A DNA stretch of 64,000 nucleotides from an uncultured Desulfobacterales bacterium (lineage in GTDB: Bacteria; Desulfobacterota; Desulfobacteria; Desulfobacterales; B30-G6). A program made the position numbers and the translations under genes. The stretch is taken from contig CAYVMI010000006.1 in NCBI GenBank assembly GCA_964452555.1, positions 9,880-73,879 of the forward strand. Reading direction: 5' to 3'. The notes beneath the pieces were generated by a model that saw nothing but the letters and a program-made list of their open reading frames with translations, was not told the origin of the DNA and did no database searches. Positions within the stretch are counted from its first letter, which is position 1. Every line of letters starts with the position of its first letter. Positions 1 through 64,000 of this stretch are shown here, in pieces.

Positions 1-660
1 GGCGTGTCGAATATTCAAATTGAAGTTGAAAACCTTACAAATCTACCGGTAATTGTTATAAATACACATACACATTTTGACCATACAGGAGACAATTTTC
101 GGTTTCAAAACATTGCATGCTTTGATGATAACTTTGAAATTGAAAATTTGAACAAAGGTCATAGTAATCAGTTTTGTAGGGCTTTCATGCAACCAGGATC
201 TTATCAAAATCTTCCTTTGGGTTTTAAGCCCAACGATTACAAAATTAAACCATCGAAAATCACCAAGAAACTAAAGCATCTAGATCAACTTGATATCGGA
301 GATCGGGTTCTGATTATTCATCATACTCCTGGCCACAGTCCTGGGAGCGTATGCATTGAGGACAAAAAACATGGCTTACTATTTACAGGTGATACATACT
401 ACAGAGGTACCATTTTTTTACATCTTCCGGGATCGAGTTACGGGAAATTCGTGGAGTCCTGTGCGTATTTAAATAGCTTTATTCCTAAAATTAAAGCTTT
501 GTGTCCTGGTCATAACGAGTGTTTTGCTCCAAAAGACGACATCTCTTTTTTGCATGAAACCATCAACGATATCAACCATGATCAAATCAATTTGGACGTA
601 AACAATGAGTCAAAATTTTACCAATTTGACCATTTTAATCTCAGATTACCATTAACTTAA
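1..660 (+). CDS. MBL-fold metallo-hydrolase, 5' end probably cut by window edge
   Basis: ORF 4..660 with the frame open to base 1. HTHFDHTGDN (HxHxDH) and HHTPGHSPGS motifs match the metallo-beta-lactamase fold. Confidence 0.8.
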   Translation, partial: GVSNIQIEVENLTNLPVIVINTHTHFDHTGDNFRFQNIACFDDNFEIENLNKGHSNQFCRAFMQPGSYQNLPLGFKPNDYKIKPSKITKKLKHLDQLDIGDRVLIIHHTPGHSPGSVCIEDKKHGLLFTGDTYYRGTIFLHLPGSSYGKFVESCAYLNSFIPKIKALCPGHNECFAPKDDISFLHETINDINHDQINLDVNNESKFYQFDHFNLRLPLT

Positions 661-772
661 CAGTAAAATTTCAGCGACCAATAAAAAAGCGAGCCCATCA
701 AGTGCATTCAGTTAACAGGCCGGCCCGCAATTGATGCCGGCGTTAGATTTTTAAGTATATGAAAGAATCCAT

Positions 773-1321
773 ATGAAAAAGAAAGATGCTGTTTTTATTT
801 GTTTAAGAATAATGGGTATCTTTTTTGCCCTAACAGGGCTTTCTTTATTGCCACACTTCCTTGAAAGTTTAACGGCACAAAGAATGGATCAATGGAGTTT
901 TTTCGTAAGTCCGTTAGTGCAATTAATTATTGGCATTCTTCTATATATTAAAGCCTCGAAATTTTCTGTTTATTTTGCAGACTGCAGAAATGATGACGAC
1001 TCCTATATTGATCTTAATGCCACAGACAAAACGATGAAAATCGCATTACGATTATTAGGTTTTTTTATTCTGGCAAACGCTATTCCACATTTTTTTCAAA
1101 TATTAGTTAATGCTGTTGCTTATAAAGTGGAGATCTCCACGGTCCCAAAACATCTGCGTCAAGTGCAACAACACTGGAGATATATTGCGGCCCCGACAAT
1201 AAAAATTCTCATCGGCTTTTGGTTCATATTCGGGATCAATGGCATTATTGGAATAATGAGTCGATTTGATCAAAAAGATAGAGAACTGGACAAATCAAAC
1301 AATGTTAATATACGTCCCTAA
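773..1321 (+). CDS. hypothetical integral membrane protein
   Basis: 182-aa ORF with several long hydrophobic segments (IMGIFFALTGLSLLP, LLGFFILANAIP, ILIGFWFIFGINGIIGI). No recognisable family. Confidence 0.5.
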   Translation: MKKKDAVFICLRIMGIFFALTGLSLLPHFLESLTAQRMDQWSFFVSPLVQLIIGILLYIKASKFSVYFADCRNDDDSYIDLNATDKTMKIALRLLGFFILANAIPHFFQILVNAVAYKVEISTVPKHLRQVQQHWRYIAAPTIKILIGFWFIFGINGIIGIMSRFDQKDRELDKSNNVNIRP

Positions 1322-1415
1322 AAACCACGTGCGCTTCTCAGTTCGCCCGTTAAAATCAAACAATACTTTTTATTCAGATTGACAAATTATACCAAATAGG
1401 TATATTAAATATACC

Positions 1416-1676
1416 ATGAAGTTTGAATTTGACCCGAATAAATCGAAAAGAAATAAAAAGAAGCATGGGATTGATTTTGTTGATGCCCAAGATCTTTGGA
1501 GTGACATTGATTTATTAGAAATTCCTGCGAAAATTACCGATGAAGAAAGATTTCTAGTAATTGGTAAAATAAACGGAAAACACTGGACCGGGATTATTAC
1601 ATATCGCATTGAAAACATACGTATTATCTCAGTGCGGCGTGCCAGAAATGAGGAGATTGAGCTTTATGAAAGCTAA
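1416..1676 (+). CDS. brnT: BrnT-family (DUF497) ribonuclease toxin
   Basis: MKFEFDPNKSKRNKKKHGIDFVDA...EERFLVIGK...IRIISVRRARNEEIELY matches the BrnT pattern. An antitoxin gene overlaps its 3' end. Confidence 0.8.
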   Translation: MKFEFDPNKSKRNKKKHGIDFVDAQDLWSDIDLLEIPAKITDEERFLVIGKINGKHWTGIITYRIENIRIISVRRARNEEIELYES

Positions 1677-1896
1677 AGAATTAGACAAGAAATTTGATGA
1701 GGGAAAAAGTATCATAGAACATCTGGACCTCTCAAAGGCAAGACGACCAAACCAGGAGCAAAAACGGGTTAATGTCGATTTTCCTATTTGGATGATTCAG
1801 TCATTGGATAAAGAAGCCAAGCGTCTTGGGATTCCACGACAATCGATTATTAAAATTTGGCTTGCTGAAAGATTAAATAAATCCACTACTATATAG
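1666..1896 (+). CDS. brnA: BrnA-family antitoxin (CopG/RHH-like)
   Basis: The internal ATG at 1666 overlaps the brnT stop, and the track start at 1609 is probably too long. KRVNVDFPIWMIQSLDKEAKRLGIPRQSIIKIWLAERL is typical of BrnA. Confidence 0.75.
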   Translation: MKAKELDKKFDEGKSIIEHLDLSKARRPNQEQKRVNVDFPIWMIQSLDKEAKRLGIPRQSIIKIWLAERLNKSTTI

Positions 1897-1969
1897 TATT
1901 CGAACCAGTCGTTTCACATTGACCGGGAACCCGGGCCAGCCTTTTTTCATTTAGCAGAAGGAGAAAGAT

Positions 1970-2467
1970 TTGCTGTTCCGATTCACTCAGAAGTTATCCA
2001 AAAAGCTAAAATTTGGATCACTTAAACATTATGATCAGGATCCAGGGCCATTTCTTGAATGGTATGCTCATTTATTCTCTGCGGGTAGGGTTCAATACAT
2101 TATTACAACTGAAGCCAAGTCTCTTCTGAGCATTGTGATGTATGGTTGTGGCGTGACGGACGATAATCGATTTATAAGTCAGTGGCTAAGTTCTACCAAA
2201 GATTATTTGTCCGATATAGGTAATAATTTTGTTTTTAAGAATTTTATCGCACCAAATACGAGTGAATTCATCTATTCAAAAACACAAAGCAAATCCGTTT
2301 TAGGCTCAATGAACGATATGGTGAGTATGTCTAAATATATGATTCCACATAAAGACATGAGCCCTTGGGAAGTATCGGAATTCTTGAACGAAACACCCTT
2401 TAAAGCCATAGGCTATGATAGTCCAATTATTGCTTTCAGAAATATGAAAAGGCTTAAACTGGTATAA
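1970..2467 (+). CDS. hypothetical protein
   Basis: 165-aa ORF with a TTG start in an AT-rich accessory stretch. No motif that I can name with confidence. Confidence 0.4.
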   Translation: MLFRFTQKLSKKLKFGSLKHYDQDPGPFLEWYAHLFSAGRVQYIITTEAKSLLSIVMYGCGVTDDNRFISQWLSSTKDYLSDIGNNFVFKNFIAPNTSEFIYSKTQSKSVLGSMNDMVSMSKYMIPHKDMSPWEVSEFLNETPFKAIGYDSPIIAFRNMKRLKLV

Positions 2468-2471
2468 CAAA

Positions 2472-2858
2472 ATGCTTCGCCTGATAGCATGGACCATGAT
2501 GAATCGAATAATAATCGTTCTATTAATGCTCTCAACAGCATCCCTATCCTTGGCTAATGATAACGGGGGCAAAGTATTTTTTGGGAAAAACCTTGCCAAG
2601 CCCGCCAGTGAATACACCGACAGATTATATTTAAAAATTAACGATTCCGAAAAACTATATTTCAATAGGAAACACGATGGTCCGGTATTAGAGAATCTTG
2701 ATTTAAATAAAGATCATATGGTCAAGGTATATTTCGATGACGAGATCGGCAGCTCCTGGATATTGAACTTTTCCAAATTAAAGACCAAAAGCGTCATTAT
2801 CTGGCGTTCTGCCGGCTCATGGCGTATGGAGCCCATAGAAAAATCCCACAGCAAATAG
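2472..2858 (+). CDS. hypothetical secreted protein
   Basis: 128-aa ORF starting 5 nt after the previous stop. N-terminal hydrophobic signal-like segment IIIVLLMLSTASLSLAND. Confidence 0.45.
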   Translation: MLRLIAWTMMNRIIIVLLMLSTASLSLANDNGGKVFFGKNLAKPASEYTDRLYLKINDSEKLYFNRKHDGPVLENLDLNKDHMVKVYFDDEIGSSWILNFSKLKTKSVIIWRSAGSWRMEPIEKSHSK

Positions 2859-2954
2859 CACATAGACTTTGTTTTTAACGTTTTGAAATAAAAAAGATTT
2901 CGCTAAACTTATTATATATAAATTCGCCCCCTTTATCGTCCTAGAAAAAAATCG

Positions 2955-4448
2955 ATGAAACTTAGCAGAAGAAATTTTCTGAAATACAGTGGAACAGCAA
3001 TAGGCGCTGTATCCATTGGTGGCATCACTGCATGTGCAAAACATTCACCGGATTGGAAGCCCATCTCCTACCCCAGAATGGCCCTTTACAACGGCCACAT
3101 TTTTAATGGCATCGACAGCCGTCTCATCAAGGACCAGGTCGTCCTTATAAATGGCGGGACCATTCAATCCATTGAACCCAGAGGCGATCTCAGCGGATTC
3201 GAAAATTACCGCCTCATCGATCTACAAGGCAGAACCCTGCTGCCGGGATTGATAGACAACCACGTTCATATCACCGTCCCCTTTATGTTCGAGCCCAACT
3301 TCAATACAATCAGGGAAATGGATGATCAGATCGCGCTGAATTTCAGAGAATGCGTGATGAGCGGGGTTACAACCGTGCGGGATGTGGGCGGATTCCCGGA
3401 AAAAGTATTGAAATTCAAATCCTTAGCAGACACAAACAGAATTCCCGGTCCAAAAGTGGTCAGTTCCCTGTCACCTATAGCCGCTAGAAAAGGACCCATA
3501 CTGGGGGCACCGGAAAATGCCCCTTATTTCACCAATCCTCTGGTCAAGTGGCTCCTGGGCGGGAATTACGCCGAGCGTTGCGAAACCGTTGCGGAGGTTA
3601 CAAATGCCTGTGACCGTATGATCGAAAAAGGCGCTCAACTCCTGAAAACACTTCATCAGGATAGCTCCTATTCATACTATCCCCGGGCCCTGCCAAACCA
3701 TACCGTGGAAGGGTACAAGGTCATTATCGATAAAGCCGCCAATCAGGGCCTGAAAGCCGCACTGCACGCCCCCTTTGTGAGCGGGCTGGAATTGGGTGTA
3801 GACCTGGGGTTCGACACCATGGAACACATGCCCCACGACAGGCTCATCCCCAAAGGCCTCGTTGATCAATTCAACCGGAAGGGGATGGCCATGCTGCCGA
3901 CCATCCTGGTCTTCCACGATACAGTCATCGAAAAACAGCTGCTTAACCTGGTGCAGGCCAAGGGCAACAGCTTTCTTACGCCGGAAGCGGTCAAACAGGT
4001 CACGGACAGGATGCAAAAGTCCCTGGGGCTTTACGAATTAAATTTAAGCAAACAAGAGAGGAAACACCTGAAATTCGATCCCTGGTACATCAAAGATAAA
4101 ATCCCAAACATGTTCGCCAACCTGAAGCGGCTTTATGACATGGGTGCCAAGGTTGGGGTTGGCTCCGACATGGGGGGATCCTATCTGGCGTATTTCAACC
4201 GGTATGTGGATGAACTGAAGCACTATGCTGCCGCTGGAATCCCTGTTTCGGACGTCCTTCAAATGGCAACCCGGATAAATGCCGATATCCTGGGCATGGG
4301 ATCCAAACTGGGCACCCTGGAGAAAGGAAAACAAGCCGATTTTGTGGCCGTGCGTGGAAATCCTCTGGAAAATCTGGCCGCCCTGGAACAGGTGGACCTG
4401 GTCATAAAAGATGGCGCCATTATCAAAGCCAAAGACATAACCACCTGA
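2955..4448 (+). CDS. amidohydrolase-family metal-dependent hydrolase, Tat-exported
   Basis: Twin-arginine signal MKLSRRNFLKYSGTAIGAV. LPGLIDNHVHI metal-binding motif and a C-terminal GSDMGG...ADFVAV pattern match the amidohydrolase superfamily. Confidence 0.8.
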   Translation: MKLSRRNFLKYSGTAIGAVSIGGITACAKHSPDWKPISYPRMALYNGHIFNGIDSRLIKDQVVLINGGTIQSIEPRGDLSGFENYRLIDLQGRTLLPGLIDNHVHITVPFMFEPNFNTIREMDDQIALNFRECVMSGVTTVRDVGGFPEKVLKFKSLADTNRIPGPKVVSSLSPIAARKGPILGAPENAPYFTNPLVKWLLGGNYAERCETVAEVTNACDRMIEKGAQLLKTLHQDSSYSYYPRALPNHTVEGYKVIIDKAANQGLKAALHAPFVSGLELGVDLGFDTMEHMPHDRLIPKGLVDQFNRKGMAMLPTILVFHDTVIEKQLLNLVQAKGNSFLTPEAVKQVTDRMQKSLGLYELNLSKQERKHLKFDPWYIKDKIPNMFANLKRLYDMGAKVGVGSDMGGSYLAYFNRYVDELKHYAAAGIPVSDVLQMATRINADILGMGSKLGTLEKGKQADFVAVRGNPLENLAALEQVDLVIKDGAIIKAKDITT

Positions 4449-4559
4449 AATGAAGGTGTATTTGATCTTTGAGCATCCTTGACAACTACTTAGCTAATTA
4501 AACCTTAATATCAAAAAAATGCTCAGACTAGCACCCGCCTAAGGAAAGTACAGGGATTC

Positions 4560-5342
4560 ATGGGAACCCATATCATAAGAAATCCGCATCTCACCTTTGT
4601 TCTTATCAAACAGGGAGTCGGCGATGAATATGCCGTAAAGAGACATTCCCACGAAGAGGTAACCATTGGTATCGTAGACAGTGACAGCAGCCCCATCACC
4701 TGTAAGGCCCTGGGCCTCCGGATGCTGCCCCATGAGGCCGTACTTTTTCCACCAGACACCATTCACCTATGTGAGCCCGATATCAAAGACCGCTTCAACT
4801 TCAGTATCATTCATATGGAACCGAGGTGGTTTCAAAATGTATTTAAATTGGATCCGAGCCATTTAAAGCCCAGGGTCCGGCATCTCAATAAGGACCTGGT
4901 GCTTGAAAAACAAAATTTTTTCTCCAAATTCCCAAAAATAAATGATCCCATAGAAGCTGAAAGCCATGCAATCCTATTTCTCGGAAAAATCCTATTAAAA
5001 ACTTTTCAGGCAAAACAGACTGACGAGGGAATAGAAACCTATCCGGATCTTGAAAAGGTCAAAGCATATATTGACGCTCATTATACTGACGCCATTGTAC
5101 TGGATGATTTAACAACAATTTCAGGCAGATCCAAATATGGGCTCCTGCGAAAGTTCAATGATCAGTACAAGGTAACCCCCCATGCCTATATGTTGAATAA
5201 ACGGATCAATCACGCCAAAACTTTGATTCGCTCAGGCCATACCATTGCTCGGACGGCCGTGGATTGCGGTTTTTTTGACCAAAGCCACTTTGTTAAGGCT
5301 TTTAGACAGTTTGTGGGAGTTAAGCCTGCAGACTTTCGCTAG
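4560..5342 (+). CDS. AraC-family transcriptional regulator (cupin N-terminal domain + HTH)
   Basis: The C-terminal region LDDLTTISGRSKYGLLRKFNDQYKVTPHAYMLNKRINHAKTLI...CGFFDQSHFVKAFRQFVGVKPADFR is a canonical AraC double HTH. Confidence 0.8.
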   Translation: MGTHIIRNPHLTFVLIKQGVGDEYAVKRHSHEEVTIGIVDSDSSPITCKALGLRMLPHEAVLFPPDTIHLCEPDIKDRFNFSIIHMEPRWFQNVFKLDPSHLKPRVRHLNKDLVLEKQNFFSKFPKINDPIEAESHAILFLGKILLKTFQAKQTDEGIETYPDLEKVKAYIDAHYTDAIVLDDLTTISGRSKYGLLRKFNDQYKVTPHAYMLNKRINHAKTLIRSGHTIARTAVDCGFFDQSHFVKAFRQFVGVKPADFR

Positions 5343-5596
5343 AAGGCATCTTAAAAATATCTTTTGCTGATCCGACGTAGGCGGATAAATCTCATGTGTT
5401 GGACTCGCATTTCAACTCCTCGATAATCATGTATATCTGTGGCTTGAATTCCGTCTCCGCCTTTTCCTTGGGCGCGATCTGGAACTTTTAAACCACTTCT
5501 AATGCATTCCTTCGAATCCCTTCTTTTTTTGCAATTTTTTACAATGCAGACAATTTTTACTTAGCTATGACTCCTCTTAAAAAAGGAGTCAATACC

Positions 5597-6217
5597 ATGG
5601 AATTACACATCTTTTTTGCTTTCGTTGTTGCCACGACCATTATGATTGCATTGCCCGGACCGAGTGTCCTTCTGACTGTCGCCCATAGCATCACCTTTGG
5701 CTGGCAGCGTGCCCTGGCCACGGTTGCCGGAGCCACCATGGGAATTGCCGTTCAGCTAATTATTGCCGCTATCGGTCTAACATCATTGTTAAATATTGTT
5801 GCCGCAGCATTTGAGTGGCTGCGCTGGACTGGCGCTGTCTACCTTGTTTATTTAGGGATTAAGCAATGGCGAAGCGCCAGTGAACCGCTGAAGTTTGACA
5901 CCGCCCCGATCTCAACGACCAATCTATTTATTCAAGGGCTGGTTATCACCATATTCAATCCCAAGAGCCTGATATTCATTGCCGCCTTTCTGCCGCAATT
6001 CGTGGATGCCACCCGCCCGCTTGGACACCAATTAACTGTAATAGTTCCCGTATTTTTGGTGATCACCTTTACGGTGACCTCTGTTTGGGCCTTGGTCGCC
6101 GGAAACGTAAGAATATTGCTGCGTAGCCGGCGTGCCGCTCAATCCGTCTTTCGAACTGCCGGCGGATTGATGGTGGTCGCCGGGCTAGGTCTGGCGCTGG
6201 CTCGCCGTGGCAACTGA
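5597..6217 (+). CDS. LysE/RhtB-family amino-acid exporter
   Basis: The ATG at 5597 follows AGGAG (5584-5588) at 8-nt spacing. MELHIFFAFVVATTIMIALPGPSVL and NPKSLIFIAAFLPQF motifs match LysE. The track start at 5567 is probably too early. Confidence 0.85.
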   Translation: MELHIFFAFVVATTIMIALPGPSVLLTVAHSITFGWQRALATVAGATMGIAVQLIIAAIGLTSLLNIVAAAFEWLRWTGAVYLVYLGIKQWRSASEPLKFDTAPISTTNLFIQGLVITIFNPKSLIFIAAFLPQFVDATRPLGHQLTVIVPVFLVITFTVTSVWALVAGNVRILLRSRRAAQSVFRTAGGLMVVAGLGLALARRGN

Positions 6218-6447
6218 ATCGAAGACGAGCAACCTCCCAACAAATTATAAATTGCGCATTAGCTTTTGCCTTGTTATGTGTATCTGCAGGTCAAGAATCT
6301 TTCCAACAAGAAAGTTTTGATTCAAATCGCTGACATAAATTTTATTCGCCCTTTTAAAAATTAGCTAATAAGACGGTAGGTTGAAAAGGTTTAGGCAAAT
6401 TCTCTAAACGTCCCTTCATTCTTGAATATAGGAAAGGAAGAGGAGCG

Positions 6448-7062
6448 ATGGATCACAGCAAACTGCTAAGTAAAGTGCCGCTATTTTCAGAAATGAAGGC
6501 AGAGGATTTGGCCAGAATCTCTGAATCCGCCCTTGTGGTTAGTTATAATGACGGGGATATTATTATAAAAGAGGGGGCTCAGGATAGGCGTCTTTTTGTC
6601 ATTATTTCCGGAAGCGTTGAAGTCATAAAGAATCTGAACAGTAAAAAAGAAGCATCTATCGATTCATTCGGACCTCTAAGTTATTTTGGTGAGATGGCGC
6701 TGATTGACGATGAAGTCAGATCCGCTAGTGTGGTGGCTAGAGAAGCAACTAGCGTCCTTACCATTAATCATATGGATCTACGGCAGGAATTAAAACAGTA
6801 TCCGGATATGGCCGTTGAATTGCTTCAAATGCTCAGCCGGCGGATTCGCCTGATAGAAAAAACCCTGATCAATACACTGGGTTCTTTTCTACCCGTTTGT
6901 GCGAACTGCCGTAAAATCAGGGATGAAGACGGCATCTGGTCCTCAATGGAAGCATACATTTCAGAACATTCCGATACAGAATTCAGTCATGGTATATGCC
7001 CGAAATGTGCTGAGGTCCTTTATCCTGAATTTTACGCCGCACCACCTGAAACGTCCCAATAA
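6448..7062 (+). CDS. cyclic-nucleotide-binding domain protein with C-terminal Cys/His zinc-ribbon-like module
   Basis: cNMP-binding beta-barrel signature FGEMALIDDEVRSASVVA. C-terminal CANCRKIRDEDGIWSSMEAYISEHSDTEFSHGICPKCAE. Confidence 0.8.
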   Translation: MDHSKLLSKVPLFSEMKAEDLARISESALVVSYNDGDIIIKEGAQDRRLFVIISGSVEVIKNLNSKKEASIDSFGPLSYFGEMALIDDEVRSASVVAREATSVLTINHMDLRQELKQYPDMAVELLQMLSRRIRLIEKTLINTLGSFLPVCANCRKIRDEDGIWSSMEAYISEHSDTEFSHGICPKCAEVLYPEFYAAPPETSQ

Positions 7063-7104
7063 ATGAATTGTTCAACCACATCCGTCATATCCAGGTACTA
7101 GTTT

Positions 7105-7629
7105 ATGGCAATGCTCGACCCTAAAGAAAAATCATTTCGGTTTAAATTAATTGCTGTCATTGCCTGCTGCCTGCTGCTATTCGATGCTTTTTTTATGGGT
7201 GTTCCCATTTTTGGTTCCATAATTTTGATTTTCCTTGTTTTAGCATCGGGAATATCCGCCATAATTTTTCTTTTTCGCAATAAACGTATTTCCAAACTAT
7301 ACGCCATCAAAGCATTGATCTACTTCATAAGCTTTATAAGTATAATAGGCATATTCAAATTCAATACTTACATCGGTGAGCGAAACGCAAACATCCTTGT
7401 CAACGCCATAAATTCCTATCACGCCGATACTGGCATATACCCTGAAAATCTAGATCAACTGGTTCCTAACTATTTAGAAAATATACCAAATTGTGCTTAT
7501 CGGATGGGGGATAATAAGTACCGATATCACATCGATCAAGACAGGACCGATTTGATGTATACGAAAGTGCCACCATTCGGACGTCGTATCTACTATTTTA
7601 AAACAGCTGAATGGGTATATGTAGATTAG
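7105..7629 (+). CDS. hypothetical membrane protein
   Basis: 174-aa ORF with three N-terminal hydrophobic helices and a soluble C-terminal part. No family recognised. Confidence 0.5.
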   Translation: MAMLDPKEKSFRFKLIAVIACCLLLFDAFFMGVPIFGSIILIFLVLASGISAIIFLFRNKRISKLYAIKALIYFISFISIIGIFKFNTYIGERNANILVNAINSYHADTGIYPENLDQLVPNYLENIPNCAYRMGDNKYRYHIDQDRTDLMYTKVPPFGRRIYYFKTAEWVYVD

Positions 7630-7649
7630 AAGTGGTGTTAAAACCACTT

Positions 7650-8429
7650 CTAGCGTAATTGCCACTGGGGCACACGCTTTTCGATAAAGGCGCTAACGCC
7701 CTCCTTGGCATCATCGCTGCTGCATAACCTCGCAAAAGCCTCGTTCATGTAGGCAAAAGATTTTTGATATTCCAAGTCGGCAGCTGTATAAAAGGCTTTT
7801 TTAGCGATCTGCACGGCTATCGGACTTCTTCGTGCCAGATCTTTGGCCCAGGCGCGCGTCTCCGCTTCGAGATCATCCTTGGGAACCACCCGATTCACCA
7901 AGCCCATTTCGGCAGCCCGCTCCGCTTTGATCAACTCCCCATATAGCAATAATTCCAGAGCTTTTTTACGCCCGACAGATTTCGAAACCGGCACAATCGG
8001 CCCCACGCAGTTAAGGCCCACATTGATGGCGGTTAATCCCATACGGGCATTGTGAGCCATCACCGCCAGATCAGCCGCAGCCACCAGTCCGGCACCATTG
8101 GCGGCGGCCACACCCTGAACTTGGGCAATGACCGGTTTACCGATTTGGCTGATACGCAGCAGGGGATTCTCCATGCGCTCGACCCATTCCCGGTATTCCA
8201 GTGTCGTTTTGCCACTGATTTCACTCACATCAATACCAGCGCAGAAAGCCCGGCCCGCTCCTTTTATTATAATTACGCGCACTTCCTTCTGTTGATCCAT
8301 GACTTGGAGAGCCTGGTCCAGTTCCAGAGCCATTTCGGTATTGAAGGTGTTCATCTGATCCGGCCGATTCAGGGTGATCCCACCCACGAAATCATCTCCC
8401 ACTTCAACAATAATATACTGATATTCCAT
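7650..8429 (-). CDS. enoyl-CoA hydratase/isomerase (crotonase) family protein
   Basis: VIIIKGAGRAFCAGIDV and the GxAAANGAGL oxyanion-hole region, at the 259-aa length typical of crotonases. Confidence 0.85.
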   Translation of the reverse strand: MEYQYIIVEVGDDFVGGITLNRPDQMNTFNTEMALELDQALQVMDQQKEVRVIIIKGAGRAFCAGIDVSEISGKTTLEYREWVERMENPLLRISQIGKPVIAQVQGVAAANGAGLVAAADLAVMAHNARMGLTAINVGLNCVGPIVPVSKSVGRKKALELLLYGELIKAERAAEMGLVNRVVPKDDLEAETRAWAKDLARRSPIAVQIAKKAFYTAADLEYQKSFAYMNEAFARLCSSDDAKEGVSAFIEKRVPQWQLR

Positions 8430-8875
8430 AGATATCTCCTTTTAGCGGTGCTGTGTGACGCATTATTAAAGACGGCCTTATGTGCAATGTCCGGACGCCG
8501 ATTGGGGTGAACAAATCATTCCATTAGAAATATTTGACACCGGAATAATACTGATTACTAATTACCTCAGTTGAATGTAACCAATACTGAGATATTGAAA
8601 TGGTTGTTAAAAAACTATGTAATTTAGTTCATCCTGGTAAATAATTACACATTTCGATGGTACTCAATTACATAGGCTCAGAACCATCAAGTTACAACCG
8701 GCATAGAGTATTAGAAGCCATCTCAAAATACGTTAACTTATTAGGGCTGCCAAATTAAGCGGCTCAAAATGCTTATATATTAAATGGATGCTCCGGTTTT
8801 TATATGTCCTGCCCCTTGCCAGAGGACCAATTCGTTATTTTGAGATAGGTTGTAGAAAATATTTGTTGGCTAAAA

Positions 8876-8891
8876 TGGCATCATATTTGCT
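8876..8891 (+). promoter_or_regulatory. candidate sigma-54 (-24/-12) promoter
   Basis: TGGCATCATATTTGCT fits TGGCAC-N5-TTGCW with correct GG/GC spacing, 45 nt upstream of the ATG at 8936. A single-site match could be chance. Confidence 0.35.
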
Positions 8892-8935
8892 GATTCATAT
8901 AGGGTGTTACTAAATTTCAGCTAATGGTGTGATTT

Positions 8936-9568
8936 ATGGAAAGCATAAAAAATATACTGGTTACCTTGCTTATTTTCAGCCTGCTTTCGGTTCCCGAAGC
9001 CATCAGCAGCCAGCAAAGTGGCCGTTTAAATCTTGGGGATCGATTCGTACACCAGGTCATGATGCCGATGCCGTCCCAAGTTGCCGGGTCAACCGCCCAG
9101 CAGATCGGACTGTCTCAAATTGGCTCAGGTGTCTCGCTTTACCTGGGCATGCCGGACCGACTTTTTACTGATATTATTGAAAAAGCAGCTGAACGGCACC
9201 AGGTTGATTCGGCGCTGGTCAAAGCCATTATCATGGCCGAATCCCGCTATAACCACCGGGCGGTTTCCAAAAAAGGTGCTCGCGGTTTGATGCAGCTAAT
9301 GCCCCGCACGGCAAGATCTTTGGGTGTTCGCGATCTGTTCGATCCCGAAGATAATATCAACGGCGGCGTCCTCTATATGAAGAAGCTGCTCAAACGATTT
9401 AAAGGCGACACCAAGCTTGCTTTGGCCGCCTATAATGCCGGAAGCCGCTATGTTCGCCATTACAAGGGTGTTCCGCCCTTTCTTCAAACTCGTACATTCA
9501 TTAAAAAAGTCCTGAAATATCATCGCCTTTATAAAACGGATCAGATGACTTTAGCTGACATCGTCTAG
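8936..9568 (+). CDS. lytic transglycosylase (SLT domain), secreted
   Basis: Signal-like N-terminus, then AIIMAESRYNHRAVSKKGARGLMQLMPRTA and AYNAG motifs of SLT family 1. Confidence 0.85.
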   Translation: MESIKNILVTLLIFSLLSVPEAISSQQSGRLNLGDRFVHQVMMPMPSQVAGSTAQQIGLSQIGSGVSLYLGMPDRLFTDIIEKAAERHQVDSALVKAIIMAESRYNHRAVSKKGARGLMQLMPRTARSLGVRDLFDPEDNINGGVLYMKKLLKRFKGDTKLALAAYNAGSRYVRHYKGVPPFLQTRTFIKKVLKYHRLYKTDQMTLADIV

Positions 9569-9721
9569 CAGTGGTTTAAAAACCTTTCCTCTGGCCCAAT
9601 CTCGGCGTTGGGGCAGAACATTTAATGCTCAAAAAACTCAATGTTTTCCTGCGCGTAAATAACCCGCCCCACCTTGACCTTGAACCCGATTAAAGATTTT
9701 TAAAACAACTGCGTACAACAT

Positions 9722-10054
9722 TCAAACGAGATCTGTGGCTGGGAATTGCCATTGATTGGCAGCCATATCAATGCGGCCGTTTTCGTCAAAGCGAACCCCC
9801 TCTGCTTCCAGCAAAGCGCGTTGAAATTGAACTGCGTCTCCATCACCCCGGGGACTGATATACCCCTGGTGATTGACCACTCTATGCCAGGGCACATCGC
9901 TGTCAAAGGGCAGCGCCGCCATGGCGTACCCTACCATTAAGGGCGAGCAACGTCCCACAAATGCCGAAATCTGGCCATAACTCGCCACCATGCCATCCGG
10001 GATGCTGCGAACAGCATCATTTATCAATTCAAAAAGCGACTTTGGTTTGTCCAT
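9722..10054 (-). CDS. alkyltransferase-like (ATL) / MGMT DNA-binding-domain protein
   Basis: SYGQISAFVG...VPWHRVVNHQGYIS. The PCHRV active-site Cys is replaced by Trp (TGG codon), as in ATL proteins. Confidence 0.75.
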   Translation of the reverse strand: MDKPKSLFELINDAVRSIPDGMVASYGQISAFVGRCSPLMVGYAMAALPFDSDVPWHRVVNHQGYISPRGDGDAVQFQRALLEAEGVRFDENGRIDMAANQWQFPATDLV

Positions 10055-10057
10055 GTG

Positions 10058-10927
10058 TCATAAGTTCATTCGAACGCAACTAGTGAATATCACAGCCATA
10101 AGCCGATCCTTATCTCCGCGATCATGAACCTTGATCCGCATTACAGCACCATGGTTGTCCGCGCGCAGTATCTCGGATGTGGTTTCAAATGGCCCTTTGA
10201 TACCCGGTGTCATGTAATGAATTGTCAAATCACGTGTCTGCCAATCTCTACCATGGGTTGTTGAGAGGGCCAACTGACCGGCAAGATCCGCCAGAAACGC
10301 AATGATCCCGCCTTGAAGCGAATTGAGACTGTTGCGAACGCAGGTGGTCATGTTGAGGCCTAATTTTCCACCGGCCGGATCTAAGATATGGATTCCCACT
10401 TTATCCGCCAGCGGTTGATTCAGCGGCGAGCCCCCAAGCGCAAAATGCACGGCTTGATTCCGACTCCCGTCAGATTTTATTTGTAGTTCTCTTTGATTGC
10501 CAGGCAAACGTGAATACGTGATTAAAGCCAGCCCGGCGGATATGGTGCTTTCTGCCGGGTTCTCAATCTCATTGAAAAGATCTACCTCCACGACAACCGA
10601 GGTTCGTCCGCAACGCAGAACCCGTCCCTGACCCGAAACATTTCCGGATGTGATATCCCCGGTTGTTATCAAAGACATATTTGCTGTGGACAGCCAATCC
10701 GGTGATATGGCCTGAACCGCCAAAATGCCACCCACAACATCCACCAGAGTGGCCAGGACACCCGCATACAAGACCCCACTTTGCGTGCAAACATGGGGAG
10801 TAACCGGCGCCTGAATGCTGGCTTGGCCGGTATTGTCTGTTTGAATCTCAATAGCCAGATCCCGCAGTATATGATTCTCCGGCGGATAGGTATCACCGAC
10901 CAAGTAGTTCTGAACCGCTGTACTCAT
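10058..10927 (-). CDS. double hotdog-fold PaaI-type thioesterase
   Basis: Two PaaI-like halves: GVLYAGVLATLVDVVGG and LQGGIIAFLADLAGQ. Confidence 0.7.
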   Translation of the reverse strand: MSTAVQNYLVGDTYPPENHILRDLAIEIQTDNTGQASIQAPVTPHVCTQSGVLYAGVLATLVDVVGGILAVQAISPDWLSTANMSLITTGDITSGNVSGQGRVLRCGRTSVVVEVDLFNEIENPAESTISAGLALITYSRLPGNQRELQIKSDGSRNQAVHFALGGSPLNQPLADKVGIHILDPAGGKLGLNMTTCVRNSLNSLQGGIIAFLADLAGQLALSTTHGRDWQTRDLTIHYMTPGIKGPFETTSEILRADNHGAVMRIKVHDRGDKDRLMAVIFTSCVRMNL

Positions 10928-11160
10928 AAGCTATCTTATTATCTGCCCTTCTAAAATATGATCAATAATCGAACTGACGAATCCAATATGTCTTTGTGAA
11001 GGCATTTACTTAGACGCCTTTGAACAATGGCCAAGTTGCTTCTAGTTCAACAAAAGATAGAAGCAACCTTATAGAAATTCTATTATGTGTCCGTCCAGAA
11101 ATTTAATAAATATTCGAACAGGTTAATCCAATATGCTATCCCATATGAATTCATCTTGAG

Positions 11161-11298
11161 GCCTTTGAAAAATGCCCATTTTCCTTCTAGTTCAAGGAAG
11201 GTTAAAATTTTAACCACAGGAATACGTTTTTGTATTTTGAGGATTAAAATTTTTATCTGACACCGAAGTTGGGCGAAAGGGGGCGTTTTTCAAAGGTC
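11161..11298. repeat. long imperfect palindrome, family B (apical motif CAGGAATAC-N6-GTATTTTGAGGA)
   Basis: The outer arm GGCCTTTGAAAAATGCCC pairs with GGGCGTTTTTCAAAGGTC. The apical motif lies at about 11217-11243. The element ends 3 nt from the stop codon of the minus-strand gene 11302..13077. Confidence 0.6.
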
Positions 11299-11301
11299 TC
11301 A

Positions 11302-13077
11302 CTAAAAGGGCCAGACTAATGGAATAAGCACCGTAGCCAATACGACCACCAGCAAATTCAACGGAATGCCCATTTTTAAAAAATCACTGAACCTGTAGCC
11401 CCCGGGTCCATAAACAAGTAAGTTTGTTTGGTAGCCAATCGGCGATGCAAAACAGGCACTGGCCCCAAAACAGATCCCCATCACAAATGGTTTGGGATCT
11501 AGACCGATACCAACAGCCGTTGATATTGCTATTGGAACCATTAAAACCGCCGTGGCATTATTGCTTAACACCTGGGTACCAATACTGGTCAGCAGAATCA
11601 GGGCGCCTAAAATAAGTCCCGGCGGCATGCCTGAAAAAAATGACAAAAAAGTTTGAGCATACAGCTGGCTGGCACCGGTTTGCTGCATGGCGGTTCCCAG
11701 TGCAATGGTACCGGCAATCAAAAGCAGAATGTCGCCCTGCAAAGCCCGGTATGCATCCCGCATCTGAATACAACCACTCAAAATCATAAGAAAAGCGGCC
11801 GTTAAAGCACAAGTCATAATACTGGCCAAGCCTGTTGCCGCCATGGCGACCATACCCACAAAAATTCCGGTGGCCATCCAGGCTCTTTTTTTGTGAACAA
11901 TTTCCTCGTATACATCCTCAATAATGAGGTAATCACTGTTGGCGCGCATACGCGTCAGTCGATCACTAAAACACCAAATCAGAATCATATCACCATTTTT
12001 AAGGCGCACATCCCGAACCTGCTTTTCGGTAAAGTGAAGATTGCTGCGCTTGATGGCAATCACATGAATATCCGGGTCCTTCATAAGCCGTGATTCAATC
12101 AAGCGCTGCCCTAAAAGTGCGGATTGTGGTGTGATAATAAGCTCTACCACCAAAGCTTCATTCTTGCCGGCCTCAAAAGACAGGCCTTTTTCAGATGCCG
12201 GCAGGACCACATTCTCACGATCCAGCAGCGCCACGAGATCACTGGCCGAACCCTTTGCCAGTAAGATGTCGTCGGCCGCTACCTGAATCGCATCCCGATC
12301 CGGATGAAATATATGCGAATACCGGATGACTTCCAGTATGCTGACCTCAGGATATTTGCCCGCAAACATGGATCTTGGATCTTTATGTATCAGATTGCTG
12401 CCCCGTGGTATTTTCAGCTCCGCCAGGTACCGCCTGTTTTCCTGATCCTTGATCTGGCATACCGGATTGGCCAGGGCGGGCATCAAATGCGGTGCCGCCA
12501 ATATAATAAATAGGATGCCGATAACGGCTATGGGAATGCCAACAATAGATAGCTCAAAAAAAGAAAGCGGTCCCAATCCATATTGGGCGCTTAAATCACT
12601 GACAATAATATTGGTGGAGGTTCCGATCAACGTACAGGTGCCTGCCAGTATAGAGGCATAAGAAATCGGGATCAGAAAACGCGACGGGCTGAGGTTGAAC
12701 TCACAGCACATGGTCATGACCACAGGAATAAAGAGAATGACCACGGGGGTATTGTTAATAAATGCCGATGCAACGGTCACCGTCAAAATCACTGCCGTGG
12801 TGGCCAAGCCGGGATTGCCTTTGGCGAGCTTAACAATTCGCCGGGCAATATATTCAACCGATCCGGTACGCACCAATCCTCTGCTGATCAAAAACATGGA
12901 CCCCACAGTTATGACGGCCGGGTGTGCCAGTCCGGCTACGGCCGTCTGGGGGTCTAGTACTTTGCCCAATACCAGTGCGACCATAATTCCAATGGCAGTC
13001 AGGGATACAGGAATCCTTTCGGTAATGAAAAGGATCAACGCCAACACGAGTATGATGGTAACGTACCAGACGTCCAT
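11302..13077 (-). CDS. SLC13/DASS-family anion permease with central TrkA-C domains
   Basis: 591 aa with hydrophobic N- and C-terminal halves flanking a soluble region of two TrkA-C-like repeats (e.g. GSNLIHKDPRS...ILEVIR; SALLGQRLIES...VIAIKR). Confidence 0.85.
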   Translation of the reverse strand: MDVWYVTIILVLALILFITERIPVSLTAIGIMVALVLGKVLDPQTAVAGLAHPAVITVGSMFLISRGLVRTGSVEYIARRIVKLAKGNPGLATTAVILTVTVASAFINNTPVVILFIPVVMTMCCEFNLSPSRFLIPISYASILAGTCTLIGTSTNIIVSDLSAQYGLGPLSFFELSIVGIPIAVIGILFIILAAPHLMPALANPVCQIKDQENRRYLAELKIPRGSNLIHKDPRSMFAGKYPEVSILEVIRYSHIFHPDRDAIQVAADDILLAKGSASDLVALLDRENVVLPASEKGLSFEAGKNEALVVELIITPQSALLGQRLIESRLMKDPDIHVIAIKRSNLHFTEKQVRDVRLKNGDMILIWCFSDRLTRMRANSDYLIIEDVYEEIVHKKRAWMATGIFVGMVAMAATGLASIMTCALTAAFLMILSGCIQMRDAYRALQGDILLLIAGTIALGTAMQQTGASQLYAQTFLSFFSGMPPGLILGALILLTSIGTQVLSNNATAVLMVPIAISTAVGIGLDPKPFVMGICFGASACFASPIGYQTNLLVYGPGGYRFSDFLKMGIPLNLLVVVLATVLIPLVWPF

Positions 13078-13102
13078 AGGGTCTATCTTTCACACAGTTT
13101 TT

Positions 13103-14161
13103 CTAGCCTACAATTTGCTTAAGCGTTTGAACAAAGGTCTGCATATCGTCGTCTGTACCGATGGTGACGCGCAAAAATTCATTGATACGCGGTTTGTCAA
13201 AATAGCGGACGAGGATATTTTGGGCCTTTAACTCGTAAAACAGTGTCTCCGCCGGTATTTGGGGATGTTTGGCAAACACAAAATTGGTTTTGGATGGAAC
13301 GACTTCAAAGTTCATCTTTTCCAATTCCGCCGAGGTCCAGTCCCGCGTCCGAATCACCTTTTCACATGTGGATTGGAAATAGGCCGTGTCTTTCAGGGCT
13401 TCAACGGCTCCCACCAAAGCCAGTCGATCCAAGGGATAGGAATTGAAGGAATTTTTTGCCCGCTCAAGCCCTTCGATCAATTCCACAGACCCCATGGCCG
13501 CGCCCACCCGCATACCGGCCAGGGATCGTGATTTTGATAATGTGTGGATTACAAGCAGGTTGGCGTAATCCCCGATCAGGGCCATGGCCGATTCGCCGCC
13601 GAAATCAATATAAGCCTCATCGACTATCACAACGCTCTGTCGGTTCCGCTCCAGTAGCGTCTCAATTTTATCCAGGGAAAGCAACTTGCCCGTGGGCGCG
13701 TTGGGATTCGCAAGGATAATACCGTCGTTGGGGCGCTCATAATCGCTCAGGGAAATGTCAAATTCATCTGTGAGCGGTATACGTTCATATTCAATTTCGA
13801 AAAAGCGGCAATAGACGACATAAAAACTGTAGGTGATATCCGGAAAAAGAATCGGTTCCTGCTGTTTGAAAAAGCTGATAAAGGCCAATGCCAGTACTTC
13901 GTCGGAGCCGTTGCCCACGAACACCTGCTCATGATCAAGATTGTGATAGGCGGCAATGGCCTGCTTGAGATCGTCACAGTTGGGATCGGGATAACGCCGC
14001 AGGGTAGAATCCGTGGCCGCCTTGATGGCCTGGATGACTCTGGGCGACGGCGGATAGGGGTTTTCATTGGTATTCAGCTTGATATAACGCTGGTCCTTAG
14101 GTTGTTCGCCCGGAACATAAGGTTCCAGCTCCCGTATAATTTGGCTCCAGTATTGACTCAT
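13103..14161 (-). CDS. hisC: histidinol-phosphate aminotransferase
   Basis: LNTNENPYPPSP, GNGSDEVL and HTLSKSRSLAGMRVG (PLP-lysine motif), at 352 aa. Confidence 0.85.
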   Translation of the reverse strand: MSQYWSQIIRELEPYVPGEQPKDQRYIKLNTNENPYPPSPRVIQAIKAATDSTLRRYPDPNCDDLKQAIAAYHNLDHEQVFVGNGSDEVLALAFISFFKQQEPILFPDITYSFYVVYCRFFEIEYERIPLTDEFDISLSDYERPNDGIILANPNAPTGKLLSLDKIETLLERNRQSVVIVDEAYIDFGGESAMALIGDYANLLVIHTLSKSRSLAGMRVGAAMGSVELIEGLERAKNSFNSYPLDRLALVGAVEALKDTAYFQSTCEKVIRTRDWTSAELEKMNFEVVPSKTNFVFAKHPQIPAETLFYELKAQNILVRYFDKPRINEFLRVTIGTDDDMQTFVQTLKQIVG

Positions 14162-14643
14162 GATATTGCCTCGAAAATCCCTTCTTCAATATTTTTACGA
14201 ACCTGGTCATGTCGGAACACGCATCCGTTCATGACAATATAGACACCGGGCGCCAGAGTCTGCACTGCGCTTACGGCACACCCAATGTTAAAAACCGCAT
14301 CTGTCGTCTTGAAAAGTGCCGGCTTGAGTGCCCCGGTCAAGACGATGGTTTTGGCCTCGATATCGGCTAATTTCCCGGCCGTCGCTACCATGGTATCGGT
14401 ACCATGGGTAATCAGGACTTTATCGGCCGGATCGGCTTTAACGGCCTTGTAAATTATCGTGCGATCCGCTTCAGTGAGATCCAGACTGTCCTTTTTCATA
14501 AGCGATTCGACGGTATAATTAAATCCCAACTTCAATTCTTCGAATACAGCAGCGATATTGGGCGGTCCCACCTGATAGGTGCTCATGGCGTCAAAATAGA
14601 TTTTGTCGATTGTGCCGCCAGTTGCGAAGACTTTAATATGCAT
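14158..14643 (-). CDS. stand-alone asparaginase N-terminal-domain protein
   Basis: FATGGTIDK and HGTDTM motifs of the L-asparaginase/GatD N-domain. It is only 161 aa, and its stop overlaps the hisC start (14158-14161). Confidence 0.7.
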   Translation of the reverse strand: MHIKVFATGGTIDKIYFDAMSTYQVGPPNIAAVFEELKLGFNYTVESLMKKDSLDLTEADRTIIYKAVKADPADKVLITHGTDTMVATAGKLADIEAKTIVLTGALKPALFKTTDAVFNIGCAVSAVQTLAPGVYIVMNGCVFRHDQVRKNIEEGIFEAIS

Positions 14644-14693
14644 TTTTCAACACCTGTATTCAGCCCGGATATTTCATAAAATATTCGGGTGCG

Positions 14694-15560
14694 TTAATCG
14701 CCAATTAGTTCCTTGGCATGGTACGAGCTGCGCACAAAGGGCCCGCTGGCAACTTGTTTGAATCCCATTGCCAATGCTTTACGGCGTAGGGATTCAAACA
14801 CTTCCGGCGGGATGTATTCTACAACCGGCAGATGCATCTTAGAGGGCTGCAAGTATTGGCCCAGTGTCAATAATCTGCAGCCGTTATCGAGCAAATCCTG
14901 CAAGGCATCCTGGACCTCGTCTTTAGTTTCCCCCAGACCCAGCATCAGGCCGGACTTCACCGGTATGGCACTATGATGATAAACATACCTCATGAGGTTC
15001 AATGACCGATCATAAATTGCCTGAGGCCTGACCTGCTGGTAAAGCCGTTTGACCGTTTCCAGATTGTGGTTGAGTACGTCCGGAGCCGCTTCCAAAATGA
15101 GGTCCAGAGCTGGTTCACTACCCTGAAAATCCGGAATGAGAACTTCCACACGTGTATCGGGCCTGGCGTTACGGATACAATTGATGGTGGCGGCAAAATG
15201 AGCGGCACCCCCGTCGGGCAAATCATCCCGGGTAACGGATGTTACCACCACATAGCTAAGGTTCAATGTTTGAACGGCTTCGGCAATACGTTCTGGTTCT
15301 TCTTGGTCCGGGGGACCTGAGGGTCCCTGGCCCACGGCACAAAACCGGCAGTTGCGTGTGCAACGATCACCCATGATTAGAAACGTGGCGGTTCCTTCGG
15401 TAAAACATTCCCAGAGGTTGGGGCATTTGGCCTCTTGGCAGACGGTGTGCAGGCAGTTTTTATCCAGCAACCGGCGTACGTTTTCATATTCCTTTCCCGC
15501 CGGCAATCGCCGTTTCAACCAGGGCGGTTTTTTGCGGATACCTTTTTGAAAAGTACTCAT
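14694..15560 (-). CDS. lipA: lipoyl synthase
   Basis: CEEAKCPNxxEC-type motif (CQEAKCPNLWEC) and radical-SAM CTRNCRFC. Confidence 0.9.
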   Translation of the reverse strand: MSTFQKGIRKKPPWLKRRLPAGKEYENVRRLLDKNCLHTVCQEAKCPNLWECFTEGTATFLIMGDRCTRNCRFCAVGQGPSGPPDQEEPERIAEAVQTLNLSYVVVTSVTRDDLPDGGAAHFAATINCIRNARPDTRVEVLIPDFQGSEPALDLILEAAPDVLNHNLETVKRLYQQVRPQAIYDRSLNLMRYVYHHSAIPVKSGLMLGLGETKDEVQDALQDLLDNGCRLLTLGQYLQPSKMHLPVVEYIPPEVFESLRRKALAMGFKQVASGPFVRSSYHAKELIGD

Positions 15561-15567
15561 TTCTTGA

Positions 15568-16281
15568 TCAATCTACCTTTTGGTCCAGCAAGGAAATCAG
15601 TTCATCCGATTCGATAAGCTTTGGCCTGACTCCCATGACAGCTTTTATGTGCCCTAGGGCCGTGTTGCGCACTGAGGACTGTTCAATCGCCTGGAAACTT
15701 TCATTTTCCAAAGTGGTCATGCCGACGTTTTGGAGGCCACAAGGATTGATCCAGGAAAAATGGGTCAAATTGGTCCTGACATTCAAAGCCAGCCCATGAA
15801 ATGATATCCCCTTGCGAATGGCGATGCCGATGCTACCAAGTTTAGCATTGCCAACCCAAACGCCCCGGTTCAATGGATTGCGTTGGGCCTCGACTCCGTA
15901 CGATGCAGCCGTCCGAATCATTATTTCTTCCAGGGCAGATACCAGGTCGGTCACGCTGGTCCGGGTACGCTTGATATCCCACAACACATAGATCACCAAC
16001 TGCCCGGGTCCGTGGTAGGTAATATCGCCACCCCGTTCCACCTGGACGACCTCAATGCCTTCCCGCCTTAAAAAATCTTCGGCCACACACAGGTTGTCAC
16101 GGCCGCCTCTCCGGCCCAGAGTGAACACCGGCGGATGTTCCAGGCTAAGGATTACATCCGAACGCAACCGGCCATTTATTTTTGCGGCAACAATATCCTG
16201 CTGCAGCTTCCAGGCATCCTGGTACCGGGTCAAGGGCAACTCAAGATATAGAAACTCCTTTGTTTTTGCAGATGTTGACAT
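15568..16281 (-). CDS. lipB: octanoyltransferase
   Basis: LEHPPVFTLGRRG, RGGDITYHGPGQLV and AKLGSIGI motifs. The start is set at the internal ATG 16281, and the track start 16350 would add 23 aa. Start uncertain. Confidence 0.8.
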   Translation of the reverse strand: MSTSAKTKEFLYLELPLTRYQDAWKLQQDIVAAKINGRLRSDVILSLEHPPVFTLGRRGGRDNLCVAEDFLRREGIEVVQVERGGDITYHGPGQLVIYVLWDIKRTRTSVTDLVSALEEIMIRTAASYGVEAQRNPLNRGVWVGNAKLGSIGIAIRKGISFHGLALNVRTNLTHFSWINPCGLQNVGMTTLENESFQAIEQSSVRNTALGHIKAVMGVRPKLIESDELISLLDQKVD

Positions 16282-16591
16282 TGAATCATATCCTGTGTTG
16301 ACTGATAAAATACCGAAATCTGGAGTTTTTTGAGTTAACATGATCACCATACCTTGTCAATCAACCCAAATGACAGCTAGAACTTGGGACAACCATACAT
16401 TAAGCCAAGTCGCTGGACAGCACCCGCCACATAGGCTCTTGATAACAAATATTCATATCATAATCGAGTTGGCGGATGTGATTTCCTGTGTTATACCCAC
16501 GGCCACTTTTGGCCTTTGGTATAAACGATACACCTGTCTTACCGAAGTAAAGCGCAGCTCCTCTGGGCGCGTATACTGGAAAGTTAGCAAT

Positions 16592-17467
16592 ATGGCCACA
16601 TTCTTTGCACTACTGTCCGCCCTTTTTATCGGACTGAATACAATCGTGATCAAAAAGAGCCTCAATCGAGCCTCGACATTTTCAGCCGCCGTCATGTTGA
16701 CAGCGGTGGGCACAATCTTTTTCTGGATCATCACTTTGTTCGGTTATCCCCATACGAAAATCGGCATGAATTTAAATGCCTGCCTGTACTTCATTGTCGC
16801 CGGTTTTTTTGCGCCGGGCCTGCTTCGCTTGGTTTTTTTTGTAGGTATCGAACGTGTGGGGGTCTCGATTGCCTCATCCATTATGGCCACTATTCCCGCT
16901 TTTGCGGCTGTGGTCGCGGTTATTTTTCTAAATGAAAACTTAACTACGGCACTGGCATTCGGGATTATTCTAATCGTTGTCGGGGTTATTCTGTTCGAAC
17001 AAAATAAGACCGGTATCAGGACCGCCCAATACCTGCCTAGCAAGGATATTGCCTTGCTTTTCCTGGGAGCCGTCGCCGGAGCAGTTGCCATCACTTTCCG
17101 AAAAATAGGGCTTCAAATATGGAACTTTCCAGCGCTGGGGGTTGCCTTGGGGTTTTCAAGTGCTTTGGGCATCTATCTCACGATGATGGCTTGTTCACCC
17201 AAACTTCGTAGGGAGTTTTCCATTCAACCAGGCGATCTTCCTTTGTTTGTGGTGGGAGGGTTGTCACTGGCATTTGGCTGGCTGTGCATTTTTTATGCAC
17301 TCTCATATGGCCCTGTGGTATTGGTGGCCCCTTTGAATGCACTTCATCCCCTCGTGGTGCTGGCCTTGAGTACCATTTTTCTAAAGGATGCCGAACGAAT
17401 TACAGGTATGACGATATTGGGATGCATTTCCGTTTTGTCAGGTGTGATCTTAATTACGATCTTTTAG
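16592..17467 (+). CDS. EamA/DMT-family transporter
   Basis: About ten hydrophobic helices in two EamA-like halves, from the ATG at 16592 (MATFFALLSALFIGLN). The 84-aa extension in the track overlaps lipB and looks non-coding. Confidence 0.8.
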   Translation: MATFFALLSALFIGLNTIVIKKSLNRASTFSAAVMLTAVGTIFFWIITLFGYPHTKIGMNLNACLYFIVAGFFAPGLLRLVFFVGIERVGVSIASSIMATIPAFAAVVAVIFLNENLTTALAFGIILIVVGVILFEQNKTGIRTAQYLPSKDIALLFLGAVAGAVAITFRKIGLQIWNFPALGVALGFSSALGIYLTMMACSPKLRREFSIQPGDLPLFVVGGLSLAFGWLCIFYALSYGPVVLVAPLNALHPLVVLALSTIFLKDAERITGMTILGCISVLSGVILITIF

Positions 17468-18160
17468 GGCTCGGCGCAAATCTTCAATATGGCGTGATGG
17501 ATAAACGCGGGTGGGGCAGACCCGGCTGCATGCCAGAACCCGCTTGCAAGGCGCGACACCATGATCACTCCCGGCCCGAGTCAGCAGCCTCTTTTTTTCC
17601 TGGGGCGATTTACTTGCTTGCCTATTGATGGCGGCTAAGACGGCCGGCCCCATAAAGCGAGACGTTGTCCGCATTTCCGGGCAGGCTGATACACAGCAAC
17701 CGCATTCGATGCAATCCTCCAGCTGATGCCATGCCTCGATTTCATCCGATGGAACCCGCTGGTCATCAGGGGTATCAGATTTTAGGTAGGACCAAAGCGG
17801 ATCGATGTTTTCAAAAAAACTCTCCATATTGACAGCCAGGTCCGCAATGCACTCAAACCCCTTTAACGGTTCCAGGGTGATAAGCTGATCCATGGGCAAT
17901 TGGTGCAACCGGGTGGTACAGGCCAATCCTGGTTTGCCATTGATCATGCACGCACAGGTCCCGCAGGAACTGTGGTGGCATGAATGGCGGAATATCAACG
18001 TTGGATCCTGATTGATACGAATTTCTTCGAGACAATCCAGAATGGTTTTGGTGTCATCCCTGCCAAAAGGAACATAATAGGATTGAAATCCCGGAGGATC
18101 TATTTGGCCTTTTTTATAGCGTCGAATGGATATTTCAACATTTTGGCGGCCTGTTTTCAC
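17450..18160 (-). CDS. SdhB/FrdB-like iron-sulfur subunit
   Basis: 2Fe-2S motif CHHSSCGTCACMINGKPGLAC, followed by CIECGCCVSACP and a C-terminal CSRVCP cluster motif. Confidence 0.75.
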   Translation of the reverse strand: MKTGRQNVEISIRRYKKGQIDPPGFQSYYVPFGRDDTKTILDCLEEIRINQDPTLIFRHSCHHSSCGTCACMINGKPGLACTTRLHQLPMDQLITLEPLKGFECIADLAVNMESFFENIDPLWSYLKSDTPDDQRVPSDEIEAWHQLEDCIECGCCVSACPEMRTTSRFMGPAVLAAINRQASKSPQEKKRLLTRAGSDHGVAPCKRVLACSRVCPTRVYPSRHIEDLRRALKDRN

Positions 18161-18164
18161 GCCA

Positions 18165-19331
18165 TCACCTCGCTGCAGTACGATAATACGACCGATACGG
18201 TTTTAAAATCACTTCACGCGTTCGACATTCACTGCCACGGCCTGTTTTACGGCAAATTAGATCGGCCGTTTGCTCGGCCATGGCACGCATGGTGGTGGCT
18301 TTGCCACCCAACAGGGTCACAAAACCTTCCAGTCCGTTTAGCTCTGCATGGTCCACACAATCAAAACCGCGACTCATGCGCATGGGATCTTGCTCGGCCC
18401 CCTGCACCAAGACAGGACGGCTGGCGTGCCAAATCGCATGTGGTTCGAAATCGGTTACCTTCGGGATGAGCTTGCGGCACAGCTCAAAGAGACGCGATAC
18501 ATGGGCTGCGGGAACCTGAACCGCATCGGGATCATCGGCAGTCCAGGCGGTGGTGCCTAAAATGCTCAAATTGCGCTGGGGAACGATAATGTCGCCCTCG
18601 CCTGCCGGGTGCAGGCGGTTGATCACCATGTGATTTAATCGCGCCGGCACGGAAACCATCACGCCCGGAACGGCTTGCAAGGGAATCTTAAGATCTACCA
18701 TGGCGGCAACCCCGGCGGCCCAGGGACCAGCCGCATTGACAACCAAATCCGCATCCAGCCTTTCCATACGGTTTAAACGATGGTTGCGAATATCTACGCC
18801 CACGATGGCGCCATTGGACACATGTATGTCCTGGACTTCGCAATATTCTCGAATGTCAGCTCCGTTGAATTGGGCCGTAGCAAAAAACTGCAGGGGCAAT
18901 CGCCATGCGTCCATACTGGCATCGGGCACGCGAATAGCACCCTTAAGCATGGGAGTCAGGTGCGGCTCCAGTGCAAGTGCCTGCACTGCGCTCAAAATTT
19001 CCGTGGGTATGCCGGCTTGTTCACATAAATCTATAAAACGTTCCCAATGGGTCATATCGGCATCGTTAAGGGCCACAAACAAGCCGTCATTGCATTCCAA
19101 GGCTTGAGGCGCAATTCGCTTGAGAATCTGGTTTTCTTCAAAGCACTCACGGGCTGTTTCCAGATCATGGAGTATGTAGCGGGCTCCGCTGTGGAGCAAC
19201 CCATGATGACGGCCGGAGGTGCCTGACAGCAAGGCACCTCTTTCCACTAAGGTAACCTGGAATCCGCGCAGGGTCAGATCGTGGGCCAGAGCACCGCCCA
19301 CCCCGCCACCGATGATGAGGATGTGTTCCAT
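18165..19331 (-). CDS. FAD-dependent oxidoreductase, GlpA-like N-terminal region
   Basis: ILIIGGGVGGALAHDLTLRGFQVTLVERG...SGRHHGLLHSGARY resembles anaerobic glycerol-3-phosphate dehydrogenase subunit A. At 388 aa it lacks a BFD-like tail. Confidence 0.8.
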   Translation of the reverse strand: MEHILIIGGGVGGALAHDLTLRGFQVTLVERGALLSGTSGRHHGLLHSGARYILHDLETARECFEENQILKRIAPQALECNDGLFVALNDADMTHWERFIDLCEQAGIPTEILSAVQALALEPHLTPMLKGAIRVPDASMDAWRLPLQFFATAQFNGADIREYCEVQDIHVSNGAIVGVDIRNHRLNRMERLDADLVVNAAGPWAAGVAAMVDLKIPLQAVPGVMVSVPARLNHMVINRLHPAGEGDIIVPQRNLSILGTTAWTADDPDAVQVPAAHVSRLFELCRKLIPKVTDFEPHAIWHASRPVLVQGAEQDPMRMSRGFDCVDHAELNGLEGFVTLLGGKATTMRAMAEQTADLICRKTGRGSECRTREVILKPYRSYYRTAAR

Positions 19332-19498
19332 TATTTAAAAGAAATATGAATCAGGGGAAGGCCCATAAAAGTCGAGTCGGACTTGTACTCATATCCATAG
19401 CCGTCCCACTTTGTCTTGGCCGGATAGGGGGCGCCGCAGTTGGGGCATGCAACGGCCTGCTCACTTACCTGGTGCTTGCATTCACGGAATGTCTTCAT
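19331..19498 (-). CDS. small zinc-ribbon protein
   Basis: 55 aa from the ATG at 19498. Its only CxxC pair is CPNCGAPYP, preceded by a single Cys in RECKHQV. The stop shares one base with the downstream FAD-oxidoreductase ATG (TAATG). It may be a truncated member of a zinc-ribbon plus TM family. Confidence 0.45.
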   Translation of the reverse strand: MKTFRECKHQVSEQAVACPNCGAPYPAKTKWDGYGYEYKSDSTFMGLPLIHISFK

Positions 19499-19502
19499 CG
19501 CA

Positions 19503-20117
19503 TCAAGACTCCTGATGTTCTGTTGTTTCAGTGCCGAAACCCATTGCCCATACCGTTTCCTGATCACCGGGCAAGTTGCGCTGTTGGAAGTAATCAGCTA
19601 AGGCTGCCCGCACCTCCTCGGGCTTGCCCTGAGCCAAATCACTCTTGGCAGACAAATGTTCCGGTATTATTTCAACTACGGCACAGGACTTGGCCATCGG
19701 CATTTCAGCGTGCACCTTGTCAAGCGGAACACCCGGTTCATGTTTTGCCACCAGGGCATTCAGGGCATCGGTTTTGATCGCATCATCTGTCACCACCCCG
19801 GCTTTACCGCGTATGATAATACAGTGATAAAACTGATGCAGCTTACAGGGAGAACTCTGATTGGTGAAACCGGAATCCATGTATGCCAGGGGAATATCCA
19901 CCTGGAATCCAACCCGGTTGTCTTTACGAATATTGTCCAGCTTTTCGCCGGTCAAGGCACAGTGAAAATAGATATTGCCCTTGTGATACACAAAATTCAC
20001 CGGCGTAATGTATGGATACCCATCCGCATCGGTGGTTGCCATGCGGCCGATATTGGCATCGGCCAGTATCTTTTCGATAAGTACCGGATCCGTTACTTCA
20101 CAGGCTTTTCGTTTCAT
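19503..20117 (-). CDS. pyridoxamine 5'-phosphate oxidase-family FMN-binding protein
   Basis: IGRMATTDADGYPYITPVNFVYHKGNIYFHCALTGEKLDNI matches the split-barrel PNPOx-like family. Confidence 0.75.
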   Translation of the reverse strand: MKRKACEVTDPVLIEKILADANIGRMATTDADGYPYITPVNFVYHKGNIYFHCALTGEKLDNIRKDNRVGFQVDIPLAYMDSGFTNQSSPCKLHQFYHCIIIRGKAGVVTDDAIKTDALNALVAKHEPGVPLDKVHAEMPMAKSCAVVEIIPEHLSAKSDLAQGKPEEVRAALADYFQQRNLPGDQETVWAMGFGTETTEHQES

Positions 20118-20147
20118 GCTGCTCCGCTCCTCTAATTAGGATTCAGT

Positions 20148-21371
20148 CTAGCTTGGTTTTAAATTAGTATGGATCTTAACTTTTGATTCCAGTGTCCGGT
20201 GCACCGGGCAACGGTCGGCTATTTCCATTAAACGTTGCAGCTGAGCGGCTGAAAGCGAACCCTTAAGCTCCAATTCACGCTCGATCCAATCCACCATGGG
20301 TTGGTCTGTATCACATGCCTGGCAGTCTTTGGCATGGACTTTCTGGTGGGACAAGGATACCACCACCTCTTCCAATGGCCATTTTTTACGATCGGCATAC
20401 ATGCGCAGGGTCATGGCCGTACAAGCGCCCAACCCGGCCACGAGATAATCATAGGGTGTTGGTCCTAGATTGGTACCACCCACGGACATAGGTTCATCCG
20501 CTACCATGGCCAGACCGTTGGCCATAATTTCGGTTCGGAAGCCCGATTTTCCGATGCGAGCCACGATATGGTTATCGGCGGCATCGCTTTCCGGCTTTTT
20601 CGCCTGGGCCAGGTCAAGGTATTTTCGGACCCAGGAGGCGATCATCGCACCCACGTAACGCGCATCGGCGGCATTCAGAAGTAGATGATCAGCCTGGTCC
20701 AGGGAAATGAAACTTTTGGGATGGCGCGCATATTGAAACAAACGGGCAGCATTATCGATACTAACGGTGTTGTCCAGGGGGGAATGAAAGATCAACAATG
20801 CTTTTCTAAGATTGCGAACCGCTTCTTCCAATTGACCTTCACCTAGATCATCTAAAAATTGTTTTTTAATTCGAAACGGTCTTCCTTCTATGGTGATTTC
20901 AGCCTCGCCTTCACGCACAATCGTTTCACGCTGTTTTTCGAAGTGCCGCATGACATGGGCGGGATCCGATGGTGCCCCAATCACGGCAACCGTCTTGCTG
21001 GCGGGTATATGTTTGGCGGCCTTCAGCACTGCGGCACCACCCAGAGAATGACCAATTAAGATCTTCGGGGCCTCATATGCCTGAGCCAGAAAATCAGCCG
21101 CGGCCACAAGATCGGTTACATTGGTAGAAAAATTGGTATCGGCAAAATCACCTTCACTCTCACCCAGACCGGTAAAATCAAATCGTAAGACCGCCACCCG
21201 TTCACGGGTCAATGCCCGGCTGATGTAATTAACGGACTTGAGGTTTTTGCTGCAGGTAAAGCAATGGGCAAACAAAGCATAAGCCTCAGGCCGGCCGTCG
21301 GCCGGCAAATCCAGCCGCGCGGACAACCGATTCCCGCCGCTGCCTTTAAAGTTCAGATTCTTGCTTGACAT
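20148..21371 (-). CDS. alpha/beta hydrolase fused to OsmC-family domain
   Basis: GHSLGG nucleophile elbow in the N-terminal half. C-terminal OsmC-like region with GLGACTAMT and CPVHRTL. Confidence 0.8.
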   Translation of the reverse strand: MSSKNLNFKGSGGNRLSARLDLPADGRPEAYALFAHCFTCSKNLKSVNYISRALTRERVAVLRFDFTGLGESEGDFADTNFSTNVTDLVAAADFLAQAYEAPKILIGHSLGGAAVLKAAKHIPASKTVAVIGAPSDPAHVMRHFEKQRETIVREGEAEITIEGRPFRIKKQFLDDLGEGQLEEAVRNLRKALLIFHSPLDNTVSIDNAARLFQYARHPKSFISLDQADHLLLNAADARYVGAMIASWVRKYLDLAQAKKPESDAADNHIVARIGKSGFRTEIMANGLAMVADEPMSVGGTNLGPTPYDYLVAGLGACTAMTLRMYADRKKWPLEEVVVSLSHQKVHAKDCQACDTDQPMVDWIERELELKGSLSAAQLQRLMEIADRCPVHRTLESKVKIHTNLKPS

Positions 21372-21420
21372 GACACCCCCCTATGGATGTGAATCCGGGC
21401 GTTGGGTAATATCGAACTCA

Positions 21421-21660
21421 AAATTCGGTTGTCGCACAAAGGTGACGTGAAATGAACAATCCATCGGGGATTTTCGCTGTTTGAGCCGTTTAGGGATCTT
21501 TACATCAGCACCTGATAACACCCTTTTGATGCGTGAACGCAATCGGAATGGATCCTAATGAATTTAAGCAGTTAGCCAATGCTGACGTTAAGAGCCCTTG
21601 CGGCGAGTTCGAACAACGCTGACGGATTATTCATTTCTCGTCACCTGATTTCCGAAATTT
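21421..21660. repeat. MITE-like palindromic element, family A copy 1
   Basis: About 240 nt with terminal inverted repeats of about 40 nt (AAATTCGG...GGTGACGTGAAATGAACAATCC versus GGATTATTCATTTCTCGTCACC...CCGAAATTT). The flanks are highly similar to 40579-40819 while the centre diverges. Confidence 0.7.
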
Positions 21661-22173
21661 GAGTTGTAATAAATAGACGGTATCTACCTGTATATCACTT
21701 CCTAATATGAAGCTTTTCTTACCGATCTTCTTATAACCACAGCGCTCATAAAACCTTTGGGCGCGTAAATTTTGATCCCAAACACCCAACCAAACAGATT
21801 CATAGCCTTGCTGACGACATTCCTGCAAGGTCAGTTGCATGAGTTGTGATCCAAGACCCTGGCCGAGCAAATGCGAGGCCACATAAATTCGACTTAACTG
21901 CACCGGTTTTATGGCGGCATCATAATCCGGCGGCGGCACGGCTTCGAGCTTAACATATCCCACCAACTGATCATCCGCATGAGCCAATAAATAAATCACT
22001 TCCGGATTTATCAGCTCGTCTTGTATCCGGGGCGTTGAAAAGCATGCATCCAGATAGGCGCGCATGTCTTCAGGGGTATTATCCGGTCCAAAGGCGGTTT
22101 CAAATGTCTGTCTGGCAAAATCGGCAATAACGGTTGCATCTGTAAGGGATGCTTTTCGCAGAATCAGGTTCAC
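21631..22173 (-). CDS. GNAT-family N-acetyltransferase
   Basis: The RIYVASHLLGQGLGSQLM...RFYERCGY acetyl-CoA-binding pattern. The last 9 codons lie inside repeat A1. Confidence 0.8.
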   Translation of the reverse strand: MNLILRKASLTDATVIADFARQTFETAFGPDNTPEDMRAYLDACFSTPRIQDELINPEVIYLLAHADDQLVGYVKLEAVPPPDYDAAIKPVQLSRIYVASHLLGQGLGSQLMQLTLQECRQQGYESVWLGVWDQNLRAQRFYERCGYKKIGKKSFILGSDIQVDTVYLLQLKFRKSGDEK

Positions 22174-23150
22174 CGATTCATCACCGTGGCCGTCTGGCTT
22201 GCAGATCCGTTTGTCGTGGCTGGTGTATTCGGTTTTATGTCCGCTTCCGCAATACTGAAAAACTGCATGGCATTTTCCTTAAAAAGTTTGATTCGGTTTT
22301 CTTCCGAGAGTTCAGCCGCCATGAGTTGCTTGATCTCCCGATCCCAGGCATAAGGAATATTGGGGTAATCCGATCCATACATGATGCGATCGAGTCTCAT
22401 GGATTTCCAGTGGATTTCCCGGTTAAGCGGGAGAAAATCGGCACAGGCCACCGAGGTGTCCAGCCAGAGCGTATCGTATTGCTCGATTAAGCAACGATAG
22501 GGCTCAAATTCATCCATCCCCAAGTGGGGAACGCAGATCCGTAATCGCGGATAGGCCTTGAGAACCGCTTCCAGTTTATCGGCCCGGCATAGCACATAGG
22601 GATCGCATAGATACTGTTCGCTTTTGGGCTCTCTGCCTACGTGCATGACCAAGGGCTTATTGTTTTGGACGCAGGTGTCGTAGATCGGTCCCATCTCGGG
22701 GCCATTCATATCAAAACACTGCACATGCGCATGCAATTTTACGCCCTTCAATCCTCCGGCAAAGGCATCTTCCAAGATACTAGCGGCGTCCTTTTCTCCC
22801 GGAAATACGGTTGCCATACCGGTAACACGGCCGGGAAATTGTTGACACGTTTTGATCATATATTGATTTAGATCCCGGGCCATTCCGGATTTGTGGGCAT
22901 ATTGAAGCGCAACAACATGGACGACACCCCGGCTGAAAAGAAATTCCAGCAAGGCAGCAGTCTTGCCTTTATAACGAATGGGCCAGGCAAAGTGCTCGAA
23001 CCACTCCCAGAGGGCATTAAAGATGGGGCTGGGAAATATGTGCACGTGACTATCTATGATCGGCGGTAGACCAGGGGGAACCAGCTGGCCTTCTTTATCA
23101 CCAACAGCAGGTATGGGCAGGATGGGTCGGTTCAGGTCATTCATTCTCAA
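22170..23150 (-). CDS. amidohydrolase-2 (TIM-barrel metal-dependent hydrolase) family protein
   Basis: N-terminal IIDSHVHIF, later HLG/HVG His motifs and a C-terminal GSDYP motif. Confidence 0.75.
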
Positions 23151-23619
23151 TTGGATCCAATTTCAAAGCAAGATACTGCGCATCCGGCAAGGGATTATGA
23201 TAATAGGGTTTGATTTGCTTGAATCCCAGCGATCGATAAAGAGCCAAAGCACTGTGCATGGTTGCAAGGGTATCCAGCACCATTTCTCCATAGCCCATTT
23301 GTCTCCCCTTTTGGATTATTTGGTCACATAAGGCTGTGCCAATTCCCAAACCTCGGAAATCCGGGCGTACGTACAATCGCTTCATCTCGCATCGATGGCC
23401 TTCAAGCTTGCGCAAACCCACACACCCTGCCGTCACGCCGTCATTTTCGGCCAGATAAAGGGCACCGGCCGGCGGCATATACATATCGGCAATATGGCGG
23501 CGCTCATTGTCGTAGTTTTGGAATGTCAGATCAATGTTTAAAGCGGCCACATATTCATCAAAAAGCGTTTGGACGGCTTGAATGTTGTCCGGTTTTTTGA
23601 CCTGCATTAATTGGAGCAT
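23137..23619 (-). CDS. GNAT-family N-acetyltransferase
   Basis: [25 protein letters not shown]...[10 protein letters not shown]. Confidence 0.8.
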
Positions 23620-24452
23620 TCCGTAAAGACCCTTCCCAGCAGCTGCATATGTTTTTTCTCCATTTGGGAAATGGATAAAAAGGCGGCCTGGGCCGAAGCA
23701 TCGTCCAATTCATTGGCCAGATTTCTATACAGATCATATGCCTGTATTTCAATGCTTAAGGCAAACTCCATCAGGGTCATACAGGTTTGCTGCGGTAATA
23801 CGGATAAGCGCTCAATCACATCTGCCAGTTTTTCACCACCCTCCATGATTTCGCCGTCTAGACCGGCATACACCGTCTCAAAAGATTGGGCCTCTGCCTG
23901 GGTTCGTTGCCAATAAGTGTAGATCGTTTTGGCATGAGCTTCTTCGGCCAATGATAAGGTTTTTATCGTATCGGCATAAGCTTTATCGGCGTGACCCTGC
24001 AAGATCGTTTCATAAAACCGCTGGGCCGCCTTCTCCAGATTCATGGCCGTCATCATCATTTCCGCAAACGCTTGATCCTTTCTGAAGACATCCAATTTGG
24101 GAAAATCAGGTAGCGTCTGACCATCCCAGCCCATGATACCGCCCGTCAAGTTATATACCTTTTTTATCGGAACCCCTTCATCCAGGGAAATAATGGCCGC
24201 CGCCTGCGACCGGGCACCGCTATGTCAATAGAAGAAAACATCTTTATCAGCCGGCAATGCGCCTAGATTGGCCTCCAGGTTGTCCAGGGGCATAAGCTTG
24301 GCTCCGGGGATATGCACCTCTGCATATTCTTCCGGCTGGCGAACATCCACAAGCAGATACGACTTTTCATCATGATCATTTTGGTACTGTCGAAATGCCG
24401 CAGGGCTCATGTTTTCAAAATCCATAACCCCCATGATGTGCTCCTTTCCCAA
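23607..24452 (-). CDS. rhodanese-domain selenoprotein (UGA=Sec at active-site loop) fused to ferritin-like domain
   Basis: ORFs 24225..24452 and 23607..24149 share one frame. Read-through of the TGA at 24225-24227 gives [19 protein letters not shown]...[22 protein letters not shown]...LTGGIMGW, a complete rhodanese with U at the CxxGxR(S/T) Cys. See findings. Confidence 0.75.
24195..24218 (-). promoter_or_regulatory. candidate SECIS stem-loop for rhodanese UGA
   Basis: GC-rich imperfect stem (GGUGCCCG / CGGCGGCC with two bulges) starting 7 nt after the UGA, with an apical loop GUCGCAGG. Hand-folded only. Confidence 0.4.
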
Positions 24453-24545
24453 AAACAGATTGAGAGATTGCTATGTCTGCTGCAGAATAAATTACAATAT
24501 CAAACAGTTATAGTGATTTATTCTATAAAACGGTTCTCTATCAAT

Positions 24546-25415
24546 CTATTTTATGAATGTGCCTGCCGCATACTCCTCAAACGCAATGCGCAACTCTTCC
24601 TGCGTATTCATCACGATCGGCCCTCGCCAGGCTACCGGTTCCCGCAACGGCCGACCGGAAATAAGTAAAAAGCGAACCGATTCAGCACCGGTACGAACGG
24701 TCAGGACCTCCCCATCCTGAAACAGTACCAGGGTGCCGTCATCCACAACCTCCGCAATATCGCTTTCAGCTTCAGCAGCTTCCGCAAAAAAGCCTTTGCC
24801 CTCAAAAACGTAAGCAAAAACAGTATGCCCTTTAGGTGTGGGGTGCCTCACAACCTGTCCTGGGGGGATATGGATGTCCAGATAAGCCGGATCGATGAAT
24901 ACTTCCTGGACCGGTCCTTGGGTGCCGTAAGCTTCACCACAAATGATGCGGACCGTTGTCCCGTTTTCGAGGATCACTTCAGGAATCTGCTCGCTTTTTA
25001 CATCTCGGTATCGTGGTTGGGTCATTTTTTGACTCGCCGGCAGGTTGGCCCACAGCTGAAATCCGCCCATGCGGCCGGCAGAATCGCCTTTGGGCATCTC
25101 CTGGTGGATGATGCCACTGCCGGCCGTCATCCATTGAACGTCGCCGACTGTAATCTCACCGGAATTTCCCAGACTATCGCCGTGCTCCACAGTTCCGGCC
25201 ACCATATAGGTGATGGTTTCGATGCCCCGATGGGGGTGCCAGGGAAATCCTTTTAAATAAAGATCTGGATTGTCCGAACGAAAATCATCCAGCAGCAGAA
25301 AAGGGTCAAACAGTTTGGTGTTGCCAAATCCGAAAACCCGGTTGAGGTGGACCCCGGCGCCTTCTACGGTGGGCTGGCTCTTGACAATGCGATCTATCTT
25401 TCGTTGTTGTGACAT
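24546..25415 (-). CDS. pirin-family protein
   Basis: GFPWHPHRGIETITYM and HGDSLGN...GDVQWMTAGSGIIHQE are diagnostic pirin motifs. Confidence 0.9.
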   Translation of the reverse strand: MSQQRKIDRIVKSQPTVEGAGVHLNRVFGFGNTKLFDPFLLLDDFRSDNPDLYLKGFPWHPHRGIETITYMVAGTVEHGDSLGNSGEITVGDVQWMTAGSGIIHQEMPKGDSAGRMGGFQLWANLPASQKMTQPRYRDVKSEQIPEVILENGTTVRIICGEAYGTQGPVQEVFIDPAYLDIHIPPGQVVRHPTPKGHTVFAYVFEGKGFFAEAAEAESDIAEVVDDGTLVLFQDGEVLTVRTGAESVRFLLISGRPLREPVAWRGPIVMNTQEELRIAFEEYAAGTFIK

Positions 25416-25469
25416 GGGTATTCTCCTTAACCTGCAAATTTCATAAAATATTCGGGTTAAGATTGCCCC

Positions 25470-25877
25470 CTAATCCCCTGGCAGGTTGACTTGTATTTCC
25501 TTGCCGCCATAGCCATGTATTGAATCATGCGCGCGAAAGATTACCTGCCGTATGGTTGCCGGAACTTTCACCCCGGATAAACTGCGTGTGAAGGGCTGCT
25601 CGTTGACATGCGGGTGCATCAATGTCCTTACACCCAGGATATCGCCATCCAATGTCAGCACCTCCCACTTGTCGGCATAGTGTTTCCAGCCGGTGTCGGC
25701 ATGCTGCACGCTGACATCAAATCGATAACTACCCTGCCCCTCGCGGGTAACTTTTACGTCCATGACATCGGCTTCACCGGCATAGGACCACAGAGCAGGT
25801 AATACCAACATCATCAGGACCAGTACCGTTAATAGGAACCCTTGCTTTATGTTCAAACGGCTTTGCAGATTATTCAT
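25470..25877 (-). CDS. hypothetical secreted protein
   Basis: The ATG at 25877 (MNNLQSRLN...) is followed by the signal-like segment LLTVLVLMMLVLPALWSYAG. No family recognised. Confidence 0.5.
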   Translation of the reverse strand: MNNLQSRLNIKQGFLLTVLVLMMLVLPALWSYAGEADVMDVKVTREGQGSYRFDVSVQHADTGWKHYADKWEVLTLDGDILGVRTLMHPHVNEQPFTRSLSGVKVPATIRQVIFRAHDSIHGYGGKEIQVNLPGD

Positions 25878-26060
25878 TTTACTCACCTGTATCCGACAAA
25901 TTGAGCTCGTCTCGTGTCCCATAACGAACCTGCATTTCTTTTTCGACTTTCAACGCGATCCAAATTCCGGGTTTTCGCGATCTGCGGATCAGTATAAGAG
26001 CATTGTTCGAGATGTTTACGGTACTAGAATTTTGTATCTTATTTATATGACACGATAATA

Positions 26061-26203
26061 GGGGCTCTTTCTAAATTAGGATTTTGGTTCAAGATCAAGG
26101 CGGCCGAAGGTTTCAATCCGCAGGAATACTCGTAGTATTTTGAGGAGTTGAAACGCGAGGCCAACAAAGATATTGATTCAAAACACAATTTAGAACGAGT
26201 CCC
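26061..26203. repeat. long imperfect palindrome, family B copy
   Basis: The core 26077-26173 is about 85% identical to 55885-55981. Copy-specific outer arms GGGGCTCTTTCTAAATT / AATTTAGAACGAGTCCC pair with each other. The right arm abuts the rsgA stop codon (26203-26205). Confidence 0.7.
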
Positions 26204-27213
26204 TAGAATTTATTCTTTTTGACCTTCATGACCGATTTGACCATCTTCCCGAACTGCTTATCCTTTTTCTTTTTCTCCAGATAGGACATTTCATGGAATA
26301 TCGATTCTTTTTTCATCTTAATATAGTTCTGATACCGCTTATTGGAAAGGGATCCTGCAGCGACTGCTGCCAGAACAGCACAATCACTTTCCTGGGTATG
26401 GGAGCAATCTTGATAGCGGCAATCAACCGACAGTTCTTCAATGTCTTGAAAAGCACTTTGCAATCCGGTTTCTACGGCGATATTACCCAATTCGCGCATC
26501 CCCGGTGTGTCAATGATCATGGCCTGACTGGGTAAGGTGATCAGTTGTCGGCGGGTTGTGGCATGACGACCTTTACTGTCCTTTGCTCGAACCTGACGCG
26601 TGTTAAATTTGTCTTCTTCCACAAGCTGGTTTAGTAAAGATGTTTTACCCACACCAGAGGACCCCAGCAAACAATAAACCTTCTGCGGCATGAGCATCTG
26701 CCTTAGATCCTCAATTCCATCACCGGTCTTGTTGCTAATGGCTCTAACCTCGATATCCGCATAGAGGTTCTTTATGGCCACCACTTTTTCCTGGATGGCA
26801 CCGGTCGCCAGCAAATCACTTTTACTCAGCAAGACAACCGGGTGAATACCGGCATCATAAATCATGACCATATAGCGTTCCAAACGGCGTAAATTGTAAT
26901 TGTGATCCAAAGACTGGACAATGAAGGCGGTATCGATATTGGCGGCGATGAGCTGGTGCGATATTTTCTTGCCGGCGGTTTTGCGTTTTAAAATGGTTTT
27001 GCGGTCATTTACCGCATGAATCATGGCCTGGGAATTTTGATTTACAAATTGAACCCGGACCCAATCTCCCACCGCAGGGTAGTCCAGGGGGCTTTCCACA
27101 CTGAACATCAATTTGCCGGTCATCTCCGCCGGAATCTCCTTGTTACCGTGGGCCACCACAAACCGCTCCCGATCAACAACAATAATTCGAGCTATATCTA
27201 ATTCATTATTCAT
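26203..27213 (-). CDS. rsgA: ribosome small-subunit-dependent GTPase A
   Basis: Circularly permuted GTPase: LLSKSDL (NKxD-like), then GSSGVGKTSLLN, and a C-terminal zinc motif CRYQDCSHTQESDCAV. Confidence 0.85.
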   Translation of the reverse strand: MNNELDIARIIVVDRERFVVAHGNKEIPAEMTGKLMFSVESPLDYPAVGDWVRVQFVNQNSQAMIHAVNDRKTILKRKTAGKKISHQLIAANIDTAFIVQSLDHNYNLRRLERYMVMIYDAGIHPVVLLSKSDLLATGAIQEKVVAIKNLYADIEVRAISNKTGDGIEDLRQMLMPQKVYCLLGSSGVGKTSLLNQLVEEDKFNTRQVRAKDSKGRHATTRRQLITLPSQAMIIDTPGMRELGNIAVETGLQSAFQDIEELSVDCRYQDCSHTQESDCAVLAAVAAGSLSNKRYQNYIKMKKESIFHEMSYLEKKKKDKQFGKMVKSVMKVKKNKF

Positions 27214-27251
27214 AGACGAATGCTAAGAAATCTATGAACCCTTGTCAACGC

Positions 27252-27278
27252 CCACTGACCATTTCGGTGGCTTATGAT
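27252..27278 (+). repeat. family D motif: short hairpin + CTTATGAT
   Basis: CCACTGAC-CAT-TTCGGTGG followed by CTTATGAT. Related copies lie at 50874-50900 and 52641-52667. Confidence 0.45.
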
Positions 27279-27563
27279 TGCAGTCAAAATAAAGAAATCG
27301 TGTGATTCTGACTTATCTGGAATCAGACCCTCCTGCTTTTCTTGCGATTCACAGCTCTGTCACCAAGATTTCTTTGAATCTTTCCAGGCAAAGGGCCATA
27401 AATAAAACTTATCGACTCTGGCCTAGAGGGAGACTCGAAGAGTAGGCTTTGTGTCACGACTTCTGGAATGATATAAATACCCAAGCTTGTATTTCCATTA
27501 CGCATTGATTATACCCAATTAAAATTTTCATTCTATTTTAGACCTATTTATGGAGGACATGTC

Positions 27564-28370
27564 ATGAACGAAAAAAGCTTAATCAAGCTTGAAAAACAAG
27601 ACCACATCGCCTGGGTCACGCTGAATAGACCGGAGAAACGTAATGCCCTTAACATTCAGATGCTGGAACAGATGGTGGCGGCATTCCATCAAATGGACCA
27701 GGATCCCGATATTCGCGCCATCATTCTTAAAGGTGAAGGCAAGTGCTTTTGCGCCGGTGTGGAACTGGGTGACCTGGCTGCTCTGATCGAAAAAAAGTCA
27801 GCCGATTACCGCGAACGGCTACGACGAACCATACTTTACGGCCAAACCAGCACCAATATCCTCGAGCTTTGCAATAAACCAGTGATTCTGGCCGCCCACA
27901 GTTATTGTATCGGAGGCGGCGTGGATATCGCTTGTGCCTGCGACATCCGTATTGCCAGCAGAGATGCGGTGTTCTCGGTGCGTGAAACTAAATTGGCCCT
28001 GGTTGCCGACCTGGGCACGCTGCAACGTTTACCCCGAATCGTTGGCGAGCCTTGGGCCCGTGAGCTCTGCTTGACCGGCAGAAACTTTTCAGGTGAAGAA
28101 GCCTACCGCATCGGTTTTGTGACCCATCTCCTCGAAGACCAGGAGGCTTTATTTCAAAAGGCTCAAGAGCTGGCTCAAGAAATAGCTGACAATTCCCCCC
28201 TGGCCGTTCAAGGCGTTAAAGACACCTTACGCTTCACCAGCGATCATGGGACGACCGCCGGTCTTAAATACGTGGCCCAAAAAAATGCCGCCCAGCTTAT
28301 CTGTGATGATGGCATCGAGGCTGTAACCGCCGCCATTGAAAAACGTAAGCCTGTATTCAAAGGCAAATAA
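27564..28370 (+). CDS. enoyl-CoA hydratase/isomerase family protein
   Basis: The crotonase pattern ILKGEGKCFCAGVEL and HSYCIGGGVDIACACDIRIAS, at 268 aa. Confidence 0.85.
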   Translation: MNEKSLIKLEKQDHIAWVTLNRPEKRNALNIQMLEQMVAAFHQMDQDPDIRAIILKGEGKCFCAGVELGDLAALIEKKSADYRERLRRTILYGQTSTNILELCNKPVILAAHSYCIGGGVDIACACDIRIASRDAVFSVRETKLALVADLGTLQRLPRIVGEPWARELCLTGRNFSGEEAYRIGFVTHLLEDQEALFQKAQELAQEIADNSPLAVQGVKDTLRFTSDHGTTAGLKYVAQKNAAQLICDDGIEAVTAAIEKRKPVFKGK

Positions 28371-28473
28371 AAAAATAAAATCACGTCACATTTGGTCCTT
28401 TAGAGTCTCTAATCATATTAGAAGTCTATAAATCGATTAGAACACTTCGCCAAACGATTTTATTTTTATAATT

Positions 28474-29334
28474 ATGAAAAAGACCGAAACAGAAAACCTC
28501 GTCAAAAAAGCCGTCGCGGGTTCGCGCCAAGCCCTTGAAACGGTTGTCAAACAGATACAACCGCCTGTCTATCGCTTGGCGTTGCGAATGTTATTTCATC
28601 CCCAGGATGCGGAAGATGCAACCCAGGAAATTCTGATAAAGATCATAACCCACTTACATGGATTCCGATTTGAAAGCACCTTCCGATCGTGGGCCCTGCG
28701 GATCGCTACCAACCATCTCAGCGGCATACGCAGAAGAAAATTCCGCATCCCCAATATGGACATGACTGAAGCTCAGAATATAATCGATCGCGCCGAGGCC
28801 CGGGGATGGTTTTCAGATCCATTGGCTGCCCCGGCCCCATTTCTGGAAGTCGAAATGATTTCGGCCTGTACCCAGGCACTGCTCCAGGCATTAAACCGGA
28901 ATCAACGGGTGGCCTTTATTCTAGGAGCTATTGTGGAAGTTACCAGTATTGAGGGTGCTTACATTCTCGATATTTCACCGGCTGCTTTCAGGAAACGCCT
29001 TTCCCGCGCCCGGCATTTAATTGTGGATTTTCTAGCTACCAACTGTGGTTTTTTCGAAAAATCCAATCGCTGCAGATGTGCCGGTATTGTGGCCGGACAT
29101 GTGGCATCCAATTGGATGGACGAAAAATATCCGGTATTTGGAACGCCTTCGGACGATAAAACCGATTTTCGCCAACTCCGGGACTATATGCGGGAACTGG
29201 ATGAAATCAGCAAAATGTCGGTGATGTTCAAATCATATCCCCGCAACCAAAGCACTTTAAATACAACCGATCTCCTTAAAACCTGCGTCCAGAATGATAA
29301 TTTTAGGATACTTTCGGAACCCCAACACACCTAG
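28474..29334 (+). CDS. ECF-type sigma-70 family factor with C-terminal extension
   Basis: Sigma-2 region DAEDATQEILIKI...FRSWALRIATNH and sigma-4 region SIEGAYILDISPAAFRKRLSRARHLI. These are followed by an extension of about 100 aa containing NCGFFEKSNRCRCAG. Confidence 0.8.
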   Translation: MKKTETENLVKKAVAGSRQALETVVKQIQPPVYRLALRMLFHPQDAEDATQEILIKIITHLHGFRFESTFRSWALRIATNHLSGIRRRKFRIPNMDMTEAQNIIDRAEARGWFSDPLAAPAPFLEVEMISACTQALLQALNRNQRVAFILGAIVEVTSIEGAYILDISPAAFRKRLSRARHLIVDFLATNCGFFEKSNRCRCAGIVAGHVASNWMDEKYPVFGTPSDDKTDFRQLRDYMRELDEISKMSVMFKSYPRNQSTLNTTDLLKTCVQNDNFRILSEPQHT

Positions 29335-29349
29335 TTTAAGGGAGAGACC

Positions 29350-30435
29350 ATGAAATCAGACGTATACAAAAAGTTATGTGAGACCATGGCTAAAAAAGGC
29401 GGCATGTATCCGGGCATGGATATCCCCGAGTTCTATGCACTTGCCCAAGAGCTCTTTTCTATTGAGGAAGCCCGACTGATTAACAACATCCCCAAAGGTT
29501 TCCATTCTGTAGACAGCATTGCGACGACTTCTACTGGTGACCCAGATCTGCTTGCCGGTATGCTTGCGGACATGTCCCAAAAAGGACTCTGTTTTTCCAT
29601 TAACAAAGGCGGCTCTCCTTTGTATTCCGTCCCACCTTTTGTTCCCGGAATATTTGAATATCAGTTCATGAGGGGTTCGGTTACCGATCACGATAAAAAA
29701 CTGGCCCGTCTGATCCAGGATTATAAAACAGCGGTGGATAAGTCCAAAAAGCGCATCGACGGTATATTTCCGGCCATGCGGGTTATTCCCGTTGATAAAA
29801 CCATTGAAGCCAAGAACCTCATTCATACCTATGATCAGGTAAAATCCTATATCGAAGCAAACGAACCGCTGGCGGTGAGCACCTGCTATTGCCGACATCA
29901 GGCCAAACTAATCGATGAAGAGGGCCATTGCGGAGTCCCTGATGAGGTGTGCCTGCAATTCGGAAGTGGCGCCGCCTTTGTGATTGAAAAGGGCATGGGT
30001 CGACAAATTCAAAAGCAAGAAGCTATGCGAATCCTTGATCAAGCCGCAGACGCCGGTTTGGTCCATTGCACCAACAACCGTCAGGAAATCGATTTTCTGT
30101 GTAACTGCTGCGCTTGCCATTGTGTGATATTAAAAAACGCTAAAGCCTACCAGAAACCGGGCCTTAACTTAAACTCCGGATTTATGCCGGTTTGGGATGC
30201 GGCCCATTGCACGGCCTGTGAAACCTGTATAGAGCGCTGTCCCATGGATGCGCTTCAAATGGGGGTCAACGATCTTCCTCAGTTGGATCTGGATCAATGC
30301 ATCGGCTGCGGCGTATGTGCCACCGGGTGCCCGGAAACGGCCATTATGATGAATCAACGCGAGGGGATGCACGTTCCACCCGTTGACAGAAAGGCCTTGA
30401 AAGCCGCCATTAAAGCAAGTTTACCGATATCCTAG
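29350..30435 (+). CDS. Cys-rich 4Fe-4S dicluster protein, uncharacterised family (paralog of 33773..34852)
   Basis: Contains CYCRHQ...HCG...VCLQFG...LCNCCACHCVILK plus two ferredoxin motifs, CTACETCIERCP and CIGCGVCATGCP. It starts 16 nt after the sigma-factor stop. Confidence 0.7.
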   Translation: MKSDVYKKLCETMAKKGGMYPGMDIPEFYALAQELFSIEEARLINNIPKGFHSVDSIATTSTGDPDLLAGMLADMSQKGLCFSINKGGSPLYSVPPFVPGIFEYQFMRGSVTDHDKKLARLIQDYKTAVDKSKKRIDGIFPAMRVIPVDKTIEAKNLIHTYDQVKSYIEANEPLAVSTCYCRHQAKLIDEEGHCGVPDEVCLQFGSGAAFVIEKGMGRQIQKQEAMRILDQAADAGLVHCTNNRQEIDFLCNCCACHCVILKNAKAYQKPGLNLNSGFMPVWDAAHCTACETCIERCPMDALQMGVNDLPQLDLDQCIGCGVCATGCPETAIMMNQREGMHVPPVDRKALKAAIKASLPIS

Positions 30436-30549
30436 CACGTATTAATCCTCGAAATTTTCAAATCCCATCGCGGCACCAGTAGAGTTCTTTTCGTTGCCAT
30501 CTTATTATTAGGCTCCAGGAATCTATTTAATAATCAAAGAGGAAATTAT

Positions 30550-31314
30550 ATGATAACTGATGAAATCCTTCGAATAGCAAAGAGTGAAAACGTTTCAGTT
30601 CTCGGTGCCGGTCCGGCATCAGACATGGCGGATGAACCACCGGGTTATCGGCCTGAAGATTTTCTGCCTGGTGTTAAAAGCCTGTTATGTTTTGGAATAC
30701 CCACACCAGGTGGTGTTTACGCTTCATCAATTTACAGTACAGAAATCACCTGGCGTTCCCAGAACCTAATATATCGCCGACTCGATACGCTTGCACTGCG
30801 ATTTTCCGCTTTACTGGAAGAAAACGGAGCCCGGGCAATTCCTATATTCGGCTGTATGCCTCTTGGGGTTAACGAAAAAGGAACGGTGGTCGGTTTTTTG
30901 AACCAGATTCGAATGGCTGAAACAACCGGGATCGGCGTAATCGGCAAAAATGGTTTGCTGATAAATTCTCAGTACGGTTCGAAATTGATGTTAGGAGGCC
31001 TTCTCACGACAGCATCTCTACCTGTGACACGTTTTCCAGAATCCAATGAATCCGGCTGCCCGTCCAACTGTCAAATATGTTCAGATGCCTGTCCTGTAAA
31101 TGCCATTATGCCGGAGAAAAAGCAGGTAAAAATTATGCGTTGTTTGAGCTACACGGCCCAAACGCCAGCCATGTCAAAAATCAAGTTTCTATATCTCAGG
31201 GCATTCAAGAAAACGGCGGCGGCCCGGTATATGAGCATAACCTCATTTGACGAGCACACCTTCCACATTTGCTCAAAATGCGTATCCCTTTGCCCTTATG
31301 GCCAAAATAAATAA
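30550..31314 (+). CDS. QueG/reductive-dehalogenase-like Fe-S protein
   Basis: CPSNCQICSDACPVNAI and ICSKCVSLCPYG motifs. The N-terminal region resembles the DUF1730-type region of epoxyqueuosine reductase. Weak assignment. Confidence 0.5.
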   Translation: MITDEILRIAKSENVSVLGAGPASDMADEPPGYRPEDFLPGVKSLLCFGIPTPGGVYASSIYSTEITWRSQNLIYRRLDTLALRFSALLEENGARAIPIFGCMPLGVNEKGTVVGFLNQIRMAETTGIGVIGKNGLLINSQYGSKLMLGGLLTTASLPVTRFPESNESGCPSNCQICSDACPVNAIMPEKKQVKIMRCLSYTAQTPAMSKIKFLYLRAFKKTAAARYMSITSFDEHTFHICSKCVSLCPYGQNK

Positions 31315-31334
31315 CGTTCTAACAGGGCTTATGG

Positions 31335-31499
31335 AAGCTATCTCAAAAATTGGATTATGGTTCTCCTCTACATGCTCGGAGTCGAGGACATGGTCAAAGG
31401 CGGCCGGAATACTGCATTATTGAGGAATGATGCCGAACGACCAAAGCATGAGATTTATCCGCTAAAAGCGGATTAGCCAAAAGATTTAATGGATAGCTT
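31335..31499. repeat. long imperfect palindrome, possible degenerate family B copy
   Basis: The outer arm AAGCTATCTCAAAAATTGG pairs roughly with CCAAAAGATTTAATGGATAGCTT. The centre GGCGGCCGGAATACTGCATTATTGAGGAA resembles the family B apex. It abuts the stop of the minus-strand gene at 31500. Confidence 0.35.
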
Positions 31500-31829
31500 T
31501 TATTTGGGTGGAAGTGTTTTGGCGAAATCAATCCCCCTTTGTAGCCAAGATTTAAGTTCAGCATCCGATTGATAACCCTCAGAGGATACCATCACCCAAC
31601 CTGTCATGGGCCTGCCGGTTATGTCGAATTGCCTGGTATGGGGCAAGGCCAGGCAGTCTTCATAGGCTTCTTTGCCAACCCGGACGATAATGTCGTCGTT
31701 TCGAATACCACAAGCCATATTGCCATTCAGTAAAAAACAGATCCCGCCAAACATTTTCTTTTCCACAAAACCCGGATTTTTCTGCATCTGGTTGCGAATG
31801 CGTTGTGCCGATGATTCGTTGTAAGCCAT
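31500..31829 (-). CDS. TfoX N-terminal domain protein
   Basis: EKKMFGGICFLLNGNMACGI is typical of the TfoX/Sxy N-domain. Confidence 0.7.
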   Translation of the reverse strand: MAYNESSAQRIRNQMQKNPGFVEKKMFGGICFLLNGNMACGIRNDDIIVRVGKEAYEDCLALPHTRQFDITGRPMTGWVMVSSEGYQSDAELKSWLQRGIDFAKTLPPK

Positions 31830-32048
31830 CTTCCTTCCCTCCTACCTAAATTGAGCGTTCCAAATATTAAGAATGGTGTAATTCTAATAAATTTCAAAGG
31901 ATCGTATCGATCAGAATTCTTAAAATTTGAATGGTAATATAAATTTGGTGATCCAATCGTTTGTTGTTCCCATAATAAAAGTATTATATGCTGTTATGTC
32001 AATCTGTTTGCAAATCATATCCAAAAACATTCGGGCAATGGAGGAATC

Positions 32049-33692
32049 ATGAAAAAAATAAAGATTTGTGCCCTAATCGTTTTTCTCTGTCTAACGGGCA
32101 CTGCTCATGCTGAGCAGTATGTTTCCACCAAGATATCAGAAGTCACCCTATTCTCCAACCAGGCTCTGGTTGTCAGGGAAGGGCGCGTAAACCTTGTGCC
32201 CGGTATGAATCAATTGCTGGTTGAAACAACTGCATTTGCCATTGACCAAGATGCACTGACCGCCCAGGTATTCGGCAACGGCGAAATGATCAGCGTACAA
32301 TTTAAATTAATACCATTATCCGAATATCCCCAGGATCAGGTACGGATGATTCAAGAAAAAATACGTGAAAAACAACGATCACGTCGGGTTCTGACAGATA
32401 AAAAGGCCGTTTTGGGCAAAAAATCCGTTTTTTTAGATAGCTTGATTGATTTTTCACAGACCCAAATCCCCAAAGATGTCCAAACAAGCTTTCCCAACCT
32501 AGCAGACATACGCGAAACCATGGATTTTATCAGTGCCGCTGCCGGCATGATTGATACCGAAAACCAAAATATCGACAGGGCTATTTTTGAAACCGACCTG
32601 GAAATAAAACGCCTCAAAAAAGAACTGGCTGCCGTTCGCGGCCTGGGTGGAACCGCCAAACAGGCCATTGAAATCTTGTTCAATGCTCCTAAAAAAGAAA
32701 CCGTGCGTCTAAGAGTTGAGTACCTTGTACATCGTGCTGCCTGGCAACCCCTATATAAAGTTGCCGTTCCCGCCAGTCTTAACGAGCTGACGCTTTCCAT
32801 GCAGGCCCAAATATCACAAAAATCAGGTGAAAACTGGCCGGATATCGGACTCTCTGTTTCCAATGTCATCCCCATGAAAGGCATCCATCTACCCCATTTG
32901 CAATCCTGGAACCTGGACATTCCCAGACCGGCCCCCCTGATGTCGCGAAAATCACGTGCAAAAGTCATGGCCGAAGCCCCTGCAACCCAAGCCCTGGAGG
33001 CGGAAGCCTTCGTGGAGGAAGACCGGATGCCGGCTGAGTTTGCTGCGGCCGTTGCCAAGGAACTGCCGCTTTCCTTTGAATACCAAATACCATTCCCGGT
33101 CGATATCGAATCTCGAGATCAGATCACCATCTTGCCCCTTTTGACCAAAAAGATTGCGGCCCGGATGTTTCACTATAGTGTCCCGGCCAAAAATTCCTTG
33201 ACCTTTTTGGTGGCCGAAGCCGAGGCAGACCAGGAGCTTTTGGCCGGCAAACTGAATGTCTATTTTGCCGGTCGCTTTATCGGCGACACCTATCTGGCCG
33301 AGAAAAAGCCAGGCCAATCATTTTCAATGAATCTCGGTGCTGACCGCGGTATCAAGGTCCGCAGGGAAAAAATTCTGGACAAGATCAAAGAAACCTATTT
33401 CGGAAAAATTCAGCGAGATACAGTAGTCAGGTCCTTTGCTTATAAAATTACAGCCGAAAATATCAAAGACAGACCCGCTTTATTAAAAATTTTGGACAGC
33501 GTTCCAATTTCAAGAACAGACAAAATTGAAGTTCGCGATCTTAAGATACAGCCCAAGCCGACCGAGCAGGATTATCAAGACAAAGCCGGAGTGCATCTGT
33601 GGGCTTTTGATCTGGCACCCGGTGGTAAAAGGGAAATCAGTATCGAGTTTACGGTGACGTATCCAAAGGAGTCACCGCCCCATGGCCTCTAA
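32049..33692 (+). CDS. DUF4139/DUF4140 (mucoidy-inhibitor MuiA-like) secreted protein
   Basis: Signal peptide, then ISEVTLFSNQALVVREGRVNLVPGMNQLLVE (DUF4140-like). A coiled middle region and a C-terminal beta-rich region follow, ending in REISIEFTVTYPK. Confidence 0.65.
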   Translation: MKKIKICALIVFLCLTGTAHAEQYVSTKISEVTLFSNQALVVREGRVNLVPGMNQLLVETTAFAIDQDALTAQVFGNGEMISVQFKLIPLSEYPQDQVRMIQEKIREKQRSRRVLTDKKAVLGKKSVFLDSLIDFSQTQIPKDVQTSFPNLADIRETMDFISAAAGMIDTENQNIDRAIFETDLEIKRLKKELAAVRGLGGTAKQAIEILFNAPKKETVRLRVEYLVHRAAWQPLYKVAVPASLNELTLSMQAQISQKSGENWPDIGLSVSNVIPMKGIHLPHLQSWNLDIPRPAPLMSRKSRAKVMAEAPATQALEAEAFVEEDRMPAEFAAAVAKELPLSFEYQIPFPVDIESRDQITILPLLTKKIAARMFHYSVPAKNSLTFLVAEAEADQELLAGKLNVYFAGRFIGDTYLAEKKPGQSFSMNLGADRGIKVRREKILDKIKETYFGKIQRDTVVRSFAYKITAENIKDRPALLKILDSVPISRTDKIEVRDLKIQPKPTEQDYQDKAGVHLWAFDLAPGGKREISIEFTVTYPKESPPHGL

Positions 33693-33772
33693 TACCCGAA
33701 TTTTGGAGCCATTTCCTCCAACTAAACTGGAGAAGAACCCAAACAATATAGTGTACCTAGGAGGTGTATTAT

Positions 33773-34852
33773 ATGACGGATGTATATAAACAACTTGCTG
33801 ACAGACTCGATCAGCTGCCCCATGGATATCCAGCAACCGAAAGCGGCGTCGAATTGAAGATCCTACAAAAGATTTTCTCGCCGGAAGATGCTGAGATGGC
33901 CTTGAAGATGAAATATTTTCCTGAAACCGCTGAAAAAATCGCAGGCCGCCTGGGTGAACCTGTTGAAGAAGTATGTACAACACTGGATGCGATGGCAAAA
34001 AAGGGACAAATTGGAAGTTCAACCAGCAAAGGCAAGCAAAAATATTCACTGGCACCATTCGTCGTCGGAATTTACGAGTATCAGTTGGAGCGGCTGGACA
34101 AGGAACTGGTCGACCTGTTTGAAGAGTATTTTCCGTTTTTGTCCAAGTCTCTCGGTGGATATAAGCCTGCCATCGCGCGGACGATACCCATTAATACGAA
34201 CCTAAAGCAGGATTATCAAGTTCAGCCCTATGAAAATCTAAGCGGAATGCTTGATCAGGCCAATTCCTTTCGCGTGATGGATTGCATCTGCCGCAAGGAA
34301 CGGTCAATTTCCGGAAATCCTTGTGATCATTCTTTGGAAGTGTGCCTCGGTTTTTCAAAGGAAGAAGGCGCATACGACTATTTCTCAAGAAGCGGTCGTA
34401 TCATATCCAAAAAAGAAGCATTTAAAATTGTTGCCCAGGCTGAAGAAGAAGGCTTGATACACAACGTGTTCTACAACACCAAAGAAGGCCAGGGCGCCGT
34501 GTGCAATTGCTGCTCATGCTGCTGCGGTGTGATACGGGCTGCAAAGGAATTTGGTGCGGCTCATACGCTTGCAAAGAGCAACTACCTAGCCCTGATCGAT
34601 CCGGATGAATGCATTGCATGCGGTGACTGTACGGATGAACGCTGCCAGATGGAGGCTATTTCCGTTGAAGATGATGTTTATACGGTTATCAATGAGCTGT
34701 GTATTGGTTGTGGTGTTTGCACGATATCCTGTCCAACCGATGCGATCAGTCTGGTTGAAAGGCCTATAGAAGATCAGGATGTACCCCCAATTGACTTTGA
34801 GGATTGGAGTTTGAAAAGAGCAGCAAACAGGGGGATCGAATTTAAAGGATAG
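33773..34852 (+). CDS. Cys-rich 4Fe-4S dicluster protein, paralog of 29350..30435
   Basis: The ATG at 33773 follows AGGAGG (33759-33764) at 8 nt. CICRKERS...PCDHSLEVCLGFS...VCNCCSCCCGVIR plus CIACGDCTDERC and CIGCGVCTISCP. Collinear with the 29350 protein. Confidence 0.7.
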   Translation: MTDVYKQLADRLDQLPHGYPATESGVELKILQKIFSPEDAEMALKMKYFPETAEKIAGRLGEPVEEVCTTLDAMAKKGQIGSSTSKGKQKYSLAPFVVGIYEYQLERLDKELVDLFEEYFPFLSKSLGGYKPAIARTIPINTNLKQDYQVQPYENLSGMLDQANSFRVMDCICRKERSISGNPCDHSLEVCLGFSKEEGAYDYFSRSGRIISKKEAFKIVAQAEEEGLIHNVFYNTKEGQGAVCNCCSCCCGVIRAAKEFGAAHTLAKSNYLALIDPDECIACGDCTDERCQMEAISVEDDVYTVINELCIGCGVCTISCPTDAISLVERPIEDQDVPPIDFEDWSLKRAANRGIEFKG

Positions 34853-35189
34853 GCTGCTTTTGGATTTGAAGGCGGGATTGCGGCAAACTAACTATCTAAA
34901 ATAGATGCATAAAGACATTGAAGATATAATAGAAATTGACATAACAGCTGCATGAATCCAATTTGGAATGATGGAAATTATTTATTTTATATCCCGTCTA
35001 TCCCTTTAAAGCTTCATCCTTACATTTTAGTGCTTGGCCTAATATTAAATCGAAAGGCTATTATCATTTCTTAATATTTCAGAAGGTTAACCGTGAGTTT
35101 GCCTGCGAGTTCAGCAAATCCCGTGAGATGCCATGTTCGGCGCTGTTTAGAATTTGCATAAAATTTTGTTGTTTTTAGAAAGCTATAAA

Positions 35190-36374
35190 TCAGGGTGTTC
35201 GTCGTGGTTCCGTGCGTTTCATGAATTCATCGAACAAAGGGACAGTGAATGCAGAGTAACCATATTTCGGGCTGTAGATCATGCCGTTTTGTATGAGGCC
35301 CTCACGAGTTGGACCTAGCTGCGATGTCTCTTTCCCTATCAATTTGGCAACGTCGCCGGATCTATGGGGACCGGGACCAAGTTCCGCCATGGCGCGCAGA
35401 TAGGATTTTTGCTGATCGGAAAGACGCTCATATCTAGAATGAAAGAAGTTCTGATCCAGTCTCTGAAACGCAACCTTAGAGCATTTTTCGACATCGACGC
35501 GGGTAATCGGAGACCTCCTAGCTGAATTCCAGACTTGATAACCCCATTCCTGAACGAAATATGGGTAGCCTTGTGTTTCCTCCAAGATAAGATCTACAGC
35601 ATCAGCGTTGATTTTTACGCCGCTTTCCTCAAGAGGTCCTGCGAGCGCACGCCTTACATCCCCGGGTGACAAGGCACCGATACGGGGATATTCAAAGAGT
35701 CTTTCCGCATAGGATTTGGCATCGCCAGTAAGTTTGACGAGCAGTGGCAAACCGGCACCGATAATCAGGACTGGAAGCTTCTTCTGATCGACCCGATGAA
35801 CCGCCATTATCAACGCCTCAAATTCTTCCTTAGGCAGGTTCTGGATTTCGTCGATCAGAATTACGATCGAAGACACCCTTGATTCAGCTGCCTCACCGGC
35901 TGCTACGAAAAGCTCGGCAAGGTCACGAGTAAGCATTCCGCTGTCGGCTACCCCGGCTTCTGAATCGACATCCAGAAAGAATTCGACATCCTGATGTTTC
36001 AACTTGACGGCGCCGACGAAGCTTTTTAAGACCCGCAGTCCTTGTTTCACTTTTTCGCTGAGACCTTTTAGCCGGTCAAGTTTGAGCAGAGCGGCACGCA
36101 TGGTGGCAATGATGACCACGGAAAGGGGCTCGTTCTTGCTGACTTCGATGAAGTCCGTAAAGGCGTCCTCTCGTTCAGCGATAGCCTGGACCTCATTTAG
36201 AAGGACGGTCTTCCCTACACCACGCAAGCCGACATAGATGAAGCTCCGTTCTGACTTGCCGCCCTTGTTACGCTGAATTGCGAGGGTGGCGTCATTCAGA
36301 ATGGAATCCCGCCCGGCCAGCTCCGGCGGAGGAGCCCCAGCCCCCGGAGCGAATGGATTTGCAATGGCCTTCAT
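35190..36374 (-). CDS. AAA/STAND-type ATPase with C-terminal winged-helix-like region
   Basis: Walker A GLRGVGKTVLLNEV and Walker B IVILIDEIQNL. The C-terminal SDQQKSYLRAMAELG...SGDVAKLIG resembles a wHTH. Confidence 0.75.
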   Translation of the reverse strand: MKAIANPFAPGAGAPPPELAGRDSILNDATLAIQRNKGGKSERSFIYVGLRGVGKTVLLNEVQAIAEREDAFTDFIEVSKNEPLSVVIIATMRAALLKLDRLKGLSEKVKQGLRVLKSFVGAVKLKHQDVEFFLDVDSEAGVADSGMLTRDLAELFVAAGEAAESRVSSIVILIDEIQNLPKEEFEALIMAVHRVDQKKLPVLIIGAGLPLLVKLTGDAKSYAERLFEYPRIGALSPGDVRRALAGPLEESGVKINADAVDLILEETQGYPYFVQEWGYQVWNSARRSPITRVDVEKCSKVAFQRLDQNFFHSRYERLSDQQKSYLRAMAELGPGPHRSGDVAKLIGKETSQLGPTREGLIQNGMIYSPKYGYSAFTVPLFDEFMKRTEPRRTP

Positions 36375-36509
36375 ACACTTGAACCTATAAGTAGTTTATG
36401 GATGAGCGACATAAACTTCCTACAACTTGTTTCGGTGGTAGAGCAAAAAAGTTTACCATAAATAGACGTAAACTTCAATTGCGGAGGTTGTGCTATTAGC
36501 AATTGAGAT

Positions 36510-36575
36510 TCACCCAATCAACTCTGGCAGGGGTACCCTGGTACAAGGATCTAATGGATTGGTAGTGGCCTTCAT
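36510..36575 (-). pseudogene. 5' fragment of a second ATPase paralog
   Basis: MKATTNPLDPCTRVPLPELIG* aligns with the MKAIANPFAPGAGAPPPELAGRD start of the 36374 gene. Its upstream leader is also duplicated. Confidence 0.5.
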
Positions 36576-36751
36576 GTATCCAAACCCATAGATTAGTTTA
36601 TGAGCAAGGAACGTAAACTTTCTATAACCTGCTTCCGAAAATTCCTTAAACCAAACAACCACAATGAGGGGCTTTTTAAAGCGTAGCGAGGTATGAGCTT
36701 AGTTTTGAAAAGCCCTCTCAATTGTGAGGTTAGCAGACAATAACATTTCGG

Positions 36752-37606
36752 TCATTGGTTTCCATATAAAACGATCTGCATATCTCTGATAATTCTCTTA
36801 TATGCTTCATATTGATCCTTGCTAAATTCATAGAGCATTTTGTGATGTTTATCGATCATGGAAGGTATATCTGAAAAAAAAACTTCAATTTCCTTTAAAC
36901 TCTTTAATCTATAGAATTTGATGATATCCCAAAAATCACTAAACATGTAATAATAAATATTTGTATTTAAGAAACTACGAGCTTCAAACTCAATAACCCA
37001 AGGGATATTATATTCATCTGGGAATTCAGATTCATTGGGTAGCTCGGGATTATCTTTGAACGGCTCATTTTTTATTCTTAGAAAGGGTTTATATAATTCC
37101 TGGCATTGAAGTGTTGCTTTGCTCACCAAATTAGTTAATACCTTACAACCTCTCTCAGTAAAAATTTCCGGACAATAACGACATAATAACCAAAGCAAAT
37201 CATTAATATTATATAAAATATTCTTTCCTTTTAGCCTGAAAATGGTTTTGACCTGCCCAGTACCAAGAATGAGAGTATCCCTAATTAAATCCCTATAAAA
37301 GTCATGGTACATAGCACCATCACACTCGACAATTACCTTTTGCTCACCACATTTGATGAAAAAATCAACTCTATACGTTTTGCAAAAAGTAACTATCTCT
37401 TTTTGGGGTATAACTTCGGTACTAGATGAAATGTATTTAAAAATATGATATGCAAATTCATCCTCAATCGGACTATCATATGGAGGATCAAAATAAGCAA
37501 TCGGAATGATCGACTCTTTATACTGAAGCAAGAAATCCTTATCATCATTTTTTTCTGACTTTTTGCCCATAGATTTAGCTGCTAATGGCTTTTTTAGAGG
37601 CGACAC
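36752..37606 (-). CDS. PD-(D/E)xK (DUF559/Vsr-like) nuclease-domain protein with unknown C-terminal domain
   Basis: SPIEDEFAYHIFKY...YRVDFFIKCGEQKVIVECDGAMYH matches the E...YRxDF...IExDGxxH pattern of DUF559-type endonucleases. Very AT-rich gene with a GTG start. Confidence 0.55.
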   Translation of the reverse strand: MSPLKKPLAAKSMGKKSEKNDDKDFLLQYKESIIPIAYFDPPYDSPIEDEFAYHIFKYISSSTEVIPQKEIVTFCKTYRVDFFIKCGEQKVIVECDGAMYHDFYRDLIRDTLILGTGQVKTIFRLKGKNILYNINDLLWLLCRYCPEIFTERGCKVLTNLVSKATLQCQELYKPFLRIKNEPFKDNPELPNESEFPDEYNIPWVIEFEARSFLNTNIYYYMFSDFWDIIKFYRLKSLKEIEVFFSDIPSMIDKHHKMLYEFSKDQYEAYKRIIRDMQIVLYGNQ

Positions 37607-37801
37607 AGACCTCGCCGTCCTGTGGACACTAATGTAAGTTCTATTCCATTAATCGGAACCAATCTTTAACAGTTAACGTTTGTCGCACCACTTCATCCTC
37701 GGCAAGCGCGCTACAGGTATTTATATCGGCTGCCATCGCAGCCTTAGAAGTTTTTGCATTTCTAGTGCTTTTTATAAGAGATGTTGGGGTGCCCTCACTA
37801 T

Positions 37802-37987
37802 TTAACAGTCATATTTTTTTGCCAATGATATAAATGCGTTCGGACTACCACCCGGAAAATTCAATTCAGCAGATAGATAATTCTGAGTAAACCTATCCAG
37901 TGTTGCTGCAACTTTAATTTTGTCTAGGATTTTTGAAATGGTGCCCGTTACATTCATGTATGTTGGGTAATTCTTCGCCATGTTCAA
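37802..37987 (-). pseudogene. short ORF resembling the N-terminus of DUF5343-type proteins, likely truncated
   Basis: PTYMNVTGTISKILDKIKVAATLDRFTQNYLSAELNFPGGSPNAFISLAKK resembles the start of a longer family from memory. It ends after 61 aa. Confidence 0.3.
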
Positions 37988-38326
37988 TCTCCTATCAAAA
38001 ACTAACAGTGTTAATCCGAGGAAAATTTCTACATATTTCTAAAAGAAGTCAATAAGGCAGAAAATTAGAATTGCTTTTTATATATTGATTTTATTGCCAT
38101 ACATCTTGGAAATCAACACAAAATTTAAAGCAGACCCTAAGCGAAGGCATTTGAGTCAGGTTCGTTAGGTAATACGTTAAGTTCATTTTACCTATCGAAC
38201 CTAAAAACGTTTTGCGATTAAATTATTCGTTTTATCCGATTTCATCAATCTAAAAGGCGTACAGTTGTTAATGGTTTCGCGATTTGAGTTGCGACAACCT
38301 AGCCTTCCAACAACCTATCCTCGGTT

Positions 38327-38520
38327 GTCATCCCCGATTTCAAGGCTGTGTCATAATTCGTCATCCCGGCCAAGAGTAGCGAAGCGGAGCGCGAGCCGGG
38401 ATCCATAAGTATGCGTTTATAATCATTTTCCTGGATTCCGGATCTCATGCAATAAAGCTGCATTCGTCCGGAATGACGGATTTGGGCGAATTGTGACACA
38501 GCCTCGAAATCGGGGATCCA
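38327..38520. repeat. nested palindromic element (GTCATCCC...GGGAT type)
   Basis: 31-nt arms at 38330-38360 and 38487-38517 are reverse complements with 2 mismatches. Inner hairpins are ATCCCGGC...GCCGGGAT and ATTCCGGA...TCCGGAAT. Confidence 0.7.
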
Positions 38521-38838
38521 GGAATAGCCTTTAGATAAAAGCGGATTGCCTTTAATGGATAGCAGTAAAGCTTCACTTCGTACCCCTCTTCCGAGGGAAT
38601 GACGAAATGGAAGCACGCGGTGTGGTTGTATAATACCAAGCACCCCAATGTTCTTTAGGCCCGGAGACTCCAGAACATATCCATCGGATGACTGCACAAA
38701 GGGTGTTTTCAGTAGGGGCGAAACTCTTTAAAGGTGACAATTTTTAATCAGGACTTGATCCTGCTTTATGGCTGGGGGTTGCGCTTGAATATTATCTTGT
38801 AATTGAAACTTGTAGATTGGAATTTACATATTTAGATT

Positions 38839-40083
38839 CTACCGATTAAATCGATTAATAGCCACATCATAAACCTGCTGCACGCGCTCAAACACAGATG
38901 TCCAGGTATTTTGTTGCAGCGTGTTGCGGATTTCCGGACCCATTGTCATCGGGTTCTCAACCGCCTGCTGAATTTGGCTTCGTAATGCGGCTTCAAGGCG
39001 TTTTTCGTAGTCTTTGCCTGATACGGTGGTGGGTTTGTCAATGGTTTCAAGTTCCGGCAGGGACAACAACTCGATATGAGGCGAAATCAAATTTCCGATG
39101 AGCTCGTGGGTTCCCGGCAAATCATTGGCGATGATCCGGCAGCCGCTGGCCAAGGACTCTATCACCACCAGGGGCAGACCTTCGTAAAATGACGGCAGGC
39201 AGAAAATGTGTGACTGCCCCAATATTTCCGCCAGTTTTTCTTGGGGTACCGCCCCGTACAGCTTTATCCGGCCCCCCAATCTATCTGCCAGTGACAAGCA
39301 AGTGTCTTTTTCGAGTCCACTGCCGCCACCCACCAGATGAAGCTCCCAGGACGGTGATTCTATTTGAGCCAAAGCCCGCAGCATCCAGGGCACACCTTTG
39401 GCCTCGCTCAGCTTGCCGGCATAAACCAGCCGGACCGGATCTGGCTCCGGTTTTGTTTGTAGACAAAACAGATGATCGTCGTAACCGGCACCAACCACAT
39501 GGATTCTATCCTCTGGAATGTTATACAGTTTCGCGATTTCAGCTTTCTGTGACTCACTCAGTGCCATAACCGCATCCAAACTTTGGCATCCTGTTTGGAC
39601 CAGTTCCCGGAGGTGGGGGCAGAGCTGTAATTGGCGCAAGTCCGACCCATGGCTGGTGGTTACAATAGGTATGTTTTTTACCCATTTTCTAGCCACGGAC
39701 GTCATGATCCAAAGATGATGGCTGTGGATAATATCCGGCTGAAATCTTTCAACAGCTTTATCAACATTTTGCAGAAACGTATTTTGGTAGGTTGCCAGAT
39801 CACGCTTATTCAGGTCTTGAAATCGCCGGCTTTTATATGGCATCACGTCGCTCATACCGACGATTTGATAAGGAATATCCTGGTCAAATTTTAAAAACAA
39901 ACAGTTTGCCGGCGATATGTTGGCAAGGGTAACCGGTTTGTCGGCCTGGATACCGGCCAATACAGAATTATAATGCCCATGCCTGGCGGCCTCCCGAATC
40001 ATGGCCTGGAGATAGATGCCGCTGCCGGTCGAATCCGGCCGCTGGCTCAGAAGATGCAATATCCGTAATTGTTTATTTCTCAT
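38839..40083 (-). CDS. glycosyltransferase family 4 (GT-B fold)
   Basis: N-terminal DSTGSGIYL and HSHH regions. C-terminal PSFYEGLPLVVIESLASG matches the EX7E region. Confidence 0.8.
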   Translation of the reverse strand: MRNKQLRILHLLSQRPDSTGSGIYLQAMIREAARHGHYNSVLAGIQADKPVTLANISPANCLFLKFDQDIPYQIVGMSDVMPYKSRRFQDLNKRDLATYQNTFLQNVDKAVERFQPDIIHSHHLWIMTSVARKWVKNIPIVTTSHGSDLRQLQLCPHLRELVQTGCQSLDAVMALSESQKAEIAKLYNIPEDRIHVVGAGYDDHLFCLQTKPEPDPVRLVYAGKLSEAKGVPWMLRALAQIESPSWELHLVGGGSGLEKDTCLSLADRLGGRIKLYGAVPQEKLAEILGQSHIFCLPSFYEGLPLVVIESLASGCRIIANDLPGTHELIGNLISPHIELLSLPELETIDKPTTVSGKDYEKRLEAALRSQIQQAVENPMTMGPEIRNTLQQNTWTSVFERVQQVYDVAINRFNR

Positions 40084-40559
40084 GAGAAGGTTTTGCGCAT
40101 GAATACACTCAGAGGGTCTTCCTTATAGGCGCCGAATGGTTCTGTTTTTCGGTAACCCCGTTTGTCGTACAGACTTAAGGCTTCATTTTGACTGATCCCG
40201 GTTTCCAGGCAGGCCTGCGAATACCCTTCGGCCAGGGCTTTCTCTTCCAAAGCATCCATTAACTGCGTGGCGAGACCCAAACCGCGAAATTTTGTAGGTA
40301 CATATAGTCGCTTTATCTCCACATAGGGCGGATTCCCTTTATCCGCCGGCATTCTGCGAAAAGATGCAATCCCGAGCAATTTTCCTTCTGTTCGTGCCGC
40401 AATGAAATAATAATCCGGCGAAATCAGATTTTCCACCGGTTCGAGATGATTGCTTTCCGGCGGATATAATTCTGCCTGATAGGCGTCCAGCTCCTCGATA
40501 AATTTGCGGACATCGGGCGTACGCGGATCTTCAGGCTGTATCGAAATATTTTTTTTCAT
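40080..40559 (-). CDS. GNAT-family N-acetyltransferase
   Basis: IKRLYVPTKFRGLGLATQLMDALE...ALSLYDKRGY. Its stop overlaps the GT4 start. Confidence 0.8.
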   Translation of the reverse strand: MKKNISIQPEDPRTPDVRKFIEELDAYQAELYPPESNHLEPVENLISPDYYFIAARTEGKLLGIASFRRMPADKGNPPYVEIKRLYVPTKFRGLGLATQLMDALEEKALAEGYSQACLETGISQNEALSLYDKRGYRKTEPFGAYKEDPLSVFMRKTFS

Positions 40560-40578
40560 GAGGAATTCTTATATACTC

Positions 40579-40819
40579 AACTTTCGGCTTTTGCAAAGAG
40601 GTGATGTGAAATGAAAAATCAGGCTGCGATTTTCGCTGTTTGAGCCGTGTAGGGATCTTTACATCAGTGCATGGCAATGACATTTTGGTTTGTAAAAATG
40701 ATTATAATGGATACAATTGAATTTACCCTATTGGTCGGCACTGATGTTAGGAACCCTTGCGGCGAGTTCGAACAGCGCTGACGGATTTTTCATTTTGCGT
40801 CACCTGAATCCCGGAAGTT
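40579..40819. repeat. MITE-like palindromic element, family A copy 2
   Basis: The flanks are homologous to 21421-21660. Terminal inverted repeats are AACTTTCGG...GGTGATGTGAAATGAAAAATC versus GATTTTTCATTTTGCGTCACC...CCGGAAGTT. Confidence 0.7.
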
Positions 40820-41527
40820 GCGTTCTATCGTCCCGCTGAGATAGGCCTTTCGCTTTTCCTGCGGAAATTTTTCAATGGCATATCTAAGCATCGTTCGGGG
40901 CATCTGATGATAATGCTTTTTGAGAAATTCTTCTTCCAATTCCAGTTGACGCTTGCCAACCTCTCGCAGCATCCAACCCACAGCCTTTTGAATCAAATCC
41001 TCGGGATCCTGGTGCAACTTTTCCGCTATTTTCAGAGTCTCGTCGAATTCATTCTTTTTAATATAGTGATAGGTCGCCATGATGGCAATGCGCCGTTCCC
41101 AAAGCATCCTTGACCGCGCCAATCTATATAATGGCTTGCGACTGCGGGCAAACAAGTACGCACCGACGATGTGTTCCGCGGACGTATCCACCAGATCCCA
41201 ATTGTTAACACAGCTCGTATGCTTTAAGTAAAAACGATAGATGGTCTTTTGCTGTTCCGCCGTGCCTTTGGAAAACTGAAGTACCAGAATCAATAGACAC
41301 AACAGGCGTTCTTCGTGATATTCTGAAAAAAGCAACCGGGATACGACCTCAAACGATACATCCTTGTATTGCTTGGCCTGCTTCCGAAGAACTGGAACCC
41401 GAATGCCTAGAAACTTGTCACCCTCGCCATAGTCACCCTTACCGGTCTTAAAAAACCGTTGGGAATGCTCTGCAATGGCCTTGTCCCCCAGTTGCCTGAC
41501 CTCTTTTTGAATCGCTGATAACTTCAT
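40790..41527 (-). CDS. DNA alkylation repair protein (AlkD-like HEAT repeats)
   Basis: FFKTGKGDYGEGDKFLGIRVP, NNWDLVD and GWMLREVGK motifs. The last 9 codons lie in repeat A2. Confidence 0.8.
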   Translation of the reverse strand: MKLSAIQKEVRQLGDKAIAEHSQRFFKTGKGDYGEGDKFLGIRVPVLRKQAKQYKDVSFEVVSRLLFSEYHEERLLCLLILVLQFSKGTAEQQKTIYRFYLKHTSCVNNWDLVDTSAEHIVGAYLFARSRKPLYRLARSRMLWERRIAIMATYHYIKKNEFDETLKIAEKLHQDPEDLIQKAVGWMLREVGKRQLELEEEFLKKHYHQMPRTMLRYAIEKFPQEKRKAYLSGTIERNFRDSGDAK

Positions 41528-42711
41528 TCAATCCCCACTGTCCGTCTGACCAAAGCGCCTTTCAAACGGGTCATCGGTTTTGTTGCCGTAATAACCAGCG
41601 ACGCCAAGTCCGTTGGATGGCGGGTCAAATTTTCATACCCGTCTTCGGTAATCAAAATGGTATCCGAATGCCGGACGCCACCGATATCGGGCAGGTAAAT
41701 ACCCGGTTCATTGCTGATAACCATATTGGGCTCCAGTACATCCGAACTGCCTTCCGCCACCCAGGGACCTTCGTGATTTCCCAGCCCAAAGCCGTGTCCC
41801 ACCCGGTGCAACAGGTAGTCACCATAGCCGGCCTCTATTAAATAATTTTTGGCGGCGGCATCGATGTCAGCACAAGCGGCCCCCGGCCGCATGAGTGCAT
41901 AGGCCTTTTGCCGGGCCTCGATCATGGCGGCGAAGGCATCCCTGACATCGGGGGTTGGTGCCGCCGTAAAATACGTGCGTTCGCATTCAGCCGCATATCC
42001 GAAAATCCGATCAAGACACAGGGCGATATGCGGCCCCTCCGTTAAACGGTCATCGATATTGGGAATCCCATGCGGCTGGGCGCTCAGGGGTGCCGGCCAC
42101 GCACCGGTTAACACATTGGTGGTCAAGGGATCATAGCCAATATCCTTCATAATTTGAATTTGAACCTGACGGCCTTGTGAAAACAATTCTATTTCGGAAA
42201 CACCATAGTAAGAAGAGTTGATCACCTTTTCCACAGCCAAGTCCGCATAGTTGGCCGCCTGACGAATCATTTTGACTTCCGCCGGTGATTTAACTGTCCG
42301 CAGATCTTCAACCAGAGGTAAAATCCGGGAAGAAATGTCCGCTAACGCGAAAGCTATTTCTTGGGGTAGGCTGGGCTCTACACCCAATAGCTTAATGCCG
42401 GACAGTGCATCCATTAACATTTCCGGCCAACCTTCACCCCGAGGAGAGGGGTAGTCCCAGTATGTATGTACGGTTTCGACGTTCGGAGCGGCTTTCAGAT
42501 GTTCCTTTTCCAGTGCCGGCACCAGCAACTCTGAAGATGTTCGTGGACGCACGATGATAAAGAATGGTCGTTCCAGGGGTTCGTATGAGACGCCGGTCAG
42601 ATAGAAAATGCTGTCTTTTGACGATATTAAAAATGCGTCCAGCTCGTTCTCAATCAATTTTTCCTGAAGACGTACCAGGCGAGCGTGGAACTCCTGTGCT
42701 TTGATGGCCAT
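41524..42711 (-). CDS. M24-family Xaa-Pro aminopeptidase
   Basis: Creatinase/prolidase N-domain plus HRVGHGFGLGNHEGP and NEPGIY pita-bread motifs. Confidence 0.85.
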   Translation of the reverse strand: MAIKAQEFHARLVRLQEKLIENELDAFLISSKDSIFYLTGVSYEPLERPFFIIVRPRTSSELLVPALEKEHLKAAPNVETVHTYWDYPSPRGEGWPEMLMDALSGIKLLGVEPSLPQEIAFALADISSRILPLVEDLRTVKSPAEVKMIRQAANYADLAVEKVINSSYYGVSEIELFSQGRQVQIQIMKDIGYDPLTTNVLTGAWPAPLSAQPHGIPNIDDRLTEGPHIALCLDRIFGYAAECERTYFTAAPTPDVRDAFAAMIEARQKAYALMRPGAACADIDAAAKNYLIEAGYGDYLLHRVGHGFGLGNHEGPWVAEGSSDVLEPNMVISNEPGIYLPDIGGVRHSDTILITEDGYENLTRHPTDLASLVITATKPMTRLKGALVRRTVGIE

Positions 42712-42782
42712 ACGGCTGCTCCTTACTGGGTGCTATTGTAAAGAATGAGTTTATCAGACACATGAACATTCAATTTCTGTGA

Positions 42783-43310
42783 TCAAATTTTCTTACTCTT
42801 TTTATGCATCACAAACAAATATATAACTAAGAATGATATCGAGACTGCATAGACTACCAGCAAGTTAACGTCCCCATAAGAGCGGCTCAACTCACCTAGT
42901 AATGCGGCCAACGTCCGCCAGCGAATGGGACCGTGCCCACCGCCGCCATATACCAGCAGCAATGTCACACTTCCCGAACCGGCTAGCAACATGATCACCG
43001 TGCATATTTTAATGATATTTGATTTCAGTTTAGCAATGCCCGTTGCCAGCACCCGTGCAACAACATAATAAATGCCTGAATAGATCAAGGCATGCAAACC
43101 AAAAATGACCATGAAGGAAAAGGTTTCGGACGTGTGACCGGGAACAAATAGTTTGGGAATCATGTATATAAGCCCAGCAAAAAAGAACACAGCCGGCATA
43201 AACATGATCACCATGATCAAAAAGAGAACAGCCGGCGGGAACAGCATGAGGGCTGTAAAAAGGATCCACGTGATGACTGGTCGGCTAAGTAGCCAGGTTA
43301 GATTTTGCAC
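42783..43310 (-). CDS. hypothetical integral membrane protein
   Basis: 175 aa and almost entirely hydrophobic helices. Confidence 0.5.
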   Translation of the reverse strand: MQNLTWLLSRPVITWILFTALMLFPPAVLFLIMVIMFMPAVFFFAGLIYMIPKLFVPGHTSETFSFMVIFGLHALIYSGIYYVVARVLATGIAKLKSNIIKICTVIMLLAGSGSVTLLLVYGGGGHGPIRWRTLAALLGELSRSYGDVNLLVVYAVSISFLVIYLFVMHKKSKKI

Positions 43311-43411
43311 TTGATCATCCAGGAGAATTTAGTGGTTGTTCCCATATCGCAGAATGAGCTCTTAATATCACCTTTTGCCTGCAGAATCTAACCCGGGTTT
43401 ATAATTTGCCA

Positions 43412-44560
43412 TTATGGCTCCAATCGATACAACGCTGCACGTTTGCCATCCGTGAGGATATATAAAAAACCGTCCGGTCCCTGGGCAACATCCCGAATGC
43501 GGCCCAGTCGCTTTTTCAGCAATACTTCCTGACCCTGTACCTGATCGCCGTTGGGTCCGCCCAATTTGACCCGCCGGAGATGCTTGCCTACCAGGGATCC
43601 CACAAATAGATCACCCTGCCAGCCGGGAAATTTATCCGCCGTATAAAAGGCCATACCCGATGGCGCGATGGACGGTGTCCAATGGAGCAAAGGCTGTGCC
43701 ATGCCGTCCCTGGCACTGAGGCCTTCTCCGACCTGGGCTCCGGAGTACTCACGTCCGTAGGTTATTATCGGCCAGCCGTAATTAACACCCGGTTTTATAA
43801 TGTTGATCTCGTCGCCGCCTTTGGGCCCGTGCTCATGAATCCAAAGATCACCGGTAATTGGATGCAGGGCGGCACCCTGAGCATTGCGGTGACCATAGGA
43901 ATATACATCCGTTGAACCTTTTTGATCCAGGGATTGCCCCGCCGCAAATGGATTATCTGCAGGTATCTCGCCGTCGGGATATATTCGGACCACCGTTCCG
44001 AAATGGTTTTCCGGGTTTTGGGCTTCATAACGTTGTCGCCTTTCACCAATGGTAATAAATAGATACCCATCCGGTGATAATACCAAGCGGCTGCCGAAAT
44101 GTCCGCCGCCTTTGGCCGTATTCGAGCCGGTGAAAATAACCTGCCAATCAACCAGGCGAGGCTCGGAACCAGCCCACTTTTTAAGGCGCGCCCTGGCCAC
44201 CGATGTTTGCTGGCTTCCGGTAGGCCCCGACGAATAGGAAAAATACACCCACTCGGATTTTTCAAAATCAGCCGGAACCAGGAGGTCCAACAGCCCACCT
44301 TGTCCCACCGAAACAATAGGGGGCAAACCCTCAACTGCGATGGATTTTTTACCGCGAATAAGGACCAGACCACCGGATTTTAATGTAATCAGGGCCGAAT
44401 CGTCCGGCATAAAGTCTAAAGCCCAAGGTTGGCGCAAATCCTTAGCAATCGCCACAATTTTAAAATTTGCGTCCTGGCTCATGACCGCTTGGGTTTGCGG
44501 CACCATTCCCAAGAGCATAAACACGGCAACTACAAGTGTAACCATTTTATTTATATACAT
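43412..44560 (-). CDS. PQQ-dependent (soluble) sugar dehydrogenase, secreted
   Basis: Signal peptide. LRQPWALDFMPDDSALIT, HFGSRLV, GHRNAQG and NYGWP motifs match the sorbosone/aldose dehydrogenase beta-propeller. Confidence 0.8.
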   Translation of the reverse strand: MYINKMVTLVVAVFMLLGMVPQTQAVMSQDANFKIVAIAKDLRQPWALDFMPDDSALITLKSGGLVLIRGKKSIAVEGLPPIVSVGQGGLLDLLVPADFEKSEWVYFSYSSGPTGSQQTSVARARLKKWAGSEPRLVDWQVIFTGSNTAKGGGHFGSRLVLSPDGYLFITIGERRQRYEAQNPENHFGTVVRIYPDGEIPADNPFAAGQSLDQKGSTDVYSYGHRNAQGAALHPITGDLWIHEHGPKGGDEINIIKPGVNYGWPIITYGREYSGAQVGEGLSARDGMAQPLLHWTPSIAPSGMAFYTADKFPGWQGDLFVGSLVGKHLRRVKLGGPNGDQVQGQEVLLKKRLGRIRDVAQGPDGFLYILTDGKRAALYRLEP

Positions 44561-44583
44561 ATATCACCCTTACTTTCTGTAGT

Positions 44584-44619
44584 AATCGGAATCGGGATCG
44601 CTATCGAAATCGTTATCGT
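44584..44619. repeat. six phased hexamers with ATCG core
   Basis: AATCGG AATCGG GATCGC TATCGA AATCGT TATCGT, lying 24 nt upstream of the minus-strand start at 44560. Confidence 0.6.
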
Positions 44620-44862
44620 ACTTAAACCAACAGCATATCACAGCCAGATATTGCTTCGATCCCGAAATTCATACCGATTTTGATATTCGAGACGGTTTTT
44701 CAACGTAACGCTGTACTGACAATTACTATAACGTAAGCACAAAATTTTTTATTTGTAGTTTGCTCTCGGTGGACAAAGTTGACGTCACATTGAATGCGCT
44801 AGATTCGTAACCCATATGTTACTTTAAAAAGCTTCTTGCTGTGCGGGTATAAAATTATATTA

Positions 44863-44973
44863 TGTCATTCCCGCGGAAGCGGGGCACAAAGTGAAGCTCT
44901 CGCGCTTTCCAGAAAAGGCTTTTAGCTGTCTGCAAAAGGCTAATCCTGGATCCCCATTTTCATGGGGATGACA
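44863..44973. repeat. palindromic element (TGTCATTCCC...GGGGATGACA type)
   Basis: The ends TGTCATTCCC and GGGGATGACA are inverted. Inner hairpins are CCCGC-GGAA-GCGGG and ATCCCCAT-TTTC-ATGGGGAT. Motif class related to 38327-38520. Confidence 0.55.
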
Positions 44974-45081
44974 AATGAGGCTGGGATGATAAGCACTTCA
45001 ATTATATCGGAACATATTTATGACAGTTATTCTGGATTCTTAGTTAAACGAAGAGCTTAATTTCCTTAAAAGCCGGGAGGA

Positions 45082-45462
45082 TCACCACGATACAATTTCG
45101 CCATCGTCAAAGACATGCTCTGAAAACGCCTGCCGATGGTTGATGAAAATCTGGTTCCTGGAAAGATGGGCATGCTTGGAAATACTGTCAGCTAAACTCA
45201 GGAGCATTTGTTTGACTGTCTCTTTAGAATTGAAATCGGGTGTCAACAATTCGACAATCACCGCATGATATTCCGACGGATGTGTGCCCGGGGTAATATT
45301 GCGGGTGGCATAGTGACCGGGTTTGAAGAATTCCCAGGTCGTATGGATATGCTCCGGAGAAATATCGGTTTTTTGAGAAAATTCTTTGGCAACGGCACGC
45401 AGCACCTGGCTGATATTCAGTTCAGGCTCAAGGGGTAATGATTTGATGTGAATATATGGCAT
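45082..45462 (-). CDS. tautomerase-superfamily-like protein
   Basis: Starts MPYIHIKSL (Pro at position 2 after Met), and the 126-aa length is compatible with long tautomerase-family members. Weak assignment. Confidence 0.4.
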   Translation of the reverse strand: MPYIHIKSLPLEPELNISQVLRAVAKEFSQKTDISPEHIHTTWEFFKPGHYATRNITPGTHPSEYHAVIVELLTPDFNSKETVKQMLLSLADSISKHAHLSRNQIFINHRQAFSEHVFDDGEIVSW

Positions 45463-45609
45463 GATGCCTCCTAACCCGAATATTTCATGAACATTTTAGG
45501 CATTGGTTAAAACAAACTGGAATAACGAATAAAATAACAAAGATTAGTTCTACAATTCGGTAAGACTGTTTGTACATTGCCGATTTAATAAACTATCACA
45601 ATGTGCGCT

Positions 45610-45657
45610 CCCAGAGGCGCCTATTGGCCGTGTACCTTGCCAATAGACGCCTCTGGG
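45610..45657. terminator. 19-bp stem hairpin between two minus-strand genes
   Basis: CCCAGAGGCGCCTATTGGC / GCCAATAGACGCCTCTGGG with 1 mismatch and a 10-nt loop, 17 nt downstream of the stop at 45674. No clear U-tract. Confidence 0.45.
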
Positions 45658-45673
45658 GCGTGAAATTTCCGGG

Positions 45674-46420
45674 TTAGTTGGTAACCATTGCGGCCTGAAT
45701 AAATGACAGAATCAAAGGGTGCGGCGCTCCTTTTTGGGATGACAACTGGGGTAGAAAAAGCGTTGCCGCGTAAAACGGGTGTCCTGACAATTCTATGATT
45801 CTGGCATTACCTTCTTCATCAACACCGGTAATATTGAGTTGACCGGATTTTATGTCGGGGCTAAAGGCCTCGTTCAGACCATAGTTGCACGTAAATTTTT
45901 CAATTACCGTTGCCTGTCCATACACTTTTTGCGCCAGGGAGTCGGCAACAATTTTGACCGTCTGGGAAACTCCCGCCAGGGAACACGAAAGTTTGCTGAT
46001 GACAAGGGCCGCGGCATTCGGATGCATTTCTTCGTGGGCGGCCCCCGGAATACCGGCTACATTCCTGGCATACTCTAACAGAGTATGTTGAAAACCGGCT
46101 CAGGTACCAAAAAACGGTTTGCGTCGCTCCCGACAATATTGAATGGCCTCAATGGCAGCGTCCGGATACGCATAGTCACCGGGGCCGGCCCAGACACCAT
46201 GAAATTCCTTCAGCGTATCATTACTATAATCTTGATTCGCCAAAGCTGCCGTGGTCAACCAGGTATGTTGGATATCCATGGATAAATGTTCGCTCACATG
46301 CATTAAGGCAGCATCTGTCATCAATTGCGATGCGCGTTGATCATCCAGATCACTAATGATTCCTATTTTGAGTGTCATCGTCACGACAAATTTCCTTATG
46401 CGCTTATCTATAAAGCTCAA
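45674..46420 (-). CDS. CTP-synthase-C-terminal-like class I amidotransferase-fold selenoprotein (UGA=Sec at nucleophile)
   Basis: ORFs 46100..46420 and 45674..46027 are in one frame. Read-through of the TGA at 46100-46102 gives KPFFGT-U-AGFQHTLLEYARNVAG. The start is uncertain (TTG 46420 or ATG 46378). See findings. Confidence 0.7.
46069..46087 (-). promoter_or_regulatory. candidate SECIS stem-loop
   Basis: Perfect 7-bp stem CAUACUC/GAGUAUG with a loop UGUUA, starting 13 nt after the UGA. Confidence 0.6.
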
Positions 46421-46434
46421 GTGCCACCATAAGC

Positions 46435-46632
46435 AGGATCGCTGGTGTTCAGTTTTAACCCAGACAACTGTTTAAGTTCTTTAATCACTGTTAGGCCGCC
46501 GTTGTGAAAGCAGCTGATAGGTGTACGCGACTGCCTCTTTAGCTAAAATATGTTTTTATTGACGAGCGGCGGCGGTTGTTACGGTGTTTAAGAACGAGTT
46601 TTGGCTGGTAAAAACTGAACGCCAGCGATCCT
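46435..46632. mobile_element. MITE-like element with 26-nt terminal inverted repeats
   Basis: AGGATCGCTGGTGTTCAGTTTTAACC (46435-46460) versus GGTAAAAACTGAACGCCAGCGATCCT (46607-46632), reverse complements with 2 mismatches. The interior is also partly self-complementary. Confidence 0.6.
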
Positions 46633-46694
46633 GATCCTATTAACTTGAGCTTTCTGGATAACCACGATTCCTTATGAATTTTGATCAAGTAAAG

Positions 46695-47162
46695 TCACCC
46701 AGGTAGGTTTGTATTGATCTGTTTGCCCATACTGATTCTATTTTCAACACTATATCCATTGGTTTGGTAGAATTCTTGTACGGCCTCGTTTCCGCCCATG
46801 ATTTGAAGATTGATTTTCACACATCCCAGGTATGCTAATTGTTCTTCGGCATGCTTCAAGAGGGCAGACCCGATGCCTCGATGCTGCTCCGAGGCCATGA
46901 CTGCCATGGAATATATCCATCCTCGATGCCCGTCGTAACCGGCCATGACAGACCCCACCACGACGCCATTGCGGACGGCGACCCAGAACAAACCATCTAC
47001 AGCAGCCGACTTCTGGTCGATGACAAAACCCGGGTCATTGCGGGCATCTTCATAACCAAAACTGCGCCGCCATATTTCCATGACAGCATCACGATGCTGG
47101 TTGTTGTCATAGCCTACTATTATGATTGACTTTTTTTCTATCATAGCAATTTTTCCTAGCAC
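46695..47162 (-). CDS. GNAT-family N-acetyltransferase
   Basis: IYSMAVMASEQHRGIGSALLKHAE...EFYQTNGY. Confidence 0.8.
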   Translation of the reverse strand: MLGKIAMIEKKSIIIVGYDNNQHRDAVMEIWRRSFGYEDARNDPGFVIDQKSAAVDGLFWVAVRNGVVVGSVMAGYDGHRGWIYSMAVMASEQHRGIGSALLKHAEEQLAYLGCVKINLQIMGGNEAVQEFYQTNGYSVENRISMGKQINTNLPG

Positions 47163-47182
47163 TAAAAGCGCCGGAGGGCTTA

Positions 47183-48310
47183 TTATCTAAAAGCTTGTTC
47201 AATATCCGCAAGGATATCTTCCGGATCTTCGATCCCCACAGACAGTCTGAGGAGGCCGTCCGTGATCCCTAACTGGGCCCGCTCTGCATCGCTTATTTTG
47301 GCATGGGAAGTTACCGCCGGAGCACACACAATGGTTTCCACACCGCCAAGGCTGAGAGCCGGACGAATCAATTTTAACCTCCTCAGAAACTGTTGGGTAT
47401 CGAAACGTTTTGTATCCAGCTCGAACGATAGCATACCGCCAAATGCCTGCATCTGTCTGCTGGCGATGTCAAAGCCGGGATGCGATTCTAGGCCGGGATA
47501 GTAAACCGCACTGATCTGATCCTTTTCCGCCAGCTCTCTGGCAATGGCTAATGCATTTTGATTATGCCTATCCACCCGGATTCCCAATGTTTTTAAACTT
47601 CTTTCGATTAAATAACAGGTAAGCGCATTAAGACTGCCGCCAAAGTTGGCCGCAGTTACCTTAATCTTCTCAATTAACGCTTTGGATGCCATTGCCGCAC
47701 CGCAGCAGATGTCGCTGTGACCGCCGATATACTTGGTCCCGCTGTGAATGACCACATCGATACCGAAATCGATGGGTGTCTGGTTAATGGGCGTCGCAAA
47801 TGTATTGTCAATGATCGTCAGAATCTGTTTTGACCGTGCAAAATCAGCCACAGCTTCAATATCCGTTATCAGCAGCAGCGGATTGGATGGCGTTTCAATA
47901 TAGATGATACGGGTGTTGTCCCGGACCTTGGCTTGAATATCGGCTAGATCGTTGTCTACAAAATCATAGGCGATGCCAAAACGATCAAACTCGGCGGTGG
48001 CAAAATGGTGCGTGCCACCATAGATGTCTTTTTGAAGCACTATATGATCGCCCTGCTTGAGCAAGGCGAAGATCGTTGTGCTGATGGCAGCCATACCTGA
48101 GCTGAAAAATAGGCCATCTTCAGCATTCTCCAGAGCACACAGTTTCGCGATGATGGCCTTCTGATTGGGGGTATTATAGTAGCGCGGGTAAACGTTTTCA
48201 TCCAGATCCATGTATTCATACGAAGATGAAGGATAAATGGGCGTGCCAATACCTTTGGTAATGGCATCTGCATAGGTTCCGCTGTGGACGCACTTAGTAT
48301 CTTTTTTCAT
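47183..48310 (-). CDS. PLP-dependent Cys/Met-metabolism enzyme (cystathionine gamma-synthase/beta-lyase family)
   Basis: The ATG at 48310 follows AGGAGG. FSSGMAAI and HSGTKYIGGHSD (PLP-Lys) motifs. Confidence 0.85.
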   Translation of the reverse strand: MKKDTKCVHSGTYADAITKGIGTPIYPSSSYEYMDLDENVYPRYYNTPNQKAIIAKLCALENAEDGLFFSSGMAAISTTIFALLKQGDHIVLQKDIYGGTHHFATAEFDRFGIAYDFVDNDLADIQAKVRDNTRIIYIETPSNPLLLITDIEAVADFARSKQILTIIDNTFATPINQTPIDFGIDVVIHSGTKYIGGHSDICCGAAMASKALIEKIKVTAANFGGSLNALTCYLIERSLKTLGIRVDRHNQNALAIARELAEKDQISAVYYPGLESHPGFDIASRQMQAFGGMLSFELDTKRFDTQQFLRRLKLIRPALSLGGVETIVCAPAVTSHAKISDAERAQLGITDGLLRLSVGIEDPEDILADIEQAFR

Positions 48311-48328
48311 TCTTTTACCTCCTGGCAA

Positions 48329-48444
48329 TTTCGTAAAAAGTCCAACTTCTGTGTTGTACTACATTTTGCATACATTCGACGTACAAACATTACGACTCAC
48401 GATTACAAAATTCGTACGCCTTGAATTTGAACTCTTTACGAAAT
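48329..48444. repeat. palindromic intergenic element, family C copy
   Basis: The ends TTTCGTAAAAAGTCCAA and TTGAACTCTTTACGAAA are inverted. The left part is shared with 55681-55830 and 50199-50285. Confidence 0.65.
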
Positions 48445-48602
48445 CTTCTATTCCCGAGGTTTTGGAATATTTGAATATTTGACTTTAGGACAAGTTAGTA
48501 TCATCGCGAACAAACAGATTTTTATTAAGTCGATATAATATCAAAGGATTACATGCCTTCACGCCGCCAGTGTGCTATCAGTGTACGCTCTTTTTATTTG
48601 GA

Positions 48603-49397
48603 TTACGACCATAAAAAAGCAACACTCCGCTTGCCCATAACCTTGTCGTCAAAAACTAATTCGGCTTTGGACTGGGCCATGCCATAACAGACATGCAGCG
48701 GCAAAAGGTGCTCCTCCCTGGGATGGCAATACCTGGCAGAGGGCGCCGCCTCCCAATCCTTCAGACGTATTTGTCGAGTGTCTTCGGACATATCCGCCGC
48801 GGTGCAGGTTTCGATCAACCAATCCTGAAAGGCTTCATTTTGAGGGTTTAAGCCAGTCTGCTCGGCCGACAACAACGCCCGCAAATTATGAAAAGAAAAT
48901 CCGGAGCCCATTACCCAGATGTTCTGCCTACGAATTGAGGATAATGCCATCCCTAGATTTATATGGGATTCCGGATCCAGGCTGCCCATCAACGACAACT
49001 GCACACAGGGTATCTCGGCCTGGGGCACCATGATCTTCAGGGGTACGTAGAGACCATGATCATATCCACGCTGGCTGTTACGCCAGGCGGTCAAACCACT
49101 GTCTTTAACCCGATTCACAATTTGCTCGGCCAATTCCGGATTGCCTGGCGCCGGGTAAGTTATCTGGTAGGATTCAGGGGGAAATCCGGCATAATCGTAG
49201 ATCATGGCCGGTTGCTTCCCGGTGGTAACCATGGGGTTTAATTCTTCCCAGTGCGCACTGATAACCAAAATCGATTCCGGCATTCCCAGCCGGGTCGTGA
49301 TGTCTTTCAGAAAACGAATCATGGCGGCGTGCCCGTCATCCCCTGATAAGGGCAGGGGACCGCCGCCATGCGGAAAATATAATATGGGAGCAGACAC
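48603..49397 (-). CDS. class III extradiol dioxygenase (LigB/YgiD-like)
   Basis: ILYFPHGGGPLPL, VISAHWE, YDHGLYVPL and EEHLLPLHV motifs. The start is tentatively the GTG at 49397, just after the rubrerythrin stop. The track start at 49493 overlaps rubrerythrin. Confidence 0.75.
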   Translation of the reverse strand: MSAPILYFPHGGGPLPLSGDDGHAAMIRFLKDITTRLGMPESILVISAHWEELNPMVTTGKQPAMIYDYAGFPPESYQITYPAPGNPELAEQIVNRVKDSGLTAWRNSQRGYDHGLYVPLKIMVPQAEIPCVQLSLMGSLDPESHINLGMALSSIRRQNIWVMGSGFSFHNLRALLSAEQTGLNPQNEAFQDWLIETCTAADMSEDTRQIRLKDWEAAPSARYCHPREEHLLPLHVCYGMAQSKAELVFDDKVMGKRSVAFLWS

Positions 49398-49398
49398 C

Positions 49399-49974
49399 TT
49401 ACCAATTCTCGCAAAAAAGCTCGAAGTGGCCGGCAGGACGTACACAGGCAGGGCATTTCTCCGGTGGATGCAGGCCCTCGTGGATATAACCACAATTCAT
49501 ACAGCGCCAGCGCATGGGCTCGGCACGCTCGAAAATCCGGCCAGACTGGAGGTTGTTTGCCAGCGCCGAAAACGTCTTCTCGTGTTGTTCTTCAGCAACG
49601 ATGATGGCATCCCAGGTTTCGGCCGCACGCCCGTAGTTTTCCTCTCGAGCCACCTTGGCAAATCCGGGATACAATTCCGTGTGCACATGGTTTTCCAGAT
49701 CTGCGGATGACAATAGATTTTCATGGGTGGACTGGATAACACCGGTTCTGAAAGAAGCCGTGATCTCAAGCTCACCGCCGTTGAAAAATTTGAAGAATCG
49801 CAAAGCATGCTCGCGCTCTTGAAGTGCGGTTTCCTCAAAAACGTAGGCAATCTGCATGAGGCCGTCTTTTTGGGCCCTGTCTGAAAAAAAATGATAGCGC
49901 GCACTGGCTTGGGACTCGAATGCAAAGGATGTGAGCAAATTCTGAGCTGTGCGGCTTTCCTTGAACTTTCCCAT
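49399..49974 (-). CDS. rbr: rubrerythrin
   Basis: Diiron four-helix motifs (ESQASARY, EEQEH-type LQEREHALRF, AEEQHEKTF) plus a C-terminal rubredoxin-like WRCMNCGY...KCPAC. Confidence 0.9.
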   Translation of the reverse strand: MGKFKESRTAQNLLTSFAFESQASARYHFFSDRAQKDGLMQIAYVFEETALQEREHALRFFKFFNGGELEITASFRTGVIQSTHENLLSSADLENHVHTELYPGFAKVAREENYGRAAETWDAIIVAEEQHEKTFSALANNLQSGRIFERAEPMRWRCMNCGYIHEGLHPPEKCPACVRPAGHFELFCENW

Positions 49975-49976
49975 CG

Positions 49977-50171
49977 CTAATCCTCGATAATCTCGATGGC
50001 CTCAGCCCCGCATTCATCCGCTGCCTGGCGCACGACGGCATGATACTGTTCGGGAATCTCATCGAATTTGGACGTGGACATGAGTTGATCTTCATCGTAC
50101 TCAAACACTTCGGGACAAAGTTCGTTGCAGTTCCGGTCTCCCATACAATTTTTGGTGATCACTACCTTCAT
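49977..50171 (-). CDS. small single-cluster ferredoxin
   Basis: The ATG at 50171 follows GGAGGGGAA. MKVVITKNCMGDRNCNELCPEVFEYD resembles the CxxxxxC...CP pattern of 3Fe/4Fe monocluster ferredoxins. Confidence 0.7.
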   Translation of the reverse strand: MKVVITKNCMGDRNCNELCPEVFEYDEDQLMSTSKFDEIPEQYHAVVRQAADECGAEAIEIIED

Positions 50172-50198
50172 AGTTCCCCTCCTTTTAATGATGATGAC

Positions 50199-50285
50199 TT
50201 CGTAAAAAGCCCGATTTCTGCGTTGCGCAGGACGCACTTGAACTCAATCTTTTTACATCGTCATGCAGTTTACGACTTTTTATGG
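50199..50285. repeat. family C element, short variant
   Basis: TTCGTAAAAAGCCCGATTTCTGCGTTGCGCAGGACGCACTTGAACTC... shares the left end and the TTGAACTC box with the other C copies. Confidence 0.5.
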
Positions 50286-50380
50286 TTTCATCAATACTGA
50301 TATGCTGACATTGTTACTAAAAACAGCTCCTGTTCACGCAAAACTGCTGTATCACGATCCGGGATGTTTTTAAACAAATG

Positions 50381-50767
50381 TTAGAGACTTTGAACAACCT
50401 TTTTCAGCTTGGCTTGAACCTGAACCGCGACACCAGCCAAATCCGGATTTTCAATTGCCTGCATGGAAGCCATGGGGTCGATGGCCGCAACCTCCACCGT
50501 CCCTTGCTCGGTTTCCTGAACGATGACATTGCAGGGCAACATCGTACCGATGCGGCTTTCCAATTGCAGTGCCTGATAGGCATAGTTGGGATTACAGGCA
50601 CCGAGGATCGTATAGGGTCGAAATTCCGCATCCAATTTCTTTTTCAGCGTCTTTTTAACATCGATTTCGGTCAAGACACCAAAGCCTTCATTCTTAAGGG
50701 CATCGGTTACGCGATCAATGGCATCCGGAAAGGAACACGATATAATTTTATTAAAGCTATAGGACAT
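50381..50767 (-). CDS. DUF302-domain protein
   Basis: GFGVLTEIDVKKTLKKKL...YTILGACNP...LPCNVIV is the DUF302 signature. Confidence 0.75.
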   Translation of the reverse strand: MSYSFNKIISCSFPDAIDRVTDALKNEGFGVLTEIDVKKTLKKKLDAEFRPYTILGACNPNYAYQALQLESRIGTMLPCNVIVQETEQGTVEVAAIDPMASMQAIENPDLAGVAVQVQAKLKKVVQSL

Positions 50768-50873
50768 GATGTACTCCTTTGGTTTGCATTTTCAGGCTTT
50801 ACCTCTTAACGAAACCTATATACTATATGGTAATGGAATCGCCGCGTCAAATACACGATGCTAAACGCACCGA

Positions 50874-50900
50874 CCACCGACCTTGTCTGTGGCTTATGAT
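50874..50900 (+). repeat. family D motif
   Basis: CCACCGAC-CTT-GTCTGTGG followed by CTTATGAT, 32 nt upstream of the ATG at 50932. Confidence 0.45.
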
Positions 50901-50931
50901 TCGATTACAAGAGCTTCGTATATAACTTTAC

Positions 50932-51783
50932 ATGATTGTATCATTCCACCCATTATATACGGCTGAACAGAATATTCTGTGCGCCGGTCGTGATCCTGGC
51001 CCTGAAGAACTAAAGACAATCCTTCAGGCAGATGCGGTTATTTTACCCCAAGGGTGCCGGGAATCATTATACCGTATGGCCACAGACAATTGCGCTCACG
51101 TCTTTCCCAATTATGACAGTCGGTTTGCATTCCCTGACAAGATTGGGCAGGCCCAGCTTTTTAATAAATTGAATGTTCCGCATCCCCAAACAATTGTTTA
51201 CAATAATGACATTTTGACAGATAGGGATATCGATGATTTCCTAAATTCCGCTCCGTTGGAACCGCCGCTTGTATTTAAATATAATTGGGGTGGTGAAGGT
51301 GCGACGGTGTTTTTGATTCGGGACTATGAAGACTTTAAACACCAACTGCAAAAGACGCAATTATATGCAAAATCAGGTCAATACGGGTTTTTGCTGCAGG
51401 AATTGATTCCGGCCCGGGGTCGATCCCTGCGGGTGGTTGTAATACACCAATCCTATATCGCCTACTGGCGAACACTAGAAAACACCGATGCTTTTTATAC
51501 AAATATCAGCAAAGGTGCCCGGTTGGATATGGATGCGGACCCTAAGTTAAAATCAGCAGCCATTGATGCTACACGACAATTCTGCCAAAATACCGGCATC
51601 AACCTGGCCGGATTTGACTTTCTGTTTTCAGAACTTGACCTTGAAAATGACGTGATCGAACCGCTTTACTTGGAGATTAATTATTTTTTTGGCCGCAAAG
51701 GATTGGGAGGTTCCGAAAAATATTATGCGCTCCTTCAACAAGGGATTGATGCTTGGCTGGAAAGCATTCGGCAGCAAAACTAA
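50932..51783 (+). CDS. ATP-grasp domain protein (RimK/GSH-synthase-like)
   Basis: LVFKYNWGGEGATVFLI, FLLQELIP and INLAGFDFLF...PLYLEINYFFGRKGLG match the ATP-grasp layout. Confidence 0.7.
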   Translation: MIVSFHPLYTAEQNILCAGRDPGPEELKTILQADAVILPQGCRESLYRMATDNCAHVFPNYDSRFAFPDKIGQAQLFNKLNVPHPQTIVYNNDILTDRDIDDFLNSAPLEPPLVFKYNWGGEGATVFLIRDYEDFKHQLQKTQLYAKSGQYGFLLQELIPARGRSLRVVVIHQSYIAYWRTLENTDAFYTNISKGARLDMDADPKLKSAAIDATRQFCQNTGINLAGFDFLFSELDLENDVIEPLYLEINYFFGRKGLGGSEKYYALLQQGIDAWLESIRQQN

Positions 51784-51993
51784 ATATTAAATAATTACAA
51801 ATAGATATACAATTTAAACCTTGAAAAACTGGGGCCTCTGATTCAAAGGCTACGTTTTTAAGACTGTAAGCCATATACTGTCTGCACCTAATAGCCTAAC
51901 AGTCTTCAGCCTACAGCCTTCCCCTTTATATATTGTTGAATCCATGAACCCGAGTTATGCTTTACCGGTACTGGAGAACAATCTAAATAGAAT

Positions 51994-52296
51994 ATGGATC
52001 CATTTGCTTACAACCTGTCAGAAGAAGACATCCGCAGGGAACGCCGCAAGGCACGCGAAATGCGCCAGTCTCAATGGTGGAAACGGAAATGCGCCAAAGG
52101 CATCTGTCATTACTGCCATCGGTCCACCCCCCCTAAAGAGCTGACCATGGATCATATCGTTCCCATTGCCAGAGGCGGTAAAAGCACCAAAGGAAATGTG
52201 GTTCCTTGTTGTAAATCGTGTAATAGTCAGAAAAAGCAGTTGTTGCCGATGGAATGGGAAGCCTACCTTTCTCGATGTGCTGATGAAAATAAATAA
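51994..52296 (+). CDS. HNH endonuclease
   Basis: CHYCH...LTMDHIVPIARGGKSTKGNVVPCCKSCNSQK. Confidence 0.8.
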   Translation: MDPFAYNLSEEDIRRERRKAREMRQSQWWKRKCAKGICHYCHRSTPPKELTMDHIVPIARGGKSTKGNVVPCCKSCNSQKKQLLPMEWEAYLSRCADENK

Positions 52297-52640
52297 TGAT
52301 TTTTATTTTTTTCGTAATCATTCCTTTGATATTCTTTATTTTCACCCACAGGCGCCATGATATCACAGCATTCGCTACGTTGCTGGATGTTCGCGGTAGC
52401 ACACTACAGCTTCATATCCAGACGCCTTGCGACTGCTATAATCTCATGGCGTCAGCACATCGAGAATTCCCAGCTTGTTGATGTAACGAAACAATAATTA
52501 TTTCATTTGACAAGCGGCTCATATCATCATAGGTTAATTTCCCGAAATAACTTCATGATTTAATGATGGAGGTCCACGCAGCAAGTCCAATTGTGCAGAT
52601 TTGAATTTGTCCGGTGTAACCACAACGTGCCAGTCAACGA

Positions 52641-52667
52641 CCACCGACAATGTCGGTGGCTTATGAT
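52641..52667 (+). repeat. family D motif
   Basis: Perfect 8-bp hairpin CCACCGAC-AAT-GTCGGTGG followed by CTTATGAT, 44 nt upstream of the ATG at 52711. Confidence 0.5.
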
Positions 52668-52710
52668 GGGAGTCATTTACTCCACTTGAATCAGATGGTT
52701 GGGGGTCGTG

Positions 52711-54195
52711 ATGCGTACAGACAAAGAAACTGAATACCTCATAAAGGCCATCAATGCCTTCCAGAATCGACTTATTGTTGTCACGCCGGATTTCAAGCTG
52801 CTCGCGGCAAATGTCCCTCTGGACGAGATATCAAATCAAGATATTGCTGGGAAATACTGTTATAATCTTTTTCATGATCGATCTTCACCTTGCGAAAACT
52901 GTGCCGTGGCCGCGGTTAAAGAAACCCTTTCACCCTCGTTATGCCCGAAACCGGGACGTTTTGTTATGAACGGCGGATTGGCCTGCTTCTACGCCTACCC
53001 CATCATGAATGGCGATCAGGCTGAAGCATTTGTCAGTATGGATTTTGAAATTCCCAGCGTGGGGCTGCTTGAGGATGAACTTCGCCGATCCAATGCGCTC
53101 CTTGAAAATTTGTTGCTTAGCGCTGTTGACTGTGTGATCGCTTCCGACATGAGAGGTAATATCTTTCTGTTTAACGCTTCCGCTGAAGAGGTGTTTGGAT
53201 ATACCAAAAAAGAGGCTAAGAACGACATTACGGTTCGAGACATCTATCCAGGAGATGGCGCCCGCCAGGTGATGAAGCTGCTTCGGGGTGACGAATATGG
53301 CGGTGCGGGTCGGCTCCAAACATATCATACCAACGCTCTGGCCAAATCAGGCGAAGAGATACCCATCAGCCTGTATGCTTCCATTATTTATGAAGAAGGA
53401 CGGGAAGTCGCCACCATCGGTTTTTTCCACGATTTGCGGGAGCGAATCCGGATTCAGAACGAGTTGGAAGAGACCCAGGTACAGTTGTTGCAGGCCGAAA
53501 AAATGTCATCCCTGGGAAAACTGGCCGCCGGTGTGGCCCATCAGATCAACAACCCCCTGGGCGGTATCACCTTGTTTGCCAAACTGATGCTGGAAGAATA
53601 CGAATTGGAAGACGCGGCCGAAGATGACCTGCACCGCATCTTGCGTGATGCGGAGCGTGCCCGCAACACCGTCAAAGAGTTGTTGGAGTTTACCCGCCAA
53701 ACGCGTCATCTCATGCGGCCCAATAATATAAATGAAGCTTTGAACCGGACACTGTTCCTGCTGGAAAACCAAACCATCTTTCAAAACATCGAACTTACAA
53801 AAGATTTTCAGGAAGACCTTCCGCTGGTGACGTCGGATGCCCAGCAGATGTACCATTTGATGATGAATCTCATATTGAATGCGGCTCAAGCCATGGAAGG
53901 CAATGGTATATTGACACTTAAAACCTGGTATCGGAAAGATAAGGATCGTGTTTGCTTTGAAATCTCGGACACCGGTCCGGGCATCCCTGAAGAAGCCTTG
54001 GCGCATATTTTTGAACCGTTTTACACCACTAAAGAGGAAGGTAAGGGGACTGGTTTGGGACTCAGTTTAGCCTATAACATCGTCGAAAGCCACGGAGGTA
54101 GAATGTCTGCCAAAAACAACCCCGAAAAAGGCGCCTCTTTCATTATTGAATTGCCCTCTGCTTCAAAAGATCAGAAAGGAGATGAGTGTGACTGA
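52711..54195 (+). CDS. sensor histidine kinase (Cys-rich N-terminal sensor + PAS + HisKA + HATPase)
   Basis: CYNLFHDRSSPCENCAV, a PAS-like middle, the H-box AAGVAHQINNPL, and N/G boxes LNAAQAM and GTGLGLSL. The ATG at 52711 is preferred over the TTG at 52699. Confidence 0.85.
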   Translation: MRTDKETEYLIKAINAFQNRLIVVTPDFKLLAANVPLDEISNQDIAGKYCYNLFHDRSSPCENCAVAAVKETLSPSLCPKPGRFVMNGGLACFYAYPIMNGDQAEAFVSMDFEIPSVGLLEDELRRSNALLENLLLSAVDCVIASDMRGNIFLFNASAEEVFGYTKKEAKNDITVRDIYPGDGARQVMKLLRGDEYGGAGRLQTYHTNALAKSGEEIPISLYASIIYEEGREVATIGFFHDLRERIRIQNELEETQVQLLQAEKMSSLGKLAAGVAHQINNPLGGITLFAKLMLEEYELEDAAEDDLHRILRDAERARNTVKELLEFTRQTRHLMRPNNINEALNRTLFLLENQTIFQNIELTKDFQEDLPLVTSDAQQMYHLMMNLILNAAQAMEGNGILTLKTWYRKDKDRVCFEISDTGPGIPEEALAHIFEPFYTTKEEGKGTGLGLSLAYNIVESHGGRMSAKNNPEKGASFIIELPSASKDQKGDECD

Positions 54196-55687
54196 CAACG
54201 CGGAGACATTGCCCGTTCTCATTGTAGATGACGAACTGGATATTCGAGAAGGATCGGAACGGATCCTCAAGCGAATGGGATTTGAAGTAAGCACGGCGGC
54301 CAATGGTGAGGAAGGCTTGGATAAATTTTCAACCATTAAACCGGCGATTATACTCCTGGATCTTAAGATGCCGGGTATTGACGGCTTAGAGGTTTTAAAA
54401 CGAATCCGCGAAATCGATGAAAATGTGATCGTCATCGTTATAACGGGTTATGCCACCGTTGAGACAGCCATTCAGGCCATGAAGCAAGGTGCCTATGATT
54501 TTATCCCCAAGCCTTTTGAACCGGATCAGCTTCGCATCATTGTCAATCGAGCGGCGGAAAAAATTCGACTGAAGTTGGCAGCCGCAGAAATGGACCGCGA
54601 ACGCCAGCGAACACTGCTGGATCTGGGAACCGAGAAAAGCCGTATTCGCACCATCATCGAGTCATTGCCCAATGGCGTACTGGTCACCAATACATCCGGG
54701 CAAGTTGTCTTAATGAATCCAGCCTTGACGCAATTGCTAGGGTTTGGCTCTGATCTGTCTCTGGGCGAAAGCATTGAGCGCTACCTGCCGGATGAAGGTC
54801 TTTGCCAGCTCATTTTGGAAATATCACAAGGCCGGCATATCGATTTTGAAGATATTCCCGAATACGAATTCTCCTTGTCCAAAGATCAGTTTTTCATGGC
54901 CAAAGGACGACCGGTGTTGGGTCAAAGAAATGAATGCCTGGGTTCCGTGGTAACCGTGGTCGATATATCGGCCCTGCGCATGATCGATCAACTAAAATCA
55001 GAGTTTGTGGCCAAGGTATCGCATGAGCTGCGATCACCTCTTTCCACCATTCATGAGCAACTGGCGGTTGTTCTTAGCGATATGATGGAAATTGCGCCGG
55101 AAACCGATCAGAAAATCCTGGGTCGTGCCAAAGAGAAAACACACAGTCTGATATCTTTGATAGGGGATTTACTGGACCTTTCCAGAATAGAAGAAGGCGC
55201 CATCTGCAAAGAACCGGTGCCGGTCCAGATCGATACCCTGTTAAAAGGCATTGTGGATTTTCTGAAAGACAAAGCCGCCGCAAAGCGGCAATCCTTGTCC
55301 CTTGAAATCAATGCGGATTCACTCCCGGAAATGCAGGCAGATCCTTTGGCTCTGGAAAGTATTTTCGGAAATCTGATTGCCAACGCTATAAATTACACAC
55401 CCGAAAACGGGCATATCCAGGTAACAGTCGAAATGGCCGGCATTAATGTCAAAGTCAACGTTATTGACAATGGCTTTGGCATCGAAGCCAAGTACATGGA
55501 TCAGATCTTTGATCGTTTTTATCGGGTAAAAAACGATCAAACCCGCTACATCACCGGAACCGGCTTGGGCCTGCCCATTGTAAAGGAATTGGTCCAATCT
55601 TTGGGTGGATTTGTGGAAGTGGATAGTACCCTTGGGAAGGGGTCGACCTTCACGGTTCTACTCCCCGTCAACATGGCGGCTTCGTAG
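54182..55687 (+). CDS. hybrid response-regulator/histidine kinase (REC + PAS + HisKA + HATPase)
   Basis: The ATG at 54182 overlaps the upstream stop. REC VLIVDDE...ILLDLKMPGIDG...KPF, H-box VSHELRSPL, and GTGLGLPIV. Confidence 0.85.
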   Translation: MSVTDNAETLPVLIVDDELDIREGSERILKRMGFEVSTAANGEEGLDKFSTIKPAIILLDLKMPGIDGLEVLKRIREIDENVIVIVITGYATVETAIQAMKQGAYDFIPKPFEPDQLRIIVNRAAEKIRLKLAAAEMDRERQRTLLDLGTEKSRIRTIIESLPNGVLVTNTSGQVVLMNPALTQLLGFGSDLSLGESIERYLPDEGLCQLILEISQGRHIDFEDIPEYEFSLSKDQFFMAKGRPVLGQRNECLGSVVTVVDISALRMIDQLKSEFVAKVSHELRSPLSTIHEQLAVVLSDMMEIAPETDQKILGRAKEKTHSLISLIGDLLDLSRIEEGAICKEPVPVQIDTLLKGIVDFLKDKAAAKRQSLSLEINADSLPEMQADPLALESIFGNLIANAINYTPENGHIQVTVEMAGINVKVNVIDNGFGIEAKYMDQIFDRFYRVKNDQTRYITGTGLGLPIVKELVQSLGGFVEVDSTLGKGSTFTVLLPVNMAAS

Positions 55688-55830
55688 AAAGCTCAACTTC
55701 TGCGTTGTACTTCATACCTTAATCTTGAATTCAGTCTCTTTCAAGATTAAGGCCGCAATACATTCACATATTACAAGTACGCCTCATTGTTACGAAATTC
55801 GTACACCTTTATTTTGAACTGTTTACGAAA
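55681..55830. repeat. family C element, long variant
   Basis: The ends TTCGTAGAAAGCTCAA and TTGAACTGTTTACGAAA are inverted. It carries an extra internal hairpin ACCTTAATCTTGAA...TTCAAGATTAAGG. Its left end supplies the kinase stop codon. Confidence 0.65.
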
Positions 55831-55867
55831 CCGTGATCTCATCTTATTGTTGGTTTGAAAGTTTCTT

Positions 55868-56011
55868 AAAAACGCATCCCAAAATAGGATTTTAGTCCAA
55901 GGTCAAGGCGGCTGATCTTTTCAATCCGCAGGAATGCTATAGTATTTTGAGGTGTTGAAAAGTGAGGCCAACGCCGAGATTGGGCTAAAAGGCATTTTCG
56001 GATGTGTTTTT
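55868..56011. repeat. long imperfect palindrome, family B copy
   Basis: The core 55885-55981 is about 85% identical to 26077-26173. Copy-specific outer arms AAAAACGCATCCCAAAAT / ATTTTCGGATGTGTTTTT pair with each other. The right arm overlaps the aroE stop. Confidence 0.7.
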
Positions 56012-56825
56012 ATGTGCTTTCGATGGCGGCGACAAACTCCTCCGGCGGCACCTGCAGACCGGTCCAGAGCTGAAAGGTCCGGCGGGCCTGATATGCCAAT
56101 GGCATCAAACCGTCCATGAATTGAATGTCCTTATCCGCGGCTAGTTTTTCCCAGAAATTATTGGGGCGGTCATAGTTAAGATCCACCAGCATTTTGCATT
56201 CAGGCAGTTCCAAAGACCCCACCAATTCCGCCATTTCCTGAGACTCATCTTTGCTTGAAACCGAGGTGGCGTTAATAACGATGTCCACGGGCAGGGCCTG
56301 CCCTTCCAACGATGCAAAGTTCCTGACCTCACCCCCGAACTGCTTGACCATCTGTTGGGTTTTTTGCTCATCACGCCCGGCCAGATAAATGGTCTTGGTT
56401 CGTTGCCAATTTAATATGAAGGCAACCGCCCGGGCCGCCCCACCGGTACCAAAGATTAGGGCCGATTTATCTTCGGCCTCAAATTCAGCCTTCGACAAAG
56501 CGTCCATGAATCCAATGGCATTGGTATTATATCCTTTTAACTTACCTTCAGTAACAACAATGGTGTTGATGGCCCCAATTATATTGGCGCCCTCGGATAG
56601 AATATCTAGAAATGGCAGGACGGCCTCTTTGTAGGGAACAGTTACATTGGCACCGGCAATATTTAAAATCTGCAGGCTTTGGAGTGCCTGTCCTACTTGA
56701 TCCGGAGCGACCTTGAAAGGTACATAGGCACCTTTGATCCCCATACGATTTAATACAGTTGAAAAAATAGCGGTTGATCTGGCGCGATATGCCCGTTCAT
56801 CGGAAATGATGCCGTAGACTTGCAT
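56010..56825 (-). CDS. aroE: shikimate dehydrogenase
   Basis: GANVTVPYKE, NTIV and GTGGAARAV motifs, at 271 aa. Confidence 0.85.
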   Translation of the reverse strand: MQVYGIISDERAYRARSTAIFSTVLNRMGIKGAYVPFKVAPDQVGQALQSLQILNIAGANVTVPYKEAVLPFLDILSEGANIIGAINTIVVTEGKLKGYNTNAIGFMDALSKAEFEAEDKSALIFGTGGAARAVAFILNWQRTKTIYLAGRDEQKTQQMVKQFGGEVRNFASLEGQALPVDIVINATSVSSKDESQEMAELVGSLELPECKMLVDLNYDRPNNFWEKLAADKDIQFMDGLMPLAYQARRTFQLWTGLQVPPEEFVAAIEST

Positions 56826-56859
56826 GATTTATTTATCCGGTTTGTAGAACGGTTAACCA

Positions 56860-58167
56860 CTACGGTTTAGGATATGGATTCACATCAGCCAAATCTGGCC
56901 CTAGATAGGCGCGCTCATTCTCACCCAGAATACCCATGGCCAGGCACATGAGGGTCCAAATATGTACGGAATGGTACTTGCCTTCGAAATGTTCACCTAA
57001 ATCGTGAATTTGCGAATGACAGTTGTGACACGGGGTAATACAGTAATCTGCATTGGTTTCTACAATCTGTTCGAACTTTCTTTTCCCGTAATAACGACGC
57101 GCCTCCGGATACCCGGATTGCAGAAAGCCGCCGCCCCCGCCGCAGCAATAATTATTGGATCGGTTGGGGGCCATATCGACGAAGTTCTCTTCTCCTACAA
57201 TGGTTTTTACCACCATGCGAAGATCCTCGGCCACTGGATCGCCAAGCGACTTTCGAACCAACTGGCAGGGATCTTGAACCGTGAATGTTACCCCCAGGTC
57301 ATCATTCCAGCTGGAGTCAATGTTCAGTTTTCCCTCGCGTATCCACTGGGCATAATATTCGATGATCGATCTAACCTCGAAATTGTGTTCGATATTGAAT
57401 TTGTTCAGTCCGACCCGGACTGAGAAAAACTCATGACCTCACTCGGTGTTGAGCCAGACCTTGCACCCCAGGGCATCCACCGCCTCGGCTTTGATACGCA
57501 CGTTCTTTTCCCACTTCTCGTTATCGGCCAGAAACAAGCAATAATTTTCGGCGGCCCACCCCTTGGAGCCATAAGTCCAGTCAGCGCCAACCGTGTGCAA
57601 AATTTTCCATAACGGCACCATTTCATCCGGTTCCGTAACCGGTTCACGGGAGTTCTGGTTCAAGAAAAATTCAGCCCCGTGCTTGTCAATCGGCGCCTGC
57701 ATCTCCTTGAACTCAGGCTGTTCTTCCTGATACTCCTCCAACACGTCCTCAACGACGAATTGAAAATCCTCTACTGTCGCTCCCATGGCACTGCAGGTAT
57801 CATTTTTAAAGGCCATCTCACACGAGCCATGGATTCCCTTGGGTCGATCTTCCACGGGCCAGCGATTACGAACGTTGAAAACCAGGGCCGGGATATCGAT
57901 CTTCATGGGACAGGCAATGATACATCGCTGGCACATGGTACACATCCAGGCCCACTTCGAACTCAGCACCTCTTCATCCAGTCCCAGGGAGGCCATTCTT
58001 AAAAATTTACGCGGATCCATTTCCTCCAGCCCGGTTGCCGGGCACCCTGAGGAACACAACCCACAGGTCAAACAAAGATTTAAATTGCCCCCCTCGGGCA
58101 GGATTTTCATGACCTCTTCTTTGAATACGCTTTTCTTCTTATCTAACTTTAGAACCGGCAATGACAT
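56860..58167 (-). CDS. HdrD-like Fe-S oxidoreductase selenoprotein (2x4Fe-4S + Cys-rich CCG-type domains, UGA=Sec)
   Basis: ORFs 57439..58167 and 56860..57261 are in one frame. Read-through of the TGA at 57439-57441 plus 59 open codons gives 435 aa: CLTCGLCSSGCP, CTMCQRCIIACP, ...LNTE-U-GHEFF...DPCQL...NNYCCGGGGG...TPCHNCH. Confidence 0.8.
57406..57422 (-). promoter_or_regulatory. candidate SECIS stem-loop
   Basis: Perfect CAGUCCG-GGU-CGGACUG hairpin, or a 6-bp stem with a GGGUC loop, starting 17 nt after the UGA. Confidence 0.6.
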
Positions 58168-58243
58168 GTTTAACTCCTATCAATTTCAGCCAAATTTGAA
58201 CGGCTGTTACAGATCGACCTGGCATGCATCAAATCTGATTGGA

Positions 58244-58633
58244 TTACATGCCCAGCATCGAGCGAATGCTTTGGGAAATTTCCTCCGCCGAAGCAGGCTT
58301 GGCAATATAATCATCGGCCTCGGTGCTCATGCCGTCGGCGTGAGAATAACGGGTCGACGTGACATGCGATGCCACAGCAGTCAATAAAAGTACCGGGATT
58401 TCGCACAAATCGCCATCCGCTTTAAGTTCCTTGCACATTTCATATCCATCTTTTTCAGGCATCATAACATCAAGCACGATGGCATCGGGCGGATTGGCCT
58501 GGACTTTTTCCATGCCTTCCACCCCGTTATATGCCAGTTCAACTTCAAAGCCTTCCTTTTCCAGCTGCCCCTGAACGATGGAGCAGAAGTCAGGCTCATC
58601 ATCTACTACCAGAATTCTTTTTTTATCCGTCAT
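58244..58633 (-). CDS. receiver-only response regulator (CheY-like)
   Basis: ILVVDDEPD, IVLDVMMPEKDG and ADDYIAKP motifs. 129 aa with no output domain. Confidence 0.85.
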   Translation of the reverse strand: MTDKKRILVVDDEPDFCSIVQGQLEKEGFEVELAYNGVEGMEKVQANPPDAIVLDVMMPEKDGYEMCKELKADGDLCEIPVLLLTAVASHVTSTRYSHADGMSTEADDYIAKPASAEEISQSIRSMLGM

Positions 58634-58684
58634 GGTAAACCTCCTGTCTGTTCCAATACGACAATTATTACTCGGTTAAATGCT

Positions 58685-59614
58685 TCACACACTGGGCCGT
58701 GGATATAAGCCCGCTGCTTCCACGATTTCAGGGACCATTTCCTCCCACTCGATGGCCATGACGTGAAAGCCACTGACGCCTTCCACTTCTTTCAACCGCT
58801 GAATATCCTCAATACAGATCTTGACACCCTCCTCGGCCTGTTTTTCCTTGGGCGTATCCGCTAAACGTTTAACCAGCTCATCGGGTACATCCATGCCGGG
58901 GACGCGGTTCTTCATATACTTGGCCATGCCGGCCGATTTCATGGGTGTCATGCCAGCCAGGATATAGACCTGCTCATGCAAACCACGGTCCCGGGCCAGT
59001 TTCATCCATTCCTCAAATTTATCCAGGTTGTAGATACACTGGGTCTGAATAAATTCGGCCCCGGCCTTAATCTTCTTAGCCAATCTGGGCACCCGTATTT
59101 CAAATGGGTCGGCAAAGGGATTGGCTGCGGCTCCCACAAACATCTGCGGCGGTCGTTTGATCTCATCGCCACCCAAGAATTTGCCTTCATCCCGCATATG
59201 GCGAACGGTCTGAACCAGCTGCATGGAGTCTAGATCGTGCACATTCTGGCCCTGGGCGCAGTCACCAAAACTTTGATGATCGCCGGAGAGACACAGAATA
59301 TTGGCAATATCATAGGATGCCGCCCCTAAAATATCACTCTGCAAGGCAATCCGGTTACGATCGCGTGTCACCATTTGCAATACCGGCTCCAAGCCCATCA
59401 GCTTGATACGAATACAGGCCGCCAGGCTACACAGACGCGTAACAGATGTCTGGTTATCGGTGATATTGATGGCATCAACATGGTCTTTTATCAGCTCTGC
59501 TTTTTTAGTAATCGCATCCGGATCACTGCCACGCGGCGGACCACATTCCGATGTAACGGCCATTTGACCGGAAGCTAATACTTTTTCCAAGCGACTCGGC
59601 GTTTTTGTTTTCAT
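58685..59614 (-). CDS. metF: methylenetetrahydrofolate reductase
   Basis: INITDNQTS, QMVTRDRN and LCLSGDH motifs of the MTHFR TIM barrel. Its start overlaps the metV stop. Confidence 0.9.
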   Translation of the reverse strand: MKTKTPSRLEKVLASGQMAVTSECGPPRGSDPDAITKKAELIKDHVDAINITDNQTSVTRLCSLAACIRIKLMGLEPVLQMVTRDRNRIALQSDILGAASYDIANILCLSGDHQSFGDCAQGQNVHDLDSMQLVQTVRHMRDEGKFLGGDEIKRPPQMFVGAAANPFADPFEIRVPRLAKKIKAGAEFIQTQCIYNLDKFEEWMKLARDRGLHEQVYILAGMTPMKSAGMAKYMKNRVPGMDVPDELVKRLADTPKEKQAEEGVKICIEDIQRLKEVEGVSGFHVMAIEWEEMVPEIVEAAGLYPRPSV

Positions 59615-60279
59615 GACTGCACATCCTCCCTCACAACTTTTCGCGGTCCTCCCGCCCGGTCGGTGGACCAGTCTTTAATCGGACTCAGCTCTTCATATTC
59701 ATCGAATCTTTCCAGGGCTTTGAGACGCTCAACAATCAGTTGCCAAGCACACACAAGCTCTTTGCTGATTTCGCACATGCCGTTGGTGGACCCACCACAG
59801 GGTCCATTCATCACACGCTTGGCACAGCGTGAAACCGGACAGATACCACCCGTGCGGGATAAAATGCATTGCCCGCAACCCTGGCATCGTTCGGTCCAGA
59901 GTCCGCGTTCCTCGGTTGCGCCCATAAAACAGGTGTTGACACCCGGATAAACAGGCATGGCCAAATACTTTTCGGCTGTGAACTGAACGCCGACGCCACA
60001 GGCTATCGATACAATGGCATCGTACTGGTCAATATCATTGCGGATCTCCTCCAGGTACTCATGGTCGCATTGGCGTTCGAGCGTTCGCTCATCGACCTTC
60101 TTTTCTGTGCCCTTGTTCAGAAAATACATGCGCAATGCCGATGCCAGGATGCCAACCTCCTTTTTTCCGCCGGCCTCACATACTGTTACACACTCATTGC
60201 ATCCTAGTATCAGTATCTTTTGGTGATCCTTTATGTCCTCAATAATCTCTTCAATCGGCTTCTTGTCGGCGACAATCAT
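59611..60279 (-). CDS. metV: MetV-like protein (MTHFR C-terminal Cys-rich domain)
   Basis: Cys-rich LGCNECVTVCEAGG and CQGCGQCILSRTGGICPVSRCAKRVMNGPCGG, as in acetogen-type MetV. Confidence 0.8.
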   Translation of the reverse strand: MIVADKKPIEEIIEDIKDHQKILILGCNECVTVCEAGGKKEVGILASALRMYFLNKGTEKKVDERTLERQCDHEYLEEIRNDIDQYDAIVSIACGVGVQFTAEKYLAMPVYPGVNTCFMGATEERGLWTERCQGCGQCILSRTGGICPVSRCAKRVMNGPCGGSTNGMCEISKELVCAWQLIVERLKALERFDEYEELSPIKDWSTDRAGGPRKVVREDVQS

Positions 60280-60418
60280 AATTTTATCCTCTTAGCTTGG
60301 GTCTTTCCAAATTCGGTTTATGGTTTACATCGTAGCCTTTTTTTATTCTTTAAATCGCGGTCGCAAGCCAAGCGCCTTGCGGTTATCAGCCATGCCGGCC
60401 TATAATGGCGCTAGACCG

Positions 60419-60850
60419 TCAGGCCGCGTCCTTTTTGGGCAGTTTGATGGGATTGGGACCGAGTTCCTTGATTTTTTTGACCATGTCCACAGCCACTTCC
60501 GCAAACATGGGGCCTTCGCTGGACGCCATATTGAACATTTCCACCCGCTCGCCGCCCACACCCACTGTATCCAGTATCTGCTTGGCCTGTTCGATCCGTT
60601 TGCGGGCTCTAAAATTGCCACCGGTATAATGACAATCACCTTCCATACATCCCACGGCATAAACACCGTCGGCCCCCTTTTCAAAAGATTTGAGGATATG
60701 CAGTATATCCACCTTTCCGGTGCAGGGTACCCGGATAATCTTGATGTTCGTCGGATACGTCAGTCGCATGGAACCTGCCAGGTCCGCGGCCGTATACCCT
60801 CAGAAATTACAACAAAAGGCGATGATTATAGGCTCAAATGTTTGGCTCAT
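60419..60850 (-). CDS. mvhD: MvhD/FlpD-like selenoprotein (UGA=Sec in CNxC motif)
   Basis: The ATG at 60850 forms an ATGA overlap with the upstream stop. Read-through of the TGA at 60800-60802 gives MSQTFEPIIIAFCCNF-U-GYTAADLAGSMRLTYPTNIKIIRVPCTGKVD...GADGVYAVGCMEGDCHY. Confidence 0.8.
60770..60785 (-). promoter_or_regulatory. candidate SECIS stem-loop
   Basis: GGACC-UGGCA-GGU(U)CC: a 5-bp stem with one bulged U, starting 15 nt after the UGA. Hand-folded. Confidence 0.5.
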
Positions 60851-63800
60851 AGGACTCCCTCCAGCAAGGATTCTATCTTGCAAATCAATTGATCGTCTTC
60901 ATACCAGTTTAGCTCAATGGCCTTTGCCGGACATTCCGCTGCACACACTCCACACCCGTGGCACAAGGCCACATCAATCTCACTAACCCCATCGGCATTG
61001 ATCACGGGAACTTCATAGGGACAGGAGCGTACACAAATCAGGCAGGAAGCGCACATGTCCTGTTTGACCTCGGCCGTTATGGCGGACAAGGTCAGCTCCG
61101 ATTGGGACAGGAAGGTAATAGCCCGCGAAGCGGCTGCATTGGCTTGGGATATGGTTTCAGAAATCAGCTTGGGACTGTGAGCGGTGCCACATACAAAAAT
61201 GCCCTCCGTGGCCATATCGACAGGCCGTAGTTTCACATGGGCTTCCATGAAAAAGCCCTCCGGTCCCCGGGCCAGCTTTACAATCGAAGCAAGCTCGGCC
61301 GTGTCCTCCGGCACCATCCCCGCACTCAAGGCCAGCACATCGGCCGTAACCTGCAAAGGCCGATTCAGTACATGATCATGAAAGGTAACATTCACCCCAT
61401 TTTCTGAAGATTCCACCTGGGGTGGATTGTCGGGTGTATAGCGGAAGAACAAAATGCCCGCTTTGCGGGCTTCTTTATAATACTCCTCCAACAAGCCATA
61501 GGTCCGGATATCCCGATACAACACATAGATATTGGCATCCGGATGCTCTTCACGAATATGAAGGGCATTTTTGATGGCATTCTGACAGCAGATCCGTGAA
61601 CAATTGGGATTGTCATCATTGCGCGAACCCACGCACTGGATCATGACGACGGAGTTTAAAGAACCCGGTTCCAGTGTTTCCATATGGTGGGTCAGTTCCA
61701 CCTGGGTCATCACGCGATTATCTTCGCCATATAGGTATTCTTTAGGCTCATATTCCTTGGCGCCGGTGGCCAGGATTACGACCCCGTGTTCAATCTTGCG
61801 TTCGTACATACCGGGCCCCACCAAAACTTCGGTCGTGAAATTTCCCTTGAAACCGGAAAAGCCCACGATGAGGGATTGGGTCAGCACCTGGATGTTATCA
61901 TGTGCGCCAACCCGTTCACCGAGTTCTGTCAGGTAGGGTTGGATTTGGGCTCCTTCAATAGTGGCCTTCAGATTGTTGGCCATACCGCCCAGTTGATTCT
62001 CCTTTTCCACCAGAAACACTTCGTATCCCTGATCCGCTAAACCCAGGGCGGAATTCATGCCGGCAATACCACCGCCCACCACCAATGCCTTTTGGTTGAC
62101 CGGTATGGTTTTTTCACCCAAGGGATTGAGAGTGGCTGCCCGGGCCACGGCCATGCGGACCAGATCTTTTGATTTCTCCGTCGCCTCTGCAGCCTCTTTC
62201 GCATGCACCCAGGAACCTTGATTGCGGATATTGGCCATTTCAAAAAGATACTTATTAAGCCCGCATTCGCGCAGGGTGTCCATGAAAATGGCCTCATGGG
62301 TCTTGGGAGTACAGGCCGCCACCACAATCCGATTGAGATTCTGCTCCTTGATAATCTCTTTCATCTGGTCTTGTGAATCCTGGGAGCAGGTAAACAGGTT
62401 CTGGGTCACATAGGTGACAAAGGGCAGGGTCTGGGCATATTCCTCCACAGCGGCCACATCCACAACTCCGGATATGTTAATGCCGCAATTGCAAACGAAT
62501 ACACCGATACGGGGTTCTTCCTGACTGACGTCGATCTCTGCGGGTAGCTCTACTGTTCGGGTCAAAGTATTGCGGGCTGCAGCCAGGCGTGTTCCGGCGG
62601 CACATGCAGCTGCCGAAGCCTCCGAAACCGAGCTGGGTATGTCTTTGGCTTCCTGAAATGATCCGCTGACATAAATCCCCGGACGCGAGGTTTCCACCGG
62701 GGAAAACGGCTCAGTCACCGCGAAATTATATTGATCCATCTCGACTTCGAGACGTTTGGCCAGATCGATGGTCTGTTCCGACACTTGCAAGCCCACCGAG
62801 AGGACCACCATATCGAAAATTTCTTCTTGGAGTTCGCCGGCCTCATCGGCATAGCGGATGCGTAGATCCTTATTCTCACCGATCTCGTCAATGGTGTGGA
62901 CTCGCGCCTTGACGAATTTCACTCCTTCCTGGTCTTTGGCGCGGACATAGTACTTTTCAAAATCCTTTCCAAAGGTGCGGATATCCATATTAAAGATGGT
63001 GCAGTCCAGATCTTCTTTGGAATGTTCCTTGGCCACCATGGCATCCTTGATGGCGTACATGCAGCAGACCGATGAGCAGTAACCATTGCCGCATTGATTG
63101 CTGTCGCGGGAACCGATGCACTGCAACCAGGCGATCTTTTTGGGTTCGGTTTCGTCCGACGGCTTGATCAGGTGCCCCATGGTGGGACCCGATGCACTCA
63201 GCATGCGCTCGAATTCCAGACTCGTCATCACATTCGGATTGGTCCCGTAGTGATAATGCCTTTCTAAATGACCGGGATCATAAGGCCGGGCGCCCGTGGA
63301 CAGCACCACGGACCCCACGGGAATCTGTCTTTCTTCAAGCACCTGTTCATGTTCCACGGCACCCGCCAGACAAGCCTCAACACACTGATAACATTCCGAG
63401 CAAATACCGCAGGAAAGACAACGATCAGATTCCTTTTTTGAGATGGCCTCGTCAAACCCCAGCTGGACTTCGTTAAAATTTGAAATCCGATCCTCGACTG
63501 CCAGGGTCGGCATCTTTTCCTTGGGTTGAATAACAGCATTATCCAATGGTATGTCATCCACCGTTGCCCAATGTTTTTCGCGTCCGGCATCCAGTTCCTG
63601 TCCCTGTACAAAACGGTCGATGGATATGGCTGCCTGCTTCCCGGCTTCCACCGCTTCCACCACCGTGGCCGGGCCGGTCACGGCGTCACCGCCTGAAAAA
63701 ATGTCCGGATCGTTTGATTGGAGCGTTACCGGATCCACTTGCATGGTGCCCCAGTCACTTAAAGTACAGGCACACTCATCGGTCAGACAGGCCCAGTCGG

Positions 63801-64000
63801 TTTCCTGGCCGATGGCGGGAATGACCGTATCCACCTCCATGGTAAATTCAGAGCCCTCGATGGGGACCGGCCTGCGTCTGCCGCTGGCATCCGGCTTTCC
63901 CAGCTCCATCTTGATGCATTCAATCGCCTTGACCTTGCCGTTCTCACCGATCACACGAATCGGGGTGGTTAAGGTCATGATATCGATGCCTTCTTCAGCG
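60847..64000 (-). CDS. hdrA: GltD-like / HdrA-like fusion flavo-Fe-S oxidoreductase, 5' end beyond window
   Basis: The frame is open to the window edge. N-terminal visible part is MELGKPDASGRRRPVPIEGSEF...VIPAIGQ...GGDAVTG (GltD/NfnB-like). Then come CLSCGICSECYQCVEAC, two HdrA-type segments (LQCIGSRD...CSSVCCMYA and IQCVGSRN...CSRICCQNA), VVGGGIAGMNSA and C-terminal CASCLICVRSCP/CHGCGVCAAECP. Confidence 0.85.
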   Translation of the reverse strand, partial: AEEGIDIMTLTTPIRVIGENGKVKAIECIKMELGKPDASGRRRPVPIEGSEFTMEVDTVIPAIGQETDWACLTDECACTLSDWGTMQVDPVTLQSNDPDIFSGGDAVTGPATVVEAVEAGKQAAISIDRFVQGQELDAGREKHWATVDDIPLDNAVIQPKEKMPTLAVEDRISNFNEVQLGFDEAISKKESDRCLSCGICSECYQCVEACLAGAVEHEQVLEERQIPVGSVVLSTGARPYDPGHLERHYHYGTNPNVMTSLEFERMLSASGPTMGHLIKPSDETEPKKIAWLQCIGSRDSNQCGNGYCSSVCCMYAIKDAMVAKEHSKEDLDCTIFNMDIRTFGKDFEKYYVRAKDQEGVKFVKARVHTIDEIGENKDLRIRYADEAGELQEEIFDMVVLSVGLQVSEQTIDLAKRLEVEMDQYNFAVTEPFSPVETSRPGIYVSGSFQEAKDIPSSVSEASAAACAAGTRLAAARNTLTRTVELPAEIDVSQEEPRIGVFVCNCGINISGVVDVAAVEEYAQTLPFVTYVTQNLFTCSQDSQDQMKEIIKEQNLNRIVVAACTPKTHEAIFMDTLRECGLNKYLFEMANIRNQGSWVHAKEAAEATEKSKDLVRMAVARAATLNPLGEKTIPVNQKALVVGGGIAGMNSALGLADQGYEVFLVEKENQLGGMANNLKATIEGAQIQPYLTELGERVGAHDNIQVLTQSLIVGFSGFKGNFTTEVLVGPGMYERKIEHGVVILATGAKEYEPKEYLYGEDNRVMTQVELTHHMETLEPGSLNSVVMIQCVGSRNDDNPNCSRICCQNAIKNALHIREEHPDANIYVLYRDIRTYGLLEEYYKEARKAGILFFRYTPDNPPQVESSENGVNVTFHDHVLNRPLQVTADVLALSAGMVPEDTAELASIVKLARGPEGFFMEAHVKLRPVDMATEGIFVCGTAHSPKLISETISQANAAASRAITFLSQSELTLSAITAEVKQDMCASCLICVRSCPYEVPVINADGVSEIDVALCHGCGVCAAECPAKAIELNWYEDDQLICKIESLLEGVL

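Follow-up and report, generated by a model that had tools for sequence, protein, structure and literature searches.

A probable selenocysteine form of a conserved rhodanese and ferritin-like diiron fusion protein of Desulfobacterales

Described rhodanese selenoproteins and rhodanese fusions

Rhodanese-type selenoproteins of bacteria are already known from four earlier papers (PMC13188914, PMC9312934, PMC1976440, PMC1088965), the first three of which confirm a precedent that the first-pass annotation of the present locus had pointed out. The 'rhodanese-like domain-containing protein' forms 1–5 include two 'rhodanese-related sulfurtransferase' forms, 2 and 4, with a UxxG motif (PMC13188914). These selenoproteins are described as a rhodanese domain alone or, in the case of TsoB, as a fusion with DsbD. 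Fusions are also found among solved structures: in BpPRF (5ve3/5ve4) and in the CoA-disulfide/persulfide reductase–rhodanese proteins (CoADR-RHD 3icr, Npsr 3nta and CoAPR 8a56), a rhodanese with a catalytic Cys is covalently joined to a redox domain of the metallo- or flavo- type, which acts on the sulfur bound to the rhodanese.

Here, we describe a gene on the minus strand (23607..24434) of a 64-kb window, as we call the whole stretch of DNA that was analysed, that joins a rhodanese to a ferritin-like diiron domain. The first-pass annotation had recognised the rhodanese by its active-site loop, and a profile search bears this out: residues 17–104 (24123..24386, minus strand) match PF00581 with 66.2 bits against a cut-off of 22.2 (E = 4e-18). 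Sequence and fold matches of this N-terminal domain in the PDB are single-domain and fused rhodaneses, the nearest solved relatives being the BpPRF and CoA-reductase fusions named above. The catalytic loop reads FFY-U-HSGARS, its R75 is conserved in 213 of 215 homologues, and in the AlphaFold2 model of a Cys orthologue (P0001) the loop is preceded by a strand at residues 65–69. With high likelihood, Sec takes the catalytic place at which a single-domain (COG0607-type) rhodanese carries its persulfide, and a sulfurtransferase role is predicted for the domain.

As in the known rhodanese selenoproteins, Sec would stand for the catalytic Cys of a PF00581/COG0607-type rhodanese, and, as in the study of the Olavius symbiont, the host is a deltaproteobacterium rich in selenoproteins. 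The motif U70-H-S-G73 in a PF00581 protein also recalls the UxxG forms 2 and 4 (MBM9537886.1 and MCY3690685.1), a likeness of motif and description only, the reviews giving just PF00581. The fusion protein stays below the cut-off of every NCBIfam model. It scores 25.7 against 115 for NF041203 ('rhodanese_LYCAU', with a CxU motif instead of UxxG) and 25.9 against 805 for NF045694 (TsoB, UxxxxU instead of UxxG). In the selenoproteome literature searched, there is no mention of a rhodanese/ferritin-like fusion; the word 'rubrerythrin' has zero occurrences in PMC13188914, PMC9312934 and PMC1976440, and 'ferritin' has zero in PMC13188914 and PMC1976440. What recognition of the Sec codon adds to the list of rhodanese selenoproteins is a new architecture within a known class. 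In comparison with the BpPRF and CoA-reductase fusions, whose partner domain is a flavoprotein or a mononuclear Fe enzyme of metallo-beta-lactamase fold, the rhodanese here is N-terminal and joined to a ferritin-like diiron bundle, and the chemistry is a prediction.

The reading frame across the in-frame TGA

The window sequence holds a single 275-codon frame at 23607..24434 (minus strand) with a sole internal TGA at 24225–24227 (codon 70) and a TAA at its end, and full-length homologues of ~275 aa cover 97–100% of it. The start is ATG 24434 and not TTG 24452: homologues all open with MG.MDFEN and share a GGAG box, which is kept in 14 orthologous loci and here forms the ribosome-binding site AGGAG (24441..24445), 6 nt upstream of the ATG. 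Apart from this site, the upstream DNA shared among orthologues comes down to a short 'ctcaatct' stretch; no further conserved regulatory site was seen upstream of the fusion gene, and a promoter scan there stayed at or below shuffle expectation. The first-pass annotation had described an ORF at 24225..24452 that ends at the TGA and a frame that runs on past it into the ORF 23607..24149. The sequence agrees with the residues given on both sides of the TGA, whereas the upstream start at 24452 has to be replaced by ATG 24434. Public gene calls, NCBI-sourced records included, cut the gene in two, a 'rhodanese' of 69 aa and a 'rubrerythrin' of 175 aa, and gene callers make the same cut in every Sec-form contig; recognising the Sec codon repairs these split records. 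We consider it very probable that a selenoprotein of 275 residues is encoded by a single gene at 24434..23607 (minus strand), with UGA codon 70 read as selenocysteine.

The protein has 645 homologues, of which the full-length ones are ~275 aa long and contain both domains. When the C-terminal half was used as the query, most of the 150 matches listed were ~270–290 aa long, with the match starting near residue 100. The family comprises ~165 sequence clusters, nearly all from Desulfobacterales, and the fusion, proposed earlier as something to look for in relatives, is the rule across them; far from being encoded as two separate genes, a possibility also raised at that time, the homologues are single two-domain proteins.

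The TGA falls on a column occupied by Cys in 214 of the 215 full-length homologues, and Cys forms all read FYC[HR]SGxR[SA] across it; in the closest Cys form (L012) the codon is TGT. At the same time, the TGA is kept in eight distinct orthologous genes with identical synteny from independent metagenomes (ENA, JGI, NCBI and Logan assemblies), which differ from each other by up to ~19% in protein and contain no further stops or frameshifts. Because the TGA sits exactly on the Cys column and is conserved in these eight orthologues, such a placement of a stop codon is well beyond chance. By its alignment, the gene is predicted to be the Sec variant within a conserved fusion family that otherwise has Cys and is nearly restricted to Desulfobacterales. 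Among 80 GTDB loci, TGA occurs in one and Cys in 79. In the phylogeny, Sec forms are monophyletic: they branch together as a single narrow clade from within the Cys forms, with the Cys pair P0001/P0002 as their sister, and Sec use appears to be confined to this clade. Two of the ~175–206-aa representatives from an exhaustive search (P0126 and P0132) were checked as further Sec forms and rejected, being contig-end fragments with TGT Cys codons.

The stretch past the TGA encodes the rest of the rhodanese fold, namely the active-site loop, a helix, a strand and a GGxxxW motif. Codons 71–100 show 186 synonymous versus 33 non-synonymous pairwise differences (1786 versus 1067 for the whole gene), from which it appears that these 30 codons, annotated as 'non-coding', are under strong purifying selection. 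Thus, the earlier assignment of Sec to the catalytic Cys is upheld by the Cys/Sec alignment, by conservation of the TGA in independent metagenomes and by selection past the TGA.

The candidate bacterial SECIS region lies at 24186..24224 (minus strand). Its core hairpin at 24195–24218 (nt 10–33 counted from the U of UGA), already noticed in the first reading, is recovered by both RNAfold and RNAalifold, with the pairs G10-C33, G11-C32, U12-G31, C15-G28, C16-G27 and G17-C26 and the loop GUC[G/C]CAGG. The window's own sequence has an alternative fold of 6 bp (G17-C33..C22-G28) with the loop AGGCG. The latter conforms to all four rules of the bSECIS consensus (a 3–9 nt loop with G in its first two positions, an upper stem of at least 4 bp, 16–37 nt spacing and an MFE of -7.5 kcal/mol or lower; PMC13188914), having a 5-nt loop with G at position 2, a 6-bp stem, 19-nt spacing and -10.3 kcal/mol; its pairing is imperfect in most orthologues, in which the G21-C29 pair is lost. 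The fold common to all orthologues, with a 3-bp upper stem and 14-nt spacing, lies outside this consensus. Caution about the quality of the hairpin, voiced from the start, was justified: it is thermodynamically unremarkable against shuffles (42 nt, z = 0.44; 91 nt, z = 0.78), the whole window has no Rfam matches at gathering thresholds, and a permissive Rfam search of 24120–24260 gave only two chance matches with E of 5–7.

Since the folding energy is no better than that of shuffles, we set it aside and turned to comparative data. No covariation was seen; the stems are invariant in seven distinct sequences, and the covariation test is therefore uninformative. The 11 codons 72–82 have a synonymous divergence of 0.062 versus a mean of 0.251, the lowest of 266 windows of the gene, and the sole variable base, nt 21, falls in the loop of the shared hairpin. 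Distant Cys forms with an identical peptide differ there at 2–7 of 27 nt (five at 5–7, L021 and L022 at 2). Together with L012, the latter two have a nearly identical RNA sequence in this place, with 2 differences, so ancestry or codon bias may account for some of the conservation. It is synonymous-site conservation alone that supports an RNA-level constraint 3' of the UGA. In the scenario we propose, SelB would bind a putative SECIS hairpin within the coding region just downstream of the UGA, allowing codon 70 to be read as Sec. The sister Cys form is 83% identical, shares the synteny and has almost the same RNA sequence downstream; the two forms thereby make up a natural Cys/Sec pair in which the origin of a SECIS within a coding region can be studied.

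If the TGA were a genuine stop, it would end a 69–75-aa rhodanese fragment, and a separate ferritin-like protein of 175–180 aa would start from ATG 24134 or TTG 24149. Such a division is where gene callers split every Sec-form contig, and the hairpin, with the AUUAUUU that comes after it, has a terminator-like score. However, no ribosome-binding site or start was found behind the TGA, the fragment would be without the whole catalytic loop, the Cys homologues are all single proteins, and the 30 codons up to the next ATG evolve under purifying selection in this very frame; two separate genes are extremely unlikely. Selection on the frame beyond the hairpin led us to reject its reading as an intrinsic terminator. 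Nor is it credible to any real degree that a Cys-type gene was inactivated by a nonsense mutation (TGT/TGC to TGA) or that the TGA is an assembly error: TGT to TGA is a single transversion, and the nearest Cys form is as close as 83%, yet the TGA is shared by eight divergent genes from independent samples and assemblers, with no other stops or frameshifts, low non-synonymous change throughout and monophyly of the Sec forms. Moreover, inactivation predicts relaxed selection downstream of the TGA, which the measured pattern contradicts.

It might also be supposed that the UGA is recoded but not as Sec, either through near-cognate read-through as Cys or Trp or through a variant genetic code. The weakness of the SECIS would fit, as would the fact that no tRNA-Sec or Sec machinery gene was seen in the 64-kb window. 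However, 13 of the 36 long ORFs in the window end in TGA, which is hence a normal stop in this genome; plausible in-frame cases number only three in 64 kb and are located at Cys positions of redox or catalytic motifs, among them the second in-frame TGA described at the end, which lends indirect support to Sec decoding in this genome, and the synonymous-site constraint directly 3' of the UGA is what one would expect of a SelB-binding element. This makes recoding as anything other than Sec very unlikely, and we proceed with the selenoprotein reading.

The ferritin-like domain and its cysteine pair

Residues 123–273 (23616..24068, minus strand), where paired helix motifs had earlier been likened to ferritin-like or rubrerythrin-like domains, do match a ferritin-like (erythrin/COG1633-type) four-helix diiron domain. 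Pfam Rubrerythrin (PF02915) covers residues 125–271 with 34.4 bits versus a cut-off of 22.8 (3.5e-8), and Ferritin_2 also matches. The family profile finds TM1526/1vjx (4.8e-8) and then PF 2fzf, encapsulated ferritin and symerythrin, while the top Foldseek matches are 1vjx, symerythrin, 2fzf and thioferritin 2vzb; nigerythrin and Dps-like proteins are also among the fold neighbours. AlphaFold2 was applied to the 83%-identical Cys orthologue P0001 (pLDDT 88.8, pTM 0.87) and to the window's own 175-aa C-terminal ORF, and predicts four long helices with two short ones in the crossover. A linker of ~20 residues leads from the rhodanese to the bundle.

The bundle contains six metal ligands, all on the minus strand: E134 (24033–24035), E164 and H167 (23943–23945 and 23934–23936), E229 (23748–23750), and E259 and H262 (23658–23660 and 23649–23651). 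Together with the second-shell residues Y141 and Y236, which flank the diiron site, they are essentially invariant (211–215 of 215). Thus, a complete bacterioferritin-type diiron site of the form E134, E164xxH167, E229, E259xxH262 with Y141 and Y236 is predicted. Rubrerythrin sensu stricto has a seven-ligand site with a third-helix ExxE (E94/E97 in D. vulgaris Rbr). Here, the third helix reads ...SIE229IQA232..., with a single Glu, an Ala three residues on and no ExxE, which makes the site bacterioferritin-like, with six ligands. No rubredoxin domain was matched, and the protein ends two residues after Cys273. Lacking both ExxE and a rubredoxin Cys4 domain, the protein is not a rubrerythrin proper. 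It shares the four-helix bundle E...ExxH...E...ExxH with flanking Tyr with the rubrerythrin/erythrin/symerythrin and COG1633 proteins (TM1526 1vjx, PF 2fzf and 2oh3), and differs from them in its N-terminal rhodanese, unique to the fusion family, and in having no rubredoxin domain.

Two cysteines deserve separate mention. Cys218 (23781..23783, minus strand), at the N-terminal end of the third long helix, is at least 90% conserved among close homologues, and its partner by co-occurrence is Cys273 (23616..23618, minus strand), at the C-terminal end of the last helix. In 100 representatives clustered at 50% identity, both are present in 40, neither in 46 and a single one in 14. A conserved Cys pair is also characteristic of the Dps-like thioferritins, ferritin-like diiron antioxidant proteins known from the DPSL literature, and several of these (Bacteroides fragilis 2vzb, Sulfolobus 2clb and Pyrococcus 7stw) are among the top fold matches. 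However, thioferritins form dodecameric shells with the Cys pair beside the metal site, whereas in the fusion protein the pair would lie at one end of the bundle, judging by the helix positions, and is absent in about half of the family.

Gene neighbourhood and possible function

The gene is part of a string of overlapping genes on the same strand. A GNAT acetyltransferase gene follows it at 23137..23619 (minus strand; its orthologous neighbour carries Pfam Acetyltransf_1), and next comes an Amidohydrolase_2 gene (22170..23150, minus strand). Because the GNAT start overlaps the end of the fusion gene by 13 nt, the two are probably co-translated. Synteny with GNAT is preserved in the ten closest GTDB loci and limited to this closest clade (10 of 80 loci), whose other neighbours are pirin, found here upstream at 24546..25415 (minus strand), and a hydrolase/OsmC fusion. 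In distant clades, a DUF255 thioredoxin-like protein, a SagB-like nitroreductase, MutY and recurrent radical-SAM genes are found nearby, the last two named from sequence alone. One homologue, P0047, is a natural triple fusion of rhodanese, erythrin-like domain and GNAT. Overall, gene context varies between three unrelated neighbourhoods by clade, with merely a weak oxidative-stress/repair theme, and we rejected it as a guide to function.

The first-pass annotation had thought of a possible module for selenium/sulfur trafficking or redox sensing. Sec in place of Cys is typical of redox catalysis (PMC1794560). Because Sec normally replaces a redox-active Cys, its presence suggests that the invariant rhodanese Cys of this Desulfobacterales family performs redox catalysis beside an invariant diiron site. 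In the literature searched, there is no experimental study of any family member, and both the communication between the domains and their chemistry are what we infer. Within the selenoprotein reading, it is tempting to suppose that the two invariant centres act together as a redox enzyme, a proposal that we rate somewhat below an even chance. The Sec/Cys loop, as selenol/thiol or with sulfane sulfur, would exchange electrons with the diiron centre, in the clade of the present gene possibly through the Cys218/Cys273 pair, and the rhodanese would fill the role that the rubredoxin domain has in rubrerythrin. In net terms, such an enzyme would reduce H2O2 or O2 or else oxidise a bound persulfide, and so defend sulfidic anaerobes against oxidative stress or sulfane sulfur. 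Absence of the Cys pair from about half of the diverse family and the lack of a conserved gene context speak against such coupling. As a whole, it offers a concrete, testable hypothesis for a family of ~165 clusters without known function.

In its more specific form, which we find rather unlikely as it stands, the protein would be a chalcogen-driven, rubredoxin-independent 'erythrin' peroxidase/oxidase, with selenol/thiol or persulfide feeding the diiron site, here via a Cys218–Cys273 relay. If true, the rhodanese Sec/Cys loop and the diiron centre would make up a catalytic unit of an undescribed kind, the protein might be the first selenoenzyme to be described with a ferritin-like diiron domain (the literature searched has none), and sulfate reducers could use sulfide or persulfide as the reductant for removing peroxide or O2. 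By analogy, the diiron domain might instead oxidise or reduce the persulfide carried on the rhodanese Sec/Cys, so that polysulfide and persulfide would be detoxified and not peroxide. PRF fusions and the CoA-persulfide/NADH persulfide reductases with a C-terminal rhodanese, the nearest solved relatives, provide parallels, and the habitat of Desulfobacterales is sulfidic; however, no ferritin-like diiron persulfide oxygenase or reductase was found in the literature searched, and oxygenation that depends on O2 would take place only now and then in anaerobic hosts. Our data do not discriminate between this doubtful proposition and the peroxidase one.

Rhodaneses can reconstitute Fe–S clusters in vitro, and the di-iron RIC/YtfE proteins donate iron. 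With such general precedents, with both centres invariant and with MutY (an Fe–S protein) and radical-SAM genes, as named from sequence, near distant-clade loci, the ferritin-like domain might give iron and the rhodanese sulfane sulfur to the building or repair of Fe–S clusters. We regard this role as improbable, given that a monomeric four-helix bundle stores only two irons, that isc, suf and nif genes were not seen among the recurrent neighbours, and that the replacement of Cys by Sec fits redox catalysis and not stoichiometric sulfur donation (PMC1794560). A sensor, in which the diiron domain would perceive O2 or H2O2 and gate the rhodanese (or the reverse), possibly controlling the co-transcribed GNAT, could be read from the start/stop overlap with the GNAT gene and from the triple fusion; it is quite unlikely, the GNAT link being limited to the closest clade and Pfam showing no DNA-binding or signalling output domain.

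Finally, we would like to comment on the second in-frame TGA in the window. The protein that contains it is of the CCG/4Fe-4S type, and the motif formed there, -U-G-H-, corresponds to that of the selenoprotein family 'Fe-S oxidoreductase-like, UGH' (PMC13188914).

Reading frame and translation past the in-frame TGA

Read from the sequence, the fusion gene spans 24434..23607 (-) and consists of 275 codons with one internal TGA at 24225-24227. The ORFs 24225..24452 and 23607..24149, which the first-pass annotation had joined, are indeed mechanical halves of this single frame in the ORF list. The true start is the ATG at 24434, preceded by AGGAG at a distance of 6 nt; the homologues all share the N-terminus MG.MDFEN, and the GGAG box is the sole strongly conserved feature upstream of the gene. 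When Sec was written as Cys, Pfam recognised Rhodanese at residues 17-104 (E = 4e-18), Rubrerythrin above its cut-off (E = 3.5e-8) and also Ferritin_2.

A search of 5.8 billion proteins yielded 645 homologues, among which the full-length ones are ~275 aa long, contain both domains and invariably carry Cys at the TGA column, within the motif FYC[HR]SGxR[SA]. A wider alignment had Cys there in 214 of 215 members. Eight match clusters consisted of 'rubrerythrin-only' proteins of 175 aa that share 81-100% identity with the C-terminal half. On each of their contigs, TGA closes a 'rhodanese' ORF of 66-69 aa (105 aa in one case), which is followed by a 90-nt gap and the 175-aa ORF, in the common gene order pirin, fusion gene, GNAT, amidohydrolase_2, GNAT, hydrolase/OsmC. 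The TGA is kept in 8 distinct gene sequences coming from ENA, JGI, NCBI and Logan assemblies. The 30 codons after it, which encode the remainder of the rhodanese fold and would go untranslated if the stop were genuine, show 186 synonymous versus 33 non-synonymous pairwise differences among these genes, against 1786 versus 1067 for the entire gene; therefore, this stretch is translated in-frame, under stronger constraint than other parts of the gene. In the window, TGA also serves as an ordinary stop, terminating 13 of 36 long ORFs. The conservation of TGA in the 8 genes, and selection past it, effectively exclude that these are two separate genes, a pseudogene or an artefact of assembly. On such comparative evidence, we consider the fusion gene a real, mis-annotated selenoprotein gene.

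Rhodanese selenoproteins are a well-documented group; they fall into five 'forms', including UxxG types (PMC13188914), have been found in the Sargasso Sea and are abundant in the deltaproteobacterial symbionts of Olavius (PMC1088965, PMC1976440). The fusion gene shares the UxxG motif, but its product does not reach the cut-offs of the curated NCBIfam rhodanese-selenoprotein models. The selenoproteome literature we searched mentions no rubrerythrin or ferritin-like partner of Sec-rhodaneses, full-text searches returned nothing relevant on a rhodanese-diiron fusion, and in JGI the Cys forms carry no label beyond 'rhodanese-related sulfurtransferase/rubrerythrin'. The gene adds a new architecture to a known class of Sec-rhodaneses and belongs to a conserved rhodanese-diiron fusion family, uncharacterised so far.

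The SECIS candidate and other in-frame TGA codons

The candidate SECIS hairpin lies at 24195-24218 (-), nt 10-33 from the U of UGA. RNAfold and RNAalifold gave a common fold with G10-C33, G11-C32 and U12-G31 below an internal loop, and C15-G28, C16-G27 and G17-C26 above it, closing an 8-nt loop GUC[G/C]CAGG. Under the four bSECIS rules of PMC13188914 (sizes of loop and stem, a G among the first two loop nucleotides, spacing, energy), this fold fails on the upper stem (3 bp) and spacing (14 nt). An alternative fold of the window's own sequence (6 bp, G17-C33 to C22-G28, loop AGGCG) passes all four, with a spacing of 19 nt and -10.3 kcal/mol; position 21, G in the window, is C in most orthologues, which costs this fold one pair. 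Neither fold was more stable than shuffled sequence (z = 0.44 and 0.78), Rfam gave no match for the hairpin, and covariation is not assessable because the stems are invariant. Synonymous divergence over codons 72-82 is 0.062 versus a mean of 0.251, the lowest of 266 windows in the gene, and nt 21 is the only variable base of the hairpin region among Sec-form orthologues. Five more distant Cys forms with an identical peptide differ at 5-7 of 27 compared nt, although the Cys forms at loci L012, L021 and L022 do so at only 2 of 27. Judging from these comparisons, which constitute the positive evidence, the hairpin is probably a SECIS, though not an established one.

The first-pass annotation had ranked this hairpin as the weakest, which agrees with the much cleaner hairpins found at two further candidate Sec genes of the window. 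A class-I glutamine amidotransferase-like ORF at 45677-46471 (-) (Pfam GATase, 6e-9) carries an in-frame TGA at 46100-46102, with an 8-bp hairpin beginning 16 nt downstream. Going by the usual G-x-C-x-G-x-Q motif (...PFFGT-U-AGFQ...), we take this TGA to stand at the expected nucleophile Cys; we know of no report of Sec at the GATase nucleophile. The other is a 4Fe-4S dicluster and CCG-domain (HdrD/GlpC-like) protein at 56863-58176 (-), with TGA at 57439-57441 in the motif ...NTE-U-GH... and a strong downstream hairpin, CAGUCCGG-GUC-GGACUG. The -U-G-H- motif agrees with that of the 'Fe-S oxidoreductase-like, UGH' family among the selenoproteins catalogued in PMC13188914, and together with its hairpin it supports the use of Sec by the source organism.

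The diiron half and the history of the family

The family profile matched TM1526 (1vjx, 4.8e-8), PF 2fzf, encapsulated ferritins and symerythrin. For the C-terminal ORF of the window itself, a confident AlphaFold2 model (pLDDT 88, pTM 0.85) had its nearest fold matches in 1vjx, symerythrin, 2fzf, Bacteroides fragilis 'thioferritin' 2vzb, MJ0754, COG1633 2oh3, Dps-like proteins, bacterioferritins and nigerythrin. The diiron ligands E134, E164, H167, E229, E259 and H262, as well as Tyr141 and Tyr236, both located 7 residues downstream of a Glu, are kept in 211-215 of 215 members. Rubrerythrin proper can be ruled out, since it has ExxE in the third helix and a rubredoxin domain, both absent here. 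By its sequence, the C-terminal half has a six-ligand site of the bacterioferritin type within a COG1633-like bundle.

The family alignment also revealed Cys218 at the start of helix 3 (23781-23783 (-)) and Cys273 at the end of helix 4 (23616-23618 (-)). Among 100 representatives clustered at 50% identity, 40 have both, 46 neither and 14 a single one; such joint gain and loss suggests that the two function as a pair, for instance as a disulfide, which the Sec-form clade has but which is not universal. Ferritin topology and the helix boundaries of the two AlphaFold2 models would place both at the bundle end where the rhodanese linker enters. The full-length AlphaFold2 model of a Cys orthologue (pTM 0.87) suggests a defined arrangement between the two domains.

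Searched exhaustively with HMMER, the C-terminal 175 aa gave 165 clusters (50% identity, E <= 1e-10). Most members among the matches listed are 270-290 aa long and begin to match near residue 100, making fusion the rule. Shorter representatives, considered as further Sec forms, were contig-end fragments with Cys codons in the cases checked. In a one-genome-per-species collection, relatives are encoded at 145 loci, the best 80 of which belong almost entirely to Desulfobacterales (Desulfobacter, Desulfobacula, Desulfatitalea, Desulfosarcinaceae and others) and comprise 1 TGA and 79 Cys forms. On a neighbour-joining tree, the Sec forms grouped together as one clade with the Cys pair P0001/P0002 as its sister, and all outgroups were Cys. 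Such a topology indicates one recent Cys-to-Sec change, or one change followed by reversion. The closest Cys form, P0001 (L012 3001-3828), has TGT, is 83% identical and shares the synteny of the window gene. Compared with window 24186-24227, its hairpin sequence is almost unchanged, with 2 differences in the 27 nt compared and U12 -> C, which would strengthen a pair; so little change would mean either that Sec reverted to Cys recently or that the ancestral sequence was pre-adapted.

Two homologues are triple fusions, either of which could be a gene-call merge: the close P0047 (433 aa; rhodanese, erythrin-like, GNAT) and the distant P0171 (630 aa; PP-loop ATPase PF01171, TilS-like, with rhodanese and erythrin-like). 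The latter may point to a connection with nucleotides or with tRNA thiolation.

Possible function and gene neighbourhood

The rhodanese catalytic residue and the diiron site are both invariant family-wide, the former being Sec in one clade, and we infer that the two centres cooperate in redox chemistry. It is tempting to suppose that the protein reduces peroxide or oxygen, or oxidises persulfide, and that the Sec/Cys loop, possibly via the Cys pair, would act as the electron donor, the role of the rubredoxin domain in rubrerythrin. We favour this reading tentatively, giving it somewhat less than an even chance. It fits the part that the fold neighbours play as antioxidants, the usual tie of Sec to redox-active Cys (PMC1794560), and the gene neighbours found across clades, including pirin, an OsmC fusion, a DUF255 thioredoxin-like protein and a SagB-like nitroreductase. 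The main rival, which we hold to be rather unlikely, is sulfane-sulfur processing; it owes this rank to the rhodanese domain's best relatives of solved structure, PRF, CoADR-RHD, Npsr and CoAPR, all rhodanese-redox fusions acting on persulfides. A role in Fe-S repair seems improbable, and one in sensing still less probable. Gene context varies between clades and thus cannot decide between these mechanisms.

Downstream of the fusion gene lies a 407-aa alpha/beta-hydrolase with a C-terminal OsmC-like domain (20148-21371 (-); Pfam on orthologous neighbours), followed by a putative pyridoxamine-phosphate-oxidase-like flavoprotein (19503-20117 (-)), recognised by eye. Along with pirin, they loosely lend the locus a redox-stress flavour. 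In a distant clade, the fusion-family gene immediately follows a co-oriented DUF255 thioredoxin-like/GlcNAc-epimerase-like gene, their ends sometimes overlapping (L042, L044, L060, L062, L066, L067, L070, L073-L075, L077, L080, L088, L090, L092); a SagB-like double nitroreductase is often found upstream and MutY, named from sequence, downstream. In another clade, the gene that directly precedes the fusion-family gene encodes a DUF2064-GT2 glycosyltransferase.

Follow-up and report, generated by a model that had tools for sequence, protein, structure and literature searches.

Hydrolases of the peptidase C26 type, such as gamma-glutamyl hydrolase and PuuD, retain a Cys-His(-Glu) triad, and the bSECIS model of Zhang and Gladyshev reportedly describes a hairpin within the coding sequence, directly 3′ of the UGA, with a small loop that starts with G. 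For CTP synthase, roles in activation by GTP have been described for the L11 lid, the L13 wing, the GG(T/S)(M/L)RLG motif and Arg468/Arg470, and in the E. coli enzyme the substitution G352P abolishes both glutaminase activity and DON labelling (PMC9138612). In Desulfosediminicola ganghwensis, Xiao and Zhang (2025, PMC12013277) described a selenoprotein form of the family treated here under the name ‘glutamine amidotransferase (COG0504, PyrG)’, and a 2026 review catalogues the family as a selenoprotein with the motif GxUxG (PMC13188914); our literature search returned no mention of PRK06186 and no biochemical study of the family. The selenoprotein status of the family is thus not new, and the gene described here is another member of a catalogued family, ordinary in the sense that an NCBI model would name it and that its family has stood in the selenoprotein catalogue since 2025. 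What we add is that the triad His is missing family-wide, that the elements of GTP activation are gone, that four residues are specific to the family and that no gene neighbour is conserved. The best explanation overall, to which we give a probability of roughly 0.6, is an NF004836 selenoprotein with a glutamine-amidotransferase (GATase) fold that has given up the triad and glutaminase activity and acts as a covalent selenocysteine (Sec)/Cys enzyme.

The gene lies on the minus strand of the window, by which we mean the whole 64-kb stretch of DNA that was analysed, and is made up as follows.

45674..46378, minus strand: complete selenoprotein coding sequence, 234 residues plus a TAA stop, with Sec as residue 93; a member of NCBIfam NF004836.
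46100..46102, minus strand: in-frame UGA, read as Sec (U93), aligned with Cys379, the catalytic residue of E. coli CTP synthase.
46376..46396, minus strand: probable ribosome-binding site AGGAA (46396..46392) and ATG (46378..46376), proposed from the sequence; the homologous ATG of locus L001 is preceded by GGAGG.
45610..45657, no strand: 19-bp inverted repeat, 95% complementary, with a 10-nt spacer, just 3′ of the stop codon.

An earlier note on this DNA had placed the minus-strand ORFs 46100..46420 and 45674..46027 in one frame, interrupted solely by the TGA at 46102..46100, and this stands: past the TGA the frame is open until the TAA at 45676..45674. In translation the context of Sec93 is FFGT-U-AGFQHTLLEYARNV, and the predicted Sec-spanning peptide is FFGT-U-AGFQHTLLEYAR. 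The ATG at 46378..46376, chosen through homology with L001, is the likely start codon; the inverted repeat beyond the stop has no U-tract after it and could be either a terminator or a repeat element. Upstream and downstream of the TGA alike, substitutions relative to relatives of 77-82% identity are mostly at third codon positions. Against L001 the differences by codon position number 11/8/33 upstream of the TGA and 18/9/60 downstream, and because they concentrate on third positions both halves of the gene, including the frame downstream of the TGA, are evidently under purifying selection. Orthologues do not end at the TGA, and their downstream frame is conserved.

Searched against family profiles with U entered as C, the protein scores 287.6 bits on NF004836 (cutoff 260), its residues 3-230 covering profile positions 1-227 of 228, and 36.2 bits on Pfam GATase PF00117 (gathering score 22.8). 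To the full CTP synthase profile TIGR00337 it reaches 115.5 bits against a cutoff of 462.75, with the match limited to profile positions 291-526, and the N-terminal amidoligase (synthase) domain is absent from its 234 residues. [quoted passage not shown] Its elbow motif, GT-U-AGFQH, fits the family motif G-T-[C/U]-x-G-F-Q-H, and U93 aligns with the U of the published D. ganghwensis protein, at 38% identity between the two. Across the family loci fetched from many phyla, codon 93 is TGA in 135, a total that includes a 15-locus set and the loci of a TGA-specific metagenome scan, and TGC or TGT (Cys) in 63; all 80 loci checked from that scan encode family members. Since Sec and Cys exchange there, residue 93 is taken to be the working residue of the family. 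The family comprises ~950 clusters at 50% identity and is present in Pseudomonas, Klebsiella, Streptomyces, Paenibacillus and many uncultured lineages; public entries appear as fragments of 94 to 128 residues, carry ‘CTP synthase’ as their name and show the Sec codon as ‘Trp’. The nearest named relatives are ‘Deltaproteobacteria bacterium’ MAGs, at ~70% identity.

Downstream of the UGA lies a candidate signal for its recoding.

46069..46087, minus strand: apical SECIS hairpin CAUACUCU-GUU-AGAGUAUG, 8 bp, with a loop that begins with G, 12 nt past the UGA.
46052..46099, minus strand: extended SECIS stem obtained by folding, its lower helix GCCGGUUUUC / GAA..AGCCGGU enclosing the apical hairpin.

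A perfect stem-loop starting 13 nt after the TGA had been described previously; the hairpin is present, with 8 bp (or 7 bp and a UGUUA loop), and the start has to be corrected to 12 nt. Its proposed identity as a SECIS-type hairpin at bacterial spacing is upheld, the first loop base being G and the stem being kept by compensatory changes. The apical hairpin alone folds at -7.4 kcal/mol, and together with the lower stem to 46052 (the UGA plus 49 nt) at -19.2 kcal/mol; taken by itself, the sequence folds just marginally better than its shuffles (z = -1.8), and it is the comparative evidence that makes the hairpin more than chance. In a fixed register all eight pairs form at 12 of 15 Sec loci and at none of 63 Cys loci, and registers 50-54 hold a stem of 5 bp or more without interruption in 95 of 117 Sec sequences as against 4 of 63 Cys sequences. 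Sec sequences with the stem almost always start the loop with G, and the apical loops across Sec forms read GUU, GGU, GGUCG or GUCGA. Double-sided compensatory changes occur at pairs 19-31 and 20-30, AU becoming GC and CG becoming UA. Paired cells reach 99%, compared with 14-56% when the partner is slid, the former figure being inflated because the set admitted just those sequences that form at least 7 of 8 pairs; the independent evidence therefore consists of the compensatory changes only. Among relatives the lower stem is less conserved than the apical hairpin, and an Rfam scan of the whole 64-kb window at gathering thresholds gave no match, with no curated SECIS or RNA family on the hairpin. 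Compensatory changes evidently maintain the hairpin in Sec forms, and it is essentially absent from Cys forms; the comparison of loci establishes the UGA at 46102..46100 as a predicted Sec codon, recoded by an in-frame SECIS hairpin 12 nt downstream.

Elsewhere in the window TGA is an ordinary stop, ending 27 of the 68 ORFs of at least 90 aa (6215-6217 and 60847-60849 among them), and recoding is for that reason site-specific, as the earlier note had argued, and not the product of an altered genetic code. A further gene bears on decoding.

60850..60419, within the same 64-kb window: second selenoprotein gene, MvhD/VhuD-like, recognised by its UGA and a match to solved VhuD.

The UGA of this gene aligns with the non-standard residue X of the solved VhuD structure 9sfi_K, and its presence in the window argues that the organism decodes Sec. 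An HdrA-like ORF ending at 60847 was also considered, with its TGA as a Sec codon, and was rejected: the frame closes after 6 codons and the TGA is a true stop. A tRNA scan of the 64-kb window that included tRNA-Sec found no tRNA gene, and none of selA, selB, selC and selD lies within it.

Readings that dispense with Sec have next to no probability. A nonsense-mutated pseudogene, or two independent small genes that share a frame by chance, would agree with the two ORFs that gene callers report and with a Sec machinery not visible in the 64-kb window, but 135 loci spread over many phyla have TGA at exactly this codon and are otherwise free of stops and frameshifts, purifying selection acts on both halves, and the TGA and the hairpin co-occur. 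Moreover, only when the halves are joined do they give one domain of known fold, and the downstream half has neither a start codon before Met119 nor an independent family of its own; this reading is effectively refuted already. Decoding of the UGA as Trp or Cys, through an altered code or general read-through, is just as negligible. The Trp displayed at the Sec position in some database entries (P0001, P0002), which would speak for it, is a gene-caller translation of TGA codons (locus L087 carries TGA, and its translation differs from the query); TGA terminates many window ORFs, as counted above, and the hairpin together with a second UGA gene matching a solved Sec protein points to SelB-type insertion and not to an altered code.

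The encoded protein shares its fold, that of class I glutamine amidotransferases, with the C-terminal domain of CTP synthase, and Sec93 lies at the nucleophile elbow. Its active-site features are these.

45746..45754, minus strand: L209-P210-Q211, at the position of the CTP synthase triad H515-P-E517; catalytic His and Glu absent.
46085..46087, minus strand: codon of His98, at the end of G-T-U-x-G-F-Q-H; near-invariant and family-specific (Val/Leu/Ile in CTP synthase).
46028..46036, minus strand: H115-E116-E117; His115 is family-specific (Ser401 in E. coli) and Glu117 corresponds to CTP synthase Glu403.
45983..45985, minus strand: Cys132 in L-x-C-S-L-x-G, which replaces the GTP-activation motif GG(T/S)(M/L)RLG found only in CTP synthase.
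45887..45889, minus strand: Cys164 in E-x-[FY]-x-C-N-[YF]-G; near-invariant, aligned to E. coli H469-R470.

When the protein is aligned by phmmer to solved CTP synthases, the TGA falls on the catalytic Cys column (G-I-C-F-G-F-Q in 3nva), not outside it, and L-P-Q falls on the H-P-E column, which bears out both the nucleophile-elbow position and the LFLPQ reading that the earlier note had proposed. Its further proposal of a selenoenzyme that keeps the GATase fold and nucleophile is supported by the PF00117 match, by the Sec in the Cys column and by structure prediction: an AlphaFold2 model of the Cys homologue P0006, which stands in for the window protein, has a pLDDT of 96.6, and the top Foldseek hits to it are without exception glutaminase domains of CTP synthase (TM ~0.9). 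In an alignment of 90 homologues (A2) the His column holds Leu in 48, Gln in 26 and Val in 16, never His, and the Glu column holds Gln in 52 and Glu in 36, so that Glu is absent from 54 of the 90. The claim that the triad partners are lost is thus right for the canonical positions and must be qualified beyond them, as the family’s own near-invariant His98 and His115 could replace the lost residues, and for the same reason glutaminase chemistry can be called only probably absent. The oxyanion-hole motif P-G-G-F-G of CTP synthase reads P-G-D-Y-A in the window protein and P-G-S-P-Y in most of the family, placing Asp at the second oxyanion-hole glycine, Gly352, where the family has Ser or Asp. The L13 wing is deleted (a 19-residue gap relative to CTP synthase), the GTP-site residues Arg440, Arg468 and Arg470 are replaced (R468/R470 by T/N), and S-C-S-L-A-G stands in place of GG(T/S)(M/L)RLG; in the alignment, the elements through which GTP activates CTP synthase (L11 lid, L13 wing, Arg440, Arg468/470) have been either lost or substituted. 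Family alignments show His98, His115, Cys132 and Cys164 to be both near-invariant and family-specific, and, since the published D. ganghwensis member has neither His115 nor Glu117, these two are not universally essential. To judge from its aligned residues, the protein is neither CTP synthase nor a canonical Cys-His-Glu glutaminase.

Upstream of the gene, two others complete a run on the same strand.

46695..47162, minus strand: GNAT acetyltransferase gene, directly upstream; it also adjoins the selenoprotein gene at loci L001, L005 and L006 of close relatives.
47183..48328, minus strand: PLP-dependent Cys/Met-metabolism enzyme (cystathionine gamma-lyase / methionine gamma-lyase class), first of the PLP-GNAT-selenoprotein run.

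The gap between the GNAT and selenoprotein genes is 22 nt in L005 and L006, 88 nt in L001 and 316 nt in the window, and the three-gene run is limited to the window protein’s own clade. Clustering of flanking ORFs at 78 loci revealed no conserved partner, and only 30 of 130 flanking genes lie on the same strand and within 120 nt. By Pfam, GNAT acetyltransferases are the commonest neighbours at genome loci (7 of 122); among 150 neighbours of metagenomic Sec loci they are not a top family, and BPD_transp_2 (8) and luciferase-like monooxygenase (6) lead. The neighbouring GNATs are not homologous to each other, and a GNAT partner as a general rule was dropped on these grounds; a recurrent association, with five independent GNAT fusions in support, is weakly indicated. 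A mercapturate-like pathway, in which removal of a gamma-glutamyl group would be followed by a PLP C-S lyase or by N-acetylation, was rejected for the family as a whole, the run being confined to one clade. No synthase partner is conserved beside the gene in ~200 loci, and a full-length pyrG sits directly upstream on the same strand in two Sec loci only (L013, L113). Domains fused to family members comprise GNAT (five fusions), methyltransferase, cupin, GyrI-like, ABM and chorismate mutase, counted as a small-molecule theme that favours a small-molecule substrate.

Our best guess, from residue conservation and homology mapping, is that the protein would be a stand-alone covalent Sec/Cys hydrolase or transferase and not an ammonia-channelling glutaminase, its stand-alone status being suggested by the want of a conserved gene neighbour. 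Sec93 would attack the substrate to form a covalent acyl-selenoester (an acyl-thioester in Cys forms), with acid-base help from the family-specific His98 and/or His115-Glu117, and the always-ionised selenol would reduce the need for the lost His. The retention of Gln97 and Glu117 from the glutamine site of CTP synthase argues for an amino-acid-like substrate. The more specific proposal, that an amide, gamma-glutamyl or thioester-type small molecule is attacked through such an acyl-selenoester, is tentative, with odds a little short of even.

Other functions have been weighed against the covalent Sec/Cys enzyme. A redox selenoprotein, in which the Sec93 selenol would alternate with a selenenylsulfide to Cys132 or Cys164, or serve as a selenenic acid or perselenide carrier on a GATase-fold scaffold, is unlikely, though several observations would suit it: both cysteines are near-invariant and specific to the family, the CTP synthase counterparts of the segments that contain them (the GG(T/S)(M/L)RLG motif and the R468/R470 strand) border the active-site cleft, the acid-base triad is missing in all members, and the majority of catalogued prokaryotic selenoproteins are redox proteins (PMC13188914). 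The PLP Cys/Met lyase two genes upstream in the clade could also make sulfide, selenide or persulfide, but that neighbour is restricted to one narrow clade. There is, moreover, no local motif of the CxxU/UxxC type, the neighbourhoods examined offer no thioredoxin, glutaredoxin or reductase as a partner, and a pure redox scaffold would have no need of the conserved Gln97 and Glu117 of the glutamine pocket. Those same residues, with the nucleophile, are what a canonical glutaminase subunit would keep if it supplied ammonia to a synthase encoded by another gene, perhaps CTP synthase, and the CTP synthase glutaminase domain is nearest in homology and fold, pyrG lies directly upstream in L013 and L113, and homologues are named ‘CTP synthase’ in public sources. 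Such a subunit is nonetheless very improbable: it would have to work with no triad His in any of the 90 aligned members and no Glu in 54, with Ser or Asp at Gly352, where G352P kills glutaminase activity and DON labelling in E. coli (PMC9138612), with its GTP-activation elements lost, and with no synthase conserved beside the gene. It is possible, though doubtful, that the family is a GATase-fold lineage that abandoned the triad for a base-independent or differently assisted nucleophile, giving either a new covalent hydrolase or transferase or a Sec93-Cys132-Cys164 site for redox or chalcogen transfer. Were that non-glutaminase lineage real, the loss of His would make a selenol’s low pKa especially valuable and would thereby account for at least two recruitments of Sec, and the family would supply the first selenoenzyme to pair an amidotransferase-type nucleophile elbow with a defined non-glutaminase reaction.

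The locus is a clean, well-supported case of how automatic gene calling breaks up or mistranslates a selenoprotein, and the exchange of Sec and Cys flags residue 93 as the functional position of a widespread family. Because the catalytic His is missing throughout the family, its published name, ‘glutamine amidotransferase’, probably misdescribes what these proteins do, and the missing residue gives work on the family a concrete, testable point of departure.

Set beside known systems, the window protein shares with the CTP synthase glutaminase domain (PyrG; PDB 3nva, 1vco, 1s1m) the same fold at ~25-30% identity, the nucleophile elbow, Gln383/Gln97 and Glu403/Glu117, the EYARNV helix and the HPFF and PHP motifs, and differs from it in His515 to Leu, Glu517 to Gln, Gly352 to Asp and Sec for Cys. 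Like the peptidase C26 enzymes (gamma-glutamyl hydrolase, PuuD) it is a single domain with an elbow nucleophile and no fused synthase, and some family members give weak matches to Pfam PF07722, whereas the family is without the His at the triad position that those enzymes have. The hairpin resembles SelB-dependent SECIS elements of the E. coli fdhF/fdnG type in lying within the coding sequence immediately 3′ of the UGA, with an apical stem ~11-12 nt past the UGA and a small G-first loop ~20 nt from it; its sequence, however, is unrelated to that of fdhF, its apical stem has no evident bulged U, and within the family it occurs in three registers. The published D. ganghwensis member, from a different source organism, has ~235 residues, the G-T-U-x-G-F-Q-H elbow and Sec in the same column, but reads LFQPQ and lacks His115 and Glu117, where the window protein carries LFLPQ and H115-x-E117.

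On the minus strand, 46420..45674 is a single open frame whose sole break is the TGA at 46102..46100, so that the two ORFs which the earlier note had joined across this codon do share one frame. The selenoprotein gene likely starts at the ATG 46378..46376, which is preceded by AGGAA and whose homologue in the 80%-identical locus of a close relative (L001) comes after GGAGG; the predicted product is 234 residues long, and its codon 93 is the TGA, in the context ...RKPFFGT-U-AGFQHTLLEYARNVAGIPGAAHEE.... As that note also held, TGA is an ordinary stop elsewhere, ending 27 of the 68 window ORFs of at least 90 aa; the genetic code is therefore standard and the event at codon 93 site-specific. Pseudogene and altered-code readings are both effectively excluded.

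The protein matches NCBIfam NF004836 over its full length (287.6 bits, above the curated cutoff of 260), a model whose name contains '(seleno)protein', as does the family name given in the earlier note, and scores about 115 bits with true CTP synthase models against cutoffs of 308-463. Pfam finds a class I GATase domain, and phmmer against the PDB aligns the protein only with CTP synthase glutaminase domains, placing U93 on the catalytic Cys column (G-I-C-F-G-F-Q in 3nva, a solved CTP synthase) and L209-P-Q211 on the triad H-P-E column; the alignment thus agrees with the first reading of the sequence, which had put the TGA at the nucleophile-elbow Cys and had seen LFLPQ in place of the triad His and Glu. 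An AlphaFold2 model of the Cys-form homologue P0006, built from a 90-sequence alignment, reaches a pLDDT of 96.6, and its top Foldseek matches are all CTP synthase glutaminase domains (TM ~0.9). The fold is that of a CTP-synthase-type amidotransferase, with selenocysteine at its nucleophile elbow.

The family is large, with 952 clusters at 50% identity in a profile search (E <= 1e-30), and Cys forms occur in Pseudomonas, Klebsiella, Citrobacter, Paenibacillus, Methylomonas, Streptomyces and many MAGs. Across non-identical loci from GTDB genomes and homologues, codon 93 is TGA in 15 and TGC or TGT in 63, and a TGA-specific pattern matched at least 120 stretches of metagenome contigs, with family members in all 80 checked. 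The search for Sec and Cys orthologues that the earlier note proposed thus yielded at least 135 Sec sequences (117 unique among the matches listed) beside the 63 Cys loci, and the downstream frame is conserved: between the window and three close relatives, third codon positions hold most substitutions on both sides of the TGA (against L001, 11/8/33 by codon position upstream and 18/9/60 downstream), which points to selection on each of the two parts. Neighbour-joining of 78 loci places the Sec forms in two clades. The larger has 12 loci (the window, Desulfobacterota-like relatives, Anaerolineales, Ardenticatenaceae, Dehalococcoidia and Clostridia); the smaller has 3 (Bacillota, Methylomirabilota and Rokubacteria) and carries another hairpin type. 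Such a distribution suggests that Cys and Sec were switched two or more times, or once long ago with later transfer. Several public entries (P0011, P0012, P0019, P0094, P0099, P0101, P0117) misrepresent Sec forms, among them C-terminal fragments of 128-152 residues and N-terminal fragments of 94; P0001 and P0002 show Trp at the Sec codon where the DNA has TGA (L087, 526-528), and the JGI name for Sec-form entries is 'CTP synthase (UTP-ammonia lyase)'.

A hairpin, CAUACUCU-GUU-AGAGUAUG, lies at 46087..46069 on the minus strand; the stem of SECIS geometry reported earlier is present, and begins 12 nt, not 13, 3' of the UGA. Its folding energy is -7.4 kcal/mol by itself and -19.2 kcal/mol once a lower stem that extends to 46052 is included. 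Against shuffles the single-sequence fold is marginal (z = -1.8), so that the argument for the hairpin has to come from related loci. In a fixed register, nt 16-23 with nt 27-34, all eight pairs form in 12 of 15 Sec loci and in none of 63 Cys loci; the other three Sec loci form a different hairpin, CGCGAUC-GUCGA-GAUCGCG, offset by 2 nt. Registers 50-54 hold an unbroken stem of 5 bp or more in 95 of the 117 Sec sequences among the matches listed, as against 4 of 63 Cys loci, and loops in this larger set (GGU, GUU, GGUCG or GUCGA) begin with G in nearly all. Sliding one partner by 1-3 columns lowers pairing from 99% to 14-56% in a main-register set that had been pre-selected for at least 7/8 pairs, so that only compensatory changes count as independent evidence: pair 19-31 is AU (36), GU (29) or GC (6), and pair 20-30 is CG (67) or UA (4). 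Such changes force coupled residue changes, Thr99 to Ala or Val with Tyr103 to His. Several Cys-form genes (L082, L038, L043, L071) bear a perfect 9-bp hairpin, UUCCAGCAC-AUG-GUGCUGGAG, within nt 10-30 downstream of the Cys codon. This hairpin lies in a different register, beginning about 6 nt after that codon, and may be either a relic or a side effect of the Q-H...V-L codons; a hairpin alone is therefore not diagnostic. By comparative sequence evidence, the window gene is a SECIS-dependent selenoprotein gene.

That the organism uses Sec is indicated by a second window gene, with an in-frame UGA at 60800-60802 (IIAFCCNF-U-GYTAADLAG) that aligns to the non-standard residue X of its best PDB match, 9sfi_K, the solved VhuD (F420-non-reducing hydrogenase subunit delta). 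A hairpin, GGACCU-GGC-AGGUUC, lies 3' of this UGA, and the start codon forms an ATGA overlap with the TGA stop (60847-60849) of the HdrA/GltD-like ORF that precedes it. Gene callers would miss this gene, which is overlain by a spurious plus-strand ORF at 60320-60892. The surrounding minus-strand cluster, 57439-63999, is typical of Desulfobacterota:

Running off the window end, minus, HdrA-like protein fused to a GltD-like NAD(P)-binding part, >1050 residues
60850..60419, minus, mvhD (Sec), following the HdrA-like/GltD-like ORF: MvhD/VhuD-like iron-sulfur protein, 143 residues
59611-60279, minus, MetV-like ORF
58685-59614, minus, MetF methylenetetrahydrofolate reductase
57439-58167, minus, HdrC/CCG-type iron-sulfur protein

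Residue correspondences between the selenoprotein and E. coli PyrG, from an alignment with a PyrG sequence that reproduces the canonical C379, H515, E517 and G351
D68, G352
U93, C379
Q97, Q383
H98, V384
H115, S401
E117, E403
C164, H469
N165, R470
L209, H515
Q211, E517

The loss of the triad His extends to the whole family: a triad-position His occurs in 0 of 90 aligned members (the column holds Leu in 48, Gln in 26 and Val in 16), and the Glu column is Gln in 52 and Glu in 36, counts that are not circular because the alignment came from a homology search rather than the motif-based locus scan. The second oxyanion Gly is Ser in the family and Asp in the window's clade. The elements of GTP activation in CTP synthase are deleted or replaced, namely the L11 lid, the L13 wing (a 19-residue deletion), GG(T/S)(M/L)RLG with Arg440, and Arg468/Arg470 (roles in PMC9138612). 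Features of CTP synthase that the family keeps are Gln97, Glu117, the EYARNV helix and the HPFF and PHP motifs. Near-invariant and specific to the family are His98 (87/90), His115, Cys132, which sits within the remodelled GGTMRLG segment, and Cys164; His115 and Glu117 are not universal, since the published Desulfosediminicola ganghwensis member has neither. Canonical triad partners, oxyanion Gly-Gly, GTP switch and synthase partner are all missing.

Since an exchange between Sec and Cys is the mark of a catalytic site, residue 93 is probably the working residue, and we infer a stand-alone enzyme that would not deliver ammonia to a partner. Our best guess, at a probability of about 0.4, is covalent catalysis on a small molecule: Sec93 would attack an amide, gamma-glutamyl or thioester-type substrate bearing an amino-acid-like end to give an acyl-selenoester, with His98 and/or His115-Glu117 as replacement acid-base groups and a permanently ionised selenol making up for the missing triad His. 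The main rival, a redox or chalcogen-relay site pairing Sec93 with the near-invariant Cys132 or Cys164, is less probable. A canonical glutaminase is improbable.

The genes around the selenoprotein gene, all on the minus strand apart from a repeat, are as follows:

47183..48328, minus, PLP Cys/Met-metabolism enzyme, upstream of the GNAT and selenoprotein genes
46695..47162, minus, GNAT acetyltransferase, upstream of the selenoprotein gene
45610-45657, inverted repeat (19 bp, 95% complementary, 10-nt spacer) that separates the selenoprotein stop from the next ORF
45082-45462, minus, Pro1 tautomerase-like ORF of 126 residues (start M-P-Y-I-H-I-K), directly downstream

The PLP-GNAT-selenoprotein run recurs in the close relatives L001, L005 and L006, with gaps down to 22 nt; the GNAT-selenoprotein spacer is 316 nt in the window (46379-46694, where a consensus scan found no convincing minus-strand promoter), 88 nt in L001 and 22 nt in L005 and L006. 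The tautomerase-like ORF, a weak Pfam Tautomerase_2 match (E = 2e-4, below gathering), is absent from L005; in L001 it begins 11 nt past the selenoprotein stop (from about 10398; TTG-CCT-TTC-ATT-CAT), which suggests co-translation there. The inverted repeat has no U-tract after it, is absent in L001, where the two genes abut, and could be either a terminator or a palindromic element that was inserted.

Outside the window's clade no conserved neighbour was found. GNAT neighbours number 7 of 122, with a further case in the Anaerolineales Sec locus L008, and five independent GNAT fusions to the family domain occur, in both orders; the recurrent GNATs are unrelated to one another, and no GNAT enrichment was seen around metagenomic Sec loci. 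Other fusion partners are methyltransferases, cupin, GyrI-like/Cass2, ABM, chorismate mutase II, ankyrin repeats and a kinase, a set typical of small-molecule metabolism. In two Sec loci, an Ardenticatenaceae MAG (L013, 4318-5916) and a soil metagenome contig (L113, 5026-6537), the gene directly upstream on the same strand is a complete pyrG whose product shares ~54% identity with the E. coli enzyme; this arrangement could reflect either local synteny or a functional tie to CTP synthase. Around the metagenomic Sec loci (L088-L207), the top neighbours among the matches listed are BPD_transp_2 (8/150), branched-chain-amino-acid/amide-type ABC permeases, and luciferase-like monooxygenases (6/150); in the Clostridia Sec locus L014 a TauE/SafE-family sulfite-exporter-like membrane protein (6754-7485) lies 28 nt downstream on the same strand.

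The searchable literature does not mention that every member lacks the triad His or that the GTP-switch elements are lost, nor does it mention the His and Cys residues specific to the family, the three registers of the SECIS hairpin or the absence of a conserved partner gene; it yielded no biochemical work on NF004836 either. The earlier note's overall interpretation, Sec at a GATase elbow with its triad partners lost, is supported, though not new: Xiao & Zhang 2025 (PMC12013277) predicted the family as a selenoprotein in D. ganghwensis and noted TGA- and Cys-containing homologues, leaving function undiscussed in the passages retrieved, and a 2026 review (PMC13188914) lists it under NF004836 with the motif GxUxG. 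The window gene adds a member to this catalogued family, as a well-documented case of a known, uncharacterised selenoprotein whose lost triad is a concrete, testable puzzle; it is 38% identical to the published D. ganghwensis protein, with U aligned to U.

Follow-up and report, generated by a model that had tools for sequence, protein, structure and literature searches.

A probable selenocysteine codon in an HdrD-like Fe-S oxidoreductase gene of an uncultured Desulfobacterales bacterium, a member of the known GlpC-like selenoprotein family linked to metF, metV, mvhD and hdrL

Introduction

Does the TGA triplet that divides an HdrD-like reading frame of an uncultured Desulfobacterales bacterium end one protein and leave a second open reading frame behind it, or is it translated as selenocysteine (Sec) within a single gene? 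The question arose from a first-pass annotation of a 64,000-nucleotide stretch of DNA (the window, to whose positions all coordinates below refer), and our analysis gives the second answer a probability of roughly 0.93. Positions 56860-58167 would then form a single gene for a soluble HdrD-like Fe-S protein of 435 residues, with UGA codon 243 decoded as Sec via SelB and tRNA-Sec and a SECIS hairpin. The protein is a real but ordinary selenoprotein, as both its family and its Sec site have been described before; the point added by our analysis is the linkage of the selenoprotein gene to metF, metV, mvhD and hdrL.

One reading frame across the TGA

The complete gene (56860..58167, minus strand) has 435 codons followed by a TAG stop and encodes an HdrD-like Fe-S oxidoreductase, i.e. 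a fusion of HdrC and HdrB parts. A Shine-Dalgarno motif, AGGAG, was read from the sequence at 58174..58178 (minus strand), 6 nt 5′ of the ATG at 58167. Translation confirmed the layout given by the first-pass annotation: the N-terminal ORF (57439..58167, minus strand, 242 aa) closes with the residues KVWLNTE before the TGA at 57441-57439, the C-terminal ORF (56860..57261) shares its frame, 59 open codons lie between the two, and read-through of the TGA yields 435 aa before the TAG. There is only one in-frame TGA within 56860-58167, at 57439-57441. That the locus holds one gene and not two, as had been proposed, agrees with profile searches, in which the HmcF, TmcB and DsrK profiles are colinear with residues 29-398 and uninterrupted across the TGA, and with the Cys-containing homologues, which are single ORFs; among 2908 homologues retrieved, the best are about 435 aa long and form one uninterrupted ORF (JGI name ‘Fe-S oxidoreductase’).

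Sequencing error or a strain artefact could be ruled out, since the TGA region is identical in independent metagenome assemblies from three studies, without differences over the TGA, and 65 homologous TGAs were found elsewhere; in two of the four runs the whole gene lies on a single contig. All sequencing runs found to cover the stretch were DNA metagenomes. Gene calls recorded for the same contig already include the truncated 242-aa product, so the predicted ease of mis-annotation is borne out by the record itself.

Conservation of the UGA codon and the selenocysteine machinery

Codon 243 (UGA, 57439..57441, minus strand) lies in the motif NTE-U-GH, and its assignment to Sec draws on conservation of the Cys/TGA column, on the Sec machinery of the genome and on the catalogued motif ‘UGH’. 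The first-pass annotation had proposed looking for Cys at the U column of a homologue alignment, and there it is: Cys is invariant at column 243 in the first 20 and then in 117 full-length Cys homologues (NTE-C-GH), so that the in-frame UGA aligns with the Cys of its homologues and is flanked on both sides by conservation at the protein level. The Sec-type loci inspected across the phylum, at 35-86% identity, carry the TGA within [T/P]E-U-GH in 65 cases out of 65. In the same order a match was found in 165 of 201 genomes, with exactly one in-frame TGA in each of the approximately 150 best matches listed, and the Sec form is the majority form in Desulfobacterales, where Desulfonema magnum (locus L033) has a 76% identical orthologue; phylum-wide, about two-thirds of the matches listed (down to 35% identity) have one in-frame TGA. 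The genome encodes tRNA-Sec (75.4 bits versus a cut-off of 47), SelB (375.6 versus 242) and SelA (607 versus 268), all three above their curated cut-offs, and neighbours of the gene, hdrL and metF among them, still end in a normal TGA stop.

A covarying SECIS-type hairpin

The perfect hairpin noted earlier at 57406-57422 (CAGUCCG-GGU-CGGACUG) is present as given, and an extra U-A pair widens its stem to 57405-57423. The resulting apical hairpin of a putative SECIS element (57405..57423, minus strand) has an 8-bp stem, UCAGUCCG/CGGACUGA, and a GGU loop, and begins 16 nt 3′ of the UGA. Folded alone, the segment reaches –19.9 kcal/mol with z = –2.5, and 2 of 200 shuffles are as stable, so the hairpin on its own is only mildly unusual. 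Once comparative data are included, it can be placed far beyond chance. Across the family alignment 85% of stem cells are paired, against 73.7% in shuffles (0/500), compensatory changes occur in six of the eight stem pairs, and double-change cells stand at 61 versus 26.9, with slid controls at or below 54%. Among 30 orthologues the synonymous codon entropy of the hairpin region is 0.13 bits versus a gene mean of 1.30, the lowest windows of the gene, and the codons themselves hardly vary (V as GTC in 29/29, R as CGG in 30/30, V as GTC in 25/25, G as GGA in 29/30 and L as CTG in 28/30). Cys forms are without the hairpin, and L084 (identical to P0002), the closest sister of the Cys form, keeps the residues R-V-G-L while their codons have drifted.

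SECIS elements of the bSECISearch-type consensus form a stem-loop right after the UGA, with the apical loop some 16–37 nt away and a G in the first loop positions. The GGU loop starts 24 nt 3′ of the UGA and its first column is a G conserved at 90% or more; in loop distance, loop G, covariation and frozen synonymous sites, the hairpin answers to such an element. A SECIS role for it is thus backed by covariation and synonymous-site conservation, and the hairpin would recruit SelB and tRNA-Sec to UGA 243. A lower helix seen in the single-sequence fold prediction is poorly conserved, being only 60% paired across the family, and was for that reason dropped as a part of the SECIS element.

Readings of the UGA other than selenocysteine have to be set against these data. 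Were the TGA a true stop, the locus would encode an HdrC-like protein of 242 aa, and the CCG part behind it would either have its own translation start, the TTG at 57261, or go untranslated, as in a pseudogene. Gene callers do return exactly this 242-aa product and the TTG is there, but it has no Shine-Dalgarno sequence, the 59 intervening codons are open and conserved at the protein level in all homologues, a covarying hairpin follows the TGA, and the Cys homologues run through as single ORFs; a TGA held in one column over 65 loci at 35-86% identity is, moreover, not expected of a pseudogene. We therefore regard a true stop as very improbable. A reassigned code or near-cognate suppression, with Trp, Cys or Gly inserted at the UGA, would also yield the full-length protein, and UGA is reassigned in some uncultured bacteria. 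Against it stand the use of UGA to end the neighbours hdrL and metF, the presence of genes for tRNA-Sec, SelA and SelB, an invariant redox-type Cys as the homologous residue, a hairpin of the SelB type, under selection, whose G-rich loop is canonically spaced from the UGA, and the cataloguing of the family as a selenoprotein family, which together leave this reading scarcely any weight. The pseudogene, two-gene and alternative-code readings were accordingly rejected on the conserved TGA column, the hairpin and the Sec machinery, and the first-pass interpretation of the UGA as Sec holds up on the 117 invariant-Cys homologues, the 65/65 TGA loci, the covarying hairpin and the machinery.

Domain architecture and the place of the selenocysteine

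The protein begins with an HdrC-like ferredoxin domain (residues 29-90; 57898..58083, minus strand; Pfam Fer4_8/Fer4_17/Fer4_9) that has two CxxCxxCxxxC motifs, each for a cubane [4Fe-4S] cluster. It matches HdrC chains in the PDB at E = 1e-13, and its eight Cys are all invariant in the 117 homologues. At the other end stands a complete C-terminal CCG domain (residues 296-387; 57007..57282, minus strand; Pfam PF02754, E = 6.7e-13), in which C301, C341, C342, C380 and C383, likewise invariant in all 117 homologues, each align with a Cys of the equivalent domain of HdrB (5odc_B). One non-cubane [4Fe-4S] cluster is predicted to be bound here. Between the two, a degenerate N-terminal CCG-like domain (residues ~165-260; 57388..57675, minus strand), delimited by AF2 topology and alignment with EtfD, contains C210 (ENYC), C235 and U243. 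As this N-terminal CCG domain has lost the five-Cys motif, the protein is expected to have one non-cubane cluster, not two.

Where exactly U243 falls within a CCG motif rests on the EtfD alignment and the model topology, since an hhalign comparison of the two halves, N-terminal and C-terminal CCG, detected no significant internal repeat (probability 0.4%). A Pfam scan of the N-terminal CCG-like half in five family members gave no CCG match at E up to 10, and when the full-length protein was searched against PDB sequences, alignments covered no more than its HdrC part and final CCG domain. Foldseek gave matches to EtfD (TMq 0.70, the top match), HdrB and HdrC. In the AF2 model the N-terminal topology, beta-alpha-alpha-beta-alpha-alpha-beta-alpha, is repeated in the C-terminal domain; in a profile alignment to Mycobacterium smegmatis EtfD the Sec falls on the first Cys of ‘VTCPHC’; and by both, ‘ENYC210’ corresponds to ‘NNYCC341/342’. 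U243 thus probably corresponds less to part of a ‘CCG’ than to the first Cys of the CxxC with which the degenerate N-terminal CCG domain ends. The first-pass annotation had put the Sec in a degenerate, CCG-like first half, at or near a substrate or non-cubane cluster site, and this broader placement, in the putative active-site cleft, still stands as an inference; its equation of TE-U-G with the CCG motif is probably wrong, as the EtfD alignment and the AF2 topology point to the CxxC. C210 and C235 vary in distant Sec subfamilies, leaving U243, in the invariant motif E-U/C-G-H, as the only universal one of the three in the N-terminal domain, and a fixed resolving Cys partner is therefore lacking.

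Family assignment

A ‘Fe-S oxidoreductase (GlpC)-like’ selenoprotein family, catalogued in sulfate-reducing bacteria, was described from Deltaproteobacteria by Zhang et al. 2006 (PMC1794560), and a ‘Fe-S oxidoreductase-like protein’ with the Sec motif UGH is listed in PMC13188914. The gene studied here carries that motif, as NTE-U-GH, together with the 4Fe-4S dicluster and Cys-rich CCG domains of a COG0247-type protein (Pfam Fer4_8, CCG), and by motif and architecture it can be assigned to this known family. The first-pass assignment to a known selenoprotein class, an HdrD/GlpC-type Fe-S oxidoreductase, is in line with these two catalogues.

Narrower identities were tried and rejected. HdrB or HdrD sensu stricto calls for two Cx31-39CCx35-36CxxC motifs with ten Cys, and the N-terminal half lacks at least three of its five Cys. 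The NCBIfam equivalogs HmcF (169.9 versus a cut-off of 750), TmcB (164 versus 735) and DsrK (124 versus 400) all fall short, as does GlpC proper (TIGR03379, 39.2 bits versus 279.9), for which the neighbours are also wrong, being metF, metV, mvhD and hdrL in place of glpA and glpB. Orthology to BamD was not adopted, because neither bamB nor bamC lies nearby.

Gene neighbourhood and a possible link to MetFV-Hdr complexes

Upstream of the selenoprotein gene on the minus strand, a receiver-only response regulator (58244..58633; Pfam Response_reg) is followed by metF, for methylenetetrahydrofolate reductase (58685..59614; Pfam MTHFR, E = 3e-36), and by metV, for an MTHFR C-terminal-domain Fe-S subunit (59611..60279; Pfam PF12225, E = 4e-36). 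Beyond these lie mvhD/flpD (60419..60850, minus strand), itself a selenoprotein gene whose ATG at 60850 overlaps the hdrL stop (ATGA) and whose codon 17 is a Sec UGA (60800-60802), Pfam FlpD profile positions 1-123 being covered only with the TGA read through, and the 3′ part of an hdrL-type gene (60847..64000, minus strand). By its domain matches the latter encodes an HdrA part joined to a GltD-like module for NAD(P)H, 1485 aa in full; it runs past the window edge, where it has a Sec UGA of its own in the motif DCAMU-IISPK (L046:4281-4283).

The order MetF-RR-HdrD-AroE is kept in 19 of 29 orthologous loci, and within flanks of ~1.5 kb MetF (with the response regulator, or with MvhD and MetV) adjoins the gene in 21 of the 29 and MvhD alone in two more. 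Three close paralogues in the genome all lie within hdrA/L-mvhD-metV-metF clusters. The gene set of a MetFV-HdrABC-MvhD complex is thereby found clustered, with metF, metV, an hdrA-type gene, mvhD and an HdrB/HdrC equivalent. This conserved linkage suggests that the selenoprotein takes the part of HdrBC, as output subunit, in a methylene-/methyl-THF oxidoreductase of the MetFV-Hdr type that belongs to the Wood-Ljungdahl pathway, and would form a complex with MetF, MetV, MvhD and HdrL.

A possible role for the selenocysteine

In such a complex, electrons might pass from the HdrA/HdrL flavoprotein via MvhD and the two cubane clusters to the non-cubane cluster. The selenolate would lie at the place of HdrB's second (distal) cluster, where it might act as nucleophile or resolving residue in the reduction of a disulfide- or persulfide-type substrate; this spatial position and catalytic role we infer from topology only. 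Taken further, the Sec would replace the lost distal non-cubane cluster and be the nucleophile of a one-cluster, ferredoxin:thioredoxin-reductase-like disulfide/persulfide reductase, and thereby the site, long sought, at which methylene-THF oxidoreductases of the MetFV-Hdr type handle their second substrate, a tentative proposal that we consider unlikely as it stands. If true, it would mean that complete-oxidising sulfate reducers couple the difficult oxidation of methyl-THF to a thiol-based acceptor (DsrC or a low-molecular-weight disulfide).

A real Sec need not be a disulfide-reducing nucleophile. It may instead ligate a remodelled distal Fe-S cluster, or its subunit may only pass a high-potential electron on to another protein, for instance an ETF; this is the case for BamD, whose degenerate distal site goes with electron transfer to ETF rather than to a disulfide (bioRxiv 10.64898/2026.04.10.717634). 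The best structural match is EtfD, and U243 has no universally conserved partner Cys, both of which fit. On the other hand, a Sec that is exchanged invariantly for Cys alone is typical of thiol redox catalysis or metal ligation and not of a passive surface, the conserved Cys of the N-terminal domain are too few for a cluster, U243 alone being universal, and the gene cluster contains no etf genes; we hold such a role to be possible, if somewhat on the unlikely side.

Standard gene callers split or truncate the gene, and NCBIfam models all stay below their cut-offs, so full-length Sec forms are missing from protein databases and homology searches are distorted in turn: the best database match is a 67% identical Cys paralogue, though 86% identical Sec orthologues exist. 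The linkage to metF, metV, mvhD and hdrL in three paralogous clusters provides a testable lead as to which MetFV-Hdr subunit takes the high-potential electron. These database and synteny points leave the classification unchanged, as the family and its Sec site were already described.

Comparison with known systems

In the heterodisulfide reductase of methanogens (PDB 5ODC, 7BKB, 8RVU), HdrC corresponds to about the N-terminal third of the protein and the HdrB fold to its C-terminal two-thirds, whereas here both are fused in one chain. Unlike that of HdrB, the N-terminal CCG domain has no five-Cys motif and carries the Sec at one former ligand position, and the methanogen substrate CoM-S-S-CoB is not expected for a protein of a bacterial host. 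DsrK, HmcF and TmcB of sulfate reducers, the best NCBIfam matches, are colinear over nearly the full length and likewise have two cubane motifs and one catalytic C-terminal CCG domain, but their membrane partner genes (dsrM, hmcE, tmcC) are absent near the gene. To our knowledge, canonical DsrK, HmcF and TmcB are not selenoproteins.

BamD of class II benzoyl-CoA reductase and mycobacterial EtfD (PDB 9OJN) are also HdrBC-fusion or HdrD-like subunits in which, as here, the proximal non-cubane cluster is kept and the distal site is variable or degenerate. In BamD, whose acceptor is ETF, the proximal cluster is retained, and most homologues have a remodelled distal cluster or none (bioRxiv 10.64898/2026.04.10.717634). 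Both have electron-transferring flavoproteins as partners, EtfD is a membrane-anchored protein of 1042 aa, and neither has a Sec reported at the position of U243.

The GlpC-like selenoprotein family, whose reference protein is WP_174406253.1, is close to the gene by motif and architecture. The two share the E-U-G-H motif, the COG0247-type architecture, the phylum and the adjacency to Sec-containing hdrA and mvhD/frhD; the published operon is the hydrogenase-linked glpC-hdrA-frhD-frhG-frhA, whereas in this genome, as for most orthologues, the partners are metF, metV and the receiver protein. HdrD4 of Desulfobacterium autotrophicum HRM2, annotated as a selenoprotein by Strittmatter et al. 2009 (PMC2702500), is also a soluble HdrD-type protein with HdrC- and HdrB-homologous domains and no membrane part, and comes from a complete-oxidising sulfate reducer of the Desulfobacterales with many Sec-containing Hdr paralogues; the likeness is one of description. 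That paper gives no Sec position for hdrD4 and does not discuss a metFV link. The MetFV-HdrABC-MvhD methylene-THF reductase of Moorella thermoacetica (PMC5861303, reviewing Mock et al. 2014) has a matching gene set, which is clustered here too. In contrast to Moorella, a single fused chain stands in for HdrB and HdrC, the HdrA component is an HdrL-type fusion that includes a GltD-like module, Sec occurs in three of the subunits and the gene cluster encloses a receiver protein, and the host, a marine member of the Desulfobacterales, probably runs the pathway in the oxidative direction.

One gene split by an in-frame UGA

The HdrD-like Fe-S oxidoreductase gene at 56860-58167 (minus strand) is a real feature, and the first-pass annotation, which had described two same-frame ORFs and a hairpin, was accurate in its coordinates and right in its main claim. 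The ORF at 57439..58167 (242 aa) ends in KVWLNTE before the TGA, and the ORF at 56860..57261 follows in the same frame on the same strand, so that reading through the TGA yields 435 residues (...NTE-U-GHEFFSVRVGLNKF...). An AGGAG box lies 6 nt ahead of the ATG at 58167, and inspection of the sequence found none upstream of the internal TTG. That this is a single gene is borne out by the HmcF, TmcB and DsrK profiles, each giving one alignment (residues 29-398) that runs across the TGA, and by a database search returning 2908 homologues, the best of which are uninterrupted, about 435 aa long and 61-67% identical.

Selenocysteine at codon 243

Opposite the UGA (57439-57441, codon 243), alignments of 20 and then 117 homologues place an invariant Cys in N-T-E-C-G-H. 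When genomes of the same order were searched with stops read through, 165 of 201 gave a match, and the roughly 150 best matches among those listed (70-86% identity) contain exactly one in-frame TGA each; this genome holds three copies of that kind. Sampling the whole phylum gave a single TGA in about two-thirds of the matches listed, at identities as low as 35%. We extracted 65 TGA-containing loci from the genome searches for inspection, and in all 65 the TGA lies within [T/P]E-TGA-GH. Since TGA-type matches prevail in such searches, the Sec form is the common one, missing from protein databases because gene callers halt at the UGA. The predicted ease of mis-annotation is evident in this very contig, whose protein on record is the 242-aa fragment.

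Genes for tRNA-Sec (75.4 bits, cut-off 47), SelB (375.6 bits) and SelA (607 bits) are present in the genome, and neighbouring genes still terminate at TGA. Independently assembled metagenome contigs from three studies show no difference across the TGA region, and the whole gene is spanned in two of four metagenome runs. The JGI protein P0003 (532 aa), a database homologue, stops at ...WLNTE. Its CCG motif has a deletion, and past residue ~420 the family sequence restarts from about residue 125; a tandem or a mis-assembly of two family genes is the probable explanation, the second copy being cut at its Sec UGA.

The downstream hairpin is conserved as a SECIS element

The hairpin (57406-57422, minus strand; 57405-57423 with one more U-A pair) has a GGU loop and lies 16 nt from the UGA. 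Its role as a SECIS is supported by its fold, by frozen stem codons and by compensatory changes. Folded alone, it reaches -19.9 kcal/mol (z = -2.5). Across 30 orthologues, synonymous sites in the stem are almost frozen (V as GTC in 29/29, R as CGG in 30/30, V as GTC in 25/25, G as GGA in 29/30 and L as CTG in 28/30), with a mean codon entropy of 0.13 bits versus 1.30 over the gene as a whole. The ten six-codon windows of lowest entropy all begin at codons 244-254, right behind the UGA.

In 64 distinct sequences drawn from across the family, the stem varies in sequence with pairing kept (GUCCG/CGGAC, AUCCA/UGGAU, ACCCU/GGGGU, GACCA/UGGUC, AACUA/UAGUU). Pairing holds in 85% of cells; column shuffles give 73.7%, and none of 500 is as high. 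Cells changed on both sides number 61 versus 26.9, and compensatory change is seen in six of eight stem pairs. No slid control exceeds 54%, the -1 value being due to a subfamily whose loop is 4 nt long. In at least 90% of sequences the loop opens with G, and the lower helix of the single-sequence fold is poorly conserved across the family. A metagenome contig from another organism (run X6, record 11) matches the window only over 57389-57427, the surroundings of the hairpin (39 nt, 1 mismatch), its sequence diverging to either side, which illustrates how much more strongly the SECIS is conserved than the remainder of the gene.

The Cys form nearest the window's clade, L084 (G395:C89:7777-9042, identical to database protein P0002), offers a natural control: residues F-R-V-G-L, which the SECIS imposes, are retained, their codons have drifted to TTC AGG GTT GGA CTA, and no hairpin is left. 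This form appears to have converted from Sec to Cys recently, its SECIS now decaying. In a quick midpoint-rooted FastTree phylogeny, with Cys forms sampled from best matches only, Sec forms make up all the deep branches, with the Cys forms nested (4-6 state changes), a pattern that fits repeated Sec-to-Cys replacement without being decisive.

Domain architecture and position of the selenocysteine

Pfam assigns a 4Fe-4S dicluster domain to residues 29-90 and one CCG domain to residues 296-387, and the N-terminus matches PDB HdrC chains (E = 1e-13). The AlphaFold2 model, a confident one (118 sequences; pLDDT 90, pTM 0.88), is closest to M. smegmatis EtfD (TMq 0.70), followed by HdrB and HdrC chains from the heterodisulfide reductases of methanogens. 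With a profile of the C-terminal two-thirds, the C-terminal CCG domain aligns Cys-for-Cys (DPC, CCGGGGG, PCxxC) with the second CCG domain of HdrB 5odc_B. The Sec region (about residues 165-260) has the same modelled order of secondary structure as the C-terminal CCG domain and has lost most of its Cys; Pfam makes no detection in this N-terminal CCG-like half, and hhalign finds no significant repeat there. The close family conserves without exception the eight cubane ligands, C116, C210, C243 (U) and the five Cys of the C-terminal CCG domain. Distant Sec subfamilies have other residues in place of C210 and C235, which leaves the E-U-G-H residue as the one universal position in the N-terminal CCG-like half.

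The first-pass annotation equated TE-U-G with CCG, which three observations oppose. In the EtfD alignment, Sec pairs with the leading Cys of VTCPHC, which is the CxxC closing the first CCG domain of EtfD; U243 in the model comes after a beta-strand and starts a helix, just as C380 does; and ENYC210 mirrors NNYCC341/342. On these grounds we consider U243, with moderate confidence, to be the counterpart of the first CxxC cysteine of the N-terminal CCG domain.

Gene neighbourhood and paralogues

Going downstream on the minus strand, the order is MTHFR-like, hdrL, mvhD, metV, metF, a receiver-only response regulator (58244-58633, between metF and the selenoprotein gene), this gene and aroE. The hdrL gene (HdrA plus GltD-like module, 1485 aa; 3' part at 60847-64000, minus strand) has its Sec UGA just outside the window (about 65101-65103; L046:4281-4283) in ...FPTNDCAM-U-IISPKL..., the classical HdrA Sec site. 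The mvhD/flpD gene (60419-60850, minus strand) begins with an ATG at 60850 that shares the sequence ATGA with the stop of hdrL. ORF calling truncates this gene at its Sec UGA (codon 17, 60800-60802, in ...FCCNF-U-GYTAADLAG); Pfam FlpD profile positions 1-123 are covered only with read-through, and a hairpin (GGACCU-GGC-AGGUUC) starts 17 nt past the UGA. As hdrL also carries its own in-frame UGA, three of the seven cluster genes are selenoprotein genes.

Two Sec paralogues (both 72-73% identical) lie on contig 18 (G000:C18:62031-63314; L047:7017-8336), in hdrL(Sec)-mvhD(Sec)-hdrD(Sec)-metV-metF, and on contig 8 (G000:C8:76508-77794; L048:6464-7816), in hdrD(Sec)-MTHFR-like-hdrA-mvhD-metV-metF-receiver. 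Because each close copy has its own hdrA/L-mvhD-metV-metF cluster, the genome holds three parallel MetFV-Hdr modules. Among 29 orthologous loci of other genomes, sampled with roughly 1.5-kb flanks, 19 show MetF-receiver-HdrD-AroE and two HdrA-MvhD-HdrD-MetV-MetF. The recurrence of the former order, together with the receiver that ends the contig-8 cluster, shows that the receiver linkage is conserved and not accidental.

A formate dehydrogenase alpha subunit gene with canonical Sec (...HCARL-U-HSSTV...; L047:10957-13749, minus strand) adjoins the contig-18 cluster. A distant fourth paralogue (36% identity; G000:C9:19451-20599, L078) has a PE-U-GH Sec site and the hairpin AACCCG-GUC-CGGGUU; its second TGA, the last codon of the matched stretch, is probably its own stop. 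Locus L037 (G061:C106) holds a second, distant Sec family member near the orthologue (PE-U-GH; hairpin GACCA-GGUU-UGGUC), so family genes can occur in tandem.

Possible role of the selenolate

Electrons would pass from the HdrA/HdrL flavin through the two cubane clusters to a single non-cubane cluster. The selenolate, presumably placed where HdrB carries its second cluster, would then serve as the attacking or resolving group for a substrate of disulfide or persulfide type bound between itself and the non-cubane cluster, a chemistry akin to that of ferredoxin:thioredoxin reductase. The rival reading, which we consider less likely than not, is that the subunit only transfers electrons or that the selenium ligates a remodelled cluster. 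BamD sets the precedent, its distal site being degenerate in most homologues and an ETF its acceptor (bioRxiv 10.64898/2026.04.10.717634).

Comparison with known systems

The selenoprotein class is already known, as the first-pass annotation had suggested. 'Fe-S oxidoreductase (GlpC)' was described in Deltaproteobacteria adjoining Sec-containing hdrA and frhD (Zhang et al. 2006, PMC1794560) and found again in Olavius symbionts (PMC1976440); a 2026 review lists the family with the Sec motif UGH (PMC13188914), and HdrD4 is annotated as a selenoprotein in the genome paper of D. autotrophicum (PMC2702500). Our gene matches the catalogued family in motif, architecture, taxon and neighbours. DsrK, HmcF, TmcB and GlpC proper were rejected, the gene falling below their curated cut-offs; it belongs to the broad HdrD/COG0247 superfamily and the catalogued Sec family and is not one of these equivalogs. 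What the present analysis adds is proof of the SECIS by comparison, the extent of mis-annotation, the corrected Sec motif assignment and the conserved metFV link. The gene set is that of the Moorella MetFV-HdrABC-MvhD methylene-THF reductase (PMC5861303), except that here HdrB and HdrC are fused.
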